A DNA stretch of 64,000 nt from Histomonas meleagridis 2922-C6/04-290x. Lineage: Eukaryota; Protista; Parabasalia. The notes beneath the pieces were generated by a model, which saw only the letters and a list, made by a program, of their open reading frames with translations, was not told the origin of the DNA and did no database searches. The stretch covers positions 248,001 through 312,000 of the forward strand of contig JAANOX010000153.1 in NCBI GenBank assembly GCA_020184695.1, given 5' to 3'. Shown here piece after piece: positions 1-64,000 of this stretch; the first letter of the stretch is position 1, and the number at the start of each line of letters is the position of its first letter. The position numbers and the translations under genes were made by a program.

Positions 1-1137
1 AAAACAGGTACTGTTATTGGATCCCCTTTTTGGATGGCACCAGAAGTTATAACAGGTGTAGGGCACGACACAAAAGCAGATATATGGTCATTTGGAATTA
101 CTGCTCTTGAATTGTATTCTCGTTACCCACCTTTATTTGATATTGGTGTTCTTCCTGCAATGATGCAAATTCCTCGTAATGATCCACCTCAAGCACCACC
201 ACATTCATCCCATGCATTTAGAGAGTTCATTTCAAGGATAATGAAAAAAGATCCACAACTCCGTCCTACAGCATCCGAACTTCTTAATGATCCATTCATC
301 CATAACTCTGATGGGAGGTATGTTCAAATTGTCCAAGATCTTGTTCAATTATTCAAAGATCGGAACGCAAATCAAAAAGAACTGCACTTTTCGAATAAAG
401 TATTGGATCCTAATAAGGATAACTCAACACTTGCATCTGCTCAACGAGAAACGCTTGTTGTACGCACCACACAAGGATATATTCCACCTGTACATGTTTC
501 TTCATGTGATGATGATAATGGCCAATATGAAGAAGATGAGTATGAATACGAAGATGAAGATGAAAACGAAGAAGAAGAATACACAGGAACATTTGTTGTG
601 AATCAAGATCAATTAAAGACAATACTATATAATGATGGTACATTCATAGCAAATGATTCTGGAACTTTTGTTGAGAATCTTGGCACTTTTGTTGTAAACA
701 ACAGTTTCAATGAAACAGGAACTATGGTTATCGAAAACAATGAAGAAAACAAGAAAAATGGAAATGGACTTAGTGGATGGAAGTTGAATTTTGATGACGG
801 TAAAAGCAAAGATAATCAAAAACAGAAAAGGCATTTCCAAAATTTCAGAGATCAATATTTAATATATTTATTAAAGAACTTAAAAGAATTAGCATTAAAT
901 GAATTAAAAGAGGATAAAAATGAAGAATTAGTTAAAGCTAATTATGAAGAAGTAAGAACTGCAATTGTTGATGAATTAATAAAAAGAGGAAAGAAAATCA
1001 AAAATGATTTCGGAAGTTTGGATTCGCCTAATGAAGAATTGGAAATTAAAGAAGAAAAAGAAGAAAAGAAAGTGGAAATGAATGTCAAACAAAGAAAACA
1101 TGAAAAGGAACAGAAAAAGAATTGTCAAATATATTAG
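1..1137 (+). CDS. STE20/MST-like Ser/Thr kinase, 5'-partial (begins upstream of window), with acidic linker and SARAH-like C-terminal helix
   Basis: Frame is open from base 1: KTGTVIGSPFWMAPEV (activation loop), DTKADIWSFGITALEL, RPTASELL (subdomains VIII-XI). C-terminal FQNF..L..LL.NLK...E...Y..VR.AI..EL resembles the MST SARAH helix. Confidence 0.85.
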   Translation, partial: KTGTVIGSPFWMAPEVITGVGHDTKADIWSFGITALELYSRYPPLFDIGVLPAMMQIPRNDPPQAPPHSSHAFREFISRIMKKDPQLRPTASELLNDPFIHNSDGRYVQIVQDLVQLFKDRNANQKELHFSNKVLDPNKDNSTLASAQRETLVVRTTQGYIPPVHVSSCDDDNGQYEEDEYEYEDEDENEEEEYTGTFVVNQDQLKTILYNDGTFIANDSGTFVENLGTFVVNNSFNETGTMVIENNEENKKNGNGLSGWKLNFDDGKSKDNQKQKRHFQNFRDQYLIYLLKNLKELALNELKEDKNEELVKANYEEVRTAIVDELIKRGKKIKNDFGSLDSPNEELEIKEEKEEKKVEMNVKQRKHEKEQKKNCQIY

Positions 1138-1526
1138 TTGAATAATTATTCACTGTAAAAAGCCATGCCATTATCGTAATAATTATGTTTTGTATTAAAA
1201 TATCTCTCAATATATTATTTTTATTCCTATGAATATTTTAAGTGATATAACATATCCGTAAAAGGAAATAATTATATGTAAAAATGATTTATTACTAATA
1301 CTTTTAGAACAAACATGTATAACTTCTGTTTCGTATCTACAAATAAATTAATATTAGTTTGATATGCATAATAAATATATTTTTGCTTTCACTTCCTACA
1401 TGACAATATTTACACGACATTAAAAAATGTATTAAAAATGAATAAATAATATCACTTAATTATTGAAATTTTTATTTAACATTAAAAACAATGCATCTAT
1501 ATAACACAGATTTATTCGAATAAGAT

Positions 1527-2732
1527 TTATTGAAATTGTGGCAATTGTAAAATCTTCTGAATGAGTTCCATCACATAATACGTCTGCGTGTTGCAAGGTA
1601 TATTATAAAATGCCGGCACTTGCACAAACACGCAGCCGCCAATTATACCCTTTGATACTGCTCTTAATCCATGCGCGTAAAAGTAATTAAACAAAAACCT
1701 GTCCTGATCATGATATAGTCTAAAAGGACTTTGCATATTTCCAATAACATCACTTAAATTAATTGGATTCGATATCATTTCGCCGAATTCCATTTCCTCG
1801 AAAATCTTTTCTCCGATTGGAGATTCATTTAACGCATCCGGAACAAGAAAATTCGTTTCGTTAAACGCTTCGGAAACAATTTTAATGTGCCGAGTTGTTT
1901 CGGTTGATCCGATTTGGATTAAAAGAGCTTTTTTATTCATTCCAATAGTGCACATAAGTTCCTTCGCATCTTGGATGCATGAACGAACTGGAACAAGATA
2001 AACATCGCAGCCTCTGTGAAGAAGTTTATAATAAACGTTCTCAGAAAGTGGCTGTGATGTATAATCTTTTAAATTATCAGCAGTAAAACAGGAAATATAG
2101 ACAACATAGTTCTGTAGTGTTAAATTCCGATGCATTTTTTCTTTGCGTTTATGTGTTTTCCTTCGTTTTCGTTTAGGTGTTGAAGAATCATTTTCAGTAA
2201 TTACTGGGGGTTGTGAAGATTCTTCTGAAGTAGTTGATAAATTGAGTGTAATGGTTTGTATATCTTCCGAAATTTCTGGTGATTTGGGATTTGATGATTT
2301 TGGTGACGAAGAATTTGGAATAGATGGTGGTAATTCAACAAAGGGCTTACTGCCTTTTGGTGCCATGTGAAGGAGTATATGCAGGCTGCCGCCTTTTTTG
2401 ACTCCTTTATGAGGTGTCATTTGAATCCATAATTCGGATACTTTGCCAATAGTAAGTGCAGAAAGCAGAATTTTAGTCGAAGATATTCGATCTGAAGAAA
2501 CAAGATCTTTGTCTTTCATGTCAATGCAAAATTGTGCATCTTGTGGAACACCTATTAAATCAAAAACTATAAGTTCATTCCATACTGGATGAAGTGTTTT
2601 ATATATTATTTTTGTTTTTTGTTTATGTTTTTTATCATTTGAAAAATATGCTTTACAATATGGATCAGCTAAGCCATTAACATCCATTGAAGGAAGGTTT
2701 TTGGCCTCGATAAATTGGACAAAAAGATTCAT
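1527..2732 (-). CDS. C2-domain protein
   Basis: N-terminus FIEAKNLPSMDVNGLADPYCK...KTLHPVWNE...DKDLVSSD is a typical C2 domain; C-terminal region unassigned. Confidence 0.85.
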   Translation of the reverse strand: MNLFVQFIEAKNLPSMDVNGLADPYCKAYFSNDKKHKQKTKIIYKTLHPVWNELIVFDLIGVPQDAQFCIDMKDKDLVSSDRISSTKILLSALTIGKVSELWIQMTPHKGVKKGGSLHILLHMAPKGSKPFVELPPSIPNSSSPKSSNPKSPEISEDIQTITLNLSTTSEESSQPPVITENDSSTPKRKRRKTHKRKEKMHRNLTLQNYVVYISCFTADNLKDYTSQPLSENVYYKLLHRGCDVYLVPVRSCIQDAKELMCTIGMNKKALLIQIGSTETTRHIKIVSEAFNETNFLVPDALNESPIGEKIFEEMEFGEMISNPINLSDVIGNMQSPFRLYHDQDRFLFNYFYAHGLRAVSKGIIGGCVFVQVPAFYNIPCNTQTYYVMELIQKILQLPQFQ

Positions 2733-2855
2733 TTACTGGAAAATGTTTTGATGTTATTTAATTAAAATATGAGAAATAATATCGAGGGATCCGAAAAAAA
2801 CACCCGACGATAGTTATAATAGTATTAATTTAAGTCTACAAATTAAATAATGTAT

Positions 2856-2937
2856 GGCACGATGGCCGAGTGGTTAAGGCGTGGGATTTGAGTCCCCATG
2901 GGTTTATCCCTCATCAGTTCGAATCTGGTTCGTGTCG
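2856..2937 (+). tRNA. tRNA-Ser(UGA), type II with long variable arm
   Basis: Cloverleaf: acceptor GGCACGA/TCGTGTC, G73, D-arm GCC..GGC with TGG, anticodon loop TT-TGA-GT, variable arm GGG-TTTAT-CCC, T-arm ATCAG-TTCGAAT-CTGGT; followed by a T-run (Pol III terminator). Confidence 0.88.
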
Positions 2938-3062
2938 TTTTTTTTCTTTTTTTCATTTTCAATGAACTTAAGATAATTTTAAATTAATTTTAAAATTATG
3001 AATAATAAGTCTTACCAGTAAAAATTGATTCATTAAAAACAATTCTTTAAAATTTTGCAAAT

Positions 3063-3425
3063 TTGATATACCCATCTGCGAAAACGCAGAAATGTGGTAT
3101 CAATCTCACTTTCTATGAAATGCCAATTGTTTTCAAAATGAACGAACATGAACAACATATGCTTCAGTCGCTCCACAGACCAACGTGGTCAACAGGGTTT
3201 GAAATCCCGTCATTCCAGAAGAACGATAAGAAGAATTTAACTGCAACCGCCGAAAACTATAGAAAAAGTATCTTAGAGGAAGCAACAATGAAGAAATCAG
3301 ACTACGAACTATGGCACGTAGGAAAGGTAGATCCTAAACAGTTTATAAAGGAAAATGCCGATAGTATGTCTGCACATGAGGCTGCACTTCTTGCACGATT
3401 GCATGTCACAAATTCATCTTTTTAA
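3063..3425 (+). CDS. Hypothetical protein (true ATG probably at ~3119 or later)
   Basis: 120-codon ORF, GC-richer than flanks; no recognisable domain. Confidence 0.55.
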   Translation: MIYPSAKTQKCGINLTFYEMPIVFKMNEHEQHMLQSLHRPTWSTGFEIPSFQKNDKKNLTATAENYRKSILEEATMKKSDYELWHVGKVDPKQFIKENADSMSAHEAALLARLHVTNSSF

Positions 3426-3940
3426 AACGAAAATATTCTGAAGTTATTTGTGATTTTTAATTTCTCGGTGTATGAATATATGGAATGTTTAATGTTGTTT
3501 ATTGTTTTCATTCAAATTCTTTTGTTGCGAATTAACGTTCACTTTTCCATCTGTTTTTATGTAAAAAGTGACAAATAATGGCCCTTTGAGATTTTGAATA
3601 TTAGTACGATGATTTTTCATTCATTTGTCGTTGGGAATTAGCGAATTGTAGGAAATCTAGGGTAACTTAATATAAAAAGAATTTTCAATAACAGCAAACA
3701 AAAAAGGAAAATTATAATAATTTATGATGAAATCAGGAATAACAAGAAAAATTTCCGATTAAATAAGTTAATTTCTTTTAGATGATAAAATTTTTAACAA
3801 GCAGATAAGAAAAGCTTTGAAATTAAAATTTAATTATAAATATAATTTTATAAACTAGCTTACTGTAAAATATATTCATGTTCATCATAAATAAAAAATT
3901 TGGAAAAAAAATAATCAATGCGAAGAATATTTGATATATT

Positions 3941-4954
3941 TTAGCCAGCAAAAGATTTAACATAATTATCAATTTCCATAATTCCTTTTTGTTTTTCCTC
4001 TTCTGAAAGGAATGAAGAAATAAAACTATTTTTTGCTAATTGAATTATATGTTCTTTTGACAAATCCAATTCTTTTTGTGTTTCGATGAAGTTCTTATTT
4101 AAATATCCATCGAAGAATGCGGGATCATCCGAATTAATTGTAACCAAAAGACCATTTTCAAGGAATTTTTTAATTGGATGTTCTTTGAGATCATTAATAA
4201 CTTTAAGCCTTAAATTTGATAAAGGACACATTGTAAGAGGTATTTTTCTTTCTCTAAGCATGCTTACAACACTTTGATCATCTTGTGCACTGTTTCCGTG
4301 ATCAATTCTATCGGCATTGCACAATTCAATCGCTTGCTTGATGTAGTCCGATGGGCCTTCTTCACCTGCGTGGATTGTGATTTTGAAGCCTGACGCTTTA
4401 GCTTCTTGGAACATGTTAACAAAAAGCTTTGGTGGATAAGGTAATTCAGCATTTGCTAAACCAACTGCAACATAATAATCTTTGAATGGACATTTTAAAA
4501 GTTCATGAAGAACTTCAATGGTGGAAGACTCGGGTTGGTACCTTTGTTGACAAAGAATAAGACGTGATTTAATTCCAAGTTCTTTTTCACCATTTTTACA
4601 GGCATTAACAACTGCTTCTGTTGCTTCATCAAATGTCATATCTGGCTTGAAGCTCTGTGGTGTGAAATAGAGTTCACAGTATTTAACATTGTCAGAATGT
4701 GCTTTTTCAAGATAATCATATGTTATATCATAAAGATCTTGTGGCTTTTTAACAACTGAGGAACAGAGCTTGAGAATGTCTAGGAATTCTTGCAAACAAC
4801 TGAAATGATAGGCTTTTCTTAATTGTTCTGCTGATTCATATTGAATTTTGACGTGATTTCTTTCAGCAATTTTAAAAACAAGTTCGGGTTCGGTGTTGCC
4901 GCATATATGCATATGTAACTCACATTTTGGAATTCCTTTGATGAAATCTTCCAT
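3941..4954 (-). CDS. Adenosine/adenine deaminase (ADA-family amidohydrolase)
   Basis: Motifs CELHMHI, HAGEEG, RIDHG, CPLSN, TINSDDPAFF. First ATG at 4954 (ORF-track start 4990 is a TTG). Confidence 0.92.
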   Translation of the reverse strand: MEDFIKGIPKCELHMHICGNTEPELVFKIAERNHVKIQYESAEQLRKAYHFSCLQEFLDILKLCSSVVKKPQDLYDITYDYLEKAHSDNVKYCELYFTPQSFKPDMTFDEATEAVVNACKNGEKELGIKSRLILCQQRYQPESSTIEVLHELLKCPFKDYYVAVGLANAELPYPPKLFVNMFQEAKASGFKITIHAGEEGPSDYIKQAIELCNADRIDHGNSAQDDQSVVSMLRERKIPLTMCPLSNLRLKVINDLKEHPIKKFLENGLLVTINSDDPAFFDGYLNKNFIETQKELDLSKEHIIQLAKNSFISSFLSEEEKQKGIMEIDNYVKSFAG

Positions 4955-5019
4955 TGGATAGAATTTAACGGTCAAATCGGGTAGCCCCAAAACTTCTATC
5001 GTTCATTAAAGCTAATTTC

Positions 5020-5508
5020 ATGCAGTGTGATCTCCAAATCATTCTCCCAAATCAAAAGAAAGAAACACTTAGTGAGCTACACGAGCTGTGTGAAAAAGAT
5101 CCGAATTTTTCGCTTCGAGAACATATTAAGGGTGGAAAACTCGATATTAAATGGCCACATACCAAACCTCAGCCAACTGGCGACGTTAGAGCAAAATTAA
5201 TTCACAGGCGTATGCGTCTTCAGAATGCTCAAGCTCAAAGAGCTTTACCAAATGATTTACGAAGGGCTAAAGTAATGAACTTTGTATCAACAATTGTAAT
5301 TTTAATAATTACTGTTCCATTGGTTGCCTATTCAGTCTACAAAATTTCTCGTTGGCTTGGATATTCAAACAACAAATCTAAGCAAATTGGAATTATTGCT
5401 GGTCTTATTTCCTTTTTTGCCGAACTCGGACTTACAGTAATCCAGTTATACAAAGAAGAATTACGCTCTAAAATAAAGTCCCGGGCATTAAATGCTAAAA
5501 TAGATTAA
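5020..5508 (+). CDS. Two-TM membrane protein, Vma12/TMEM199-like V-ATPase assembly factor
   Basis: Helical N-terminal half, then two hydrophobic helices, the second ending in FFAEL; layout matches the Vma12 family by recognition only. Confidence 0.5.
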   Translation: MQCDLQIILPNQKKETLSELHELCEKDPNFSLREHIKGGKLDIKWPHTKPQPTGDVRAKLIHRRMRLQNAQAQRALPNDLRRAKVMNFVSTIVILIITVPLVAYSVYKISRWLGYSNNKSKQIGIIAGLISFFAELGLTVIQLYKEELRSKIKSRALNAKID

Positions 5509-5586
5509 ATTGTTATCCAATTTTATCTCAAGTTTTATTAATAAACAAATAAAAACATTTATAACGGATTTCATTTATTTATATTT

Positions 5587-7722
5587 TCATAAGAAACCAT
5601 TGCTTTCTTCATCAAAATCATGTTGAAATACATCTTCTTGAGTTCCAAAAGTTTCTGTTGCAGTAAACAAAGGATTTTCTTGTGTCATTTCGCCAATATT
5701 TATCGAATTTCCTTCAGGAGATGTGTTCTTTTCGAAATCGTTTGAAAAAATTTCTCCTTCATCACTACAATATCGTTTCCTTAAATAATTATAACCAAAT
5801 ATTAAAGCAATTGTTAAGTTACCAAGAACAACTAATGCTATTACTGTATATCGTATGAAGTTACGTTTTATAATAATGTTAGGAACATGACATTCATTAC
5901 AATCCCATTCCCCATTATACTCATCATTTTGTGCCTTTAAGAAAACTTTTTTATTCCCATAGATACAATTTTTTGGACCAAATTTTATTTTTGCTGTGGA
6001 TTCGACTAAAATATGATAATTATTTTTACGATAAAAATTAAAACAACACTCCTGAAAATATAAATCAACTTCTTCTGAATCTATAAAGCGTAATGTATTT
6101 GGAACAAAATGTTTTTTTTGAGAAAAAGAACATTTAAAAAATTCTGCCTTTTTTGCTTTAGATATTAAAATTGGTGTATCTAGAAAATATGAATTTGATA
6201 TTTTTATATTAGAAAATGGGAATAATAAAACATTTTCATCATTCGAATAACATGAATTAAAATTTGATTTTTCCACTACAAAGAACGAATTGGTTATAAT
6301 TTCTCCTTTTGTTCCAGTGAAAACAAAGCTTTTTGAAAAAGAAGAATTCTTTATCAAAAATTCAAAAGAATTTCCATCTTGTTTTATTTGTTTATCGAGT
6401 GCTATCTCAAATTTACAATTAAATTGTGAATTTCCAATCATATACTTTGCATTTAATTTCGGTATAGATATTTTGAAATTTCCATCAAAAAGACTCATAT
6501 TTTTAGCAAAAAAAGAGGAAGAGCTAAAAATTAATGAATTTTTATCTGAATATGAAGAAATGTTTTCTAATTCTACATGTTGAGCCTCAATATTCAAATT
6601 AAAAATATTGATTTGGTTATTTACAAAAATGAATTTATTACAATTTATATTTTCAATTTCTAAAGATATTTGTTGAAATGAATTATTTCTAATGGTAATA
6701 TCAAATCCATCCGATTTAATGTAATGAATATCCCCTTGTTCAAATCCATAACAAGTGCAATTTTCAATTATTAATGATTTTATTTGGCAAGACATTAAAG
6801 ATCTACCAATAATCTCAAATTTATCTAATTGAGTTTCAATAAGTGAAAATTTCTTACATATATAAACATCAAAAATTGCAAATGAATTAAAAAAACATTT
6901 TTGAAAATTGATATCTTCAATAGACACATCTTGTAAAATTCTGAAGATATTCATGGAGCAATCTCTAAAATCACAATTTAAGAAATTTAAAATGGTATTA
7001 GATATTTTTGATAGGCCGAAAATACTATTTGTTGAAATATCTTTCAAAGAGATTTGATTGAAACAAATTTTTGCAGAAATCTCTTCGAAATTAAAAATAT
7101 CATGAACATTACACCAAAAATTTTCAAATGTTATTTTAGAAAATTCTAATTCACCAGTTTTTTTTAGATGAAATATATTGTTCTTACTTTTTCCTTTCGG
7201 ACATGAAAATTTTAAATTACTTAAAATTATTTTTTCATTGTTATAATTCCCTTCTATTGATATAACAGCAAAGCTTTCATATGAATTATCAATGAAAATG
7301 CAATTGTCAATAATACCTGCATAATTTTTTAAATAAAGAAAACAACCATTATCTCCTGGTTCATTTCCATCAAATGTACATCCGATGAAATTTACATTCG
7401 AATCAATGGAGTTAACAATAATTCCATTTTTCGTTCCCTTATTATTAATAAATTTTGTGTTTTTTATTTTTACTGATTTAACATTACCCAAATTTATGCA
7501 GCCCTCAATTCCTTGATTTTCTTTAAAAATACAGTCCTCTATTTCAAGATTGATAGGATTTTGAATATCTATTATAACTCCTGTTGTGTAATCAGTGAAT
7601 TTGCAATTAATAATTTTTATGTCTCCTTCTCCTGGCTTAAATCTATTCTTTTCATTGAATTCGATTCCTTTAAATTCTTCTTCGTTGGTATAAGTAATAA
7701 ATAAAAGAATGTATCCTATCAT
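5587..7722 (-). CDS. Single-pass surface protein with parallel beta-helix (Pmp-like) ectodomain
   Basis: Signal-like N-terminus, repeated (I/F)xxCxFxxN motifs, TM helix YTVIALVVLGNLTIALIFGY, cytosolic tail with ENPLF and acidic DFDEE motifs typical of trichomonad surface proteins. Confidence 0.75.
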   Translation of the reverse strand: MIGYILLFITYTNEEEFKGIEFNEKNRFKPGEGDIKIINCKFTDYTTGVIIDIQNPINLEIEDCIFKENQGIEGCINLGNVKSVKIKNTKFINNKGTKNGIIVNSIDSNVNFIGCTFDGNEPGDNGCFLYLKNYAGIIDNCIFIDNSYESFAVISIEGNYNNEKIILSNLKFSCPKGKSKNNIFHLKKTGELEFSKITFENFWCNVHDIFNFEEISAKICFNQISLKDISTNSIFGLSKISNTILNFLNCDFRDCSMNIFRILQDVSIEDINFQKCFFNSFAIFDVYICKKFSLIETQLDKFEIIGRSLMSCQIKSLIIENCTCYGFEQGDIHYIKSDGFDITIRNNSFQQISLEIENINCNKFIFVNNQINIFNLNIEAQHVELENISSYSDKNSLIFSSSSFFAKNMSLFDGNFKISIPKLNAKYMIGNSQFNCKFEIALDKQIKQDGNSFEFLIKNSSFSKSFVFTGTKGEIITNSFFVVEKSNFNSCYSNDENVLLFPFSNIKISNSYFLDTPILISKAKKAEFFKCSFSQKKHFVPNTLRFIDSEEVDLYFQECCFNFYRKNNYHILVESTAKIKFGPKNCIYGNKKVFLKAQNDEYNGEWDCNECHVPNIIIKRNFIRYTVIALVVLGNLTIALIFGYNYLRKRYCSDEGEIFSNDFEKNTSPEGNSINIGEMTQENPLFTATETFGTQEDVFQHDFDEESNGFL

Positions 7723-8265
7723 TTTGAAAATTCTCTAAAGTTTTACTTGACTCTATAATCGAGAAGATTTAAAATTGAGTTAAATCGTTTTAGCGAAAAG
7801 AAAAGGTTAATTTATTTCAAAATTAGAATGCTTTAAAAGAATACTATGGAACACATATAGGCTTAAAATACTGTAACTATTTATATTTGAATTGAAAACT
7901 TGGAAATTGCTGAATAAAACCTTTTGGTAATCTTATAAAAAACAACAAAATTCAAACTGAAGACAAATTTTAAAATTCGATTAGTCCAACGTAACCACAA
8001 TATGTTTTAAAATATGATTCTATTTTCTACTATACTAATATATCAACATTATGAACATTGTTAATTTTGATTGAAAGATTAATATCGAAATGACATCAAC
8101 TTATTAATTTCTTAATAAATTCTTCAAAATAATAGTTATTATTTGGGACTCGCAAATTCTTAAAATTCTTGCTTGTATGCATAAAATTTAAAAAAAAGTT
8201 TGTTATCATAATATACGGTTTTTCTCAAAAAGTTGGGATTTTCAATTGGAATCCGTTACCAGCAA

Positions 8266-9021
8266 ATGGAAATTACAGAAGAACAGGAAAAGGAAAACCT
8301 TAGACTTTTCAGACTTGCAGAAGCAGGCGACCCAAAGGCGCAATTTCTATATGCAGTTCTTCTTGACACAGGTGATAGTGTTCCACGCGATCCCCAAAAA
8401 GCTTTTGAATATTATCAAAGATCAGCCAAACAGAATTACCCAGAAGCAGTCTACAACCTTGGAATTTGTTATCAAGTTTCTAATGGTGTTGAAAAAGATG
8501 TACAGAAAGCCGTTTCTTTGTTTAAAAAAGCAGCAGATCTTGGACATATTAAAGCACAAACGACGTATGCAACATGTTGTCTTAATGGTGTTGGTGTCAG
8601 TCCTGACGTTGGTGAAGCCATAAAATACTATAAGAAGGCTGCAGCTCAAGGAGACGCCGAAGCCCAAATTAATCTTGGTTATCTTTTCCAGAACGGTAAC
8701 GGCGTTCCTCACAATGAAAAAGAAGCAGCAGGATACTTCAAAATGGCTGCTGACCAGTATAATCTCGAAGGACAATTTGCATATGCGCTTTGTTGCTTAA
8801 ATGGAACAGGAGTCGAAAAAAACATAGAAGATTACGCAAAATATATGCGTCTGTCTGCTGAACAAGGAAATGTTGAGGCTATGTACAGATATGGTGAATG
8901 CCTTGAAAATGGAATCGGGACTTATAAAAGTGTTAAAGAGGCAATCCAGTTTTATGATATGGCGGGAAATAGAGGTCACCAGAAAGGAAAAGAGGCATAT
9001 CTCCGGTTGTCATCTCAATAA
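8266..9021 (+). CDS. Sel1-like repeat protein
   Basis: About six repeats of A.Y.LG..Y..G.GV.KD...A..Y...AA.QG; first ATG at 8266. Confidence 0.92.
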   Translation: MEITEEQEKENLRLFRLAEAGDPKAQFLYAVLLDTGDSVPRDPQKAFEYYQRSAKQNYPEAVYNLGICYQVSNGVEKDVQKAVSLFKKAADLGHIKAQTTYATCCLNGVGVSPDVGEAIKYYKKAAAQGDAEAQINLGYLFQNGNGVPHNEKEAAGYFKMAADQYNLEGQFAYALCCLNGTGVEKNIEDYAKYMRLSAEQGNVEAMYRYGECLENGIGTYKSVKEAIQFYDMAGNRGHQKGKEAYLRLSSQ

Positions 9022-9377
9022 ATTTTTTTGACTCGATCTAATTTTTTTCTGTTTTAAACTAAAAGCTTGGTGAATGGATGAATGTAAGTAATAGAATAGA
9101 GTTAGAAAATTAAAATAATGAAAACTTTTCTTATTTCATCGTTCAAAATTTTGTAAGCCTTATATATCATATCAATTGCTTTTACATAGAGAAAGAGATT
9201 TATTGATCGAATAATTCGTTGGTCCAAAAGATAAATCAAGTTTTATAATTAAATCATAAATTATAATTAAATGTTATTATTTTCCATGCTCACAATAACT
9301 AAAATTATTCAAAGAAGCCTTAGAAAATAAGGCATTGTTATAATTTAAAAAATTGATATATGATAAATATTTTGTTT

Positions 9378-9836
9378 TTAGAGTTCAAACGGTTTTCCAG
9401 GTTCTGAAGCAATTGCATCTCGCTGATCTATGAGAGATTGGATCGGGTTAATCCTTGAACTTTCAACAAATTCTCCTGCTAATATTATTTCATCAAGCAG
9501 CATGTATGCATAATGGAAGCCAAATATTATATCAACTTCACGGACATTTCCGAAAAATGAATCAAGTGTTTCGACATAGAAATGAATAATATCAAGAATC
9601 ATTGATTCATTATCATTTACATCGACACACATCACAAAGAAAAGACTCGCGTACCTGTTGTAGACAAGCTTTCGATCTCTCCATTCAATAAAGGTACAGA
9701 AGTTTGTTGGGCGAGATAAAATTGAGTTTGTTACTTCGCGAATAATCTTATCTTTATCTTTTTTCGTTTGAGGTTCGTACCACTTTGTAAGACGAGTTTT
9801 CCCTTGCCTGTTGAAGATGAGAAAGAAATGGATCAT
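9378..9836 (-). CDS. Clathrin adaptor (AP) complex sigma subunit
   Basis: MIHFFLIFNRQGKTRLTKWY...LVYNRYASLFF...IHFYVETLDSFFGNVREVDIIF matches the AP sigma family; AP-1 vs AP-2 not resolved. Confidence 0.92.
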   Translation of the reverse strand: MIHFFLIFNRQGKTRLTKWYEPQTKKDKDKIIREVTNSILSRPTNFCTFIEWRDRKLVYNRYASLFFVMCVDVNDNESMILDIIHFYVETLDSFFGNVREVDIIFGFHYAYMLLDEIILAGEFVESSRINPIQSLIDQRDAIASEPGKPFEL

Positions 9837-10156
9837 TAAAAGTGTTTTACTTAAATTTCAATAGCTTTGTTCGATTAAGTTATGTGGCAAAAAAATTCAC
9901 AAGAAAATATCTCCGAAAAAAAATTTATTCTATAAATTAAAATCAAAAAACCCGTCATAAAATATATTGTTTTTCAATACATCAGAATATTAGAGTATTA
10001 AAAAAATTCATTTTCAAAATTTAACTTGGAAATGGATCGAATAATCCAAAAGAGTCTTTATTATTGAATGGGATTTTACAGTAGCTTGCTGACAAGTTGC
10101 ACTAAGAGTTTGTTATTTAAAAAAAAATAAAAATAAAAAAGATGGATTGCTTTAAT

Positions 10157-10615
10157 TTAAAATCCAAAGGCTTTAAGTAATTCTTGGAAATCAAGTTTGC
10201 CGTTTCCGTCGTTGTCGAGAACCTTGATATCTTCTTGCGCTTGCTCCAATGTCATTGGGAATCCTGTTAATTTTCCAAATTCAACCATTTCTGCAGCGTC
10301 TAATGAACCGTCGTGATCTACGTCAATTGCTTCGAAAATCATTTTGAAAAGATATGTTGGATCAATAGCTGATTTATTGCAAGCATCAATATATTCAAGG
10401 AATTCATCGAAACAAAGTTCACCATCCTGATTTTTATCGAAAAGCTTGAAGATTGCCTCAACAAAACGTGGATCAAGTTGGTTTGCTTGCATGAATTGAG
10501 AAATTTCTTGTTTAGAGAGATACCCATTTTTGTCACTATCAATTCCATTGAAGGAGAGCCTCAAAGCATCAAGTTGTTCTTGTGTAAATTGGTATTTTGG
10601 GATATCCTTTGACAT
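10157..10615 (-). CDS. Calmodulin-like four-EF-hand protein
   Basis: Four loops DSDKNGYLSKQE, DKNQDGELCFDE, DVDHDGSLDAAE, DNDGNGKLDFQE; ATG at 10615. Confidence 0.92.
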   Translation of the reverse strand: MSKDIPKYQFTQEQLDALRLSFNGIDSDKNGYLSKQEISQFMQANQLDPRFVEAIFKLFDKNQDGELCFDEFLEYIDACNKSAIDPTYLFKMIFEAIDVDHDGSLDAAEMVEFGKLTGFPMTLEQAQEDIKVLDNDGNGKLDFQELLKAFGF

Positions 10616-10619
10616 GAAA

Positions 10620-10624
10620 AGTGA
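10620..10624 (-). promoter_or_regulatory. Trichomonad initiator (Inr) TCACT
   Basis: Minus strand reads TCACT-TTTC-ATG just before the EF-hand gene start; matches the established TCA(+1)YW Inr. Confidence 0.6.
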
Positions 10625-11226
10625 AGAGAATATTTTCACTCAACTTTTTCAATATTTTAAATCAACTTTTTCAATAATTTTAATGAAAGAAAAAACACAT
10701 TTTTATCAATAATGATGAAAGAACAACAAAAAAACGCTTATTACTCCAATACGAATCAATACAAGCGAAATTTAAATGGCAAAAATTATATAATTTATAA
10801 AGAAAAAAGCAGTTTGAAATATCAAAAACTGCCACAAAACGGTCGTTCAAATGACACGGTCTTCACTTTAAAGTCAAATTGTACAATAGCAATAAAATTA
10901 ACATCCTTTTTTAAGAATAATCTAAAAATTTAATGAAAATATTATTGCTTTTGAAAATTGTTCAAGAATATTCTCACATCACTTTAAAATATATACCAAA
11001 AACCATTTTATATAACGTTGGAAGAGTTAAATCCAATAACTTGAGAATTTTCCTATTCGGAGTGGGGAATGTTGATGAAATATTACCATATAATTAAAAT
11101 ATATTTAGATATAAATAAATCTAATTTCTTTTTGATTTTTTTATTTGCAATAATGTGAACCACCACAAAAAATAAGAAAAGTGCAATATTTGAAAGGAAA
11201 CCGGTTTTCTAATGCGTTAATGTTTC

Positions 11227-14200
11227 ATGGAGTATGAACCAGAGAAAATCAATGAAAAATTATATATGCAATATCTAAAAAATATTCAAAATATAATCCA
11301 GAACATAAATGAAGATAATATTAACAAAACAGTTGATGAATTATTGGGTTTATATAATGATTCCCTTTTTTCTTTTAATATAATCATCATTCGACAAATA
11401 TATTCATCGTATATTTCGCAACATAAAAACATTAATATCTATCTTCAATTTCTACAATTAATTGAAGCAAAAGAAAAAGAAGTTAAACACAAAATAACTA
11501 ATGTTTTTACATTTTATATGCTTAGTTTGAATTCTCAAGAATCGAATTATATCTTAGAAAACATGATTAATCAAAAAATGATTGATAAGAATTTTGTAAA
11601 GAGAAAGAAATCTTTGTATTTTATACATTACAACACAAAAGAAGAAATTAATGATTTTCGAATTTTTGGTAAATTTACAAAAGAATTCTCTAAAAATATT
11701 AAAAAACTTTCAAATAATGATTGGGAACTTCATAAACAATTAATTAAAGAAGGACGTAATACCAATGAAATTGCTAAAATAATTCGAAATGATGAAATAG
11801 AAAAACTTCAAGAAATATCATCACAAACAAATTTTGATTTTAACCAAACAATCGAACCATCGCTTTATGAAATATGTTCATTTATTAATAAAGAAAATGT
11901 TACATTAATCGATTATGCAGCATTTTTCGGATCAGTTAAATGTTTTAAATTCTTGATGTTAAACTATTCTAAATTAACAAATACATGTAAATATGCAATT
12001 GCAGGTGGAAACTTAGAAATTTTTCATTTATGTGAGAAAAATAATAAATATTTTACTGGAGCATATGAATCAGCAATTGAATTTCATCGAAATGATATTT
12101 TTCGTTATTTATATGAAAACAAAATTTGTATTCCTAAAGATGTAACTAATTTAGGTAAATTATGTATATTATATAATAATTATGAAGTTTTATCATTTTT
12201 AGAAGATAAAATCGAATTAAATCCAATATTAAATGAAACAGCAAAAGTCGGAAATATTTTTTTATTTAAATATTTTCTGAATGTAAGTAATCAAATACCA
12301 AAAAATATTTTAATTTCGGCTTCTTTTTCTGGAAATTATGAACTTGTAAAATTTATACTTGAAGAAAAAATAAATGAAATTGATATTAAAAATCTTTGTT
12401 TTGAGTTTAAATTTTTTTCGTTGTTTTGATATTTTTATATAATATTAGGAGTTTATTTATTTAAGAAATTAAAGCAATTATGATTGCTTATGATAATGGT
12501 TTTGCTGATATAGTTAAACTTCTTCTTGAGCAAAAATGTTTTGATATCAATAATTTAAGTGATTGTTTTTAATTTCCAATATTTGTTTTATTTAGTTGAA
12601 AATTATTTTGACTTTTTCGTAGAGCAATTATACATGCAGCTAAAAATGGTTATATAGAAATAATTAAGTTATTTTATGAATTAAAAGAAATTGATTCTAA
12701 TATTAAAAAAATTAGTTTATTATATAAAATGTTTTTTGTAATAAATTTGGGTTTCAATATAATATTCGGAATATAATTAAATTATTTAATATAGCATTAA
12801 TGAGGGCATCTGAAAATGGATATATTGAAATTGTAAAATATCTTCTTGAGCAAAAAGAAATTGATATTAATGAGAGAGATGATTCATTATTTAATATAAA
12901 ATTTGTTTTAAATTTTTCGTTCATTAAAACAATATTTGGTATTTATATAATATATATAATACTGCTCTAATTTATGCAGTAGAAAAAGGAAATTTCGAAA
13001 TAGTTAAATTATTTCTTGAAGTTAAAGATATTGATATTAATATTAAAACTGTTTTAATATTAAATTTAAAATCATTTTTAGAAAATATTTAATATTTCAA
13101 ATATATTTGATACAGCACTTATGTGTGCTTCTAAAAATGGTCATGTTAATTGTGTTAAATTACTTCTTGAACAAAAAGGAATTGATATCAATGCTCAAAA
13201 TGTATTTTTGTTTGATTCAAAATTAATTTCACTAATTTTATATTTCATAATAACATTTGGTAATACTTTAAATTATTTAAGACAGCACTTATTTTAGCAT
13301 CTGAAAATGGTCACATAGAAATTGTTAAATTACTTCTTGAACAAGAAGAAACAGATGTTAATGTAAAAGATATTTATTTGTTTTATTTGAAATTTATTTA
13401 AATAATTTAATATTTTAAAATAATGTTTGTAATTTTATAATATTATATGTGTCATCACTTATGGTTGCATCTAAATTTAATTACATAAAAATTGTTAAAT
13501 TACTTTTGGAACAAAATGCAATTGAGATCAATGCCAAAGATGTTTATTTATTTGTTTTTGTATTTTTGCTATTAATTTTTTGTATCAATAAAATATTAGG
13601 GGTTTCTTTAAATTCTTTGAAACAGCATTAATGATTGCATCAAAAAATGGTCATGTTGAAATCACTAAATTATTATTGGAACAAAAAGGAATCGATATAA
13701 ATGAAAAAGATGTTTTTTAATTTGTTTCAAATTATCATTAAAATATTTTCTTTTTGTAAATAATATTTAAAACTTGCTTAAAAATTTTAAAACATCATTA
13801 ATTGTCGCTACTATAAATAATCAAATAGAAATTATTAAATTATTTCTTAGGAAAGAAAAAATTGATATAAACGCAAGAGATATATATTTCTTGTAATTGA
13901 TATATCTTTTCTTGTTATAATATTTTTATATAATATATAAATTTTATTTTAATTATTTAATACAGCTCTAATAATTGCATCAAAAGAAGGATATTATGAG
14001 ATTGTTCAACTACTTTTGAAACATGAAAAAATTGCGATTAATGCTCGAGGTATTGTTTTATTATATTAAAAATTTTTTCTTAAAATTTTTTATTTTAAAT
14101 TAAATTTTAAATTTTGTTCAAGATATTTGAAACAGCACTAATGTTTGCATTTGATAACAATCACATTGAAATAGTTAAATTACTTCTTAGGCAAAAGGGA

Positions 14201-14968
14201 ATTGATTTAAATGCTAAAAATATTAAATTATTTAATTTAAGGTTATTATAAAATATTTTATATTTGTGAATATTATTTGGAATTTATTCATAATATATCA
14301 AACAATTCTTATTAAAGCTTCTTGGAATGAATCAATTGATATCGTTAAATTACTTCTTATTCAAGAAGGGATTGATATTAATGCTAAAGATATATATTTA
14401 TTTGAATTAATGTTAATTTTAATTATTTAATGTATAATAATCAAATTTGGAGTTAATTTAATTTATAAAGAACAGCTCTTATTTGGGCTTCGCTTAAAGA
14501 TTTTACAGAAATTGTTAAATTACTTCTTGAACAAAAAGAAATAGATGTAAATGATAAAGATGTTTTTTTATAATATTTAAAGTTTAAATTGAAAATTTTA
14601 TGTCTCAAAAAAAAAATTTGGAGTTTATTTAACTTATATAAAACGGCACTAATTATTGCAGCCTCAAATGGAAATATTCAAATTGTTAAATACTTACTCC
14701 AGCAAAAAATTGATACCAATTTAAAGGATGTTTTCTTGTGACATAAGAAATTTGTTATAAAGATTTGATGCGTTTAAAAAACATTTGGAATTTAAGTGAT
14801 TAATTTAAAACAGCACTTCTTTTCGCAACAAACAAAGGTCATAATGAAATAGTTAAATTACTTAATAGGAAAAATGAAGTATCACTTACAAAAGCATCCA
14901 AAGATAGTTCCACTGATACAGATAACTTCTTGCATGCAAAAGATAATTCGAGATGTATTCATTGCTAA
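11227..14968 (+). CDS. Ankyrin-repeat protein (DUF3447-like N-terminus plus ~15 ankyrin repeats), ~917 aa after removal of 58 short elements
   Basis: Continuous ORF to ~12390, then 15 stop-free segments (13 of 30 codons, one of 29, a final one of 52 ending TAA at 14966-14968), each starting TAL-like and all but the last ending ..DINxKD-like. Spacers of 80/60/61/81 nt decode to x-x-G-x linkers. Confidence 0.8.
12391..14809 (+). other. Array of 58 fixed-length (17-nt) non-GT-AG intervening elements separated by single-codon micro-exons
   Basis: 15 spacers, each n x (17+3) nt. 47/58 elements start AT or GT, 39/58 end TT, none ends AG. The third rescued codon is GGN in 9 of 13 four-module spacers. 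Confidence 0.88.
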
Positions 14969-15388
14969 AAATAAATTTCTACTTAAAATATTTGATATTT
15001 TAACATAATTATAAAATTCTAATAAAACAAATATACTTATATGTTATTATTTTATGCCAAGATAACGTAATTAATGAATATATTAATGTTATCTTTTGAT
15101 ATTTTAAATGAAAATAAAATATGTTTAATATAGAAAAATGCTTGAAAAAATTATAATTTTGAAAGATAAAAGAAAAGACCAAAAACATGAGCGGGTCGTC
15201 ATCAGATACTTTCCTAAATGGGCATCAGCTAGCCGATAGACAAAATATTGGATCAGAATCCTCTCCCAGTAATGCTCCAAGGAAATATTCGCTTCTTCTT
15301 CCATAATATTGTTATATAACAATCATAAATATCAAATCTTTGATTCATACAAACTTCATTTCAAACATTCTAAACACATCTTTATTAA

Positions 15389-16996
15389 TCACATTATCAT
15401 ATTCTCTTTTATAAATTCCGAGTGGTGGAATTTTATCTTATCAATATCTCCTCTCGATTTCGTACTCTCATTTACGAAGCATTCGGGGATATATCCGCAT
15501 TTATTTCTATAGTAGCAATAAATGTCGCTCACCAATTCACTTGTTTCCACCTTTTTAATTTCCTTAAACTCATCATCACTGGCGTGCCCCAAACCGTCGG
15601 CCAAATCCATATACCCTTTAAACGGTCGATACACGCTTAACGTTCCGCACTCCAACTTAGCGGTTACTGACATTGCGATGTCTTCTCCGTGCGTGAAGTC
15701 TTGGGGCCTAATTCTTGCCGATATTTTTGAGTGTAATGTTCTATACATTATTGGTGATGCCACGTGATCATTACCTTTACAACCCTTAATTTTATTTTTA
15801 TTGTTATTATTACAATTTGATAATAAATGAGTGTATTTATAAGTGCCAATTATTATGTTCTTATTCTTTGATCGATTTACGTAATTATAATTAAAGTTCT
15901 TGTTGAATGGACAATGGTCATCATCATAACGCATGATAAAGTCAACAGGTATCATGCCGGAGATATAAGTCGGAAACATAAACATCGGACTCCAGTTATA
16001 ACACCAAATGTGATGAACATTCGAAAATTTCGTCTTGATTTTGGTTAAATTTAAGCGAAATCGATTTTCACATTGAACTAAAACGTAATATTTAGGTAAC
16101 AATGTTTGGTTCTCATAACATGTGTCCATATATTTATAAATGTATTGACGTTTGAACAATGGTAATAACACTGCAAATGAATTTTCATTTGTGTTGTTAA
16201 CATTTGGACATTTTTGATATGATATACTTTGATATCCTTTAATGTAATTATAATTAATATTAGGCTTCATTTGTTGGTATGAATTCCAGATGACTTTTAA
16301 CGATTTGCTCCGTATTAGTGATATGGCTAACAACGGAGGAATCGATAAATAAGTAGAATTCGTATAATATAATAATTCACGAACTAAATCAGATGAGATG
16401 ATACTTGGACCAATCCCTACTTTTTGGCCGCGAAATTCCGTAAAGCCCCCAAAAAGTATATCGGCGTGTTTCTTTTGGATGCGGCTGAGGGATTCTTCGA
16501 TCCATTCTGTGGATGGTAATGATTTGACTTCTGTGCTGTTGACGTATAACACATATTTGGGCATGGTAAGTGCGTATATTGAGGCTTGAAGTGATAAGTA
16601 GCCAGAATCTGGAAAAGTTGTATATATTACTCGAGTGTTATTATATGTGTTAGAAAGCATAGAAAGATCACGCACAATAGCATAGCGTTGTTGAATGGCG
16701 CATGTTGAAAGATCGTTGTAGGAATTTAAAGGCATATTTTCATTAAGATCAAACGTTATGGATAAAGTACAATTTGTCTTAATTGAAACATTATTGGTTG
16801 TTGTTGTGCTCTCCGCTGTTGGGATTTGAGGGTTCATGTATGCGGCGTTGTTGAATGTAATGATAAATGTAATAATTGTAATTGGAAATATAAACTTGAA
16901 GTACTTCCAGGCTCGAACAAAAGGTTGAGTACGAGAAAGATATGAAAACCAGTTCCCACCTTCCCGATTTTGAAACCGAGGTGGAAGATCACCCAT
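15389..16996 (-). CDS. Putative type II membrane glycosyltransferase (GT-A-like)
   Basis: N-terminal TM (FIFPITIITFIITF), Thr/Asn stem, C-terminal domain AVLLPLFKR...FIMRYDDD...EDIAMS with DxD-type motif; first plausible ATG at 16996. Confidence 0.5.
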   Translation of the reverse strand: MGDLPPRFQNREGGNWFSYLSRTQPFVRAWKYFKFIFPITIITFIITFNNAAYMNPQIPTAESTTTTNNVSIKTNCTLSITFDLNENMPLNSYNDLSTCAIQQRYAIVRDLSMLSNTYNNTRVIYTTFPDSGYLSLQASIYALTMPKYVLYVNSTEVKSLPSTEWIEESLSRIQKKHADILFGGFTEFRGQKVGIGPSIISSDLVRELLYYTNSTYLSIPPLLAISLIRSKSLKVIWNSYQQMKPNINYNYIKGYQSISYQKCPNVNNTNENSFAVLLPLFKRQYIYKYMDTCYENQTLLPKYYVLVQCENRFRLNLTKIKTKFSNVHHIWCYNWSPMFMFPTYISGMIPVDFIMRYDDDHCPFNKNFNYNYVNRSKNKNIIIGTYKYTHLLSNCNNNNKNKIKGCKGNDHVASPIMYRTLHSKISARIRPQDFTHGEDIAMSVTAKLECGTLSVYRPFKGYMDLADGLGHASDDEFKEIKKVETSELVSDIYCYYRNKCGYIPECFVNESTKSRGDIDKIKFHHSEFIKENMIM

Positions 16997-17665
16997 TTGA
17001 AAGCAGCACTTCACTTCCACTTGAATTTGAGTCGCAATTGATTTTTGAATGGTTTAGCACCCTTAAGGGTGCCCCATTCTGTCGGAATAAAGCTTTATTC
17101 TCCAAAAATGAGATGTAAGAGAGCATTTGAAGAGTGATCTCTTTTAATGATGGTGCGCCAGGTGATTTTTTATTCATAAACTTATTTATTGAGAAGATTG
17201 TGAGTCGAATAATCTTTTATTGAAATATTCTATTTTTAAATATATAACTCAACAAAGATAGTTAAACAAATTTATTTCCACATGTAAAAATATTCAATAT
17301 ATCTAATATAAATGAATGTAGAAAAAAAATCATGTTCTTTCAATAATGAACGCTTTTGGTATTTGGGATACCCTGCCGTTGTATGTTATATTCAATTTTT
17401 GTATGCGAAACGATTATTTCCCGCTCATTGCATCCAGAATCAAAAAAATAAAATGAGATATCATATACGATGAATTTATTTAAAATATAGCGTGCAATTC
17501 ATTAACAATCTTAAATAAAAGCAATTGGACACATAGTTTTTCAAAAAGTAATCAAACCAAGCCCATTTGAGCTGCGATTCTGTTTGAAAAAGTGTACCGT
17601 CATCGGCCAGACATGTTATTTTTCTGTGTCTTTTCAAAATTGAATGAAATTAACCTTCAAGAAAA

Positions 17666-20600
17666 ATGTCAACATTCGTCTGTTTTGCTGAAAGCAAGTC
17701 TACAACAATATCTTACAAATACGAGGAAATAAAGGGATGTAACACATCGCAGTTAACAGAAAAATTTAAGATATCGCAAAAAATTTTAGCAATTCATACT
17801 CCATTTTTCATTTCAGCATTACAGTCAGATATCATACCCGTTGAAGAATATCCAAAGCTTGAAGTTAATAAAAGATATTCAAAATATGATCGACCAGAAT
17901 ATTTTTTAACAACTCTTCTTGAATCTGAAAAACAAACAGAATCAATTTTAGTAACACCGAAAAATCAAACTACTCTACAAATACCAGCATTTTATGTAGC
18001 TTTTAACTTAGTTAAGTTTGAAAATCTTACTGCTCAAGATGTCAAACAGCAAATTATTGATTCTTTAGGTTTTTCTGTTCATGATGCAAATATCACCATC
18101 GATGACGAACAAATTCCAAATGACACAAATGCAACTAAACTCATAGAAAGAGCAAAAAAAGGAAATCTTATTATCAATTTTGAAATCAATGATTCAACAC
18201 AAAAGAAGCTCAACAAAAGACAGCACATTGTTGAAGAAATAATGTCGACAGAACAAACATACATCAATGATCTAACCACAATAAATGATTTATTTATGCC
18301 AAAAATATCACCAATACTCAACAACGACGACAGAACTCTTATCTTTCGAGATATTCCTGGAATTCTTGCATGTCACAACCAGTTTTTATCTGGACTCAAG
18401 GAAAATGGAACATCGTATTCGTCACAACTTGCAACAACATTTCTCGACTTTTCGAAGTTTTTTGGAGTAAGCCAGAACTATATATCAAATTTCACCGCAA
18501 TTGACAATAAAGTATCGCAATATAATAAGAATCCCAAATTTGCCAAAGTATTGACTGAAGTATCAAGTCTAGTTAACAATAGAGACTTACAATCGTATTT
18601 GATCACTCCCATTCAGCGTATGCCTCGTTATGTCCTTTTCCTTCGTGATCTTTTGAAAGCCACTCCTATTTCACATCCAGATTATGAGCTTCTTACACTT
18701 GCCATGACCAAAATCGAAGAAGTCACAAGGCACATGGATTCTTCTACTGCTTTTAACAGATTACAATCTACTCTTTTTCCAATCCAGAAATCGATTTCGA
18801 ACAACTTTGTTTTTCTTGATGTCCAACGGGAACTTATTTCCGAAACCGACATTACAATCGGAAAGAACAAGCTCCGTCCAGGTAAACTTTATCTGATGAA
18901 CACTTTAATTCTTCTTCTTCAGACCGTTGACAAAAAAGAAACCAAAGCACTTTTTGATAGCAACATTCAAAAATTTCAATACCAGTATCAATTTCCACGG
19001 TTATTCTCCATCGTTGTTGATTCAACACAAAAACCGTATGCTCCCAAAAAAAGACTTAAATCAACCACAAAATTTGTAATTAATTTCCAATCGGAAACAG
19101 ACGAAGACGCATTTTTTGATAATTTATCCAAACTTCAACAAAATCTTCGGAAACAACTCTCACATGAAAACAAATATATCTTCGAATGGAAGTCACTTAA
19201 ACTTAAATGTCCATTTCCAGGGTTTACATTACCAAAATGTTTAACGATATCCGATGATGTTTATATTCTTTCACAACGTAAAACGAAAATCGACATGTTT
19301 CAAATTAATATCAAAAATAGCGAAATGAAATATTCGGAAATTACTATTTCGCAATATAAAAGCCCATTTTTCTTTAATGCTTCTAATGATTTATTCATAT
19401 TTAATTATGATTCATTGTACAGGTTCCATGTTGCTGATAAGAAGTTCCATAAAGTTAATTTGGATAAAGTAATAAGTGGTCGAATCGATTATGCTGCGAC
19501 ATATTATCATCGAAAGTTATATATTTTTGGTGGTAAGCAAGATCGAAAGTTTTTAGACGAGTTAATTATCATCGACTTGAAAACTATTAAAGAAAACACC
19601 GCAAAAGTTTCGGTGATTTCTGCATCACAAAATTCGCCTTCTGCACGATGTAAAAGTTCAATATTTGCATCCAAAAACAAATTATATGTTTACGGTGGAA
19701 AGAACTCAAATTGTTGCTTAAATTCTGTACATGTTATGGATTTGAAGAATAACTGTTGGAACATTATACAAATCCCTGAATTACCTCAAAGAAAACGACA
19801 TAAAGTTCTCATTTTGAACAAATTCGCTTTAATTATCGGCGGCAAACCGAACGTTACACAATTGTTGGATTTGTCAAAGAACGAAGTATTCAATTGCTCT
19901 GAATTCGGTAACGTCCCCGATAGCATGTCAGATTTTGACGTCTGTTTCAATGGGATTTCAATTGTGGCGGTTACGCCCACAAATTTGTATGTAATTGAAT
20001 TGCCAAAAATTATTAGGAAAACGCTCGATAAAGATGACGAATCTGAACATAACCCATTGAAAAGAAAAAGAAGAAAAACTCAAAAACAAAGAAGAGCTGA
20101 TAGGAAATCGGTCGACGATGTGTCATTTAATTCATTGGATTATAGTCAAACAGACACTGATCTGAATGAGTCCGACAGCTATTTGTTGGATGAACTTCAG
20201 CCACCATCGATGGTGGAAATATATGAAAATAAAGTTAATCGTGGAAAAGAAAACGAAGGAACAAGAAAAGAAGAAGTTAAAGAAGAAGAAACTAAAGAAG
20301 AAGTTAAAGAAGAAACAGTAGTTAAGGAAGAAGTTAAAGAAGAAGTTAAAGAAGAAACTAAAGAAGAAGTTAAAGAAGAAACTAAAGAAGAAGTTAAAGA
20401 AGAAGTCAAGGTAGCAGAAACTAAAGAAGAAGTTAAAGAAGAAACTAAAGAAGAAGTTAAAGAAGAAACTAAAGAAGAAGTTAAAGAAGAAACTAAAGAA
20501 GAAGTTAAAGAAGAAGTCAAGGTAGCAGAAACTAAAGAAGAAGTTAAAGAAGAAACTAAAGAAGAAGTTAAGGAAGAAACTAAAGAAGAAGTTAAAGAAG

Positions 20601-21697
20601 AAACTAAAGAAGAAGTTAAAGAAGAAACTAAAGAAGAAGTTAAGGAAGAAGTTAAAGAAGAAGAAACTAAAGAAGAAGTTAAAGAAGAAACAGTAGTTAA
20701 GGAAGAAACAGAAGTTAAAGAAGAAGAAGTCAAGGAAGAAACTAAAGAAGAAACAGAAGTTAAAGAGGAAGAAACTAAAGAAGAAACTAAAGAAGAAACA
20801 GAAGTTAAAGAAGAAACAGAAGTTAAGGAAGAAGATATTAAGGAAGAAACTAAAGAAGAAGTCAAGGAAGTAACTAAAGAAGAAGAAACTAAAGAAGAAG
20901 TTAAAGAAGAAACAGAAGTTAAGGATGAAGAAGTTAAAGAAGAAACTAAAGAAGAAACAGAAGTTAAAGAAGAAGTCAAGGAAGAAACTAAAGAGGAAGT
21001 TAAAGAAGAAACAGAAGTTAAAGAAGAAGAAGTTAAAGAAGAAGCTAAAGAAGAAACAGAAGTTAAAGAGGAAGAAGTTAAAGAAGAAACTAAAGAAGAA
21101 ACAGAAGTTAAAGAGGAAGAAATTAAGGAAGAAACTAAAGAAGAAACAGAAGTTAAAGAGGAAGAAATTAAAGAGGAAGAAATTAAGGAAGAAACTAAAG
21201 AAGAAACAGAAGTTAAAGAGGAAGAAATTAAGGAAGAAACTAAAGAAGAAACAGAAGTTAAAGAGGAAGAAATTAAAGAGGAAGAAATTAAGGAAGAAAC
21301 TAAAGAAGAAACAGAAGTTAAAGAGGAAGAAATTAAAGAGGAAGAAATTAAGGAAGAAACTAAAGAAGAAACAGAAGTTAAAGAGGAAGAAATTAAGGAA
21401 GAAACTAAAGAAGAAACAGAAGTTAAGGAAGAAATTAAGGAAGAAGCTAAAGAGGAAACAGAAGTTAAGGAAGAAATTAAGGAAGAAGCTAAAGAAGAAA
21501 CAGAAGTTAAGGAAGAAATTAAGGAAGAAACTAAAGAAGAAACAGAAGCCAAATCAGAGAAAATAACGGACTTTGTTGACAACAAAACGCAAAACATTTC
21601 CAAAGGTATCAAATCCAAACTCACAGCGCGCAACATTACAATTGCATTTGCTGTTGTATCACTTTTAGTTGCTATTGTATGGTATACATTCAAATGA
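17666..21697 (+). CDS. RhoGEF (DH-PH) + Kelch repeats + E/K-rich repeat stalk + C-terminal TM anchor
   Basis: RQHIVEEIMSTEQTYINDL and LITPIQRMPRYVLFLRDLLKATP (DH); LYIFGGK, LYVYGGK, LIIGG (Kelch); terminal hydrophobic helix IAFAVVSLLVAIVWYTFK. Confidence 0.88.
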   Translation: MSTFVCFAESKSTTISYKYEEIKGCNTSQLTEKFKISQKILAIHTPFFISALQSDIIPVEEYPKLEVNKRYSKYDRPEYFLTTLLESEKQTESILVTPKNQTTLQIPAFYVAFNLVKFENLTAQDVKQQIIDSLGFSVHDANITIDDEQIPNDTNATKLIERAKKGNLIINFEINDSTQKKLNKRQHIVEEIMSTEQTYINDLTTINDLFMPKISPILNNDDRTLIFRDIPGILACHNQFLSGLKENGTSYSSQLATTFLDFSKFFGVSQNYISNFTAIDNKVSQYNKNPKFAKVLTEVSSLVNNRDLQSYLITPIQRMPRYVLFLRDLLKATPISHPDYELLTLAMTKIEEVTRHMDSSTAFNRLQSTLFPIQKSISNNFVFLDVQRELISETDITIGKNKLRPGKLYLMNTLILLLQTVDKKETKALFDSNIQKFQYQYQFPRLFSIVVDSTQKPYAPKKRLKSTTKFVINFQSETDEDAFFDNLSKLQQNLRKQLSHENKYIFEWKSLKLKCPFPGFTLPKCLTISDDVYILSQRKTKIDMFQINIKNSEMKYSEITISQYKSPFFFNASNDLFIFNYDSLYRFHVADKKFHKVNLDKVISGRIDYAATYYHRKLYIFGGKQDRKFLDELIIIDLKTIKENTAKVSVISASQNSPSARCKSSIFASKNKLYVYGGKNSNCCLNSVHVMDLKNNCWNIIQIPELPQRKRHKVLILNKFALIIGGKPNVTQLLDLSKNEVFNCSEFGNVPDSMSDFDVCFNGISIVAVTPTNLYVIELPKIIRKTLDKDDESEHNPLKRKRRKTQKQRRADRKSVDDVSFNSLDYSQTDTDLNESDSYLLDELQPPSMVEIYENKVNRGKENEGTRKEEVKEEETKEEVKEETVVKEEVKEEVKEETKEEVKEETKEEVKEEVKVAETKEEVKEETKEEVKEETKEEVKEETKEEVKEEVKVAETKEEVKEETKEEVKEETKEEVKEETKEEVKEETKEEVKEEVKEEETKEEVKEETVVKEETEVKEEEVKEETKEETEVKEEETKEETKEETEVKEETEVKEEDIKEETKEEVKEVTKEEETKEEVKEETEVKDEEVKEETKEETEVKEEVKEETKEEVKEETEVKEEEVKEEAKEETEVKEEEVKEETKEETEVKEEEIKEETKEETEVKEEEIKEEEIKEETKEETEVKEEEIKEETKEETEVKEEEIKEEEIKEETKEETEVKEEEIKEEEIKEETKEETEVKEEEIKEETKEETEVKEEIKEEAKEETEVKEEIKEEAKEETEVKEEIKEETKEETEAKSEKITDFVDNKTQNISKGIKSKLTARNITIAFAVVSLLVAIVWYTFK
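20266..21548 (+). repeat. Coding low-complexity tandem repeat (KEE[V/T/I/A] / KEETEV units)
   Basis: About 1.3 kb of AAAGAAGAA(GTT/ACT/ATT/ACA) units in higher-order blocks; explains the antisense poly-Ser and poly-Lys shadow ORFs. Confidence 0.95.
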
Positions 21698-21868
21698 AAT
21701 AAAGTAATTTGTAAACTGTTTGTTGTATTTCTTGTTTTAAACCCACAAAATTGATAATATGATAACATAGTCATTTTTGATTGATACCAACAATTTTTAT
21801 AACCCAAAAGAAAATAAATTACCTTCGAAGTCTCTTGTAAAAGATGAATATTAATATGCAAACTCAGT

Positions 21869-22103
21869 GAAATAGTAAAATTACTTTTTGATAAAGAAGG
21901 AATTGATGTTAATGTAAAAAGAATTCATTTGAATAATTTGGAATATGTTTTAATCATTTGAAACAGCACTTCATATAGCAGTTAGAAATAATGATTTAGA
22001 AATAGTAAAATTACTTTTTGATAAAGAAGGAATTGATGTTAATGTAAAAAGAATTCATTTGAATAATTTGGAATATGTTTTAATCATTTGAAACAGCACT
22101 TCA
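21869..22103 (+). pseudogene. Ankyrin-repeat remnant: exact 130-nt-period tandem duplication with 2 x (17+3)-nt spacers
   Basis: EIVKLLFDKEGIDVNVKR | attcatttgaataattt GGA atatgttttaatcattt GAA | TAL, present twice; no start codon or upstream domain found. Confidence 0.8.
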
Positions 22104-22458
22104 ATTGCATAATTTATTGATTTTCTCTCATTTTCGAAAACCAATGATTATATTGATCTACATATATACAAATATATTAGATTGGTCCAAAATGAAAAAC
22201 AAAAAATAACTGTTGAAGAAACTCAACATTCACCTAAGTTTAATCTTCATTGATAAACAATTCAAAAAAAGCTATCGATCATATTGAATCACAGCAAAAC
22301 TTTTAGAAAAGTGAAACCAATCTTTTACTCTTTAGGGTTTCAAGGTGTTTGAGCATATTTTCTAATGTTTACATGTTTTTTATATAAAAAATATGTTCGT
22401 CTGTCTACAGAGATCTTGAAAAACCTTTGAATGACTTAATCTTTCCTATTTCCTGAAT

Positions 22459-22531
22459 ACCTTCGTAGCTCAACGGTTAGAGCATAGGACTTTTAATCCT
22501 GGGGTTGCGGGTTCGAATCCCGTCGAAGGTG
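22459..22531 (+). tRNA. tRNA-Lys(UUU)
   Basis: Acceptor ACCTTCG/CGAAGGT plus G73, anticodon arm TAGGA-CT-TTT-AA-TCCTG, T-arm GCGGG-TTCGAAT-CCCGT, T8 terminator. Confidence 0.95.
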
Positions 22532-22542
22532 AATTTTTTTTG
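22516..22542 (+). repeat. Left target-site duplication (tRNA-Lys 3' 16 nt plus terminator)
   Basis: AATCCCGTCGAAGGTGAATTTTTTTTG; matches 29238-29264 at 26/27 positions. Confidence 0.92.
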
Positions 22543-25500
22543 TTCTTTGATGGAGAGTTCTATTTTTGCTGAGAATTCGCCTTTAGCTTCGTTACAGGGA
22601 GAGGAATCGAATGATACTTTTTTCTCAAAATTCAAATTTTTATCAGATAGATTATTTGGAAATTCAAAACTTCATACGAACAATTTTACAGGAATAGAGG
22701 GTCATACATCTGAATTACGATCAACAGAAAACGAATCTTTAATTACGAATAATTATGAAGATATTTATATTTTAAAGTTCGACCATGTACTACAAGATAA
22801 GACTAATAAATGGGATATTAATGAAAATTATTATAGAGATAACAAAGAAATTATTACAGATCGAACATTACAAAACTTTTTACAAAATTATATAATTAAT
22901 AAAGATTTTCCCAACAAGGAAGAAATTAAAAGAATTATTAGCGATACAATCAAGAAACAAATACCAAAGCCTAACATTTGGTTACAACAGAATTAATTAA
23001 TTTATAATTTTTTAAATTTCCCAATTTCTCAATTATTCAAATTAAATGAGTTTCGTGAAATTCCATTACCCGAACCATTTTGTTGTTCATCAGTTCCAGA
23101 ATGTAATTTTTTCACAAAAAATTTTCAAATACTATCAAAACATTTATCAGAAGAACATGATATTGACCCTAATCAAGAATTACTCTTTCACGAAAGAATC
23201 ATACAAAGATTATTGACTAAAAACGAATATATTATAAAATCAAAAAATTATAAAAGATTCTGTCCGTTTCCAAATTGTTATAAAATTATTTCTAACAATT
23301 TTGAATTAATCAAGACCACAGTTCAGAAATAATTATAAATTCTTTACAAACCGTCGGGTTATTTTGGACGTTAATCTTTTCATGGACAAAAACTTACGGA
23401 AAATTACATCATTAAATTTATTAAAAACACAAGTTGATTTTGGAATATTTAATAATATTAATCCAGATGCTTGGAGAGAAATTTATTTGATTAATGAACA
23501 TTATGAAAACAAAGATTTTACTGAAATTGATTTACCATATTGGATATTAATCATCGAACAAAATAACATCAATATTGAGATTACGAATATATGTTCTTAT
23601 CGAGGTTTAATATTACCACCAGATACTTTTCGAATTATAAATAAAACATTATTAATCAGACCTGACACATTACAAGTCTTAAATAACAAAATTAGACCAA
23701 ATAAAAACATTTCTCATGTTACACAAGTTAAACAATATCCAATTAATGTTCCTAATTTCTCTATTACACAGAAAAACATAAATTGTGATTTACCAGTAGT
23801 AAAAGTTGAAGAAAAAATTATTGATATTCCAGACTTCAAAATCAATAATGAGAAAAAATTAATATCGTTATACCTTATTACAACAAAGAAGACAAGTTAA
23901 TTACAATTCCTGATATTAAAATTAATAAAGAAAATTATTTAATACCAATTCTCAAATTTAAGAAAAAATTGGTATCTATTAAAATACCAGAGTATGAGAA
24001 ACAAACAGAAAATTTTATAATTCCAATACCTAATAATCAACAAGAAGATTTCAAAATAGACATACCGAATTACCAACAAAATTTACGAAATTATATAATA
24101 CCAATACCTCAATACAATCAAGAAAATTTTTTAGTTAATATTCCGAATTATCAAAATCAAATACAAAACATTAATATTCCAATACCAAACTATCAAAATC
24201 AAGTACAATATATTAATATTCCTATTCCGTATTACAATAAAGAAATTGTACCAGTTAATATTCCACAGATTAAAGTTAATGAACAAATTATAGAAGTACC
24301 AAAAATTAAATTTGTAGAAAAAGATATCAATTTTTCAATGCCAAACTATAATTTATCAAATATTAATATCAATATAAATCTAAATAATAACGAAACTCAA
24401 AATCAAAATAACAATGATAATCAAAATCAACTAAACTCAAATATTACATCCTTAGGATTCAATAACAATAATATTCCACAAGAAAATCAAATTCAAAATC
24501 AAATCAATAACATCAATTTAAATAATAATAATAATCACAATAATGAAAATAATAATAATATTAATGATGAAGGAGATTATACACCAGAAAATTTATTGAA
24601 TGATATTAGAAATGCGAATACTAAAGAAGAAATTAAATTAGTAATTAATAAATGGAAGAATAAAGATTTAAACGAGAACTTATTCATCTGCAATAATAAT
24701 AGATTTAAAATACCAATTTTAAATATTATAGCATTCGAAAAAAGTTGGCCAGGTGTAGGACCTTTTGTATGTACACAAGGAGATGGAAAAGCATTTACAT
24801 GTGTACCTCATTTGAAATATCATGAGAAACAAGTACATTTTAAAACATTTCCATATTGTACGATGTTAGAATTTTTAAACTTTTTAAGTTTAAGAAAAAA
24901 TTATTGGGAACAAGTTAATTTACAAGACCAACATCAAAGTTATCATAAGAATCTTTATTTTTGCTTTTGTCCAAATTGTGATTATTTTACTATGAATCAG
25001 GGTTCATTTTCTTCACATATGAAAACCAAACACAAATATATAGTTGATAAAAAATCAGAAATAGGATGGATTTGGGCGACTATTAAATATTGGATTAATC
25101 AAGTTAACCGAACACCAAATATTAACAAATTGATGAAAGAAAGATATGGTTTATTATGTGGTTATTGTAAAAAGACAATTACAGCTAATGAAGGAAACTT
25201 AAAATTACATGCATCTTCAATGCATAGTGATTCAAGAATAAAAGGAACAATTATCCCAAAACAAAAGATTAAGATTAAATCCACAATATTTAGAATCCTG
25301 CTACAAGAACAAATTGATGAAATTGTTAATGAAATTAAAGTTCAAGAGCAATCAACAGATGATAACAATAATAATCACTTCAATGATAGAAATATTATTA
25401 TTAATCAACAAATTAATGGAGAAATTAATAGAAATAATAATATTATTATACAAGATCAAGATCAAAGAGTCATTCAACAAGAACAATCAAATAATCAAGA

Positions 25501-28500
25501 AGTACAACAAAATAATAATCTAGAACAACAACGAGAAGAACAACTAAATAATAATCAAGAAGAACAACAAAATAATAATCAGGAACAACAACAAGTCGAA
25601 AATATAGGAATGACTCAGAAAGAACAACAAATTATTATAGAAGAAAGAAACTATTTACTAATAAAATGTAGAAAATGGTTAAATAGGGTAGAAATAGAAG
25701 AACAAAATGAGATTCATTTACCTAAACTTACTAAAAATATCAGACAAAAACTTATTATTTCAATTAAAGAATGTATGAAAAATAAAATAATTCCAATATT
25801 AAAGAAATGTTTAATCCAATAAATGAAAGTGAAACAGAATGGATAATCTTTGAAGGAGGATTAGCCAAAATGAATTTATCTATTAGAAAAACTTTACATA
25901 TTTCTTTAGAAAAATTGTTAGGTAAATCTATTAAGAAGAATAAAATCACAGATAGAGAAAAAGATACAATTAGAAGACAAAACAATATAATTAGAAATTT
26001 ATCAGAAATTACTAGTTATATTAAAAGGATTATAGAATTAAAAGATAAAACACCTACACAAACTATATTAAATACTATTTCAAGTATCGAAATAGAAATA
26101 GAAAATATTTTAAAGAATACTAATAATGATATATTAAATAAAATAATTGGAGGAAATAACATTGAACATATTCGAAACATTATTAATGATAATCCAGAAC
26201 ATAGAGAAAATGAATTAAATTATATTTCAGCTACATTAGAAAATATTCAACAAGATAATATGAATATTATATCAAAGAAATATAAAAATATAACTCAAAA
26301 CATGTATCGAGAAGATCCAGTTAGAGCTATCAGATGGTATATATTAAATGATCCTACACCAGAATGTGATTCAAATATAGAAGAAGTTGAGAATTATTAT
26401 AAAATACAATTTGAGAGAATTGCGAATTTTGAAGAACCAAAAGAAAATAGTTTATGGGACTCAAAAAAAATGATTGAGAAGAAAATAGAGATTTTTTAGT
26501 AAATAATCTATTAGATAAACATTTAATTAGAAATTCAATAAGATCAAGATCAAATATGGCTGCTAATGGTCCAGATGGAATTGGAAATCCTATATGGAAA
26601 ATAGATATTAAATCAACTACTAAAATTATTAAAATGATTAATGAACAAATAATTAAATTCGGAAAATTACCACAAACTTTAAAGAATTCGAAAACAATAT
26701 TATTATATAAAAAAGGTGATCCAAAAGAAATTAAATCTTGGAGACCTATATTAATATCAAATACATTGTATAGAATTGTAATGTGTCAGATATCAAAGAT
26801 TATCCAAATTATAAATCAAAATTGTAACTTTATTAATCATGTACAAAAAGGATTTAAAGCTGGTATTAATGGTATTTCAGAACATATAGCAACTATAAAT
26901 GAATTAATTTCTGAAGCTAAAAGAAATAATTCTTCAATCATTATTACTACACTAGATTTTACTAATGCTTTTGGGTCTGTTCCTCATAAAGCTATTTTAT
27001 GGAGTTTAAAGAAAAGAGGATTCCCAACGAAATTTATAGAAGCAATTAAAGACTTATATGATAATTCTTATACTACTATCAAAGTTGGAAATAAAAGAAC
27101 TGAACAAATTAAAATAAATAGAGGTGTAAGACAAGGATGTCCTTTATCACCTTTATTATTTAATTCATGCTTAGAACCTTTATTAAAGAAAATCCAGATT
27201 AAGCATAAACTGGATGGTGTTCCAATTAATACAAATGATAATGAGGTAATATATTTTAATATTCAAGCTTATGCTGATGATATAGTCTTGATTTCTCAAA
27301 CCCCTGAAGGTATGCAAAACATGTTAAATACAGTAGAAAAGTTCTGTAAGAAGAATGATATGTCAATGGCTCCACAAAAATGTAAAACTTTAAGTTATAT
27401 TAGAGAAAATAATCGAAGAGTTACATTAAATTATAACTTACAAATTCAGAATGATAATATTCCTAATTTACCATTATTAGAAGCTTTAGAATATTTAGGT
27501 TCATCTGCAGTAATTAAAAGAAAAGGTAGTTTTGATCATGCTAATATTAGATTAAATAAGATTAAAAATGAAATCATTAAAATTATGAAATCCCCATCAA
27601 AATTTAATCAAAAGATAGATGCGATTAAAAGAATGATTCTTCCTGAAATAGATTTCGAATTATTAAATGGTTATTGTTCAGAGAAAGAATTAAATAATAT
27701 TGATACAATGATTAGGAAATTAATTATGAAGGAATGTAAAACTAATAGTTTACCTAAAGAATTATTTTATACTAAATGGAGAGATGGAGGTTTAGGGTTA
27801 CCAAAATTATGGGAAAGAGCTAAAACTTTACAAATTAAGAACTTCCTAAATATTATAAAATCCTTTGATCCAAATTCTAGGAAATTATTCAGACAATCTT
27901 TTATTAATGAAATAGATTATAGAAAGATCGAAAAAGATTACAATTCACCCTATTTAAATATTCCAGTTGATGAGAATAATATAATTACACAAAACAGAAC
28001 AAATTGTTTATTCTCAAGAACAATTAAATCTTTAGCCAAATTAAAAATTGGTATGAAGATGAACTTTAATAAAGAAACTGCTAAAATATGGGACAACAAT
28101 TCAAATGATATTAATAAAATAATAGTTGATGAAACAAATATATTAAAAGAATTAAATAATATAATTAAAAACAGACATGGAGAAAAATTAAGAGCAAAAC
28201 CTATCAAAGGTTACACATTTAACACATTACAAAATTCTCCGTTATCCAATTTCTTCATTGGGAATTATAAAGCTCCAACTGCTGACTGCATTATACATTT
28301 CGCCGTAGTTTCAAGAACAAACAATTTGCCTACAGGCGAAATTTTGTATAAAAATGGAATCGGCGATGGAATTTGTCATAAATGTAATAACAATTACAAT
28401 GATTCCCTCATGCACAGATTAAATGGTTGTATTAATTTAAGAAATAAATATACTATTCGACATAATGCAATCATTAAAGAAATATTAAAAGAAATTAAAC

Positions 28501-29237
28501 CGAATAATAATATTATATTTAATTATGATAGGCCAATCAGTAAAAGAAATATAAGATTAGAAGGAAACTCCAGAAATCTTAAACCGGATGTATGGTGGTT
28601 TTCCAGTAATTATCAAAATCTTAAAATTATTGAAGTAACGTCACCATATGGCCAATTAACTGACGACCCAAATAGTAATGAAAGAAAATCAACTTTAGAG
28701 TTGAGAAGAATAGAGAAGATTAACAAGTATAGACAACTAATTGAAGATTGTAGGAATACATTTAACGTCCAAGTGGAATTTTATGTTATAGTAGTATCCT
28801 CGTTAGGTGCAATTCCTGAAGAAACAATTCATGAATTAAAACTATTATATAATAATGAAAGAACAGCGAGATTAGTAGCAAAAAGATGTTCAGTAGCCGC
28901 TTTAAGAGAATCTATGTTGTTATTATATAAGAGTTTTAAAGAGTATAACGTACTACAAAATAATAATGATACTACTATTAACATTCAACCAACATCATCA
29001 AATGAAGAAGATTCAATCGATGATTTACAAGAAGATGTTGGTGTAAATCAAGAAGAACTTGACGAAAATGTTGAGGATGGGTTAGGGCATCCCCAACATG
29101 ACGATCAATAAAGTCCTTAAAAAAAACCGACGAGATTTGGTTTATGAATAAAACAAGAGTCAAAGTGAAGTAGAACAAGGCGGACGCGTCTATAATTAAA
29201 GATAATATCACTAATAACATACGACAATGAATAAACA
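22543..29237 (+). mobile_element. Non-LTR retrotransposon with restriction-like endonuclease (R2/NeSL-type architecture) inserted at the tRNA-Lys 3' end; ORF disrupted by one in-frame stop and several frameshifts
   Basis: RT motifs GVRQGCPLSPLLFN and AYADD; CCHC knuckle CHKC...H...C, RHN, KPD, IIEVTSPY (RLE); N-terminal C2H2 fingers. Bounded by a 27-bp direct repeat. Confidence 0.93.
26556..29111 (+). CDS. Reverse transcriptase + RLE endonuclease portion of the retrotransposon ORF
   Basis: 851-aa ORF with RT and RLE motifs. Its frame extends upstream and joins ORF 25807-26499 if one T is added to the T-run near 26492-26497. Confidence 0.9.
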   Translation: MAANGPDGIGNPIWKIDIKSTTKIIKMINEQIIKFGKLPQTLKNSKTILLYKKGDPKEIKSWRPILISNTLYRIVMCQISKIIQIINQNCNFINHVQKGFKAGINGISEHIATINELISEAKRNNSSIIITTLDFTNAFGSVPHKAILWSLKKRGFPTKFIEAIKDLYDNSYTTIKVGNKRTEQIKINRGVRQGCPLSPLLFNSCLEPLLKKIQIKHKLDGVPINTNDNEVIYFNIQAYADDIVLISQTPEGMQNMLNTVEKFCKKNDMSMAPQKCKTLSYIRENNRRVTLNYNLQIQNDNIPNLPLLEALEYLGSSAVIKRKGSFDHANIRLNKIKNEIIKIMKSPSKFNQKIDAIKRMILPEIDFELLNGYCSEKELNNIDTMIRKLIMKECKTNSLPKELFYTKWRDGGLGLPKLWERAKTLQIKNFLNIIKSFDPNSRKLFRQSFINEIDYRKIEKDYNSPYLNIPVDENNIITQNRTNCLFSRTIKSLAKLKIGMKMNFNKETAKIWDNNSNDINKIIVDETNILKELNNIIKNRHGEKLRAKPIKGYTFNTLQNSPLSNFFIGNYKAPTADCIIHFAVVSRTNNLPTGEILYKNGIGDGICHKCNNNYNDSLMHRLNGCINLRNKYTIRHNAIIKEILKEIKPNNNIIFNYDRPISKRNIRLEGNSRNLKPDVWWFSSNYQNLKIIEVTSPYGQLTDDPNSNERKSTLELRRIEKINKYRQLIEDCRNTFNVQVEFYVIVVSSLGAIPEETIHELKLLYNNERTARLVAKRCSVAALRESMLLLYKSFKEYNVLQNNNDTTINIQPTSSNEEDSIDDLQEDVGVNQEELDENVEDGLGHPQHDDQ

Positions 29238-29264
29238 AATCCCGTCGAAGGTGAATATTTTTTG
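29238..29264 (+). repeat. Right target-site duplication
   Basis: AATCCCGTCGAAGGTGAATATTTTTTG; copy of 22516-22542 with one mismatch. Confidence 0.92.
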
Positions 29265-29574
29265 AATTTTTTGGAGCATCATAACCAATTTATTGTAATG
29301 ATAGATCAAATGAAATGATTTTTAGTAAATTATTCATGAATGACAAATATAGTAAAAAAATTATATTTTTCTTAAGTTATTTTTAACTTTTTTCCAAAAA
29401 GATTTTATTAAATTTTTACTCTTAGATTATATTTCTGATATTTGTTAAAAATCTTGTTACAATTCCCATACAGCTAATTTTGTAATAACAGTAGGATTGT
29501 TCTTTCAACAAGAACACTGCTAATATCGCACAATAAGGTGTTCAGCAACAAGATTATTAAAATGATGAACGATG

Positions 29575-30221
29575 TTAAAATTTACTTATTATTTGCTTTA
29601 ACGGTGCGTATTGATCTTCTGGAATTAAATTGAATTCCTTTGCAAAAATTACAAAGTGCCTAAAGCACGTGTTCAAATGTGCCTCAGCTCCAATTTTTTG
29701 TATCTGTTCGCGATGGTGGTAATAAATATGTGCATAAATTCTGAACATCCTTTTGAATATATTGCATAAAATTTCTTTGAAATTCTTGGGAAATGGCGTA
29801 GCAGGATCACTAGGGAATACAGACTCATCTTCTAAATACTTTTCAACCATAAGCAAAACATTTGAAATATATTCTTTTGCAGGGATCATTGTTGGCTTTT
29901 TGTATTTGTCATTATCTTGCCAGTAATATTTATATGCAGGGCCTGCTGTCATTTCAGGACAAGATTCGGTTGTACAATTATCAACTATTGCAGAATAAAG
30001 ACAATTTAGCTGATTGAAAAACTCAGTTACATGTGCTGCTGCCCATTCTTCAAATGTACGATTTTCTGGAAGTTTTACTGCTGCCTTTAAATCACCTGCG
30101 CCTAATGAAGCCATTTGACTGATTTCTTTTATTTGAGGATTGCCTGCACCACGGACAGGTCTAAATGTTCCTTGATTCTTATTTCTGGAATTAGTATTTA
30201 AAAATACAGCCAATTAAACAT
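29575..30221 (-). CDS. MOB1: MOB1-family kinase activator, with one 23-nt intron (30185-30207)
   Basis: AAVKLPENRTFEEWAAAHVTEFFNQ...CPEMTAG..Y.YYWQD...IFKRMFRIYAHIYYHH. ATG at 30221 plus removal of GTATTTTTAAATACTAATTCCAG gives MFNWLNKNQGTFRP. Confidence 0.92.
30185..30207 (-). other. Canonical short spliceosomal intron, 23 nt
   Basis: GT...ACTAAT-TCCAG: GT-AG ends with a branch-point-like ACTAAY next to the 3' splice site; removal puts the only nearby ATG in frame. Confidence 0.8.
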
Positions 30222-30323
30222 TGGTTTGAAGTGCACTTTCCAGTATGCAAAAATGTATCGTTATAGAATTTTTCTTTGAAAATTTCAATTGAAAACGTTG
30301 TAAAAATCAATTCAAACAATTAT

Positions 30324-33300
30324 TTATTTATCTTTATTTGAGTGATCATATTTCTCTTTTTCGATTATATCAATAAATTCTACATGTTCACTATGTAGTC
30401 TTTCTGAATAGTGATTGACGTTTTCCGAAAATTGAGTAATTAATTCTATAATTTGTGGATTCATTGAGTTTTTTATCGATTTATTTATTAGTTCTTCGTA
30501 ATGAATTTTAACTTTCTGTACAATTAACGCCATCATTTGCTTGAACTCTGTGTTACATGTATTAAATGATATTGACCAAAAAAGTTCATTTTCACCAAAT
30601 ATTTCCAAAATTGATTTTACAAACAATTCAAACTGTTGAATGTATTCATTAAATATATTTTTTGGTATTTGTTCTTTTTGCTTTTCGATTTTTTTCGAGT
30701 TTTTTAATAATAAATTTGACTTTGATATATAATCATTAATTATATTAAATCCGGAAGAATTTGTATTTAAAACTTCAGAAGATTCATTATCACTTAAATT
30801 GTTAAACGAAACTCTTTTTAAGTTAATATTATATCTATTTCGTAAGCTAATAAAACCACTTTTTTCTTCTTTTGTTAATTGGAGTTGCAATTTTTTCTTT
30901 TTTGATTGTGATGCTGTTGCATGTATACAAGCAGTTGCAGCATCATGTAAATCTTGCATCATTTCCGATGTTTCTTTTATAAAGTTAACAACATCAGATC
31001 TTAATGCAACAAGTGGGAAATGTGATTTATTTTGAATAAGTTGTGCGATTAAATATTTTATTTTATTAATTTGTGAATATAATGGTTCAATTTTATTTGT
31101 AAATTTGGTTATGAATAAAGTAATTTGATAAATAAGTAATTCTAAAAGTTGTTGAAAACCTTCCATAAATATTTTCCTTGTTTTAATTTCTTTATTAATA
31201 AATTGTTCAATTTGTTTTTTATGAATTAGTTCTTGTTTTTCGAGTTTTAGTTTTAATTTTTTCTCAATTTCTGAAGATTTTTGTTTGATTCGATTTATTT
31301 TATTTTTTGGTGATTTGAGTTTTGTCTTTAATATTTTTATTTCTTCTGTTAAATTATTTATTTCTTTAGATAATTTTTCATTTTCTTCCAAAATTGATGA
31401 TTTTTCGATTTCACTTTGAATTGTTTCGAATTTTTTAATTAATTTATGATTTTGTTTTTTAAGTTTTTTATTTTCATTTTGTAAAATTAAATAATTTTCA
31501 TTAAGATTTAAGTTTTCTGTTTGTAAACTTAACGAGTCTTCACGAATTAATTCATTAGTTTTTCTTGAGCCTGAATATGTTGATGATAAATTTTCTGTTG
31601 TTTCGTTTTGTAAATATGAAGAACGAGTCTTTGAATGCTTTAATGCTCTTCTTAATAATTTATTTTGTTCTGTTAGTTTTTGATTAAGAATTTTTAAAGT
31701 TTCAAGTTCTTTTGATTTTTCATTATGTTGATAATTTAATTCTTCAAATTCTTTTTTTACATTTTTATTTGTTTCATTTTCTTTTTTTAATTCTTGATTT
31801 TGCTTTGTAAGATTTTCTAATTCTTTTTTTAATTTCAATGAATTTTCATCAAGTTTTTTATTTTGCAATCGAAGATTTTTGATTTCTTTATTTTTAAGTG
31901 TTTCATTTTCTTCTGTAATTTTTCTGTTTTTTATTTGAAGTTCTTCAATAATTTTTTCATTAGATATTTGTTTATTTTTTAATGTATCGTTTTCTTCTTG
32001 AAGTTTTTGGTTAATATTTTTAAGATCACTTAAATCTTTTATACTTAGTATTGACATTGATTCAGAAGCTAAAAGATCTTCTTCAGTTTTCTCTTCATCA
32101 CTTGATAATGTAAATGTACCAAATGTTTTCTGATTTATATATTTTGGTGTAACATTTAAGTTCTGCGATTTTATTGATTGAGAACTTGATAAAATTTGTT
32201 GATTAAGTCTTTGATGTAATTCATTTTTCTCTTTAACTAAATTTTCATTTACTTGTTGTAATGATGCTAATTCATTATTAACTTCATTTACCATTTGTTT
32301 ATAATTTGATTCGTTTTTTTCTAATTGATTAACTTTCTCTTTTAATTCATTGATAATTTTTTCATTTGGAACAAAAGAATTTTTAAGATCATTTATTTCC
32401 ATTTTAAGTTCTTTGTTTTCTTTAACTAAGTTTTCATGATTTGTAATTGCAGAATTAACATCTTTGCCTTCAAATTTTATTACCAATGATGCAATAACCT
32501 TCTGAAGGTTTTCTTTTTCATTTCTTTCAGTAAACAAAAGATTATTTGCATTTTCAAGTTTGTTTTGAAGAGAAGCTTTTTCTTTATTATCATTTTGGAG
32601 ATTGGATATTTTGGATTTCAGTTTTTCATTTTCTGCTCTGAGCTGATCAATTGTTTCTGTAGCATTTTCGAGATTTTGTATAAGTTCTTCGACTCCGTTA
32701 TAGTCAATAAATGGCATATCATCACGAGCTTGGCTGTTTTTTGTTAGTTCTTGAATTTTTTGCCGCAAAACTGTGTTTTCATCTATAAGAGATTTTAATG
32801 AATTTTGTAAATTTTCAATAATAGGATTATTTTTAGTCAGCTCATCATTCTCTTGAGTTAGCTCGCTTACTTTTTGAGTGAGTTCTGTTATTTGAAGTTG
32901 GAGATTTCGTATGATATCTTGATTATTTTTATCCGCATTTTCAAGATTTTCAAGTTTAGCACGTAAAGATGTACTTTCTAGTGCGGCTTCAGCATCACTT
33001 TCTAGTTGAAAAGTATCATCTGTAAGAGAATTGACTATATGATTTGCCCTAATTTCATTCTGTAATCTTTGATTTTCTTCCAAAGCTTTTAAAAGTTTGT
33101 CTTGTAGGTCTTCATTCATTGTTGATGAATTTTGTTCATCTTGTGATAATTTTGCAATTAATCTTTCTTGATCCATAAATTCTTGCCTTATAATTTCTTC
33201 TATATTACGTGATTCTAAAAAATTATTGAACCTTGCTTCCAAATTACTAAGAAGCATTCGAAGAGTAAAATTTTCACTTTCTAATTCATCTACATGCTGC

Positions 33301-33401
33301 TGATATTCCTTTGCAAGTATGAATGGAGAGTTAATTGTTTGATCTAATGATGATTTTTTTGATTGGGGTGTTGATAAAAATTCATATTTTGGATTTAGCA
33401 T
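30324..33401 (-). CDS. Long coiled-coil protein with N-terminal centrosomin motif 1 (CM1)-like segment
   Basis: KEYQQHVDELESENFTLRMLLSNLEARF resembles CM1 (..L.KENF.LKL.I..LE.RL); remainder heptad-rich. Confidence 0.65.
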   Translation of the reverse strand: MLNPKYEFLSTPQSKKSSLDQTINSPFILAKEYQQHVDELESENFTLRMLLSNLEARFNNFLESRNIEEIIRQEFMDQERLIAKLSQDEQNSSTMNEDLQDKLLKALEENQRLQNEIRANHIVNSLTDDTFQLESDAEAALESTSLRAKLENLENADKNNQDIIRNLQLQITELTQKVSELTQENDELTKNNPIIENLQNSLKSLIDENTVLRQKIQELTKNSQARDDMPFIDYNGVEELIQNLENATETIDQLRAENEKLKSKISNLQNDNKEKASLQNKLENANNLLFTERNEKENLQKVIASLVIKFEGKDVNSAITNHENLVKENKELKMEINDLKNSFVPNEKIINELKEKVNQLEKNESNYKQMVNEVNNELASLQQVNENLVKEKNELHQRLNQQILSSSQSIKSQNLNVTPKYINQKTFGTFTLSSDEEKTEEDLLASESMSILSIKDLSDLKNINQKLQEENDTLKNKQISNEKIIEELQIKNRKITEENETLKNKEIKNLRLQNKKLDENSLKLKKELENLTKQNQELKKENETNKNVKKEFEELNYQHNEKSKELETLKILNQKLTEQNKLLRRALKHSKTRSSYLQNETTENLSSTYSGSRKTNELIREDSLSLQTENLNLNENYLILQNENKKLKKQNHKLIKKFETIQSEIEKSSILEENEKLSKEINNLTEEIKILKTKLKSPKNKINRIKQKSSEIEKKLKLKLEKQELIHKKQIEQFINKEIKTRKIFMEGFQQLLELLIYQITLFITKFTNKIEPLYSQINKIKYLIAQLIQNKSHFPLVALRSDVVNFIKETSEMMQDLHDAATACIHATASQSKKKKLQLQLTKEEKSGFISLRNRYNINLKRVSFNNLSDNESSEVLNTNSSGFNIINDYISKSNLLLKNSKKIEKQKEQIPKNIFNEYIQQFELFVKSILEIFGENELFWSISFNTCNTEFKQMMALIVQKVKIHYEELINKSIKNSMNPQIIELITQFSENVNHYSERLHSEHVEFIDIIEKEKYDHSNKDK

Positions 33402-33860
33402 GTATAAGGCCGTTTAATAATAAAACCCCGCGGCAAAACTTAAAGTTGCTCCCTGAAAAAAATTATATAATTCGTTAATCTAGATACGGATAAATTTTAC
33501 CAAAACTTTTTTATTTATCTGCTGTACAAAAATTACTGTAATCTAGCTTAACCATTGATTCTTTTTTAAATAAAGATATGGCAATTACACATTTTGTTGA
33601 ATGTTTCATGCAAGAATAGTGTTAGTTGTTTTATAATTTCAAATTTCAACGATTCATATATTCACTTGACATTAATAAAAACTAAATATTTATCTTAATA
33701 TATGTTTTACATAAAAATTGTTGAGTTGATCATCTTTCAGTTATTTTAGGCTTTTATCTATGTTACAGAAAGAAATATCGATGAGAATTATAAGAAAAAT
33801 TTCAATTCAATTTTCAGGTTCCAAAACAGTTTTCTATTGGATACGTTAAATTACCCTCAA

Positions 33861-36023
33861 ATGAGAAAGTCTCTTTCTACACCTAGAACACCATCACAAA
33901 AAAATCAATTATCAAACTTAGCAAAAGCAAGAAATATTATCTCAGGTTTGAAAGATACTTTCACAAAATTTCATGTTTCTTCAAAAAATCGACTATTTTT
34001 CAATAAATGTTTTCGAAATTTACTTTTTCAAATTCCCAAATCAGAACAAGATCAAGAGGGTAATAAAAATTTTTGGGATGAATGGCAACGATTTCGTGAA
34101 TCAATAACAAAGAAAACATCTATTTCAGCAACATTATTTTTTAAATCATATCTTGATGAAAAATTCGAGTCACTAAAAAATATGCTTGATTCTGCTTTTT
34201 CATCTCCTCCAATAAAATCAACAGATAATTTAGAAACATTAAAACAAGCAATTTATGCTCTTTTTGAGAACTTACAACATGTCATACAAAGTCAATTCGG
34301 TCCGAATTCCAATAATTCCCAAATAATTCACGGCCTTCTATCCAAAAAAGATTCTGTTCAAATCATTATTGATCAAATGAACTCCAAATTCCCACGATTT
34401 TCAAAAGAAAAGGATGCTTTTAATTCCTCCACGAAAGATCTTCTTGAAGGAATATCACAACTCCCTAAAATGAGTAAAGATTTATCTTCAATTCCAGAAA
34501 TCCTTGAAAAAGATGAAAAAATTCTTCTTTCTCTTATACCAAAGCTTCCTAAACCGCCCAAGCCAAAGCCAACTCGTCGTAGCGTGCAGTTAACACCTGA
34601 ACCCAAAACTGACACATCAAAAAGGGCACCCCAACTCCCAGAAATCAAACCTCTCAACCTTTTAGTCGATGATGATTTATCAGATACATTTCATGATCTT
34701 TCACTTGCACTTTCATCTGAGCCATCAGATGAAATACAGATCAAACCTTTACAAGATAATGATTATGAAAAATTAAAAGAAGATTATTCACTTCTTAAAG
34801 AACAATTTCAATCAGCAATTAATAATATAAAAAAATTAACCAAAAAGAACAATAAATTAAAAGCAGAAAATAATGAAATTAATGATAAAGTAAAAGAATT
34901 ACAAAATATTTTAGTTCAAACACCACTTAAAAGAAATTTCGATACAACATTTGAAGATGAAGAAGAACGAATTGAGAAAATCAATGAAGATATGAAGACA
35001 AAAGTTGATTCATTACTTAGGGATAGAGAACTTTTATATGATAACATTGAGAAACTTGCTGATGAAAATGCTCGTTTGAAACAGAAATTAAATATTGGAA
35101 ATGCAAATAAAAATTTCGAAGTAAATTCACAAGAAGTTACATCTTTAATTCAACAAATTAAACTTCATGAAGAAACAGAAGAATTATATGAAGATGAAAT
35201 GCAAAGATTAATTCAAATCCAAAATTGTTTGCTTCAAACAAAAGATAAAAATGATTTTTCTATTTTGTTCGATAATGAAGTTCTTCATAAAGAAAAAATC
35301 GATTTAATGGGTCAACTTCAATCTCAAAAAAATGAATTAGAATTTTATAAAACAATTAGAGAGAAAACATTACAAAATGATAAAAATGACCCGAAAATTA
35401 GTTCAATACTTACAGAAAATGCAGAATTATCAAAGAAACTTTCGCAAGTAAAAAATAAAAATAAAAATCTTAGGAAACAATTAACAGAGTTAATAAACTC
35501 AAAAAATATGTTGGACGATGAAAGAAATATTCTCTTTTCACAAAAATTACGTCAACTTCAACTACAACTTGAAATGCAGAAATATAGTTCGAAAATAATA
35601 CATTTAAAAACTAAAATAAAAATAGAAAAACAAAAAAATTTAAATAATTTTAAACCGTCAAATGAAATAAACGTTCTCCAAGGTGAGGTGAAGACGTTTA
35701 TGAGCGGTTATAAAGAAGCACTTGAATGGGGATATGAACAACAACGTCTTTATCTATCAGAAGTTAGAAAGAATGAAACATTATCAATACGAAATTCTAT
35801 TTTAGAAAAAAAGAATAAAACACCGATATCCAATTCGGAAGAAGAACTAATAAAAAAGATAAACATCAAAACAGAAGAAATCCAAAAAATCACTAATGAA
35901 AATATGAAAATAAAATCAGCAATAATGCAGTTATATAAGAAATGTTATATAAATGAAGAAACACCTTCCGAAACAAGTGCGATTGATCTTTTGAACAAGA
36001 TATATCAAAAGATTCAATCTTAA
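33861..36023 (+). CDS. Hypothetical coiled-coil protein with Pro-rich hinge
   Basis: 720-codon ORF from first ATG at 33861; PKLPKPPKPKP hinge followed by heptads. Confidence 0.8.
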   Translation: MRKSLSTPRTPSQKNQLSNLAKARNIISGLKDTFTKFHVSSKNRLFFNKCFRNLLFQIPKSEQDQEGNKNFWDEWQRFRESITKKTSISATLFFKSYLDEKFESLKNMLDSAFSSPPIKSTDNLETLKQAIYALFENLQHVIQSQFGPNSNNSQIIHGLLSKKDSVQIIIDQMNSKFPRFSKEKDAFNSSTKDLLEGISQLPKMSKDLSSIPEILEKDEKILLSLIPKLPKPPKPKPTRRSVQLTPEPKTDTSKRAPQLPEIKPLNLLVDDDLSDTFHDLSLALSSEPSDEIQIKPLQDNDYEKLKEDYSLLKEQFQSAINNIKKLTKKNNKLKAENNEINDKVKELQNILVQTPLKRNFDTTFEDEEERIEKINEDMKTKVDSLLRDRELLYDNIEKLADENARLKQKLNIGNANKNFEVNSQEVTSLIQQIKLHEETEELYEDEMQRLIQIQNCLLQTKDKNDFSILFDNEVLHKEKIDLMGQLQSQKNELEFYKTIREKTLQNDKNDPKISSILTENAELSKKLSQVKNKNKNLRKQLTELINSKNMLDDERNILFSQKLRQLQLQLEMQKYSSKIIHLKTKIKIEKQKNLNNFKPSNEINVLQGEVKTFMSGYKEALEWGYEQQRLYLSEVRKNETLSIRNSILEKKNKTPISNSEEELIKKINIKTEEIQKITNENMKIKSAIMQLYKKCYINEETPSETSAIDLLNKIYQKIQS

Positions 36024-36252
36024 AGTCCAAATGACATATCAATATTATAACTTTGTAAATATGTTTATAAATTATTTTTATTAATTGTTTAAAAGAAAAT
36101 TAATTTTAAGTTATGATAAAGTCATAAATAGTATAAATACAATTTTGTTTTTATGATCACTTAAAATTTAATTTTCGAACTTTGAATGAAAATCACTTGA
36201 AAAATTTTCATGATATAAAAAAAATTAATTAATTATTATTTAGTTCGACATA

Positions 36253-38943
36253 TTAACCATCAAAAAAATCTGTGATATCGAAGCCTTTCTTCTTATGAAC
36301 CTTTGGCGCTCCCCAACTCATCAAATCGCTCTTTCCCCATCCTTCATTCCTTCTTCCTTTGCTTCTACTTCTTCCTCCCTTATATCCAATGTTCATCATT
36401 GGACTAAAGTCGTTGAAGTCATCATCAAACATATCATTATTCATACCAAATGCGTTTGAAGGTATTTCATTATTATTAAAACCAAATGTATTTGATGTCA
36501 TTTCGCTCCCATTAAAATTGAACGAGTTCTCATTTTGTGATATTTCTTTAATTTGTTTTCCAATGTTCACTTGTGGCTTTTCCACATAATTTATTGGATG
36601 AACGCCATTCTTAAACTGGTCGAAATATCCAATAATTTCTTTATCCTGAGTAAGTTCCTCAGGTTTCTTCCCATCGTTATCTCTCACGTTAATATTTGCG
36701 TCTTTATGATTTAACAAAGCGACAATAAACTTCGGCTCATTATCACTCACAGCCATATGTAACACAGTTTTCTCATTAATATCTCTCACGTTCACATTAA
36801 TATTTTTATGTGTTAATAACAATGAAAATATATCGAAGTTCTTATGTTGTAATGCAATCATTAAAGGTGTTTTCCCAGGTAATGTTTGTATTACTTTACC
36901 ATCAGCACCTATAATAGGAATTAGTGAAGTTAATGTGTTAACATCAATGTCTTCACTCGTCAAAAGGATTTCGACGATTTCTTTATAATCTTTTTTACAT
37001 GCTACATGTAATGGTGTTAATCCAAGTTTTGATTTTATGTTCACGTTAATGTTTTTTGCTTTTAATAATAATTTAACAACGCCAACTTCGCATTTCTCAC
37101 ATGCAAAATGTAATGCTGAAAATCCGGATGAGTTTTGGATATTAACATTAACATCTTCTTGTTCTAATAACGTTTCGATTATTTCTTTCTTACCAAATGA
37201 ACATGCAGTATGTAATGGCGTATAACCAACAGCATCAGCAACATTACAAATCTCTTTAATCTGTTTGTTGTTAAATAAACATTTGATTCGTTCAGATGTT
37301 TCATGTTCACAGAAATAATGTAAAATGGTACTTCCATATTCATTTGTAAATAACTTTAAGTCAATGCCATCTAAAAGTAATTCGAATAATTTTTGATCTT
37401 TTTGATGACATACTATTTCTAAATATGAAGTCGGATCAATTAAATCACCAATTTGCGTCTTAAGCCATTTAATAACTTGGATATTAACCGATGAACATGA
37501 TGCTTCAAATGCTGCTTGGAAATTAAATGAAGATAAACAATCAAATGTTGAAAAGAATTTAAATAATGGAAAATTATATGATGCGCATTTGGTATGAACT
37601 GAAGAAACATCAAAGCTCTTATATAACTCTAAAAGTTCTATAAATATCGGAAAATTAAACATTTCAATGCTTAAGCCCATAAGTTCTGTTAAATTAAAAT
37701 TAGTATTTGATTTCATGAAATATTGAAATAGATCTGTATTACGATAAATAATACTATTATTAATGCTGTGTATGATATTATCACAATAAAATATTGGTAA
37801 TTCTTTCCCATCTTCAGTAACAAAAGTTTTGAGCTGTTCGGGGTTGGCCAAAAAACGATAGCATTTCTCTGAACGATAGAACGATGCGTATTGAATTAAG
37901 CTAACTTTTTGTGAGACGATGGTGCATCGTTCATAAATTGAGTCAAGATTTGATGTACCTGAAATAAGTTGTTGAAGTTGATCAACATCGTCATTACGAA
38001 TAGCTTCAGCTATTGGATTTGGATTCCTTCCTTTTGAAATGAGTTCTTTATGAGTTTTCCAATTATCTTTTTCATTAGATTGAATGAAATCTTGTGGTAG
38101 AGATTGTGCAAGATCAGCTTCAGCATAAAGATGTGCAAAGAAAAGATTCGGTTTGAGATTTGTGGTAATAAAAGATTTATCGATTAATTCTTTTTCAAGC
38201 ATTTTCTGTAAAATGAAATGAATTTCATTTGGAAATGGAATGGATTTGTTTGTTTCGCTATTGTAGCGGTATAAAAGAGAATTTGCAAAGTCTTTTGCAT
38301 ATGATTCAAATCCGGAAATTTGAGTAATTTTTTTAATAAAATCAACGTAAAGTTCTATGTTGTCATGACGTGCTATACATGAGCCAAATATAATGCCATA
38401 TGATATTTCAAGATAAGAATCAAAAATTCCATATGCACCAATAAAAATTTTCACTGTTTTTTCGATATTTTCTGGAGTAAGATTAAAAATTATATCGTTA
38501 ATGAATAAAAGTAATTGAAATATTGATCTTTTTTCGGTTATGACATTATGTATTTCATCGCAATATTGAAGAAAAGCATCTACTTGGCTATTGAGTTCTT
38601 CGATTTCAAAAGCCTTTGCTATTATCTTTAAAATTGTTGTATTTGATTTTGTGAATGAAATTCGTTTGCCTGAAAATATATCATTAATCATCATTATTGC
38701 AAAATCTAGATCAGGATTTTCAATTTCCAAATTTAATTCTATTGTTTTCTGATTTGGATCTTTTTCAAGAATATTTTTTATCATTTTGCTGTATGAAATT
38801 GCATTGGTTTTATCAATAGAAGTCTTTGTCCCATTGATGGTCAAATCTATTTGTTCTCTTTGTTGTGGGCGTAAGCCAAAAGAATAATTCATTTTGTTAG
38901 AGAATAATGTCAATGTTTTTTCAGAGCTTTTGTGGAATGACAT
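36253..38943 (-). CDS. BTB-like + DUF3447-like + uninterrupted ankyrin-repeat protein
   Basis: 896-aa continuous ORF; repeats such as DAVGYTPLHTAC, NSSGFSALHFAC and SKLGLTPLHVAC have normally encoded linkers. Confidence 0.88.
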   Translation of the reverse strand: MSFHKSSEKTLTLFSNKMNYSFGLRPQQREQIDLTINGTKTSIDKTNAISYSKMIKNILEKDPNQKTIELNLEIENPDLDFAIMMINDIFSGKRISFTKSNTTILKIIAKAFEIEELNSQVDAFLQYCDEIHNVITEKRSIFQLLLFINDIIFNLTPENIEKTVKIFIGAYGIFDSYLEISYGIIFGSCIARHDNIELYVDFIKKITQISGFESYAKDFANSLLYRYNSETNKSIPFPNEIHFILQKMLEKELIDKSFITTNLKPNLFFAHLYAEADLAQSLPQDFIQSNEKDNWKTHKELISKGRNPNPIAEAIRNDDVDQLQQLISGTSNLDSIYERCTIVSQKVSLIQYASFYRSEKCYRFLANPEQLKTFVTEDGKELPIFYCDNIIHSINNSIIYRNTDLFQYFMKSNTNFNLTELMGLSIEMFNFPIFIELLELYKSFDVSSVHTKCASYNFPLFKFFSTFDCLSSFNFQAAFEASCSSVNIQVIKWLKTQIGDLIDPTSYLEIVCHQKDQKLFELLLDGIDLKLFTNEYGSTILHYFCEHETSERIKCLFNNKQIKEICNVADAVGYTPLHTACSFGKKEIIETLLEQEDVNVNIQNSSGFSALHFACEKCEVGVVKLLLKAKNINVNIKSKLGLTPLHVACKKDYKEIVEILLTSEDIDVNTLTSLIPIIGADGKVIQTLPGKTPLMIALQHKNFDIFSLLLTHKNINVNVRDINEKTVLHMAVSDNEPKFIVALLNHKDANINVRDNDGKKPEELTQDKEIIGYFDQFKNGVHPINYVEKPQVNIGKQIKEISQNENSFNFNGSEMTSNTFGFNNNEIPSNAFGMNNDMFDDDFNDFSPMMNIGYKGGRSRSKGRRNEGWGKSDLMSWGAPKVHKKKGFDITDFFDG

Positions 38944-39207
38944 GTCATATCAACAGAAGCAAGAATTTAAATCAAAAAATATCATTACATCTAGCTCAAT
39001 ATTAATTACTGATGAGTAATTAGTTTGAAATTTTTTTGAAATGATAAGTTTTATTTGAATCTGTAAATTGCATAAATTTTATTAAATTTAAAAAACATTA
39101 AATGTTTAATTAAAACTTGATTGCATTCAACCCGTAAAAGCATTTGAGCAGGCTTTCTAAAAGAAGAATATTGTTTTCAGCAAGTTTTTGCAATCTTTAT
39201 ATATTGA

Positions 39208-40764
39208 ATGGGATTTAATCGTATCAATTATCGTCGGCATTTTTTGACTGTCATTTTCATTGGGATGAAACGAAACACCAAATATAAAATTGGTATTGAT
39301 CTTGGCACAACATATTCAAGTGTTGCTATATATAGAAACAATCGCGCAGAGATTCTTAATAATAATAATTCACATCCAATTACACCATCATGTGTTCTTT
39401 TTAATGATTCTGAGGTTATTACAGGTGATGAAGCAAAAGGCATGGGCTATGATTTACCAAACAACCTAATTTATGACTCTAAACGTATGATTGGTCTTAC
39501 TTTTGACAAAATCAAAAATGAACTTTCTTCATGGCCATTCAAAGTTATCAGTAATAATGAAGGTTATCCAATGATTGAAGTGTCCTTTGAAGGCGAAGTC
39601 AAACGTTATTCTCCACAAAAAATTTCTTCTTATATATTAAGGGAAATGAAACATATGGCCACAGATTTTTTAAGTACAGATAATATTGAAGCCGTAATTA
39701 CTGTTCCTGCTGATTTCAATGCCCAACAACGAAAATTTACTCGTATAGCAGCCGAACTTGCCGAATTAAAAGTCATACGAATTATTGATGAACCGACAGC
39801 AGCAGCTATAGCATATGGATATGACAACAACATTGACACCCAAACCATGGCATTAGTATTTGACTTTGGTGGAGGTACACTTGATGTATCATTACTTGAA
39901 ATCATTACAAAGAAGTACACAGTCTTAGCAACAGCAGGCGATCCACATCTTGGCGGGCAAGACATTGATAATAATCTCTTTAATTATGTTGCTGATTGTT
40001 TCCAGCAATTAAAACAATGCGATCTTCGAGGAAATTCACGTTCGAGGTCCATCTTAAGAAACGAATGTGAAAAGGCCAAAATAACATTAACAAAGTCTAA
40101 ATCGGCCAATATCTCATGTGCATCATTATATAATGGGATTGATTTCACCATGAAAATAACTCGTGAAAAATTCGAAGAAATCAACAGCGAAATCTTCGAA
40201 CGAATGTTACTTCCAATACATAAAGTTTTAGACGACATGAAACTAACGAAAGATAAAATCGACTCAGTAATTCTTGTTGGCGGAACATCGAAAATTCCAT
40301 CTGTCATCAAGAGACTTGAAGACTTCTTTGGCAAAGACAAAATCAAACGCGGAGTCGATGCACAAACAGCGGTAACAATTGGCGCAACGATATTAGCGAA
40401 CAATGAACATATCATCGAATCAGTTTTATCACATTCACTCGGAGTAATGGTCGACAACGGGAAAATGGAAACAATTATACCGCGAAACACTAAAATACCA
40501 ACAAAAGTATCGAAGAAGTTTACAACTGTTAAAAATAATCAGCCAAAAATAGTGGTCGGAGTTTATATGGGTGAAGAAGAAGAAGTGGTAAAGAATACGT
40601 TCCTCGGCGCTTTTACGTTGGTAGGAATTATGAACGCGGAAAATGGAGTTCCGCAAATTAATGTAACATTCGAAATTAATGAAGAAGGAATTGTAAGCGT
40701 GTCGGCAGAGGACCAGAACACAGGCGCGTCAAACAAAATTGACTTGGAGAGCATTGTGAAATAA
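39208..40764 (+). CDS. Divergent Hsp70 (ATPase and substrate-binding domains, no helical lid/EEVD)
   Basis: IGIDLGTTYS, IIDEPTAAAIAYG, VFDFGGGTLDVS, VILVGGTSKIP; ends shortly after VSAED. Confidence 0.92.
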   Translation: MGFNRINYRRHFLTVIFIGMKRNTKYKIGIDLGTTYSSVAIYRNNRAEILNNNNSHPITPSCVLFNDSEVITGDEAKGMGYDLPNNLIYDSKRMIGLTFDKIKNELSSWPFKVISNNEGYPMIEVSFEGEVKRYSPQKISSYILREMKHMATDFLSTDNIEAVITVPADFNAQQRKFTRIAAELAELKVIRIIDEPTAAAIAYGYDNNIDTQTMALVFDFGGGTLDVSLLEIITKKYTVLATAGDPHLGGQDIDNNLFNYVADCFQQLKQCDLRGNSRSRSILRNECEKAKITLTKSKSANISCASLYNGIDFTMKITREKFEEINSEIFERMLLPIHKVLDDMKLTKDKIDSVILVGGTSKIPSVIKRLEDFFGKDKIKRGVDAQTAVTIGATILANNEHIIESVLSHSLGVMVDNGKMETIIPRNTKIPTKVSKKFTTVKNNQPKIVVGVYMGEEEEVVKNTFLGAFTLVGIMNAENGVPQINVTFEINEEGIVSVSAEDQNTGASNKIDLESIVK

Positions 40765-41201
40765 GTAAAAATATATAATTTGTTTTGTAAATAAGTTATA
40801 GTTTTGTTTTTGTTGATTATGAACATTATCAGTGACACAAAATGTATTGGCATATTGTTGGCTAATGTAATTCATTTTTGAAAAATAATATTTGTCAGTC
40901 TTGAATAAAAATGCACAATTGGATGTTGAGTAATTAAGATAATTTTCGAAAATTTGGAATAACTTTGTAATTTTATTTTATGAATGTATACTAAATAAGG
41001 GAATTTCGAAATTCATAATAGACTTATAATTTTAAATGCTGGTGAATGAAAACATTTTCTACCCAGCGGTAAATTCAAAGAAACAGAAATTGAGAAATTA
41101 ATATTAATAAAACGTGCAATAAACCATGGAACTTCTTTGTGATCAATAGCTTGAAAATGTGTTAGAAAACTATAAATAAAAATTGAGTTATATTGAATTG
41201 T

Positions 41202-42335
41202 TTAGAAGCACTTGCGGTGGACAATTCCTGGACCAGCTTCGTTGTATTCGTCACGTGTGATAACCATTTGTGGGAATGTGGCAAGGGAGGCGAGGATGGA
41301 GCCACCGATCCAAACTGCGTACTTACGTTCTGGTGGGGCGACGACTTTGATCTTCATTGTTGGTGGTGCGAGGCGGACCATTTCCTTCTCCATACGTTCT
41401 GGGAGACCTTCGAACATTGTGGTACCACCAGAGAGAACAATGTTAGCGTAGAGATCCTTACGGACATCGATATCGCATGCCATGATGGAGTTGAAGAGGG
41501 TTTGGTCAATACCTTCGAATTCGAAGCCATTGAAGTGTGGTTTGAAAAGAAGTTCTGGGCACCTGAAGCGCTCGTTGGCGATGGTGATGACGTTGCCATC
41601 TGGAAGTGTGTATGAGATGTCGCATTCGGATGTTGTGGCGGCCTTGTTCATTTCTTCATCGAAATCAAGAGCAACATATGCGTGCTTCTCCTTGATATCA
41701 CGAACGATTTCCTTTTCGGCGGATGTTGTGAATGTGTAACCACGTTCGTTGAGGATCTTTTGGAGGTAGGCTGTGAGATCACGACCGGCGAGGTTGATAC
41801 GCATGATGGCGTGTGGAAGGGAGTAGCCTTCGTAGATTGGAACTGTGTGGGAAACACCATCACCTGCATCGAAAACGATACCGGTTGTACGACCTGATGA
41901 GTAAAGGGAAAGAACGGCTTGGATACCAACGTAGAATGCTGGAACGTTGAATGTTTCGAATTGGAGTTGGATCATTCTTTTCACGGTTGGCCTTTGGGTT
42001 CATTGGGGGCTTCTGTAAGAAGAACTGGGTGTTCAGCTGGGTCAACACGTAATTCGTTGTAGAATGTGTGGTGCCAGATCTTTTTCCATATCGTCCCAGT
42101 TGGTAACGATACCGTGTTCAATTGGGTACTTGAGGATGAGGATACCTGCCTTAGCGCATGCTTCATCACCAACATATGTATCCTTGTTTTGACCACCAGC
42201 GATTGTTTGGACATACTTTGGACGACCAACAATTGATGGGAAAACTGAGCGTGGTGCTTCATCACCAGCGAAACCGGCCTTGCACATACCGGAACCATTA
42301 TCGATAACTAATGTTTGAACTTCGTCTTCAGCCAT
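41202..42335 (-). CDS. ACT: Actin, with three +1 indels that are probably assembly errors
   Basis: [24 protein letters not shown]...[10 protein letters not shown]. One extra base in runs at 42081-42085, 42005-42009 and 41975-41976; removing them restores a 376-aa actin. Confidence 0.95.
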
Positions 42336-42343
42336 TAGATGGA

Positions 42344-42348
42344 AGTGA
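42344..42348 (-). promoter_or_regulatory. Inr TCACT upstream of actin
   Basis: Minus strand reads TCACTTCCATCTAATG, with the Inr 8 nt before the ATG. Confidence 0.65.
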
Positions 42349-42865
42349 TGTGAACTTCGAATGTCCCTTTTCAGTTCAAATTTACAGACGCTTATATACA
42401 ATTTTTCAATACAAAAACGGTTTGGAGGACAAAGAGGCACGTCAAACAAAAGTGACATAAAGGTTACCAAAATTTATTTTTTAATAACTCAACTTCTAAA
42501 TTCTGCATTTTGTTATGTTATATATCATATTATAATACTATCTAGTAAAGGAAAATTTCTGTTTTTATGGTCAAAAATGATGAAAGATTTTATTTTTAAA
42601 AATTTTTTCATTGGAAAATTGAAAAGATTAAACATCAAAATTTATGAAAAAATTGCCTTTTTAATGGAAAACAAAAGCGATAATATTTATAACCATAAAA
42701 ATTATAGAAGCAGGAAAAATTTCTTCGAAAAAAATCAAAGTAATTAAAATTGGGATTAGTATAAAAATAAAATTATCGCGTAATGCTTTTTATCATATTT
42801 AATATATCAGAATAAACGAAACATTAAAAGTTTATTAATTCGAAACTTTGAGATTCCAAATTTTT

Positions 42866-44644
42866 TTATACGAAATTTGGTCTTACCCACTTACAATAAT
42901 ATATAATTGTTGAAATAACCCCAACAGCAACGACAATGAAGTACACAATCAACACGTTTTCTCCTGTTTGAAGTTTTTGGAGCGTCGCAATATCATATGA
43001 TATTATTGCATTTTGGCATGGAATATCCATCATTCTTGTAGTATTTGAATCCCCAAAACTAAGACGGAAGTTATTAAGACGTACTCGTATCTCTTTTTTA
43101 TCAAATGCATTTTCGCCCAAATACTCAATTTCTTCTCCGCAAAAAACGATATCAGTCAAAGCCGGACAGCTACTAAAAGCGTATTCCCCAATGTAATCGA
43201 TTTTATCAGTTCTCATAAAGACAAGCATCAATGCATGGTATCTATAATATGCGAATGGCATAACTTTTGTTTCATTTATAAGCAGGATATATGGAGATGT
43301 CGGCAAGCCAAAGTATATGATTGACATGTTTTTGCTGTATACAGCCAAGGAATCACTTGAATATGCAAAATTTGTGTTGTTTTCATCCACATCAATGGAC
43401 CCTAAATTGGTGCACCCCACAACGGGGTTACCCAAAATGGCGGTTATATTGAAATGGATTCTGAGATACGTTAAGGACGTACAGTTCATAAACGAACAGT
43501 TCTTGAGCGTGTTGACAGAAAAGGGGATATTCATTTCTGATAACGAATAACAGAATGCAAAGCAATGGTTAGGTATTTCAGTGATCGTTGAATTACCAAA
43601 ATCGATTTTTTCAATATTTTTACAGGATCCAAATGCAAATATAGCAATAGTAGAAACATGTGATGGTATCACAAATATCTTCTCACTCCAAGCAGGAGGG
43701 CAACGAAAGAGATGGTTTTTGTTCTTGTTATATATTACACCATTTACTTCCGAATAATTACAATTATTTTCATCAACAGTAAAATTGGCCAAGTAATCAC
43801 AGTTAACAAGAAAGCCTTCGCCAATGTAAGTTGCCCTTTCTGGAATATGCAATTCTGTGAGAATAGTGTCTGAAAATGCAAATGAAAAAATTGTCAAATT
43901 ATTTCCTTCGTCGAATGTAATACTTGAAAGGTTTGAGAGAGAAAACGCATAACTTTGAATAGCTCTGATATTTGGCGGAATACGAATCGATGTGATATTT
44001 GATGATGCAAATGAGTAAAAACCTATGACTCTAATATTGTTATCAATCACCACTGGTTCTTTTATAACTTTGGGTGACAGTAGGAGTGCATTGTCGGAAT
44101 ATAAAATGGAATTAATGATTTTAAAGTTTGGACTTTGATTATCAATACGAGCAAGATTAGAACAGCCATAAAAAGAGTTTGAATTAATTGATGTTACCTT
44201 TGCTGGAATAACAATTTCGGTAAGTAAGAGGCAATTTAGAAATGCATAATGTCTGATTTCTTCCAGATTAGCTGGCAATGTAATTGATGTTAGGACTGGG
44301 CAATTTGCAAATGTGTAGTTTGGAATAACCTTGATATTTGGAGAAAGACGAATAGATTGAAGAGATGGTAATCCTGCAAAACAATTCTCACTTATGTTTT
44401 CAATGGTATCTGGCAATATAATTGATTTGAGTGATTCGCAACAGTCGAACGTGCCCTCTGAAATCGACGTGAAATTTCCCAATATAGTTATTTTTGTGAT
44501 GTTTGATCTTAAGATATCATGATAAATAACATCACGAAAATCAACAACACTATCACCATCTTCTAGAGTGTACTCTATTATTAGTTCTGTTCCGTTTGGT
44601 TTGGATGCATTTAAAACACTATAAAACAAGACAAAAATCAGCAT
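42866..44644 (-). CDS. BspA-like (TpLRR) leucine-rich-repeat surface protein
   Basis: Signal peptide, repeats L.SI.LP..I..I...AF..C, C-terminal TM helix VLIVYFIVVAVGVISTIIYY. Confidence 0.9.
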   Translation of the reverse strand: MLIFVLFYSVLNASKPNGTELIIEYTLEDGDSVVDFRDVIYHDILRSNITKITILGNFTSISEGTFDCCESLKSIILPDTIENISENCFAGLPSLQSIRLSPNIKVIPNYTFANCPVLTSITLPANLEEIRHYAFLNCLLLTEIVIPAKVTSINSNSFYGCSNLARIDNQSPNFKIINSILYSDNALLLSPKVIKEPVVIDNNIRVIGFYSFASSNITSIRIPPNIRAIQSYAFSLSNLSSITFDEGNNLTIFSFAFSDTILTELHIPERATYIGEGFLVNCDYLANFTVDENNCNYSEVNGVIYNKNKNHLFRCPPAWSEKIFVIPSHVSTIAIFAFGSCKNIEKIDFGNSTITEIPNHCFAFCYSLSEMNIPFSVNTLKNCSFMNCTSLTYLRIHFNITAILGNPVVGCTNLGSIDVDENNTNFAYSSDSLAVYSKNMSIIYFGLPTSPYILLINETKVMPFAYYRYHALMLVFMRTDKIDYIGEYAFSSCPALTDIVFCGEEIEYLGENAFDKKEIRVRLNNFRLSFGDSNTTRMMDIPCQNAIISYDIATLQKLQTGENVLIVYFIVVAVGVISTIIYYCKWVRPNFV

Positions 44645-44825
44645 CCTAGTCTTGAAAACAGAACATTGAAATTTGACAAAAACAGATCAAATTTAATTCA
44701 ATTGCCCAATACGACAACAATCTTTTCATCGTTGGCTATTCAAACGGTCGCCAATTGGAAATTTACAAAATGTTCAATGATTTTTGTTTAAATTTAACTA
44801 TTAAAATTGATTAAATATATTTTAA

Positions 44826-45179
44826 ATAGATTTAATAATTACAATCAACAATAAAAATAAAAACATAATAAAACTTCTTCTTGAACAAGAAAATAGATGT
44901 TAATTCTTATGATAATATTATACGCATATTCAAATTTAGATAATATAATTTGAAAATTGTTTTTATTAAGTTGGACTTCTTTAATGTATTCTGCCGAGAA
45001 TAATGATATTGAAATTGTTAAATTATTTTTGAATAACGATAAAATTGATGTTAATATGAAAAACATTTGAAGATTATATTATATGATATAAAAATTTTGG
45101 TGTTTATATAAAAAACTAATGACAGCTTTAATGAAAGCAGCGACTAACAATAACATTGAAATTGCAAAATTACTTTGAT
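44826..45179 (+). pseudogene. Degenerate ankyrin-repeat remnant with 17-nt-module spacers
   Basis: IIKLLLEQE..IDVNSYD, TSLMYSAENNDIEIVKLFLNNDKIDVNMK and TALMKAATNNNIEIAKLL* are separated by 61- and 60-nt spacers; e.g. tatgatataaaaatttt GGT gtttatataaaaaacta ATG ACA GCT. Confidence 0.65.
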
Positions 45180-45195
45180 ATCAAACACTGAAATT

Positions 45196-45399
45196 TTCTT
45201 TATTTCCACTATGTTTGAAGATATGGCAGTTGATCTTTATGTTCTCGAAAGGGCTTTCACATCGTCACATCCTGGAAAGCAGCACCTAGTAGACATAATA
45301 CTAGATGCATATTGTCAACTGACAGGAAAATCACAAATGGTAATGAAAAGATTAAAGAAAGTTCGTTCAAGAGGAAGGAAACACTCAATAGTTGGATGA
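45196..45399 (+). pseudogene. BUD32: C-terminal fragment of Bud32/TP53RK (KEOPS kinase)
   Basis: EDMAVDLYVLERAFTSSHP...KRLKKVRSRGRKHSIVG matches the Bud32 C-terminus; no N-lobe upstream. Confidence 0.75.
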
Positions 45400-45548
45400 A
45401 AAATCAAAAAATTCTTGAAAATTATAATTTCTTGCATTTGAATCTTTTATCATGACATTTTTTATTGTTTTTAATATAACATTTAAAATATAACATTACT
45501 AAAAACATTTACATTTACTCACAACTCTGTTAAAAAACAAAAGAATTA

Positions 45549-48500
45549 TCAGCTTTTGTCTGTTTCATTATTCACTTCTTTTACCATATGTCTTCTTCTT
45601 GAAAATGGATGTCTTGACCCGTTATGTATTGGGAACATTGGTGCGAAAGGAGTAATTGGTTGTGCAACAAGAGATCCAATGACCGCTGATCTATAAGCTC
45701 TTTCAAATTCTGCCATTGATTGATTAAAGTTTCTTGCTAATTGAGCTGTTTTTTGTTGGAACTCGTTTGCCATTTTTGCCATTTCTTTATTCTGTTCTAT
45801 TATAATGCCTTTATATCCATTACATACATTAACTATTTCATTTAATGTGTCTCTCAGAACGATAGGCATTTGACCATATGAGCTTTCAAATAAATTCTTA
45901 ACTCTTTCAATTTTGAATTTTATCCCATCCACTTTTTCGATTGATTCTATTGAATCGTATTCAATTGCTTTGAGAGGAATCGATTTTTTTCCATTTTTCA
46001 CTTCACAAATTTGTTTTTGTTGTTCATTTTCAAGTTTTAACTTTTCTTTTTCATGTTTAATTTTTAATAATTCAATTTCTTGAGTGAATTTTGAATTTTC
46101 TTTTTCGATTTTTCTTTTATTTTTTTCTTTTTGAATTTCAATCTCATTTTCACCATTTTGTTTAATTTTATCTAATTGATTTTGATATTCGTTTATAATA
46201 ATTTTCTTTTTTTCGTCGAATGATTTCTTAAGTTCATTTAATTCGAGTTCATTTTGTTTAATAATTATATCTTTTGGAATTTCGCCCATTTCATTTTTGA
46301 TTTTGATTTCAAGTTCATTTCTTGTTTCGATTAATTCGCGTCGAATTTCTGCTTCAAGTTTCAGTTTTTCTGTTTCTTGTTTCGCGCGCATTAATTCCAT
46401 TTCATCGTTAAACATTTCGATATTTTTTTCGAGCTTTTTCTTATGTTTTTTTTCTTGTTTATGTTCTTCTTCGATTTGAATTTGTTTTTTCTTTTCGATT
46501 TCATTAATTTCATTTTGTAATTCTTCAATTTGAATTTGTTTCTTCTTTTCGATTTCATCAATTTCGTTTTGTAATTCTTTTTTCTTTTTTTCTAATTCTA
46601 AATTTAATTCAATGATTTCGTCATCAAGTTTTTGCTTTGTATATTCTTTTTGTTGTATGTTACAATTAATACTTGATTTGATTTGATCAATTTGTTGAAT
46701 TTGTGCACGTTTTATTTGAAGTAATTCTTTTTTATGTTTTTTCTTCATTAATTGTAATGATTTTTCATGTTGTTTTTTCAAGTTATTAATTTCGAGTTCA
46801 TAATTTGATTTAAGATTTGATAATTCTGTTTTATGATTTAATTCCGTTTCAGTAATTTCATTTTGATTTAATTGTTGAAGTTTTTTGATTTCTTCTTGAT
46901 AATTCTTATTAAGTAAATTAATGTTAGTTTTGTTTTGTTGTTGAAGAATTTCATATTCTTTTTGATGGTTTTCATTTATTAAATTAATTTCATTTTGATT
47001 TTGTTGATTAAGAATTTCAATTTGTTTCTTATGTTTTTCAATTATTTCATTAATTTCATTTTGATTCTTTTGTTGAATTTCATTTATTATTTTGTTTTGA
47101 TTTATATTTGAATTAATTTCTTCGATTTTGTTTTGGAATTTATTATTAATTTCATTTATTTCATTTTGATTCTTTTTATTAAGTTTATTAATTTCTTGTT
47201 TATGTTTTTGTATTATTTCTTCTGTTTCTTTTTGATTCTTTTGTTTTAATTCATTTATTTTTGTTATTTGATTATTAATTAATTCGTTTTCAGTGTTTTG
47301 GTTTTCTTCTTTAATTCTTCCGATTTCTTCTCTATGATTTGATATTATTTCATTTAGTTCTTTTTGGTTCTTTTGCTTAAGTTCATTTAATATATTTTTA
47401 AAGTTTTCTTTTTCTTTTTGATTTTCTTTGTTTAGTTTTTCAATTTCATTTTTATGCTTTTCAATGATTTCATTAATTTCTTTTTGATTTCTTTGTTTAA
47501 GTTCATTTAATTCATTTTGATGTATATTATCAATTTCATCTTTTTGTGATTCCAATTTTTCGTTTTTAATTTCTTCATGTTTTTTATTGATTTCATTAAT
47601 CTCTTTCATATTTTTTTGTTGGATTTCATCAACTTTTTGACGTAATCTTTGCGTTTTTTGTTTATGATTCTCAATGATTTCTTTGATTTCATTTTTATTC
47701 TTTTGTTTGAGTTCATTAACTTCTTTCTTATGTTTTTCTATAATTTCATTTATCTCTTTAACATTTTGTTGCTTAAGTTCATCAATTGCTTTTTGATTTG
47801 ATATAATTTCGTTTTTCTTATTGTTATTATTAATTTCATTTAACATATTTTTATGATTTAATTTAATTTCTTCAATTTCTTTTTGATTCTTTTGCTTTAA
47901 TTCATTTAACTCGTTTTTATTTTTTATATTAATTTCATCGATTTCTTTTTGGTTCTTTTGCTTTAATTCATTTAACATGTTTTTGTGATTGGAATTGATT
48001 TCGTTTTTCATTGATTCAAATTTTTTGTTGAGTTTTTCTTTTTCAGCATTAATTTCTTTGGCATTGTTCTCCCTTAAATTGTTGAGGATTTCTTGAAGAT
48101 TATTTTGTTCTTTTTTAATTTGAAGTTTTAAGTTAATTATTTCTCTTTGGTTTTCTTTCTGGAGATGCTGAATTTCTGCCTGAAAATTTGCTTTCTCTTG
48201 TTCTAACTTCGATTTATCGATTTCGGTAATGTTGTTAGCTTTGACATGATCATTGACTTTGACATTTTGCTTTTTAAGATCAGCATTTTTGGATGGAATT
48301 TCTTTGAGATGTTGGGGCTTATTCACATTTCCATTGCATTTCTTCATTTTTTCACTTTGGAATAACTTCTGATAGTATTGATCAAGAGGATGATCCCATA
48401 ATGATTCTCGAGTTTTGGTGTTATAATAAAATGGATCGCCCTGTCCATCTTTCCTTTGGAATATTTTCCAACCTTCTGGTAATGGAACTTTCAAGGCTTC

Positions 48501-48641
48501 AATCGCAATCCAGCGAAGATCACGATCTTTGACTGGATCACCTCCAATCCACTCTAAATATTCGTCAATTTCTTCATCTGTTGGAGTGTAATTTTTGTTT
48601 GAATTTGGATCCTGGATTTCGATGAATTCCCCAGAGTTCAT
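45549..48641 (-). CDS. CEP164: CEP164-like WW-domain coiled-coil basal-body protein
   Basis: EEIDEYLEWIGGDPVKDRDLRWIAIEALKVPLPEGWK...FYYNTKTRESLWDHPLD matches the CEP164 N-terminal WW region; long coiled coil follows. Confidence 0.75.
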   Translation of the reverse strand: MNSGEFIEIQDPNSNKNYTPTDEEIDEYLEWIGGDPVKDRDLRWIAIEALKVPLPEGWKIFQRKDGQGDPFYYNTKTRESLWDHPLDQYYQKLFQSEKMKKCNGNVNKPQHLKEIPSKNADLKKQNVKVNDHVKANNITEIDKSKLEQEKANFQAEIQHLQKENQREIINLKLQIKKEQNNLQEILNNLRENNAKEINAEKEKLNKKFESMKNEINSNHKNMLNELKQKNQKEIDEINIKNKNELNELKQKNQKEIEEIKLNHKNMLNEINNNNKKNEIISNQKAIDELKQQNVKEINEIIEKHKKEVNELKQKNKNEIKEIIENHKQKTQRLRQKVDEIQQKNMKEINEINKKHEEIKNEKLESQKDEIDNIHQNELNELKQRNQKEINEIIEKHKNEIEKLNKENQKEKENFKNILNELKQKNQKELNEIISNHREEIGRIKEENQNTENELINNQITKINELKQKNQKETEEIIQKHKQEINKLNKKNQNEINEINNKFQNKIEEINSNINQNKIINEIQQKNQNEINEIIEKHKKQIEILNQQNQNEINLINENHQKEYEILQQQNKTNINLLNKNYQEEIKKLQQLNQNEITETELNHKTELSNLKSNYELEINNLKKQHEKSLQLMKKKHKKELLQIKRAQIQQIDQIKSSINCNIQQKEYTKQKLDDEIIELNLELEKKKKELQNEIDEIEKKKQIQIEELQNEINEIEKKKQIQIEEEHKQEKKHKKKLEKNIEMFNDEMELMRAKQETEKLKLEAEIRRELIETRNELEIKIKNEMGEIPKDIIIKQNELELNELKKSFDEKKKIIINEYQNQLDKIKQNGENEIEIQKEKNKRKIEKENSKFTQEIELLKIKHEKEKLKLENEQQKQICEVKNGKKSIPLKAIEYDSIESIEKVDGIKFKIERVKNLFESSYGQMPIVLRDTLNEIVNVCNGYKGIIIEQNKEMAKMANEFQQKTAQLARNFNQSMAEFERAYRSAVIGSLVAQPITPFAPMFPIHNGSRHPFSRRRHMVKEVNNETDKS

Positions 48642-49421
48642 TCGTTAGATGATGCTGTACGTTTATTAATAAGCAGGAAATAACTGCCGACGCCGTTTAA
48701 AGTGGCATATTGGCCAAATAACCTTTTAAAAAATCATCTATAAACCAATCAAAATTCTATTGGTATTGAACTTTTCGATTTTGACTAGTTGATTATCATT
48801 TGCCCATTATTTTTATTCATATTCTATGCATGCCATCAACACTATTTATTTAGTAATTTGGTCCTGGTTATGAGAAATCTAAAACATATATTTCAAAATT
48901 CATGTTTTACTTTTTTCAAACGTAAAAGTGGTATGCTTGAACTGTTTTAAATGATATCAAAATTTTGTTATCACACAGCCAATATTTAAACATATACAAG
49001 TTACACTTTTTCAATAAATTAACACTAAAATGCTTTTTTGGGGTTTTTTGATCATCTCCTACGAACCAAGGAAATAAAAACTCAGTTTTTCTTACCGATT
49101 ATTACGGTTTAACTTTCTTCACAATTATCTGATCGCTTTTGATTTTTGAAACAAAAAAACACGTTTAAATACTTGAAATGAAGCTTTTGTTGAATTTATA
49201 GTGAACAACCATTTATTATCTATCGTGCAATACTTACCAAGGAAACCAATGTCAATAAATTCATTTTTTCAGCGAATGTTTAAATTTAATTTAAGATTTA
49301 AATCTTATATAAATATAAATCAAACAGAAAAACTTAACATTATATCACAAATTATCTTACCTCTGATGCTCTTTGTAGAGCTATTCATAAAAATAAAAAA
49401 GTTTTTTTCACACATATTTCA

Positions 49422-52400
49422 TTGCAAAAAAATTTATGCCATATAACATTATTCCTTTGTTGTTTATCTTTATTTTTCTCATATTCCTTTGAAACATATA
49501 CTGTATCAACTCATACTCTTTCTGTCTCTACACTTAAAGAATATAATGAAAGAGACACATATAAAAGCACAACACTTCATCTTACAATAGGTGGTGAAAT
49601 TAGTGAAATTGGAAATAGAGCTTTCTATCAATGGTCTATATTAACTTCACTCGATATTGGCAACTCTGTTACTTCAATTGGAAGTTATGCATTTTATTAT
49701 TGCTCACGATTAAAAGAAATTAACATTGGGGATAATGTGGAAATAATTGAAAGTTACGCATTTTATTTAACGCCAATAACAAACATTTTCATTCCAAAAT
49801 CTGTTAGTTCATTTGGCGATGAAATATTTGGATATTGTAGAAAGCTTCAATTTATTAATGTATCTAATGAAAACAATAATTTTTGTGGAAATAATGGGGT
49901 TCTATATAATAAAGATTGTACATTAATAATTTGTTATCCAGGGGGGATAATCATCACAACATTTGAAATTCCAAGTACAGTTACAACAATAGGAAAATAT
50001 TCATTTTATTCATGCTCAACTTTAACATCTATTTCAATTCCAAATACAGTTACACTAATTGGAATTTATGCATTTTATGATTGTGCATCATTAAAAAATG
50101 TTGTAATACCAAATTCAGTTAAAGTAATTGAAAACTATACATTTTGTAGCTGTTATGGTTTAGAAACGATCGATTTAGGGGAAAATATAATAACAATCAA
50201 AAGTTATGGATAAAGCGAATGTTCTTTTCTAAATATCACAATTCCAAATTCTGTTGTATCAATTGAAAATTATGCATTTTCTTGTTCTTCATTAACATCA
50301 ATTATTTTAGGAAATAATGTAAATACAATCGGAAATTATGCGTTCGAAGATTGTGGATTAACAAAAATTGTGAAGGTTGTTTGGCATACTGCATAAATCT
50401 TCAAACAATTGAAGTATCTGATGAAAACATTTATTATGCTGTTAGTGATGGCATTCTATATAATACAAATTTTACTACAATTATATGTTATCCACGAAAA
50501 TTAACTTCCAAAACATTTGAAATACCGAACACAGTTACATTAATTGGAGGATATTCTTTTTATCATGTTTATACTTTAACAAGTAAGTTGTGATACCAGA
50601 TTCAGTAGTTTCAATTGGTAATTATGCATTGTATTACTGTTATGGACTAACAAGTATAGTAATTCCAGATTCAGTAATTTCAATTGGTAATTATGCATTT
50701 TATTACTGTTATAAAGCAGAAACGCTTACTATGGGTGATAATGTTTTGACAATTGGTTCATATTCATTTTATAATTGCTATAATTTAGAAACAATAACTT
50801 TAGGTGAAAGTTTAGTAACAATTGGTACTTATTCATTTTATAAATGCATAATGCCAAATATTGTAATTCCGAATTCAGTTCTAACAATTAATAGTTATTC
50901 ATTCTATAGTTGTTCTAAATTAGAAACTATTACTATTGGAAATAATGTACAAACAATCGGAAGTTATACATTTCAATCCTGCTCATCATTAACAAATATT
51001 GTAATTCCGAATTCAGTATATTCCATACAAAGTTATGCATTTAAATCTTGTACCAATTTGAAAACAGTTATCATCGGAGAAAATGTTGAAACACTTGGAA
51101 ACTATTTATTTAATGGATGTACTTCAATTAAAAACATTACAATTCCAAAGTCTGTATCATCTGTTACATCGCTTACTTTTGCATCGTGTTCAAATCTTCT
51201 ATACATTAATGTATCTAAAGAAAATAATTATTATTCTGATAATAATGGTATTCTTTATAACAAAGATTTTACATCAATCATTTGTTATCCAGTCGGATTA
51301 GCAAGTGAAACCTATAATATACTAAGTTCAGTTACATCAATTGGAAACAATGCATTTTATTATTGTTCATCATTAGCAAATATCGTAATACCAAATTTGG
51401 TTACATCAATTGGAAGCTCTGCATTTTATTATTGTTCATCATTAACAAATATTATAATTCCAAATTCAGTTACATTAATTTCAACATACGCATTTCGTTC
51501 ATGTACAAATCTAAACACAGTTATTATTGGTGAAAGTGTGAATGCAATTTATAGTTATGCATTTCAAGATGGTAGTAATCTTAATTGTATATATTTTACT
51601 GGTAATGAAGTTCCAAATAATTTATATTCAAATGTTTTTACAAATGTACCAGCACAATATGTTATGACATCCGATTTATATCAGGGAACAACATTTGGAT
51701 CACTAAATGTATCCAAAGGATCATCAATTGACGAATGTGATTTATATCCGTGGCCAACACATACATTCACAGATTCAAATACATTTACAAAAAGTAATAC
51801 ATTTACTAAATCAAATACATATTCACAAAGTAATACATTCACAAAGTCAAACACATATTCACAAAGTAATACATTTACAAAATCAAATACATATTCACAA
51901 AGTAATACATTTACAAAGTCAAATCCATTTACACAAAGTAATACATTCACTAAATCAAATCCATTTACACAAAGTAATACATTTACTGAATCAAAACGTG
52001 TCGATGAGACATATATTCATACAATATTTATAACCCAATTACACACACAAACAATTATTTCCATATCTATTTTTACTAATTCTATTTCTCTTTCTATAAT
52101 TAATTCATCTTATTATTATGTTGAAACTTTATTTATTTATTATGAATATTTAGTTATTGAATATTCATCATATATTTCATATTGTTCAGGTTTTTGTACT
52201 GTTTTAAATCAAAATGAAACGAATAACAATCAAATGAATAATCAAAATATTATAATTATTATTTGTGTTTGTGTAGTAATAGTTATAATTATTATAATTC
52301 TTATTGTAATGATTATTCATTTTCATCACAAGAAATAAATAAATGATGTAAACAGTATGAATGATGTAAATATTACTAATGATAGTACATTTTCAATGAA

Positions 52401-52485
52401 TAACTTTTCCATGAATTTTGCTGATATTGATGATGACCCATTTGCAGTTGATTTTAAAGAAAATAAATTTAATAGAAATATGTAA
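49422..52485 (+). pseudogene. BspA-like LRR surface protein gene with two in-frame TAA and two frameshifts
   Basis: TpLRR repeats continue across TAA 50211-50213 and frameshifts near 50375 and 50590. FT(K/Q)SN stalk and TM follow; the tail continues in frame after TAA 52336-52338 to DDDPFAVDFKE. Confidence 0.75.
51763..51990 (+). repeat. 18-nt coding tandem repeat ((T/P)(F/Y)(T/S)xSN stalk)
   Basis: About 12 units like ACATTTACAAAAAGTAAT / ACATATTCACAAAGTAAT. Confidence 0.9.
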
Positions 52486-52974
52486 ATTGACAGATATAAT
52501 CGAAATGTAGACATTGACCAAAAGCTAATGTTATAATACAAATAAAATTACATGTAATTTGAAATTTTTATTCATAAAAAATGGAACGCTGTAATGTTGT
52601 TACACTCACAACATAAATGAATTATTAAATTGGAAATTTTATTTTGAGGAAATATAGAAACTGAAATTTAATGTTTTATATACACTTATATTTCTTCAAT
52701 GAAGTGTTTTTTTAACACAAAACTTTAGAGATATTCAATAAAATCATTTATTATTTGATTATTTAGAATGTTTTTTCAAATAAGGCATCATTTTTTTGTT
52801 TAACTGAAGTTGAGCATTTGTACAAATTTGCATACACAATTGTGCATAAGATTCCGAATGTCGAGACACCCCTTATTCACTTCAGAGTTATTTGGGAATA
52901 TTGGGGCACCCTCATTTAAACAGCCAAGGTTCGAGATTTTGTTGTAATATTTTTTTTCGTTTTTTTAGTTTCAA

Positions 52975-53529
52975 ATGAAAAGAATAAATGTGGATCAAAG
53001 TGGCGTAAGATCCGTAAATCAATCTCAGTTTCTTGATCCACCAGAGGGATATGGAATTGTAACAGAATCTATATCCCGCTGTGGGCCAATTTCACCAAAT
53101 AATTTGAATTTTTTATCATTATATGACTTTAAAACAGTTCTTTTTATTAGTGAAGATACTCAGTCTCAACGGGTCGCGAATTACTGGCAAGAAAGAGGAG
53201 CTAAATCAATAAGAATTGGAATTTATTCGACCAGGTCCAATCTTCAATGGAGGACTCAGCTAGACGAATTGGTAAAGATAACTTTGCAATACATTCTTGA
53301 TAGTTCTAATTATCCACTTCTTATTTCATCTACATCAGCACTTCATCTTTGTACAATTATTGGTTGCCTTCGAAGAATTCAAAGCTGGAGCATGTGCGCA
53401 ATAATGGATGAGTTTAGTAGGTTTACGCAAGACCAACCATTATCTCTATACAAAAATTATGTAGAGATGTTTGATTTTGATTTGGTCAATATTCCACCAT
53501 CAGCCGATGGCACGATAATTCCTCAATAA
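52975..53529 (+). CDS. Siw14/OCA-family (plant-and-fungi atypical dual-specificity) phosphatase-like protein
   Basis: PPEGYGIV...SRCG.I..NNL.FL..Y..KT, NYPLLI....LHLCTIIGCLRRIQSW...AI.DEF.RF; catalytic Cys appears replaced (ISSTSALH), so possibly a pseudophosphatase. Confidence 0.75.
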   Translation: MKRINVDQSGVRSVNQSQFLDPPEGYGIVTESISRCGPISPNNLNFLSLYDFKTVLFISEDTQSQRVANYWQERGAKSIRIGIYSTRSNLQWRTQLDELVKITLQYILDSSNYPLLISSTSALHLCTIIGCLRRIQSWSMCAIMDEFSRFTQDQPLSLYKNYVEMFDFDLVNIPPSADGTIIPQ

Positions 53530-54115
53530 ATATCAATATGAACTTAGTAAAATTTTTACATAAAAACGAGATAATTTTTCCATTTAAAGAAACATTATTT
53601 TAAAATAAAAAGTAAAATTTTCATAATATTTATTCATTAACCATTCTTAGACTCAAAAATAAGTATCGCATCATAGAATTCACATACATTATAGATCGTT
53701 TTATCAACAAATTTATTCCATTTGCATAAATATGAAAGGATTTTGAAACATTTATAATGATGATATTAATAAAAATAATTTTCTAATATAAAGAATCAAA
53801 TTATAACATAAATATTATATAAAACAAATAAATATATTTGTAGCATTTACAGCAATTTCTTCTTGTTTTTGGAGTAATTAAAATACTTCTATATAACATT
53901 CAGATGAATGAATTATCGACTGATCCAAATCTAATGGATTTACTTTTTTTAAATATTTCCAAATAGAATACAAAATCATCAAATTATAGAAATATATTTA
54001 AAGAAAATAAGAAATTCCTTAAATGATATCAAATGCTTTTAATTAGGATACAACATTTAGTGTTGATCTCATTTTGTAGTAAAAAAACTTATAACGAAAA
54101 AATAATAATTTTTAT

Positions 54116-54940
54116 TTACCAATCAATATCATCACTTCCAAATTGATCATCACTATCCTTATTATCTGTGTATGTAAGAATGCTCTTCTTAAGCACAATA
54201 AATAACACTTGGCCATATTGTCTTAGCCTTAGGAATTTGACAGCAATTAAAGTTGCAATATCCCAAGAAATGAATTCGACAAATTCATTATTCATAAAAC
54301 ATCCTGCCATGATCTCACAAAATGTTGAATCTCTGTCAAAGGAAAGAAACATGTATTGCTCTGAGTTTTCATGGAATTTGGATTTGACCGTTTGAAGAAA
54401 TTGTTCATCGATTATTTTTAAATTATCAAAAAGATCATTTACTGGTTGCAAAATCGAATCTTGAAGTTCTAGGGAACCTTTCTTATTTGCAGTTCTGAAA
54501 GAATTAAAATGATCAATGAAATAGATCGAAAAATCATCTGTTGGTAATGGAATTGGAAGAAAAGAAACTAAATTTCTGAATAAAATTCCAAAGTTATATT
54601 TACCTCCTCTAGTTGTTGGTGAAACATATACACCAATTGAATCAAATTTTTCATTTGATAACTTCAAATATTTTTCGTTTTTGTGGCATTTCTCAACAAC
54701 TTCTTGAATTGGATTTTTGCTTAAGTCTTCAACTGAATCAACGATTGCATAGCTATCTGGGAAAGTATTTTTAATAGTTATCATTCCAATTTCTTGGCAA
54801 AGAATATATGAAAGGAATGGCCGTGGTTCCTGCTTCATATCCTTAATTAACAGTTTATATAATGAAAGACCAAATTTACTAATTTTTTGTGATTCTTCCA
54901 TTTGGTTTGAAATGCTTAACGTCTCCCAAACAGCCGCCAT
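54116..54940 (-). CDS. Hypothetical protein
   Basis: 274-aa ORF from ATG; no confident domain. Confidence 0.7.
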   Translation of the reverse strand: MAAVWETLSISNQMEESQKISKFGLSLYKLLIKDMKQEPRPFLSYILCQEIGMITIKNTFPDSYAIVDSVEDLSKNPIQEVVEKCHKNEKYLKLSNEKFDSIGVYVSPTTRGGKYNFGILFRNLVSFLPIPLPTDDFSIYFIDHFNSFRTANKKGSLELQDSILQPVNDLFDNLKIIDEQFLQTVKSKFHENSEQYMFLSFDRDSTFCEIMAGCFMNNEFVEFISWDIATLIAVKFLRLRQYGQVLFIVLKKSILTYTDNKDSDDQFGSDDIDW

Positions 54941-55002
54941 TAGGAAATGTAAAGTATTTAAAATATTGCTTATAACAAAAGTGACAAAATTCGTTTGTTT
55001 AA

Positions 55003-55893
55003 ATGAATAGATCTACTAGAACAACAGCACAAAATTCAACAAGAAGAACTACTCGAACAAACCCAAGATCACCCAAAAGGACACCTCGAAAAACGCCAAG
55101 AGAAAGCAATAAGAAAATCACAATTAAAATAAATTCACCACCAATGCGTGTTTTCTGTTTAATAGCCCATCCTGAACCAAACCGCCGTTCTTTCTGTCAT
55201 GCAGTATATCGTAAAACAATAGAAACACTACGCTTAAATAATCATGAAGTCATGACATCAGATCTTTATGATTGCAATTTTACTCAACTCCCAACTCTTG
55301 ATGATTTTGATGAACCAGATCCAAATCTTTCATATCAAGACCATCAAAAGCGCGGATTATACAATGAAGAAATTCTTCGTTATCAATCTCGAATTGAATG
55401 GTGCACACACTTACTTCTTTTCACTCCACTTCATTGGCTTTCACCATCTGCGGCTCTTATGAGCTTTTGGGAGAAAGTTTTTGGTGAAGGATGGGCGTTT
55501 ACAGAAAGTCAATCATATACCAAAGGGTTTATGGCAGGCAAAAAAGCAATGGTTATAGTTACTGTGGGTCAAGAGCAGATGTATTATGGGAAAGATTCAC
55601 TTAACATTTCGATTGAAGAATTAATGTATCCGTTAACATTTCGATGTTTTGCTAAATGCGGCTTTACGCCACTACGAACACAAGCATTCTTTGGCTTATA
55701 TACCGCTGATGCACAAAAAAGAATCGATATGTTAAATGCATGGGGAGAACATGTGCTCGATTTGTGGTCAAGAGAATCAATTAAATTCGAAATAAGCGGA
55801 AATAACCAAACGGATACAAAAAACAACAGAGAAATACTTGCAGAACTTGGCGATTACCCATTAATGAAACCGAAAGAACCCATTTTCTTTTGA
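55003..55893 (+). CDS. NAD(P)H:quinone oxidoreductase (Flavodoxin_2 / NQO1-KefF family) with basic N-terminal extension
   Basis: LIAHPEPNRRSF, SDLY, PLHWLSPSAALMSFWEKVF, GKKAMVIVTVG, GFTPL. Confidence 0.88.
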   Translation: MNRSTRTTAQNSTRRTTRTNPRSPKRTPRKTPRESNKKITIKINSPPMRVFCLIAHPEPNRRSFCHAVYRKTIETLRLNNHEVMTSDLYDCNFTQLPTLDDFDEPDPNLSYQDHQKRGLYNEEILRYQSRIEWCTHLLLFTPLHWLSPSAALMSFWEKVFGEGWAFTESQSYTKGFMAGKKAMVIVTVGQEQMYYGKDSLNISIEELMYPLTFRCFAKCGFTPLRTQAFFGLYTADAQKRIDMLNAWGEHVLDLWSRESIKFEISGNNQTDTKNNREILAELGDYPLMKPKEPIFF

Positions 55894-56789
55894 TATGTAA
55901 ATAATGTATATGTTGAAAGCATTTTATATAACTGTTTGACATCTGTATAATTAATTATTCATTAAAATAAAGTATAGACAATAATAATGTTCTTATTTTG
56001 ATCAATTTCATTTATTGTGACAAAATTGCCAACGAAATGTTATTTTCATAATTTTTATTTAACTTAAAAAAATAGTTAAAGATGATATTTTTATTCAGAT
56101 TTTAATATGGAGGGGCGTGTAATTAAAAACGTGATTCACTACTATGATAGCTTTTATAGTTATGAATTTTTTCCATAATTAGCTTATATTAATCGAGAAA
56201 AAAATTCGATGAAATTAAGATATTGTTTCGCAATTTTTAAAAATTCAATATTGTGTGTTATCATTTACCTCCAATAAATTATTTCTTTATTTACAATTAT
56301 TATTTTGAATTAATCTAGCAATTCCATTATTTCCATTTTCGCTTGCAATAATTCCTGCTGTTCGAAATGATTTGAATGATTTCCGAATAATATTTTAATA
56401 TATCAAATTATTATAATACACATAGAACAATATTAAAATATATCTTTAGGAAATTTCCGAATATTAAGGAATTTTGTAAGTGCGTTCATAATTTTGTTTT
56501 TGTTTTGCTTCTCTTCAAAAATTTCAAATTCTTTTTAAAATTCTAAATGAATCTCAAAACATTTATTTCCAATTACAAAACAAATCATTTGAGCAATAAT
56601 AACATTTCTGTTGTAAAACAGTGAAAATTCAACCGTTAAAAACGAACAAAATTTGTACGTTTGTTTGGATGGTTCCCTTTTTATAGGATATGTATATCTT
56701 TTTTTTATTACATGTATAAGAATCTTAACAATAGCAGTTGGATAAAAATGAATTTATTATCAAGTTTTTCAGAATTTCCCAAATTTTAA

Positions 56790-57008
56790 ATGGATGTTTG
56801 GAACAATTTATCCATAGAAACTATCAATCGTCTAATCAAATCAATGCCAAAAAGACTAAAAGCATGTGTTTCCAACCAAGGAAATACAGTTCTCAAATAT
56901 TGAATTGTTTAGACGATATCATAGAAAAAGTCAAATGATAAACCGCTTCATATTGTAAAGCACAAGTTTTTAAATCCCATCGTTTCAACCGTTTTTGAGT
57001 CCGCTGTA
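56790..57008 (+). mobile_element. Tc1/IS630-like transposon right-end remnant
   Basis: Frame not in ORF track reads MDVWNNLSIETINRLIKSMPKRLKACVSNQGNTVLKY*, resembling the Tc1 transposase C-terminus. Followed by ...TTTTGAGTCCGCTG|TA, a CAG-ended TIR-like end plus TA. No matching left end found. Confidence 0.5.
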
Positions 57009-57123
57009 AAATCACGTTTCCTATAAACATGCAAAATAATTGCATTAATATTTGTAATTTAACATGTTAAATTAATAAAAAATTTACATATATTTTAATA
57101 ATAATAATTAGTGAGAACCAGTT

Positions 57124-57924
57124 CTAGCTCTCCAACGCTTCTTTGATTGTTTCGATTTCTTTGATTTGCTTGTTTCTAAGTGTCAACAATAACTCACATT
57201 TTTCTGTATGAGCTATTTTTAATTGGTTGAGTTTTCGACTTAGTTTTCCGATAATTATACTTTCGTTTGTTGGATTTTCCTTTTTTTCTTCTTCATTGCT
57301 GTAAATTTCTGCTTCATATTTTAATTTGTTGTTTTTTTGTATTTTTAATTTTAATTTGGCTTTTAGTTTTGAAATTCGCTCCTTTTGTTCCTGTATTTCT
57401 TGGTATTTCCAAGAAAATTTATATGAATCAATTTGTGATTGAATTTGATCAATTTCTTCTTGTGTTTCTTGACATGATGTCATTAATAGTTGCGCAACTC
57501 TCTCGCCTTCACGAACCTCATTTGTAAGCATATGAATTGAATTTGGAGAATAAATTTGTTCAAGATAATAAATTTGATGCTCTAATGATTCGCTTTCATT
57601 TTGATAATTAACTTGAGCAGATGTGAATTTTTCTTTGTTTGTTATACGAGATTTCTTTGATAATGTTTCTTGTATCTGTTCACATTTTTTTCGTAATGGT
57701 TTTATTTCACATTGCAATTCAGCAATTTCCTGTGATAGTTGAACATACTCATTCCACAAAGTTGTTTGTTCTGTTGAATTGGAAAACTGAGAATTTTTTT
57801 TATTTGAACGGTTTCGTAAATTCCCTGTAGTTTGAATCGTAATTTGGCGGGGCGTTATATTACGACTCGAACTCGTTGTTTTATATGATCTTGAAGAGTT
57901 TGCTCTCCAATTCATAGATTCCAC
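57124..57924 (-). CDS. Hypothetical coiled-coil protein
   Basis: 266-aa ORF from ATG. Confidence 0.75.
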   Translation of the reverse strand: MESMNWRANSSRSYKTTSSSRNITPRQITIQTTGNLRNRSNKKNSQFSNSTEQTTLWNEYVQLSQEIAELQCEIKPLRKKCEQIQETLSKKSRITNKEKFTSAQVNYQNESESLEHQIYYLEQIYSPNSIHMLTNEVREGERVAQLLMTSCQETQEEIDQIQSQIDSYKFSWKYQEIQEQKERISKLKAKLKLKIQKNNKLKYEAEIYSNEEEKKENPTNESIIIGKLSRKLNQLKIAHTEKCELLLTLRNKQIKEIETIKEALES

Positions 57925-58034
57925 AGATCAGCAACCAACAATAACGTATATTAACGTATTTCTTCAAAGTTGTGAACAGTCTCAAGACTCATATTCGTAA
58001 CTACGAATAAAAAATTATAAAAAGAATAAAACTA

Positions 58035-58799
58035 TTATAACAAACATTTAATATTTTGTTTCTCTCTAAGAGCCTTGGCTACAATACATGCTGGTTTTCC
58101 ATTTGGTGTGGCAGAAAGTCTCTGAATTATCTCAAAGCCAAAGCGATCGCCTTCTATTATCATTGGGACAATTTTTGATAGAACAAATTTCATGATATCT
58201 TGTGATGCATTTGCTGCAATTACAATATGATCTATAGGCAACTCGCTAAAGTGATTTGAAATCAGGCTTTGAACAGTTGGTAAAAGCGAAGGATTTTTTG
58301 CTAACGCAAGAATTGAACCTTTTGCTAGTTCGGATTCTGTTACTTCTGTAGAAACGTCATCACCATCTAATATCTGAGAAGAAATCACGTAAGGTAGAAA
58401 TGTTTCATTTGTGTATGAATTTAAGATATTTGAGATTGAATTATCACGAATAAAGGAAGAAACAATGGATTTTGCTTTTAGCCTTCCGTCTGGTACAAGT
58501 TTAACATAGCTTCTAAATACAGAAATTAGAGTTTCTCTTCGTGGGCGCTTATTAAGAGCGATTATTAATAAATAATCTTGCATTTCTTTTGCTAAATGAG
58601 GTGGATGAATAAATTCTGCAACAGTAGGAAGATATCTTTGATATATTTGGGGATTTTGAAAATAATTCGAATATTCCATTGATATTTTTAATATTTGCTC
58701 AACTTGATTTGGCTTCCACTTAGCAGGATCAGATACTATTTTCAAAAATTTTTTCAGACTTTTGACTTTGTCTTCGTATTGGCTTTTTTTTTGGTTCAT
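58035..58799 (-). CDS. Hypothetical alpha-helical protein
   Basis: 254-aa ORF from ATG. Confidence 0.75.
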   Translation of the reverse strand: MNQKKSQYEDKVKSLKKFLKIVSDPAKWKPNQVEQILKISMEYSNYFQNPQIYQRYLPTVAEFIHPPHLAKEMQDYLLIIALNKRPRRETLISVFRSYVKLVPDGRLKAKSIVSSFIRDNSISNILNSYTNETFLPYVISSQILDGDDVSTEVTESELAKGSILALAKNPSLLPTVQSLISNHFSELPIDHIVIAANASQDIMKFVLSKIVPMIIEGDRFGFEIIQRLSATPNGKPACIVAKALREKQNIKCLL

Positions 58800-59096
58800 A
58801 TGTTAGGGTGCCCCTAACATGTGTGATTGAAGAAAAAAAAATTCCATCATTGAAAAGCAAATTTTAATATTACTAACTACCCAGTGACCAACAACTTACA
58901 CAAGAATTAAATTTTATAGGCTTACAAATATTATGTAAATTAGTATTATTAACAATTATTAAGCATTGAATTATTATATCATTAAGTCATATAGCTATAA
59001 ATATCTCACATGAAGCCACTATAAATTAGCAAAGTAATTTTTCAATATAAAAAAATTTATTATAAAAATTTATTTAAAACAAAAAAGATAAATATA

Positions 59097-59552
59097 TCAA
59101 ACAATTTGTGATGTATTAGCTAGGACTTTTATAACATAATATATGGAAAAAGAATAGTGAATTGTTGATGCAAATCTTTGCAATGCCCAAAATGTCAGAG
59201 AAACTCCATTATTCCACAAATCATATATGTCATTTTCATTTCCCATATGTGCAAATTGTATAATAATATTGATAATAAATGTAATTAGATAAATACCAAT
59301 GGAAACAAATAATGGCCAATACTTCCGAAACACACCGTTGTACCCTCCAAACCTAACTTCCCTAAGCGTTGTTAGCATGAAAAACCAAGAGAAGAATTGA
59401 AGAAGAATTGTCACTATTTGAATCATCCAAAAAATTACATTTGTAAAAGAAGAATTACTTACATATGGAACATAAATAATATTTATGCTGAAATCTAGTA
59501 TACACGTCAAAATAACAAGTGATGCAATTGTTTTAAGTTGTTGAGGTGCCAT
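59097..59552 (-). CDS. TMEM138: TMEM138-like ciliary membrane protein
   Basis: Multi-TM 151-aa protein; ...F.G....F.K....IYL...IW...L...LQRFAS..HY pattern resembles TMEM138. Confidence 0.65.
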   Translation of the reverse strand: MAPQQLKTIASLVILTCILDFSINIIYVPYVSNSSFTNVIFWMIQIVTILLQFFSWFFMLTTLREVRFGGYNGVFRKYWPLFVSIGIYLITFIINIIIQFAHMGNENDIYDLWNNGVSLTFWALQRFASTIHYSFSIYYVIKVLANTSQIV

Positions 59553-59602
59553 TTTAAAGCATAAACGTTAATATGACGTTTATGTAAAGTTCTCAAAAAC
59601 TG

Positions 59603-59788
59603 GTGAATCAAATTTATATCATGAAGAAATCCATGCACGTCTCGGAAATACCAGATCAATTAATTAAATGCCGGTATTGTGGTGTCGAGGTGAGGCTAGG
59701 TGTCCTACCTTTTCATGAAAAATTATGTAAAGATGCACAATATACTAGTCAAACAACTCGATCATCATATGAATCCTATAAGCATTAA
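59603..59788 (+). CDS. Small C2HC zinc-finger protein
   Basis: CRYCGVEVRLGVLPFHEKLC. Confidence 0.5.
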   Translation: MNQIYIMKKSMHVSEIPDQLIKCRYCGVEVRLGVLPFHEKLCKDAQYTSQTTRSSYESYKH

Positions 59789-60134
59789 ACCATTGTACAG
59801 TGTTATACTCTGCCATTTAAAAGTTTGTATAATTTTTCATAAATTTTGATTTAATCAAAAATTATTCCATCTTTTATTTTTTTGTTCTTTGTCATGAGAT
59901 ATCTATAGCCTCCCCGAGTTTTTCCAGCTAGCTTAAAAAGCAGGAACATATTCGAATTTGAGCAAGATGATCATCATATTAATTACTAATTTAAAAACTA
60001 TTTTCTTATGAATTTTGATTATCTACATAGTTGTTCCGATTTAACTGATAAACAGATTGAAGAAGAAAATAAGATAATTCTAATGTTGAAAACAGGGCCC
60101 TGTTTTGTTGTAGACCGTTTATCCACGCTTACAG

Positions 60135-61568
60135 ATGGAGATTGACCAAGATTCTTTGGTTCAAGCAGTATGTAAAGACTGTTGTTGTCGCCCAAAGCTT
60201 GTCAAAGAAATCGTGGAATCTCTAAAAAAGACTCACTTGATTTTATTGATTGGATCATCAGGATCTGGAAAAACACGTCTTGCAAAATCAATTTTGATGC
60301 ATTTATTTGGAGAGTTTACAGAGATTTCATCAGTGGATGGATACGGAATCGATGAAAGAACATCACTTCATGAAATTATAACAAAAATGAAGTCTAAATC
60401 AATTTTAATAGAACAAATTGAAGATTTTTCAATGAAACTCACACCAAGAGATTTAAGGCTTACAGTGGTTCTATCAAATAATCTCAAAAAAGCAAACTTT
60501 GTAATCGCAACATCTAGAAATATTGTAGATATTGATGCATCAATACTATCACAATTTGATTTTCGTTTCTACCTTAAACCTCCTGACATTGAAGGGCGTC
60601 TTTCGCTTCTTATGAATCTTCCTCCAGATCTTGATTGTCCTCTTTCTAAACAAATCAAATCTCTTTCCGAAGAACAACGTATTGAAGTTCTTAAACAGTT
60701 TGCAGGACTTCAACCATCAGAACTTCTTCTTAGCAATTCATATGAATTTCGAGATTCTTATTCACAACTTGCTGGAGTTGATTCTATTCTCCAGAAGCTT
60801 GATTTTCTTGTTTTAAAACCATTAACAGAGCGCATTCTTTTTGATAAAATTGGAGTAAAATCACCACGAGGCATTTTATTAATCGGTCGTTCAGGCTGTG
60901 GTAAATCAATTATCTCCCGCACACTTGGCCATGCGTCACGAATTTCGTTTTTCGACATTTCTGGAGTTGAAATCATTTCGAAAGAATTTGGCGAAAGCGA
61001 AAAACGGTTGCATTCAATTTTTGAGAAGGCCCGATCGTCTTCTCCATCAATTGTTCTTTTTGATGATATTGACTCTATTGCTCCATGTCGGACATTTGGG
61101 CAATCTGTATCAGAAGCATCTGACCGACTCTTAACTACGTTACTTGTTGAAATGGATGGACTAAACGGAAGAGATGATGGAGTAATTATCTTAGCAACAA
61201 CAAGTCGAATCGATTCAATCGATCCCGCATTGCTAAGGCCAGGGAGGTTCGATTATATAATCGAAATCCCATATCCTGACGAGAATTCTCGAGGACAAAT
61301 ATTTGATCTGTATACAAAGGATATACATTTAGACGAACCACAGAAAACGCGCGAATTAGTGGTGAAATGTACAAACAATTTGTCTCCAGCAAACATAGAG
61401 GGAATAATTCGAGAGGCAGCTTTGATCACTTTGAGGAATGACTTGAATTCGTTGTCGATTCCTTTGAGTTCTTTCGAAAAGTCTTTGGAAAGGTACAAGA
61501 AGAAGAACGAAGAAAACAAATTAAATTTGGGAAATCAGACAAAAAAAGTTCGGAAAAGTCGTTTTTGA
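60135..61568 (+). CDS. Tandem AAA+ ATPase (CDC48/AFG2-like, degenerate first domain)
   Basis: GSSGSGKT; GILLIGRSGCGKS, VLFDDIDS, LLVEMDG, DPALLRPGRFD. Confidence 0.9.
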   Translation: MEIDQDSLVQAVCKDCCCRPKLVKEIVESLKKTHLILLIGSSGSGKTRLAKSILMHLFGEFTEISSVDGYGIDERTSLHEIITKMKSKSILIEQIEDFSMKLTPRDLRLTVVLSNNLKKANFVIATSRNIVDIDASILSQFDFRFYLKPPDIEGRLSLLMNLPPDLDCPLSKQIKSLSEEQRIEVLKQFAGLQPSELLLSNSYEFRDSYSQLAGVDSILQKLDFLVLKPLTERILFDKIGVKSPRGILLIGRSGCGKSIISRTLGHASRISFFDISGVEIISKEFGESEKRLHSIFEKARSSSPSIVLFDDIDSIAPCRTFGQSVSEASDRLLTTLLVEMDGLNGRDDGVIILATTSRIDSIDPALLRPGRFDYIIEIPYPDENSRGQIFDLYTKDIHLDEPQKTRELVVKCTNNLSPANIEGIIREAALITLRNDLNSLSIPLSSFEKSLERYKKKNEENKLNLGNQTKKVRKSRF

Positions 61569-61888
61569 ATTTATTTTTATTAAAAAATAGAATATGTTTT
61601 CTTTCTACTTGTATAAATTCTTTTTATATCTTTAAATTTTTTAAATAATTTATACATTTATCATAAATAGGATAAATAACATCAAAATTTGATAAAATTT
61701 TTGTTTCCTCAAAATAAAATAAGAACATTTCTAAACGAATACTATTAAATTCAAAAATTTTCTTATTTTAATATATTTGATCATCAAATTAAGTATAAAG
61801 CAAAAGCACATTAACTCATTGGAAAATACTTTATAATAATTTCAATACAAAAGTTTCAACAAATATATTTTAAAAATATAAATATATC

Positions 61889-63469
61889 TCATTCCAAACC
61901 AATATCAAACGAAAAGAAGCTTCCCCCGCCATTCTGCATCGGCAATATCTTCGGGCTCATTACTGCCCATTCGTACCAAACTTTTTTGTTGTCGGTTCTT
62001 CTTGCGAAAATCGCCTTCAGCACTTCGCCTTCGGTTACATTTATCTGCCGATTAATCGGAAAGTACACCGGAAGCCAACTTTCGAGGTTTTGTGTCCCAT
62101 TATATGGAGATGTTGATAGGATAACATCATCGAAAAGTACTGTTTCAAACCATCCGCCAAACCCAGAGAGTTCGCCAGTGGCAGCAATGGTGAAACTAAA
62201 CTCCTTTTTCTTGTACTTTTCATTATGGCCTGGATGTGAAAACTCTAAAAATGGCTGTGGTGAAGATAAGAGAATTGACGTCTTAAGTGGGGTGACAAGC
62301 ATTTGTTGTAATTTTCCTTCATGAAATGATTTGCACCAAAGGTTTTGTGACATAAGTGGAACAATATAAGATGTATATTTTTGTGGAATTGAAATTGAAT
62401 CAGATGATAAAAATCGTTCACAACCTTCAATACATTCAGGCGAGAGCTCATTATCCCCAAAACCGCCAAGTAATTCTGAAACTAATATGTCAACTTCGCG
62501 TGGTAATTGAATTGTCCGCATATCTCCAAGAAATATTTCAACAGTACTTGGCCATTCTTTTTCTTTTCGCAATTGAAGAAGTTTAAAAGCATTTGGATTC
62601 TTTTCAATCACAAAAATGTGCTTAGCACCAGCTCGAATTGCACAGTCAACGATAGGTCCACGACCCGCCCCAACAACCGCCAATTGTATTGAATCTTTTT
62701 GACTTTTTTTTGCTTCGAGTGCTTTTTGGATTGCGAGCTGATATGAGAAATATTTAACTTTATCTGACTCAAACATCTCATAAAATGATGATTTTAAGTT
62801 TATGCTTGTTGTTTGAATTGGAGTTTGTAATAAATTATTTGCTTTTGATTTTGGTGTTGCTGAAATAAGAGAATACAATGAAGCAAATATACTTGGAAAA
62901 CCTGTAGTTGTAGGTTTGATAAAGACAGGAATAGAGCGTTCAAAAAACATAATTAATAAATTTTGGAATACATCATTCAATGAATAATCTGCTAAAAAAT
63001 GGTCTTGTGTAAGTGATACTGAGTATGTGTTTGCAGTCATCCATAATGATGCAGCTTCAATGTTGAGTTCAAGTTGTGGTGAAACAAAAAGATTTGGAGG
63101 ATTCCCACAAATTTCTGAAAACTTAAGCCACAACCCAAAGTTGCTTGTTAAAGCAGAGAATTTTATGTGCGGGAATTTTACAATTTGTGTTAGAAGATCA
63201 GAAGCAAATTTGAAAATATTTGAGGTATCAATATTAAAATATATAACTTTTGCTGAAAGATAATCACATAAGCTAATATCTTCATAGTTTATTTGGTTGA
63301 TTTCTATTCCTAATTCTGGAATTTGACTTGATTTTAATAAAGTAGGTGAATTCAACGAGGTTCTAATCGAATCAATATTTGTTCTGCATAAAGCTTGAGT
63401 AAAACTTTTTAGTAGATGTGATATTTTCGGATATTCCGATATTTCTTGGCATATAACACCAAACAACAT
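61889..63469 (-). CDS. PRMT5: Protein arginine methyltransferase 5 (Skb1/Hsl7 family)
   Basis: YEMFESDKVKY, VVGAGRGP, VIEKNPNA, DILVSELLGGFGDNELSPEC, SWLPVYFP; first ATG at 63469. Confidence 0.93.
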   Translation of the reverse strand: MLFGVICQEISEYPKISHLLKSFTQALCRTNIDSIRTSLNSPTLLKSSQIPELGIEINQINYEDISLCDYLSAKVIYFNIDTSNIFKFASDLLTQIVKFPHIKFSALTSNFGLWLKFSEICGNPPNLFVSPQLELNIEAASLWMTANTYSVSLTQDHFLADYSLNDVFQNLLIMFFERSIPVFIKPTTTGFPSIFASLYSLISATPKSKANNLLQTPIQTTSINLKSSFYEMFESDKVKYFSYQLAIQKALEAKKSQKDSIQLAVVGAGRGPIVDCAIRAGAKHIFVIEKNPNAFKLLQLRKEKEWPSTVEIFLGDMRTIQLPREVDILVSELLGGFGDNELSPECIEGCERFLSSDSISIPQKYTSYIVPLMSQNLWCKSFHEGKLQQMLVTPLKTSILLSSPQPFLEFSHPGHNEKYKKKEFSFTIAATGELSGFGGWFETVLFDDVILSTSPYNGTQNLESWLPVYFPINRQINVTEGEVLKAIFARRTDNKKVWYEWAVMSPKILPMQNGGGSFFSFDIGLE

Positions 63470-63578
63470 TAGTTTTGCCGGCAAAATTAGCCGTTTAAAA
63501 AAGTTCAAATTAACTTTTCAAAAATTTTGTTGTTAACTTTTTCATAAAAGTTTGGTTGGTCGTGATTTTATTTTAGAA

Positions 63579-63950
63579 ATGCTTGCCTTTTCTTCTTATC
63601 ATCGTTTTTTCCCTGTCGGGTACTCTGCATTTGTTAACGATGGGGAATTCAAAGAAAAAGCTGCTCAGTTGTTTTCTGATATGAGCGATATTTTATCAGA
63701 TAAATACCAAAATTTAGGAGACAACTTTTATGTGGATGCAACTGATGAAGCACTAACAATAAAAGTCAAAAACTGTAACTTTCTTTTAAGCAGACAAACG
63801 CCAAACCATCAAATCTGGTTTTCAACACCAATTTCGGGTTCGCTAAAATTTGACTTTGACTCTGATGCACAAAAGTGGGTTTGCAACAAAAATAAGCACT
63901 TAGATCTGGATACTTGCTTGGAAAAAGAAATTGCTGTTTCCTTAAAATAA
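63579..63950 (+). CDS. FXN: Frataxin with hydrogenosomal-type presequence
   Basis: LLSRQTPNHQIWFSTPISGSLKFDF is the frataxin signature; N-terminus MLAFSSYHRF resembles ML...RF/N hydrogenosomal leaders. Confidence 0.9.
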   Translation: MLAFSSYHRFFPVGYSAFVNDGEFKEKAAQLFSDMSDILSDKYQNLGDNFYVDATDEALTIKVKNCNFLLSRQTPNHQIWFSTPISGSLKFDFDSDAQKWVCNKNKHLDLDTCLEKEIAVSLK

Positions 63951-64000
63951 AAACAAATTTTATAATAAAATAAAGATACACAATCTGAAAACTGTATCAA

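Follow-up and report, generated by a model that had tools for sequence, protein, structure and literature searches.

A site-specific R2/NeSL-group retrotransposon that probably targets the T-loop of tRNA-Lys(UUU) genes in a parabasalid and spares the tRNA

A retrotransposon that lies between two short direct repeats, each of them the tail end of a tRNA-Lys(UUU) gene, raises the question of whether it landed there by chance, travels together with its tRNA, or is directed to this gene and able to leave it whole. The locus lies in a stretch of 64,000 nucleotides (the window) from a 43-Mb parabasalid genome assembly, which was also covered by a census of further copies. The element is in all likelihood a site-specific non-LTR retrotransposon of the R2/NeSL (RLE) group that targets only the tRNA-Lys(UUU) gene, and of which the window holds a dead copy.

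The gene upstream of the element is called as tRNA-Lys(UUU) by ARAGORN at 22458-22532, and the Rfam tRNA model matches it over its full length with 71.9 bits against a threshold of 29 (Table 1). The direct repeats are 27 nt long and identical at 26 of these positions, and consist of tRNA nt 58-73 followed by AA, a T-run and a G. The window holds two occurrences of a 19-mer of the repeat, against none expected from shuffled sequences (n = 100). The right repeat is the downstream portion of the original target. The left repeat restores the T-loop with the B-box, the T-stem, the acceptor strand and the first Pol III terminator run, and the complete upstream tRNA is followed by T8-G-TTCTTT. At the 3' junction the element terminus ...GAATAAACA directly abuts AATCCC..., past G57 of the T-loop/B-box, and no poly(A) is present at this end. 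The 3' end is exact and identical in four copies, and the 5' boundary lies within about 22540-22549, inside the T-runs.

Table 1. Positions in the window of the target gene, the repeats and the parts of the element
Feature	Position	Strand	Remarks
Target, complete tRNA-Lys(UUU) gene	22459..22531	+	ARAGORN, Rfam; nt 1-57 original, nt 58-73 = left repeat
Left repeat	22516..22542	+	tRNA nt 58-73 + AA, T8, G
Non-LTR retrotransposon body, ~6.7 kb	22543..29237	+	copy homology (7 copies) starts at the tRNA and continues through the element
Start codon (22550-22552) and first reading-frame piece	22550..22996	+	start one base past the T-run
Second open N-terminal piece	23364..23900	+	out of frame with its neighbours
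Open piece with low-complexity repeats rich in N/Q/I and with two C2H2 fingers	23969..25822	+	
RT N-terminal extension	25807..26499	+	28-40% identity in sister families (tblastn on their loci)
851-codon open piece: RT, linker/thumb, CCHC, RLE, acidic tail	26556..29111	+	stop 29109-29111
Reverse transcriptase	about 26718-27395	+	YADD at 27270
CCHC motif	28374-28430	+	
Restriction-like endonuclease PD...E...K	28584-28718	+	
3' untranslated region	29112..29237	+	GC-rich palindrome GGCGGACGCGTC; terminus AATAAACA
Right repeat	29238..29264	+	severed tRNA nt 58-73 (29238-29253), then AATAT6G

The open pieces of the element were scanned against Pfam and searched one by one, each as it stands rather than as repaired or consensus sequence. 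The first N-terminal piece contains no recognised domain. A motif scan places the two C2H2 fingers at 24962-25033 and 25157-25225, with a Pfam zf-H2C2_5 match at E 4.9e-4. The 851-codon piece matches RVT_1 with E 1.8e-36, and its best solved-structure matches are R2 proteins (PDB; E 2.7e-43 over RT plus thumb). Across 26 relatives the YADD motif is invariant, and C607, C610, H620 and C625, as well as P677-D678, E693 and K721, are each at least 90% conserved; the nuclease region itself gives a weak match to L_protein_N, a PD-(D/E)XK-type family (E 0.0065). The nuclease is C-terminal and of the PD-(D/E)XK type. No open piece matches in Pfam the APE domain (Exo_endo_phos), which in APE-type tRNA-associated elements such as Dictyostelium TRE and Dewa stands N-terminal to the RT. 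A Ulp1-like protease domain is absent from all five open pieces in the Pfam scan; this domain is found only in nematode NeSL elements and one Utopia element and is not universal in the NeSL clade (PMC4640811). There are no LTRs or terminal inverted repeats, the 27-nt target repeat being the sole flanking repeat, and Rfam returns no match to a self-cleaving HDV-like ribozyme such as R2 proper has at its 5' end, nor to anything besides the tRNA, at E <= 1 between 22000 and 29600, a search that divergent ribozymes may escape. An earlier note, made from the letters of the window, had described a 6.7-kb RT/RLE element between 27-bp direct repeats, a 3' junction without poly(A) inside the T-loop, and an upstream tRNA and terminator preserved by duplication. 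The zinc fingers, RVT_1, YADD, CCHC and PD...E...K signatures, the cut after G57 and the complete gene recognised by ARAGORN and Rfam bear this description out, with the small correction that the right repeat starts at 29238 and hence the last base of the element is 29237.

The genome contains 12 tRNA-Lys(UUU) genes, seven of which are occupied by the element at the identical place, between nt 57 and 58 of the T-loop; the remaining five carry no element. An eighth, older copy that is 76% identical to the window copy lies 3' of a decayed tRNA-Lys. All 5' ends (8/8, seven young and one old) adjoin tRNA-Lys(UUU), and the 3' ends (4/4) fall at the same nucleotide, each reading ...GAATAAACA and then tRNA nt 58-73. 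Homology among the copies begins at tRNA nt 1; the upstream flanks differ at 55% of sites, as random sequences do, and the outer flanks are unrelated up to tRNA nt 1 and past the right T-run. One of the empty genes has a 1.1-kb upstream flank that is 92% identical to that of an occupied gene. At least 15 tRNA-Lys(CUU) genes have the same T-arm and none is occupied.

The tRNA in the window is identical to, or one base apart from, those at the other occupied loci. Pairwise, the rebuilt tRNAs differ by 0.4% as compared with 4.9-6.8% for the adjoining element, so that the tRNA copies upstream surpass it in conservation by a factor of about 12-17, and therefore look selected and functional. Over half of the tRNA-Lys(UUU) genes of the parasite accordingly bear a 6-7-kb passenger with no visible loss of the tRNA. 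Because all ends of the copies coincide, empty genes exist and the tRNA copies are the better conserved part, the element represents a tRNA-specific, target-sparing RLE family, which agrees with the safe-harbour strategy proposed in the earlier note.

One private stop and five private frameshifts show the window copy to be dead. The stop ends the first reading-frame piece at a codon that other copies read through, private indels near 23313, 23405 and 23850 put the second piece out of frame, and private frameshifts near 25814 and 26477 sever the RT N-terminal extension from its neighbours. Two further full-length copies that were read through are broken too, and none of the copies read has an intact frame. 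The private nature of the indels and the conservation of the region 25807-26499 in sister families suggest that the element originally had a single continuous ORF. The census holds fewer 3' ends (four) than 5' ends (eight), no intact copy and no 5'-truncated copy, which is unusual for the class.

A mode of insertion can be proposed by analogy with R2. A protein encoded by the element would bind the tRNA gene, and its PD-(D/E)XK nuclease would nick the bottom strand opposite the G57/A58 step in the T-loop/B-box. The freed 3' end would then prime reverse transcription from the ...AAUAAACA end of the RNA (target-primed reverse transcription). The top strand would be cut in the first Pol III terminator T-run, some 24-26 nt downstream of the nick, and gap repair would then duplicate tRNA nt 58-73 and part of the terminator. 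Upstream of the element this would leave a tRNA gene that is complete and terminated, and downstream of it an orphan tRNA tail of 16 nt. As the first ORF opens one base past the T-runs, the rebuilt tRNA tail or terminator would have to contain the start of transcription or else drive it. What is shown is which element this is, that it is site-specific, that the tRNA survives whole and that this copy has decayed; the order and positions of the nicks, like the source of the promoter, are presumptive.

The left repeat could have another origin. In all four complete copies the left and right repeats differ at one base, and in the sister copies C14 and C29/C155 the differing base is one and the same T-loop position, polymorphic in nature, with A59 in the left repeat and G59 in the right; the mismatch counts against a plain duplication, which does not predict it. 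It is possible, if unlikely, that the left repeat arose otherwise than by target-site duplication and that the RNA of the element, with the same site and the same enzyme, carries a tRNA-derived 5' leader (nt 58-73 plus terminator) or a 3' read-through tail, in which case the rebuilt tRNA or the orphan fragment would come with the element and not from the target. All seven left copies read A59, AA, T7-8, G, T6-7, with the exception of C154, which has lost the G and part of the T-runs; left copies so alike (7/7) fit an element-borne leader too. The tRNA of the C29 copy has a 5' half of the C5 type and a left repeat with A59, yet C5 is accompanied by G59 in each of the three empty genes that have this 5' half, and the orphan fragment of this copy has G59. 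C14 and C29 moreover have a 3-nt insertion and 3' UTR variants in common, and both of their fragments carry G59. The start of the ORF so close to the T-runs implies that the RNA must include some upstream sequence, and since AAUAAA stands at the extreme end of the element, transcripts probably extend into the fragment. However, a 5' leader derived from the downstream target has no known mechanism in this class, and the 5-7% divergence between copies predicts one mismatch per ~26 nt per pair. The two repeats of the window copy also have the same T-run length and the same G separator, and the occupied and empty paralogues of C79 agree through AA-T7 and then diverge, as expected of a 25-nt duplication; the downstream flank of the empty site has no match in the compared parts of the occupied locus. 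Finally, every variant of the element-borne account requires one ad hoc event. Duplication of the target remains the preferred explanation of the left repeat.

It is highly improbable that the tRNA is itself part of a mobile or duplicated unit, either as the head of the element or in tRNA-plus-element blocks spread by segmental duplication. A full tRNA stands at every 5' end, the tRNA of the old copy has decayed roughly as far as its element, and the C57/C261/C1 copies of another family have common flanks, all of which such a unit would accommodate. It would not account for tRNAs that are so much better conserved than the element next to them, for flanks that show no kinship all the way to tRNA nt 1 on one side and past the right T-run on the other, or for five empty genes for the same tRNA, one of them a paralogue of an occupied locus. 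In addition, one occupied tRNA is the other natural 5'-half variant, and sister families bear fragments of other tRNAs, each family its own, at that same site in the T-loop. Chance insertion of a non-specific element beside a tRNA gene, for which nothing speaks except the window copy viewed alone, is ruled out by the census, with eight of eight 5' ends and four of four 3' ends at one nucleotide of one tRNA species in 43 Mb.

The sister families extend the pattern of targeting to other tRNA genes. One ends in tRNA-Arg(ACG) and another in a third tRNA, both at the T-loop position that the Lys family uses. The intact T-loop-to-end sequence of the latter was predicted from a 15-nt fragment alone and then found seven times; four of these seven matches sit 1.6-2.5 kb upstream of the RT of that family and on the correct strand. 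The 5' junctions of the Arg family (near C48:24930 and C259:76512) and of the third family (C88:39578, C87:142469, C245:88634 and C32:229394) are presumed from coordinates only. The Arg family still has a frame of 954 codons open on C227, and an Rfam search of the junctions of the other families returned nothing. These families make it conceivable, albeit doubtful, that target choice is at least in part guided by RNA. The protein would then nick the common B-box step of tRNA genes, GGTTCG/A, and the start of reverse transcription would need a donor-derived read-through 3' tail (tRNA nt 58-73) to pair with the nicked bottom strand. Guidance of this kind would explain why the identical T-loop nucleotide is used in the tRNA-Lys, tRNA-Arg and third-tRNA families and why the G59 fragment variants track the element lineage in C14 and C29. 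If true, a swap of the tail would retarget the element.

Elements of this kind are already on record. NeSL-1_TV of Trichomonas vaginalis, likewise an RLE-type non-LTR retrotransposon of a parabasalid, is reported to be specific for tRNA-Pro (Kojima & Jurka 2015, PMC4640811), as opposed to tRNA-Lys here, a comparison made by published description. NeSL is the sole retrotransposon lineage reported in trichomonad genomes (PMC12289875), where its elements average 4.4 kb as against the 6.7 kb found here. In the planarian Schmidtea, the RLE elements LIN15_SM and LIN25_SM (R5/LIN lineage, NeSL clade) have tRNA-Arg and tRNA-Glu genes as their specific targets (PMC4640811). They resemble the Lys element in their tRNA specificity but belong to an animal, and have their 3' junctions at more upstream positions of the tRNA, with a right flank that retains the anticodon arm and no visible sign of tRNA rebuilding (PMC4640811 supplement). 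The earlier note had left these three elements out of its list of known ones and implied a novelty that does not hold for the kind of element; the tRNA-Lys target itself is not catalogued in the papers searched.

R2 (R2Bm, R2Tg) has the same domain order of zinc fingers, RT, CCHC and PD-(D/E)XK nuclease, and shares with the Lys element the use of a multicopy RNA gene as a safe harbour and a precise 3' junction that lacks poly(A). Unlike the Lys element, R2 inactivates its 28S rDNA target upon insertion, with little or no duplication; the conserved 28S rDNA site of R2 proper is not used here, all copies being in tRNA-Lys(UUU) genes. Utopia (U2 snRNA gene, NeSL clade) and SLACS/CZAR (spliced-leader gene, CRE clade) are also RLE elements of small-RNA genes with a precise 3' junction, but their target genes are different and their duplications are not reported to restore a working gene copy. 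The duplications measure ~49 bp in SLACS/CZAR. Those of reptile Utopia are 20 bp long (PMC4640811). The Dictyostelium TRE elements, yeast Ty3 and Dada use tRNA genes as landing marks, as here, but none of the three is an RLE retrotransposon that cuts inside the T-loop. TRE elements have an APE nuclease and insert either about 50 bp upstream of the tRNA gene or 100 bp downstream, Ty3 relies on an integrase and Pol III factors, and Dada belongs to the DNA transposons and makes 6-7-bp duplications (PMC8869645).

The general view of retroelement capabilities stays as it was, because tRNA-specific RLE elements had already been reported. R2-type elements are the best-understood site-specific retroelements and are in development as tools for gene insertion at safe genomic sites. 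In one genome, several closely related families use different tRNA genes but cut them at one and the same T-loop step; the Lys family rebuilds the gene that it enters and the third-tRNA family presumably does likewise. This amounts to a natural experiment on how such elements switch targets and how insertion becomes harmless.

Beyond this genome, a metagenome scan with a profile of 26 relatives returned distant RTs only (23-34% identity), with a tRNA gene in none of 80 loci, and is uninformative on targeting. The closest metagenome proteins are 34-46% identical, and in a tree with arthropod R2-like proteins as the reference set, the families of this genome group with 21 metagenome proteins in a clade distinct from the arthropod ones. 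Folding of the 3' UTR together with the tRNA fragment gave a long-range helix across the junction with a z of only -1.8, and the Arg family has nothing similar; the helix is not taken as evidence. The palindrome GGCGGACGCGTC of the 3' UTR is near-identical in the C57/C160 family, and the Arg family has a different short palindrome.

The AT-rich window (G+C about 28%) contains a tRNA-Lys(UUU) gene followed by a non-LTR retrotransposon of the restriction-like endonuclease (RLE) type, which lies between two copies of the tRNA tail with its T-run terminator. The 27-bp direct repeats claimed in the earlier note, identical at 26 positions, are read in the sequence at both ends of the element, and a 19-mer taken from them has just two occurrences in the 64 kb, against none expected by chance. 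Directly 5' of the right repeat the element reads ...GAATAAACA, without poly(A), which places the break between G57 and A58 of the T-loop and hence, as had been stated, inside the B-box. The earlier description of the element is accurate overall except for its end coordinate, the last element base being 29237. Just 5' of the tRNA gene lies an exact 105-nt direct repeat with a spacing of 130 nt (window 21869-22103).

Features of the window element, its target and the Arg-family junction
Feature	Position	Strand	Basis or content
tRNA-Lys(UUU)	22458-22532		ARAGORN
tRNA-Lys(UUU)	22459-22531		Rfam tRNA model, end-to-end match, 71.9 bits
Left repeat	22516-22542		tRNA nt 58-73 + AA + T-run + G (sequence reading)
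First ATG	22550	+	one base past the T-runs
Open piece	23969-25822	+	two C2H2 fingers between N/Q-rich repeats
Open piece	25807-26499	+	kept in sister families at 28-40% identity
Last open piece	26556-29111	+	851 codons; RVT_1 match at 1.8e-36
Right repeat	29238-29264		same 27 nt as left repeat, one T-to-A difference
Arg-family 3' fragment and intact tRNA-Arg	L017:2461-2476 and 2765-2837 (C227:116949-117325)

The 43.1-Mb assembly (281 contigs), in which the window corresponds to C153:248001-312000, was searched with both parts of the element. The 5' part recovers seven copies of 90-96% identity (contigs C153, C29, C237, C61, C154, C79 and C14), in which homology to the window starts at the first tRNA base, and a further, old copy of 76% identity after a decayed tRNA-Lys (L038 reverse strand, about 1426-1500; C61:558409-558480). 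The 3' part recovers four ends (C153, C61, C14 and C29, the last split across a contig break, from the end of C29 to the beginning of C155), all of which read ...GAATAAACA followed by tRNA nt 58-73, as the earlier note had expected of aligned flanks. The outer flanks are unrelated among occupied loci, with 55% of upstream sites differing. With seven young and one old 5' ends and four of four 3' ends at tRNA-Lys, the earlier observation is confirmed and its interpretation, a tRNA-specific RLE family in a safe harbour, is supported.

A 17-mer from the tail of the tRNA has 16 occurrences in the genome; these sites together with C220 comprise 12 intact tRNA-Lys(UUU) genes, of which seven are occupied and five empty, besides orphan fragments. 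At least 15 tRNA-Lys(CUU) genes are unoccupied. Their nt 44-64 are identical to those of one tRNA-Lys(UUU) variant and their acceptor strand and anticodon arm differ, therefore recognition needs more than the T-arm. In the old copy the tRNA-Lys is as decayed as the element and directly abuts the start codon without a T-run. The C14 copy is followed by its tRNA fragment, T-runs and then the initial 150 nt of another element (C14:67271-67451, L040), a tandem arrangement left over from more than one insertion into the rebuilt site.

The exact 3' junction common to the copies points to R2-style target-primed reverse transcription, which would start from a bottom-strand nick at 57|58 of the tRNA-Lys gene. 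The left boundary is consistent with cleavage of the top strand 24-26 nt downstream, within the first T-run, and the addition of zero to two extra bases; given such a cut, the element's own 5' end would be G-T6-G-ATG. On C79 an empty gene and an occupied gene 14 kb away have a 92%-identical 1.1-kb upstream flank, and these paralogues agree through AA-T7 and diverge after it, as the top-strand-cut model predicts. In a predicted fold of window 29112-29256, the first part of the 3' UTR base-pairs with both the end of the element and the tRNA fragment, giving about 20 bp across the junction (z only -1.8); no equivalent was seen on folding the Arg family, a related family of the same genome.

The left and right repeats differ by one mismatch in each of the four complete copies, which is the rate predicted by the 5-7% divergence. 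In the sister copies on C14 and C29 one and the same site is affected, a naturally polymorphic position with A59 in the left repeat and G59 in the right. To account for this pattern, a simple duplication has to invoke either two changes that coincide or gene conversion. A leader carried by the element, or copying of a 3' tail, would each need one ad hoc event, and such an origin of the left repeat or orphan fragment is considered unlikely. The C29 tRNA has the C5 variant, and in each of the three empty genes with this variant C5 goes with G59. These genes (L043, L044 and L045, on C123, C117 and C220) represent a second natural tRNA-Lys(UUU) variant, in which C5 stands opposite A68 as an acceptor-stem mismatch alongside G59.

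Duplication of the target would leave a complete gene upstream of each insertion, and the claim that the tRNA is preserved is borne out by the end-to-end Rfam match and by the B-box and T-run of at least seven kept in every rebuilt gene. Across the seven occupied loci the pairwise difference is 0.4% in the 73-nt tRNA, whereas it reaches 6.8% over the 300 nt of element sequence that come next and 4.9% over the kilobase beyond. Together with the kept B-box and T-run, this argues for purifying selection, or conversion, acting on working tRNA-Lys genes, and the contrast in divergence speaks against the view that the element simply carries the tRNA as a passive head.

Five open pieces, all on the plus strand, lie between the repeats (ORF list, translation table 11). 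The product of the last matches solved R2 proteins at 2.7e-43 over the RT and thumb. In an alignment with 25 database relatives YADD is invariant, and a CCHC motif (C607, C610, H620, C625) and the PD-(D/E)XK nuclease residues P677-D678, E693 and K721 are present. The piece before it is the N-terminal extension of the RT, because it is conserved in sister families. Domain, repeat and Rfam searches of the window element found no APE domain, protease, LTRs or ribozyme, and its architecture is that of R2/NeSL. An alignment of three full-length and four partial Lys-family copies indicates that the window copy is dead: a stop (22994-22996) and frameshifting indels near 23313, 23405, 23850, 25814 and 26477 are private to it. 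The other two full-length copies are also broken, at different places, and in the ancestral element 22550-29111 was most likely a single long frame. The window also encodes BspA-type LRR proteins, ankyrins and a short Hsp70, whose closest named relatives are Histomonas meleagridis paralogues.

Elements specific for tRNA genes are an already known kind, of which the tRNA-Lys family is a further member. NeSL-1_TV of Trichomonas vaginalis targets tRNA-Pro (Kojima & Jurka 2015, PMC4640811) and the planarian LIN15_SM and LIN25_SM target tRNA-Arg and tRNA-Glu (PMC4640811), whereas the target here is tRNA-Lys(UUU). Reptile Utopia elements have 20-bp duplications on record (PMC4640811). Later reviews list tRNA genes among non-LTR element targets, and no retrotransposon other than a single NeSL family has been reported across trichomonads (PMC12289875). 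Among the published papers searched, none was found to name a tRNA-Lys-specific family or to describe the tRNA-rebuilding duplication.

RT-related DNA of 65-73% identity is present on more than 20 contigs of the genome. In a tree, the genome's families cluster with 21 metagenome proteins in a clade (support 100) separate from the arthropod R2-like proteins; the Lys, Arg and C56 families of this clade are joined in one group with a support of 99. The Arg family on C227 ends ...CTAATAAAC, directly after which the final 16 nt of tRNA-Arg(ACG) begin at A58, and an intact tRNA-Arg lies 361 bp downstream. This copy keeps an open frame of 954 codons (L011:853-3714), so the family may still be active. 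Going by coordinates only, tRNA-Arg tails lie 3.9 kb (C259) and 4.2 kb (C48) upstream of Arg-family RT, distances that match the Lys element, and we infer that they mark Arg-family 5' ends. A third family (C88) terminates with an A-run, and a 15-nt tRNA-tail fragment and T10 come next (L018:3567-3581; C88:44135). The intact T-loop-to-end 20-mer predicted from this fragment has seven exact occurrences in the genome (C88:39578, C87:142469, C245:88634, C32:229394, C47:151364, C62:99588 and C83:258299), four of them 1.6-2.5 kb upstream of third-family RT on the right strand.

Another family, with copies on C57, C160 (twice), C261, C233 and C254, ends AAATAAACA, followed by a 24-nt sequence and T6-A-T6 (L083:1501-1524, L084, L085, L086, L087, L026), after which 100-300 nt are conserved from copy to copy. 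A genome search allowing up to two mismatches found no intact gene that contains this 24-mer, and an Rfam search of the junction returned nothing; the 24-mer may be a target, may belong to the element or may reflect a tandem arrangement. The 3' flank of the C56 copy is not a fragment ending in a T-run, so that some of the families here may lack specificity for tRNA genes. Long open frames are found in the C56 family (at least 948 codons, L008:1123-3966) and in the C20 family (at least 1141 codons, L023; C20:822-4248).
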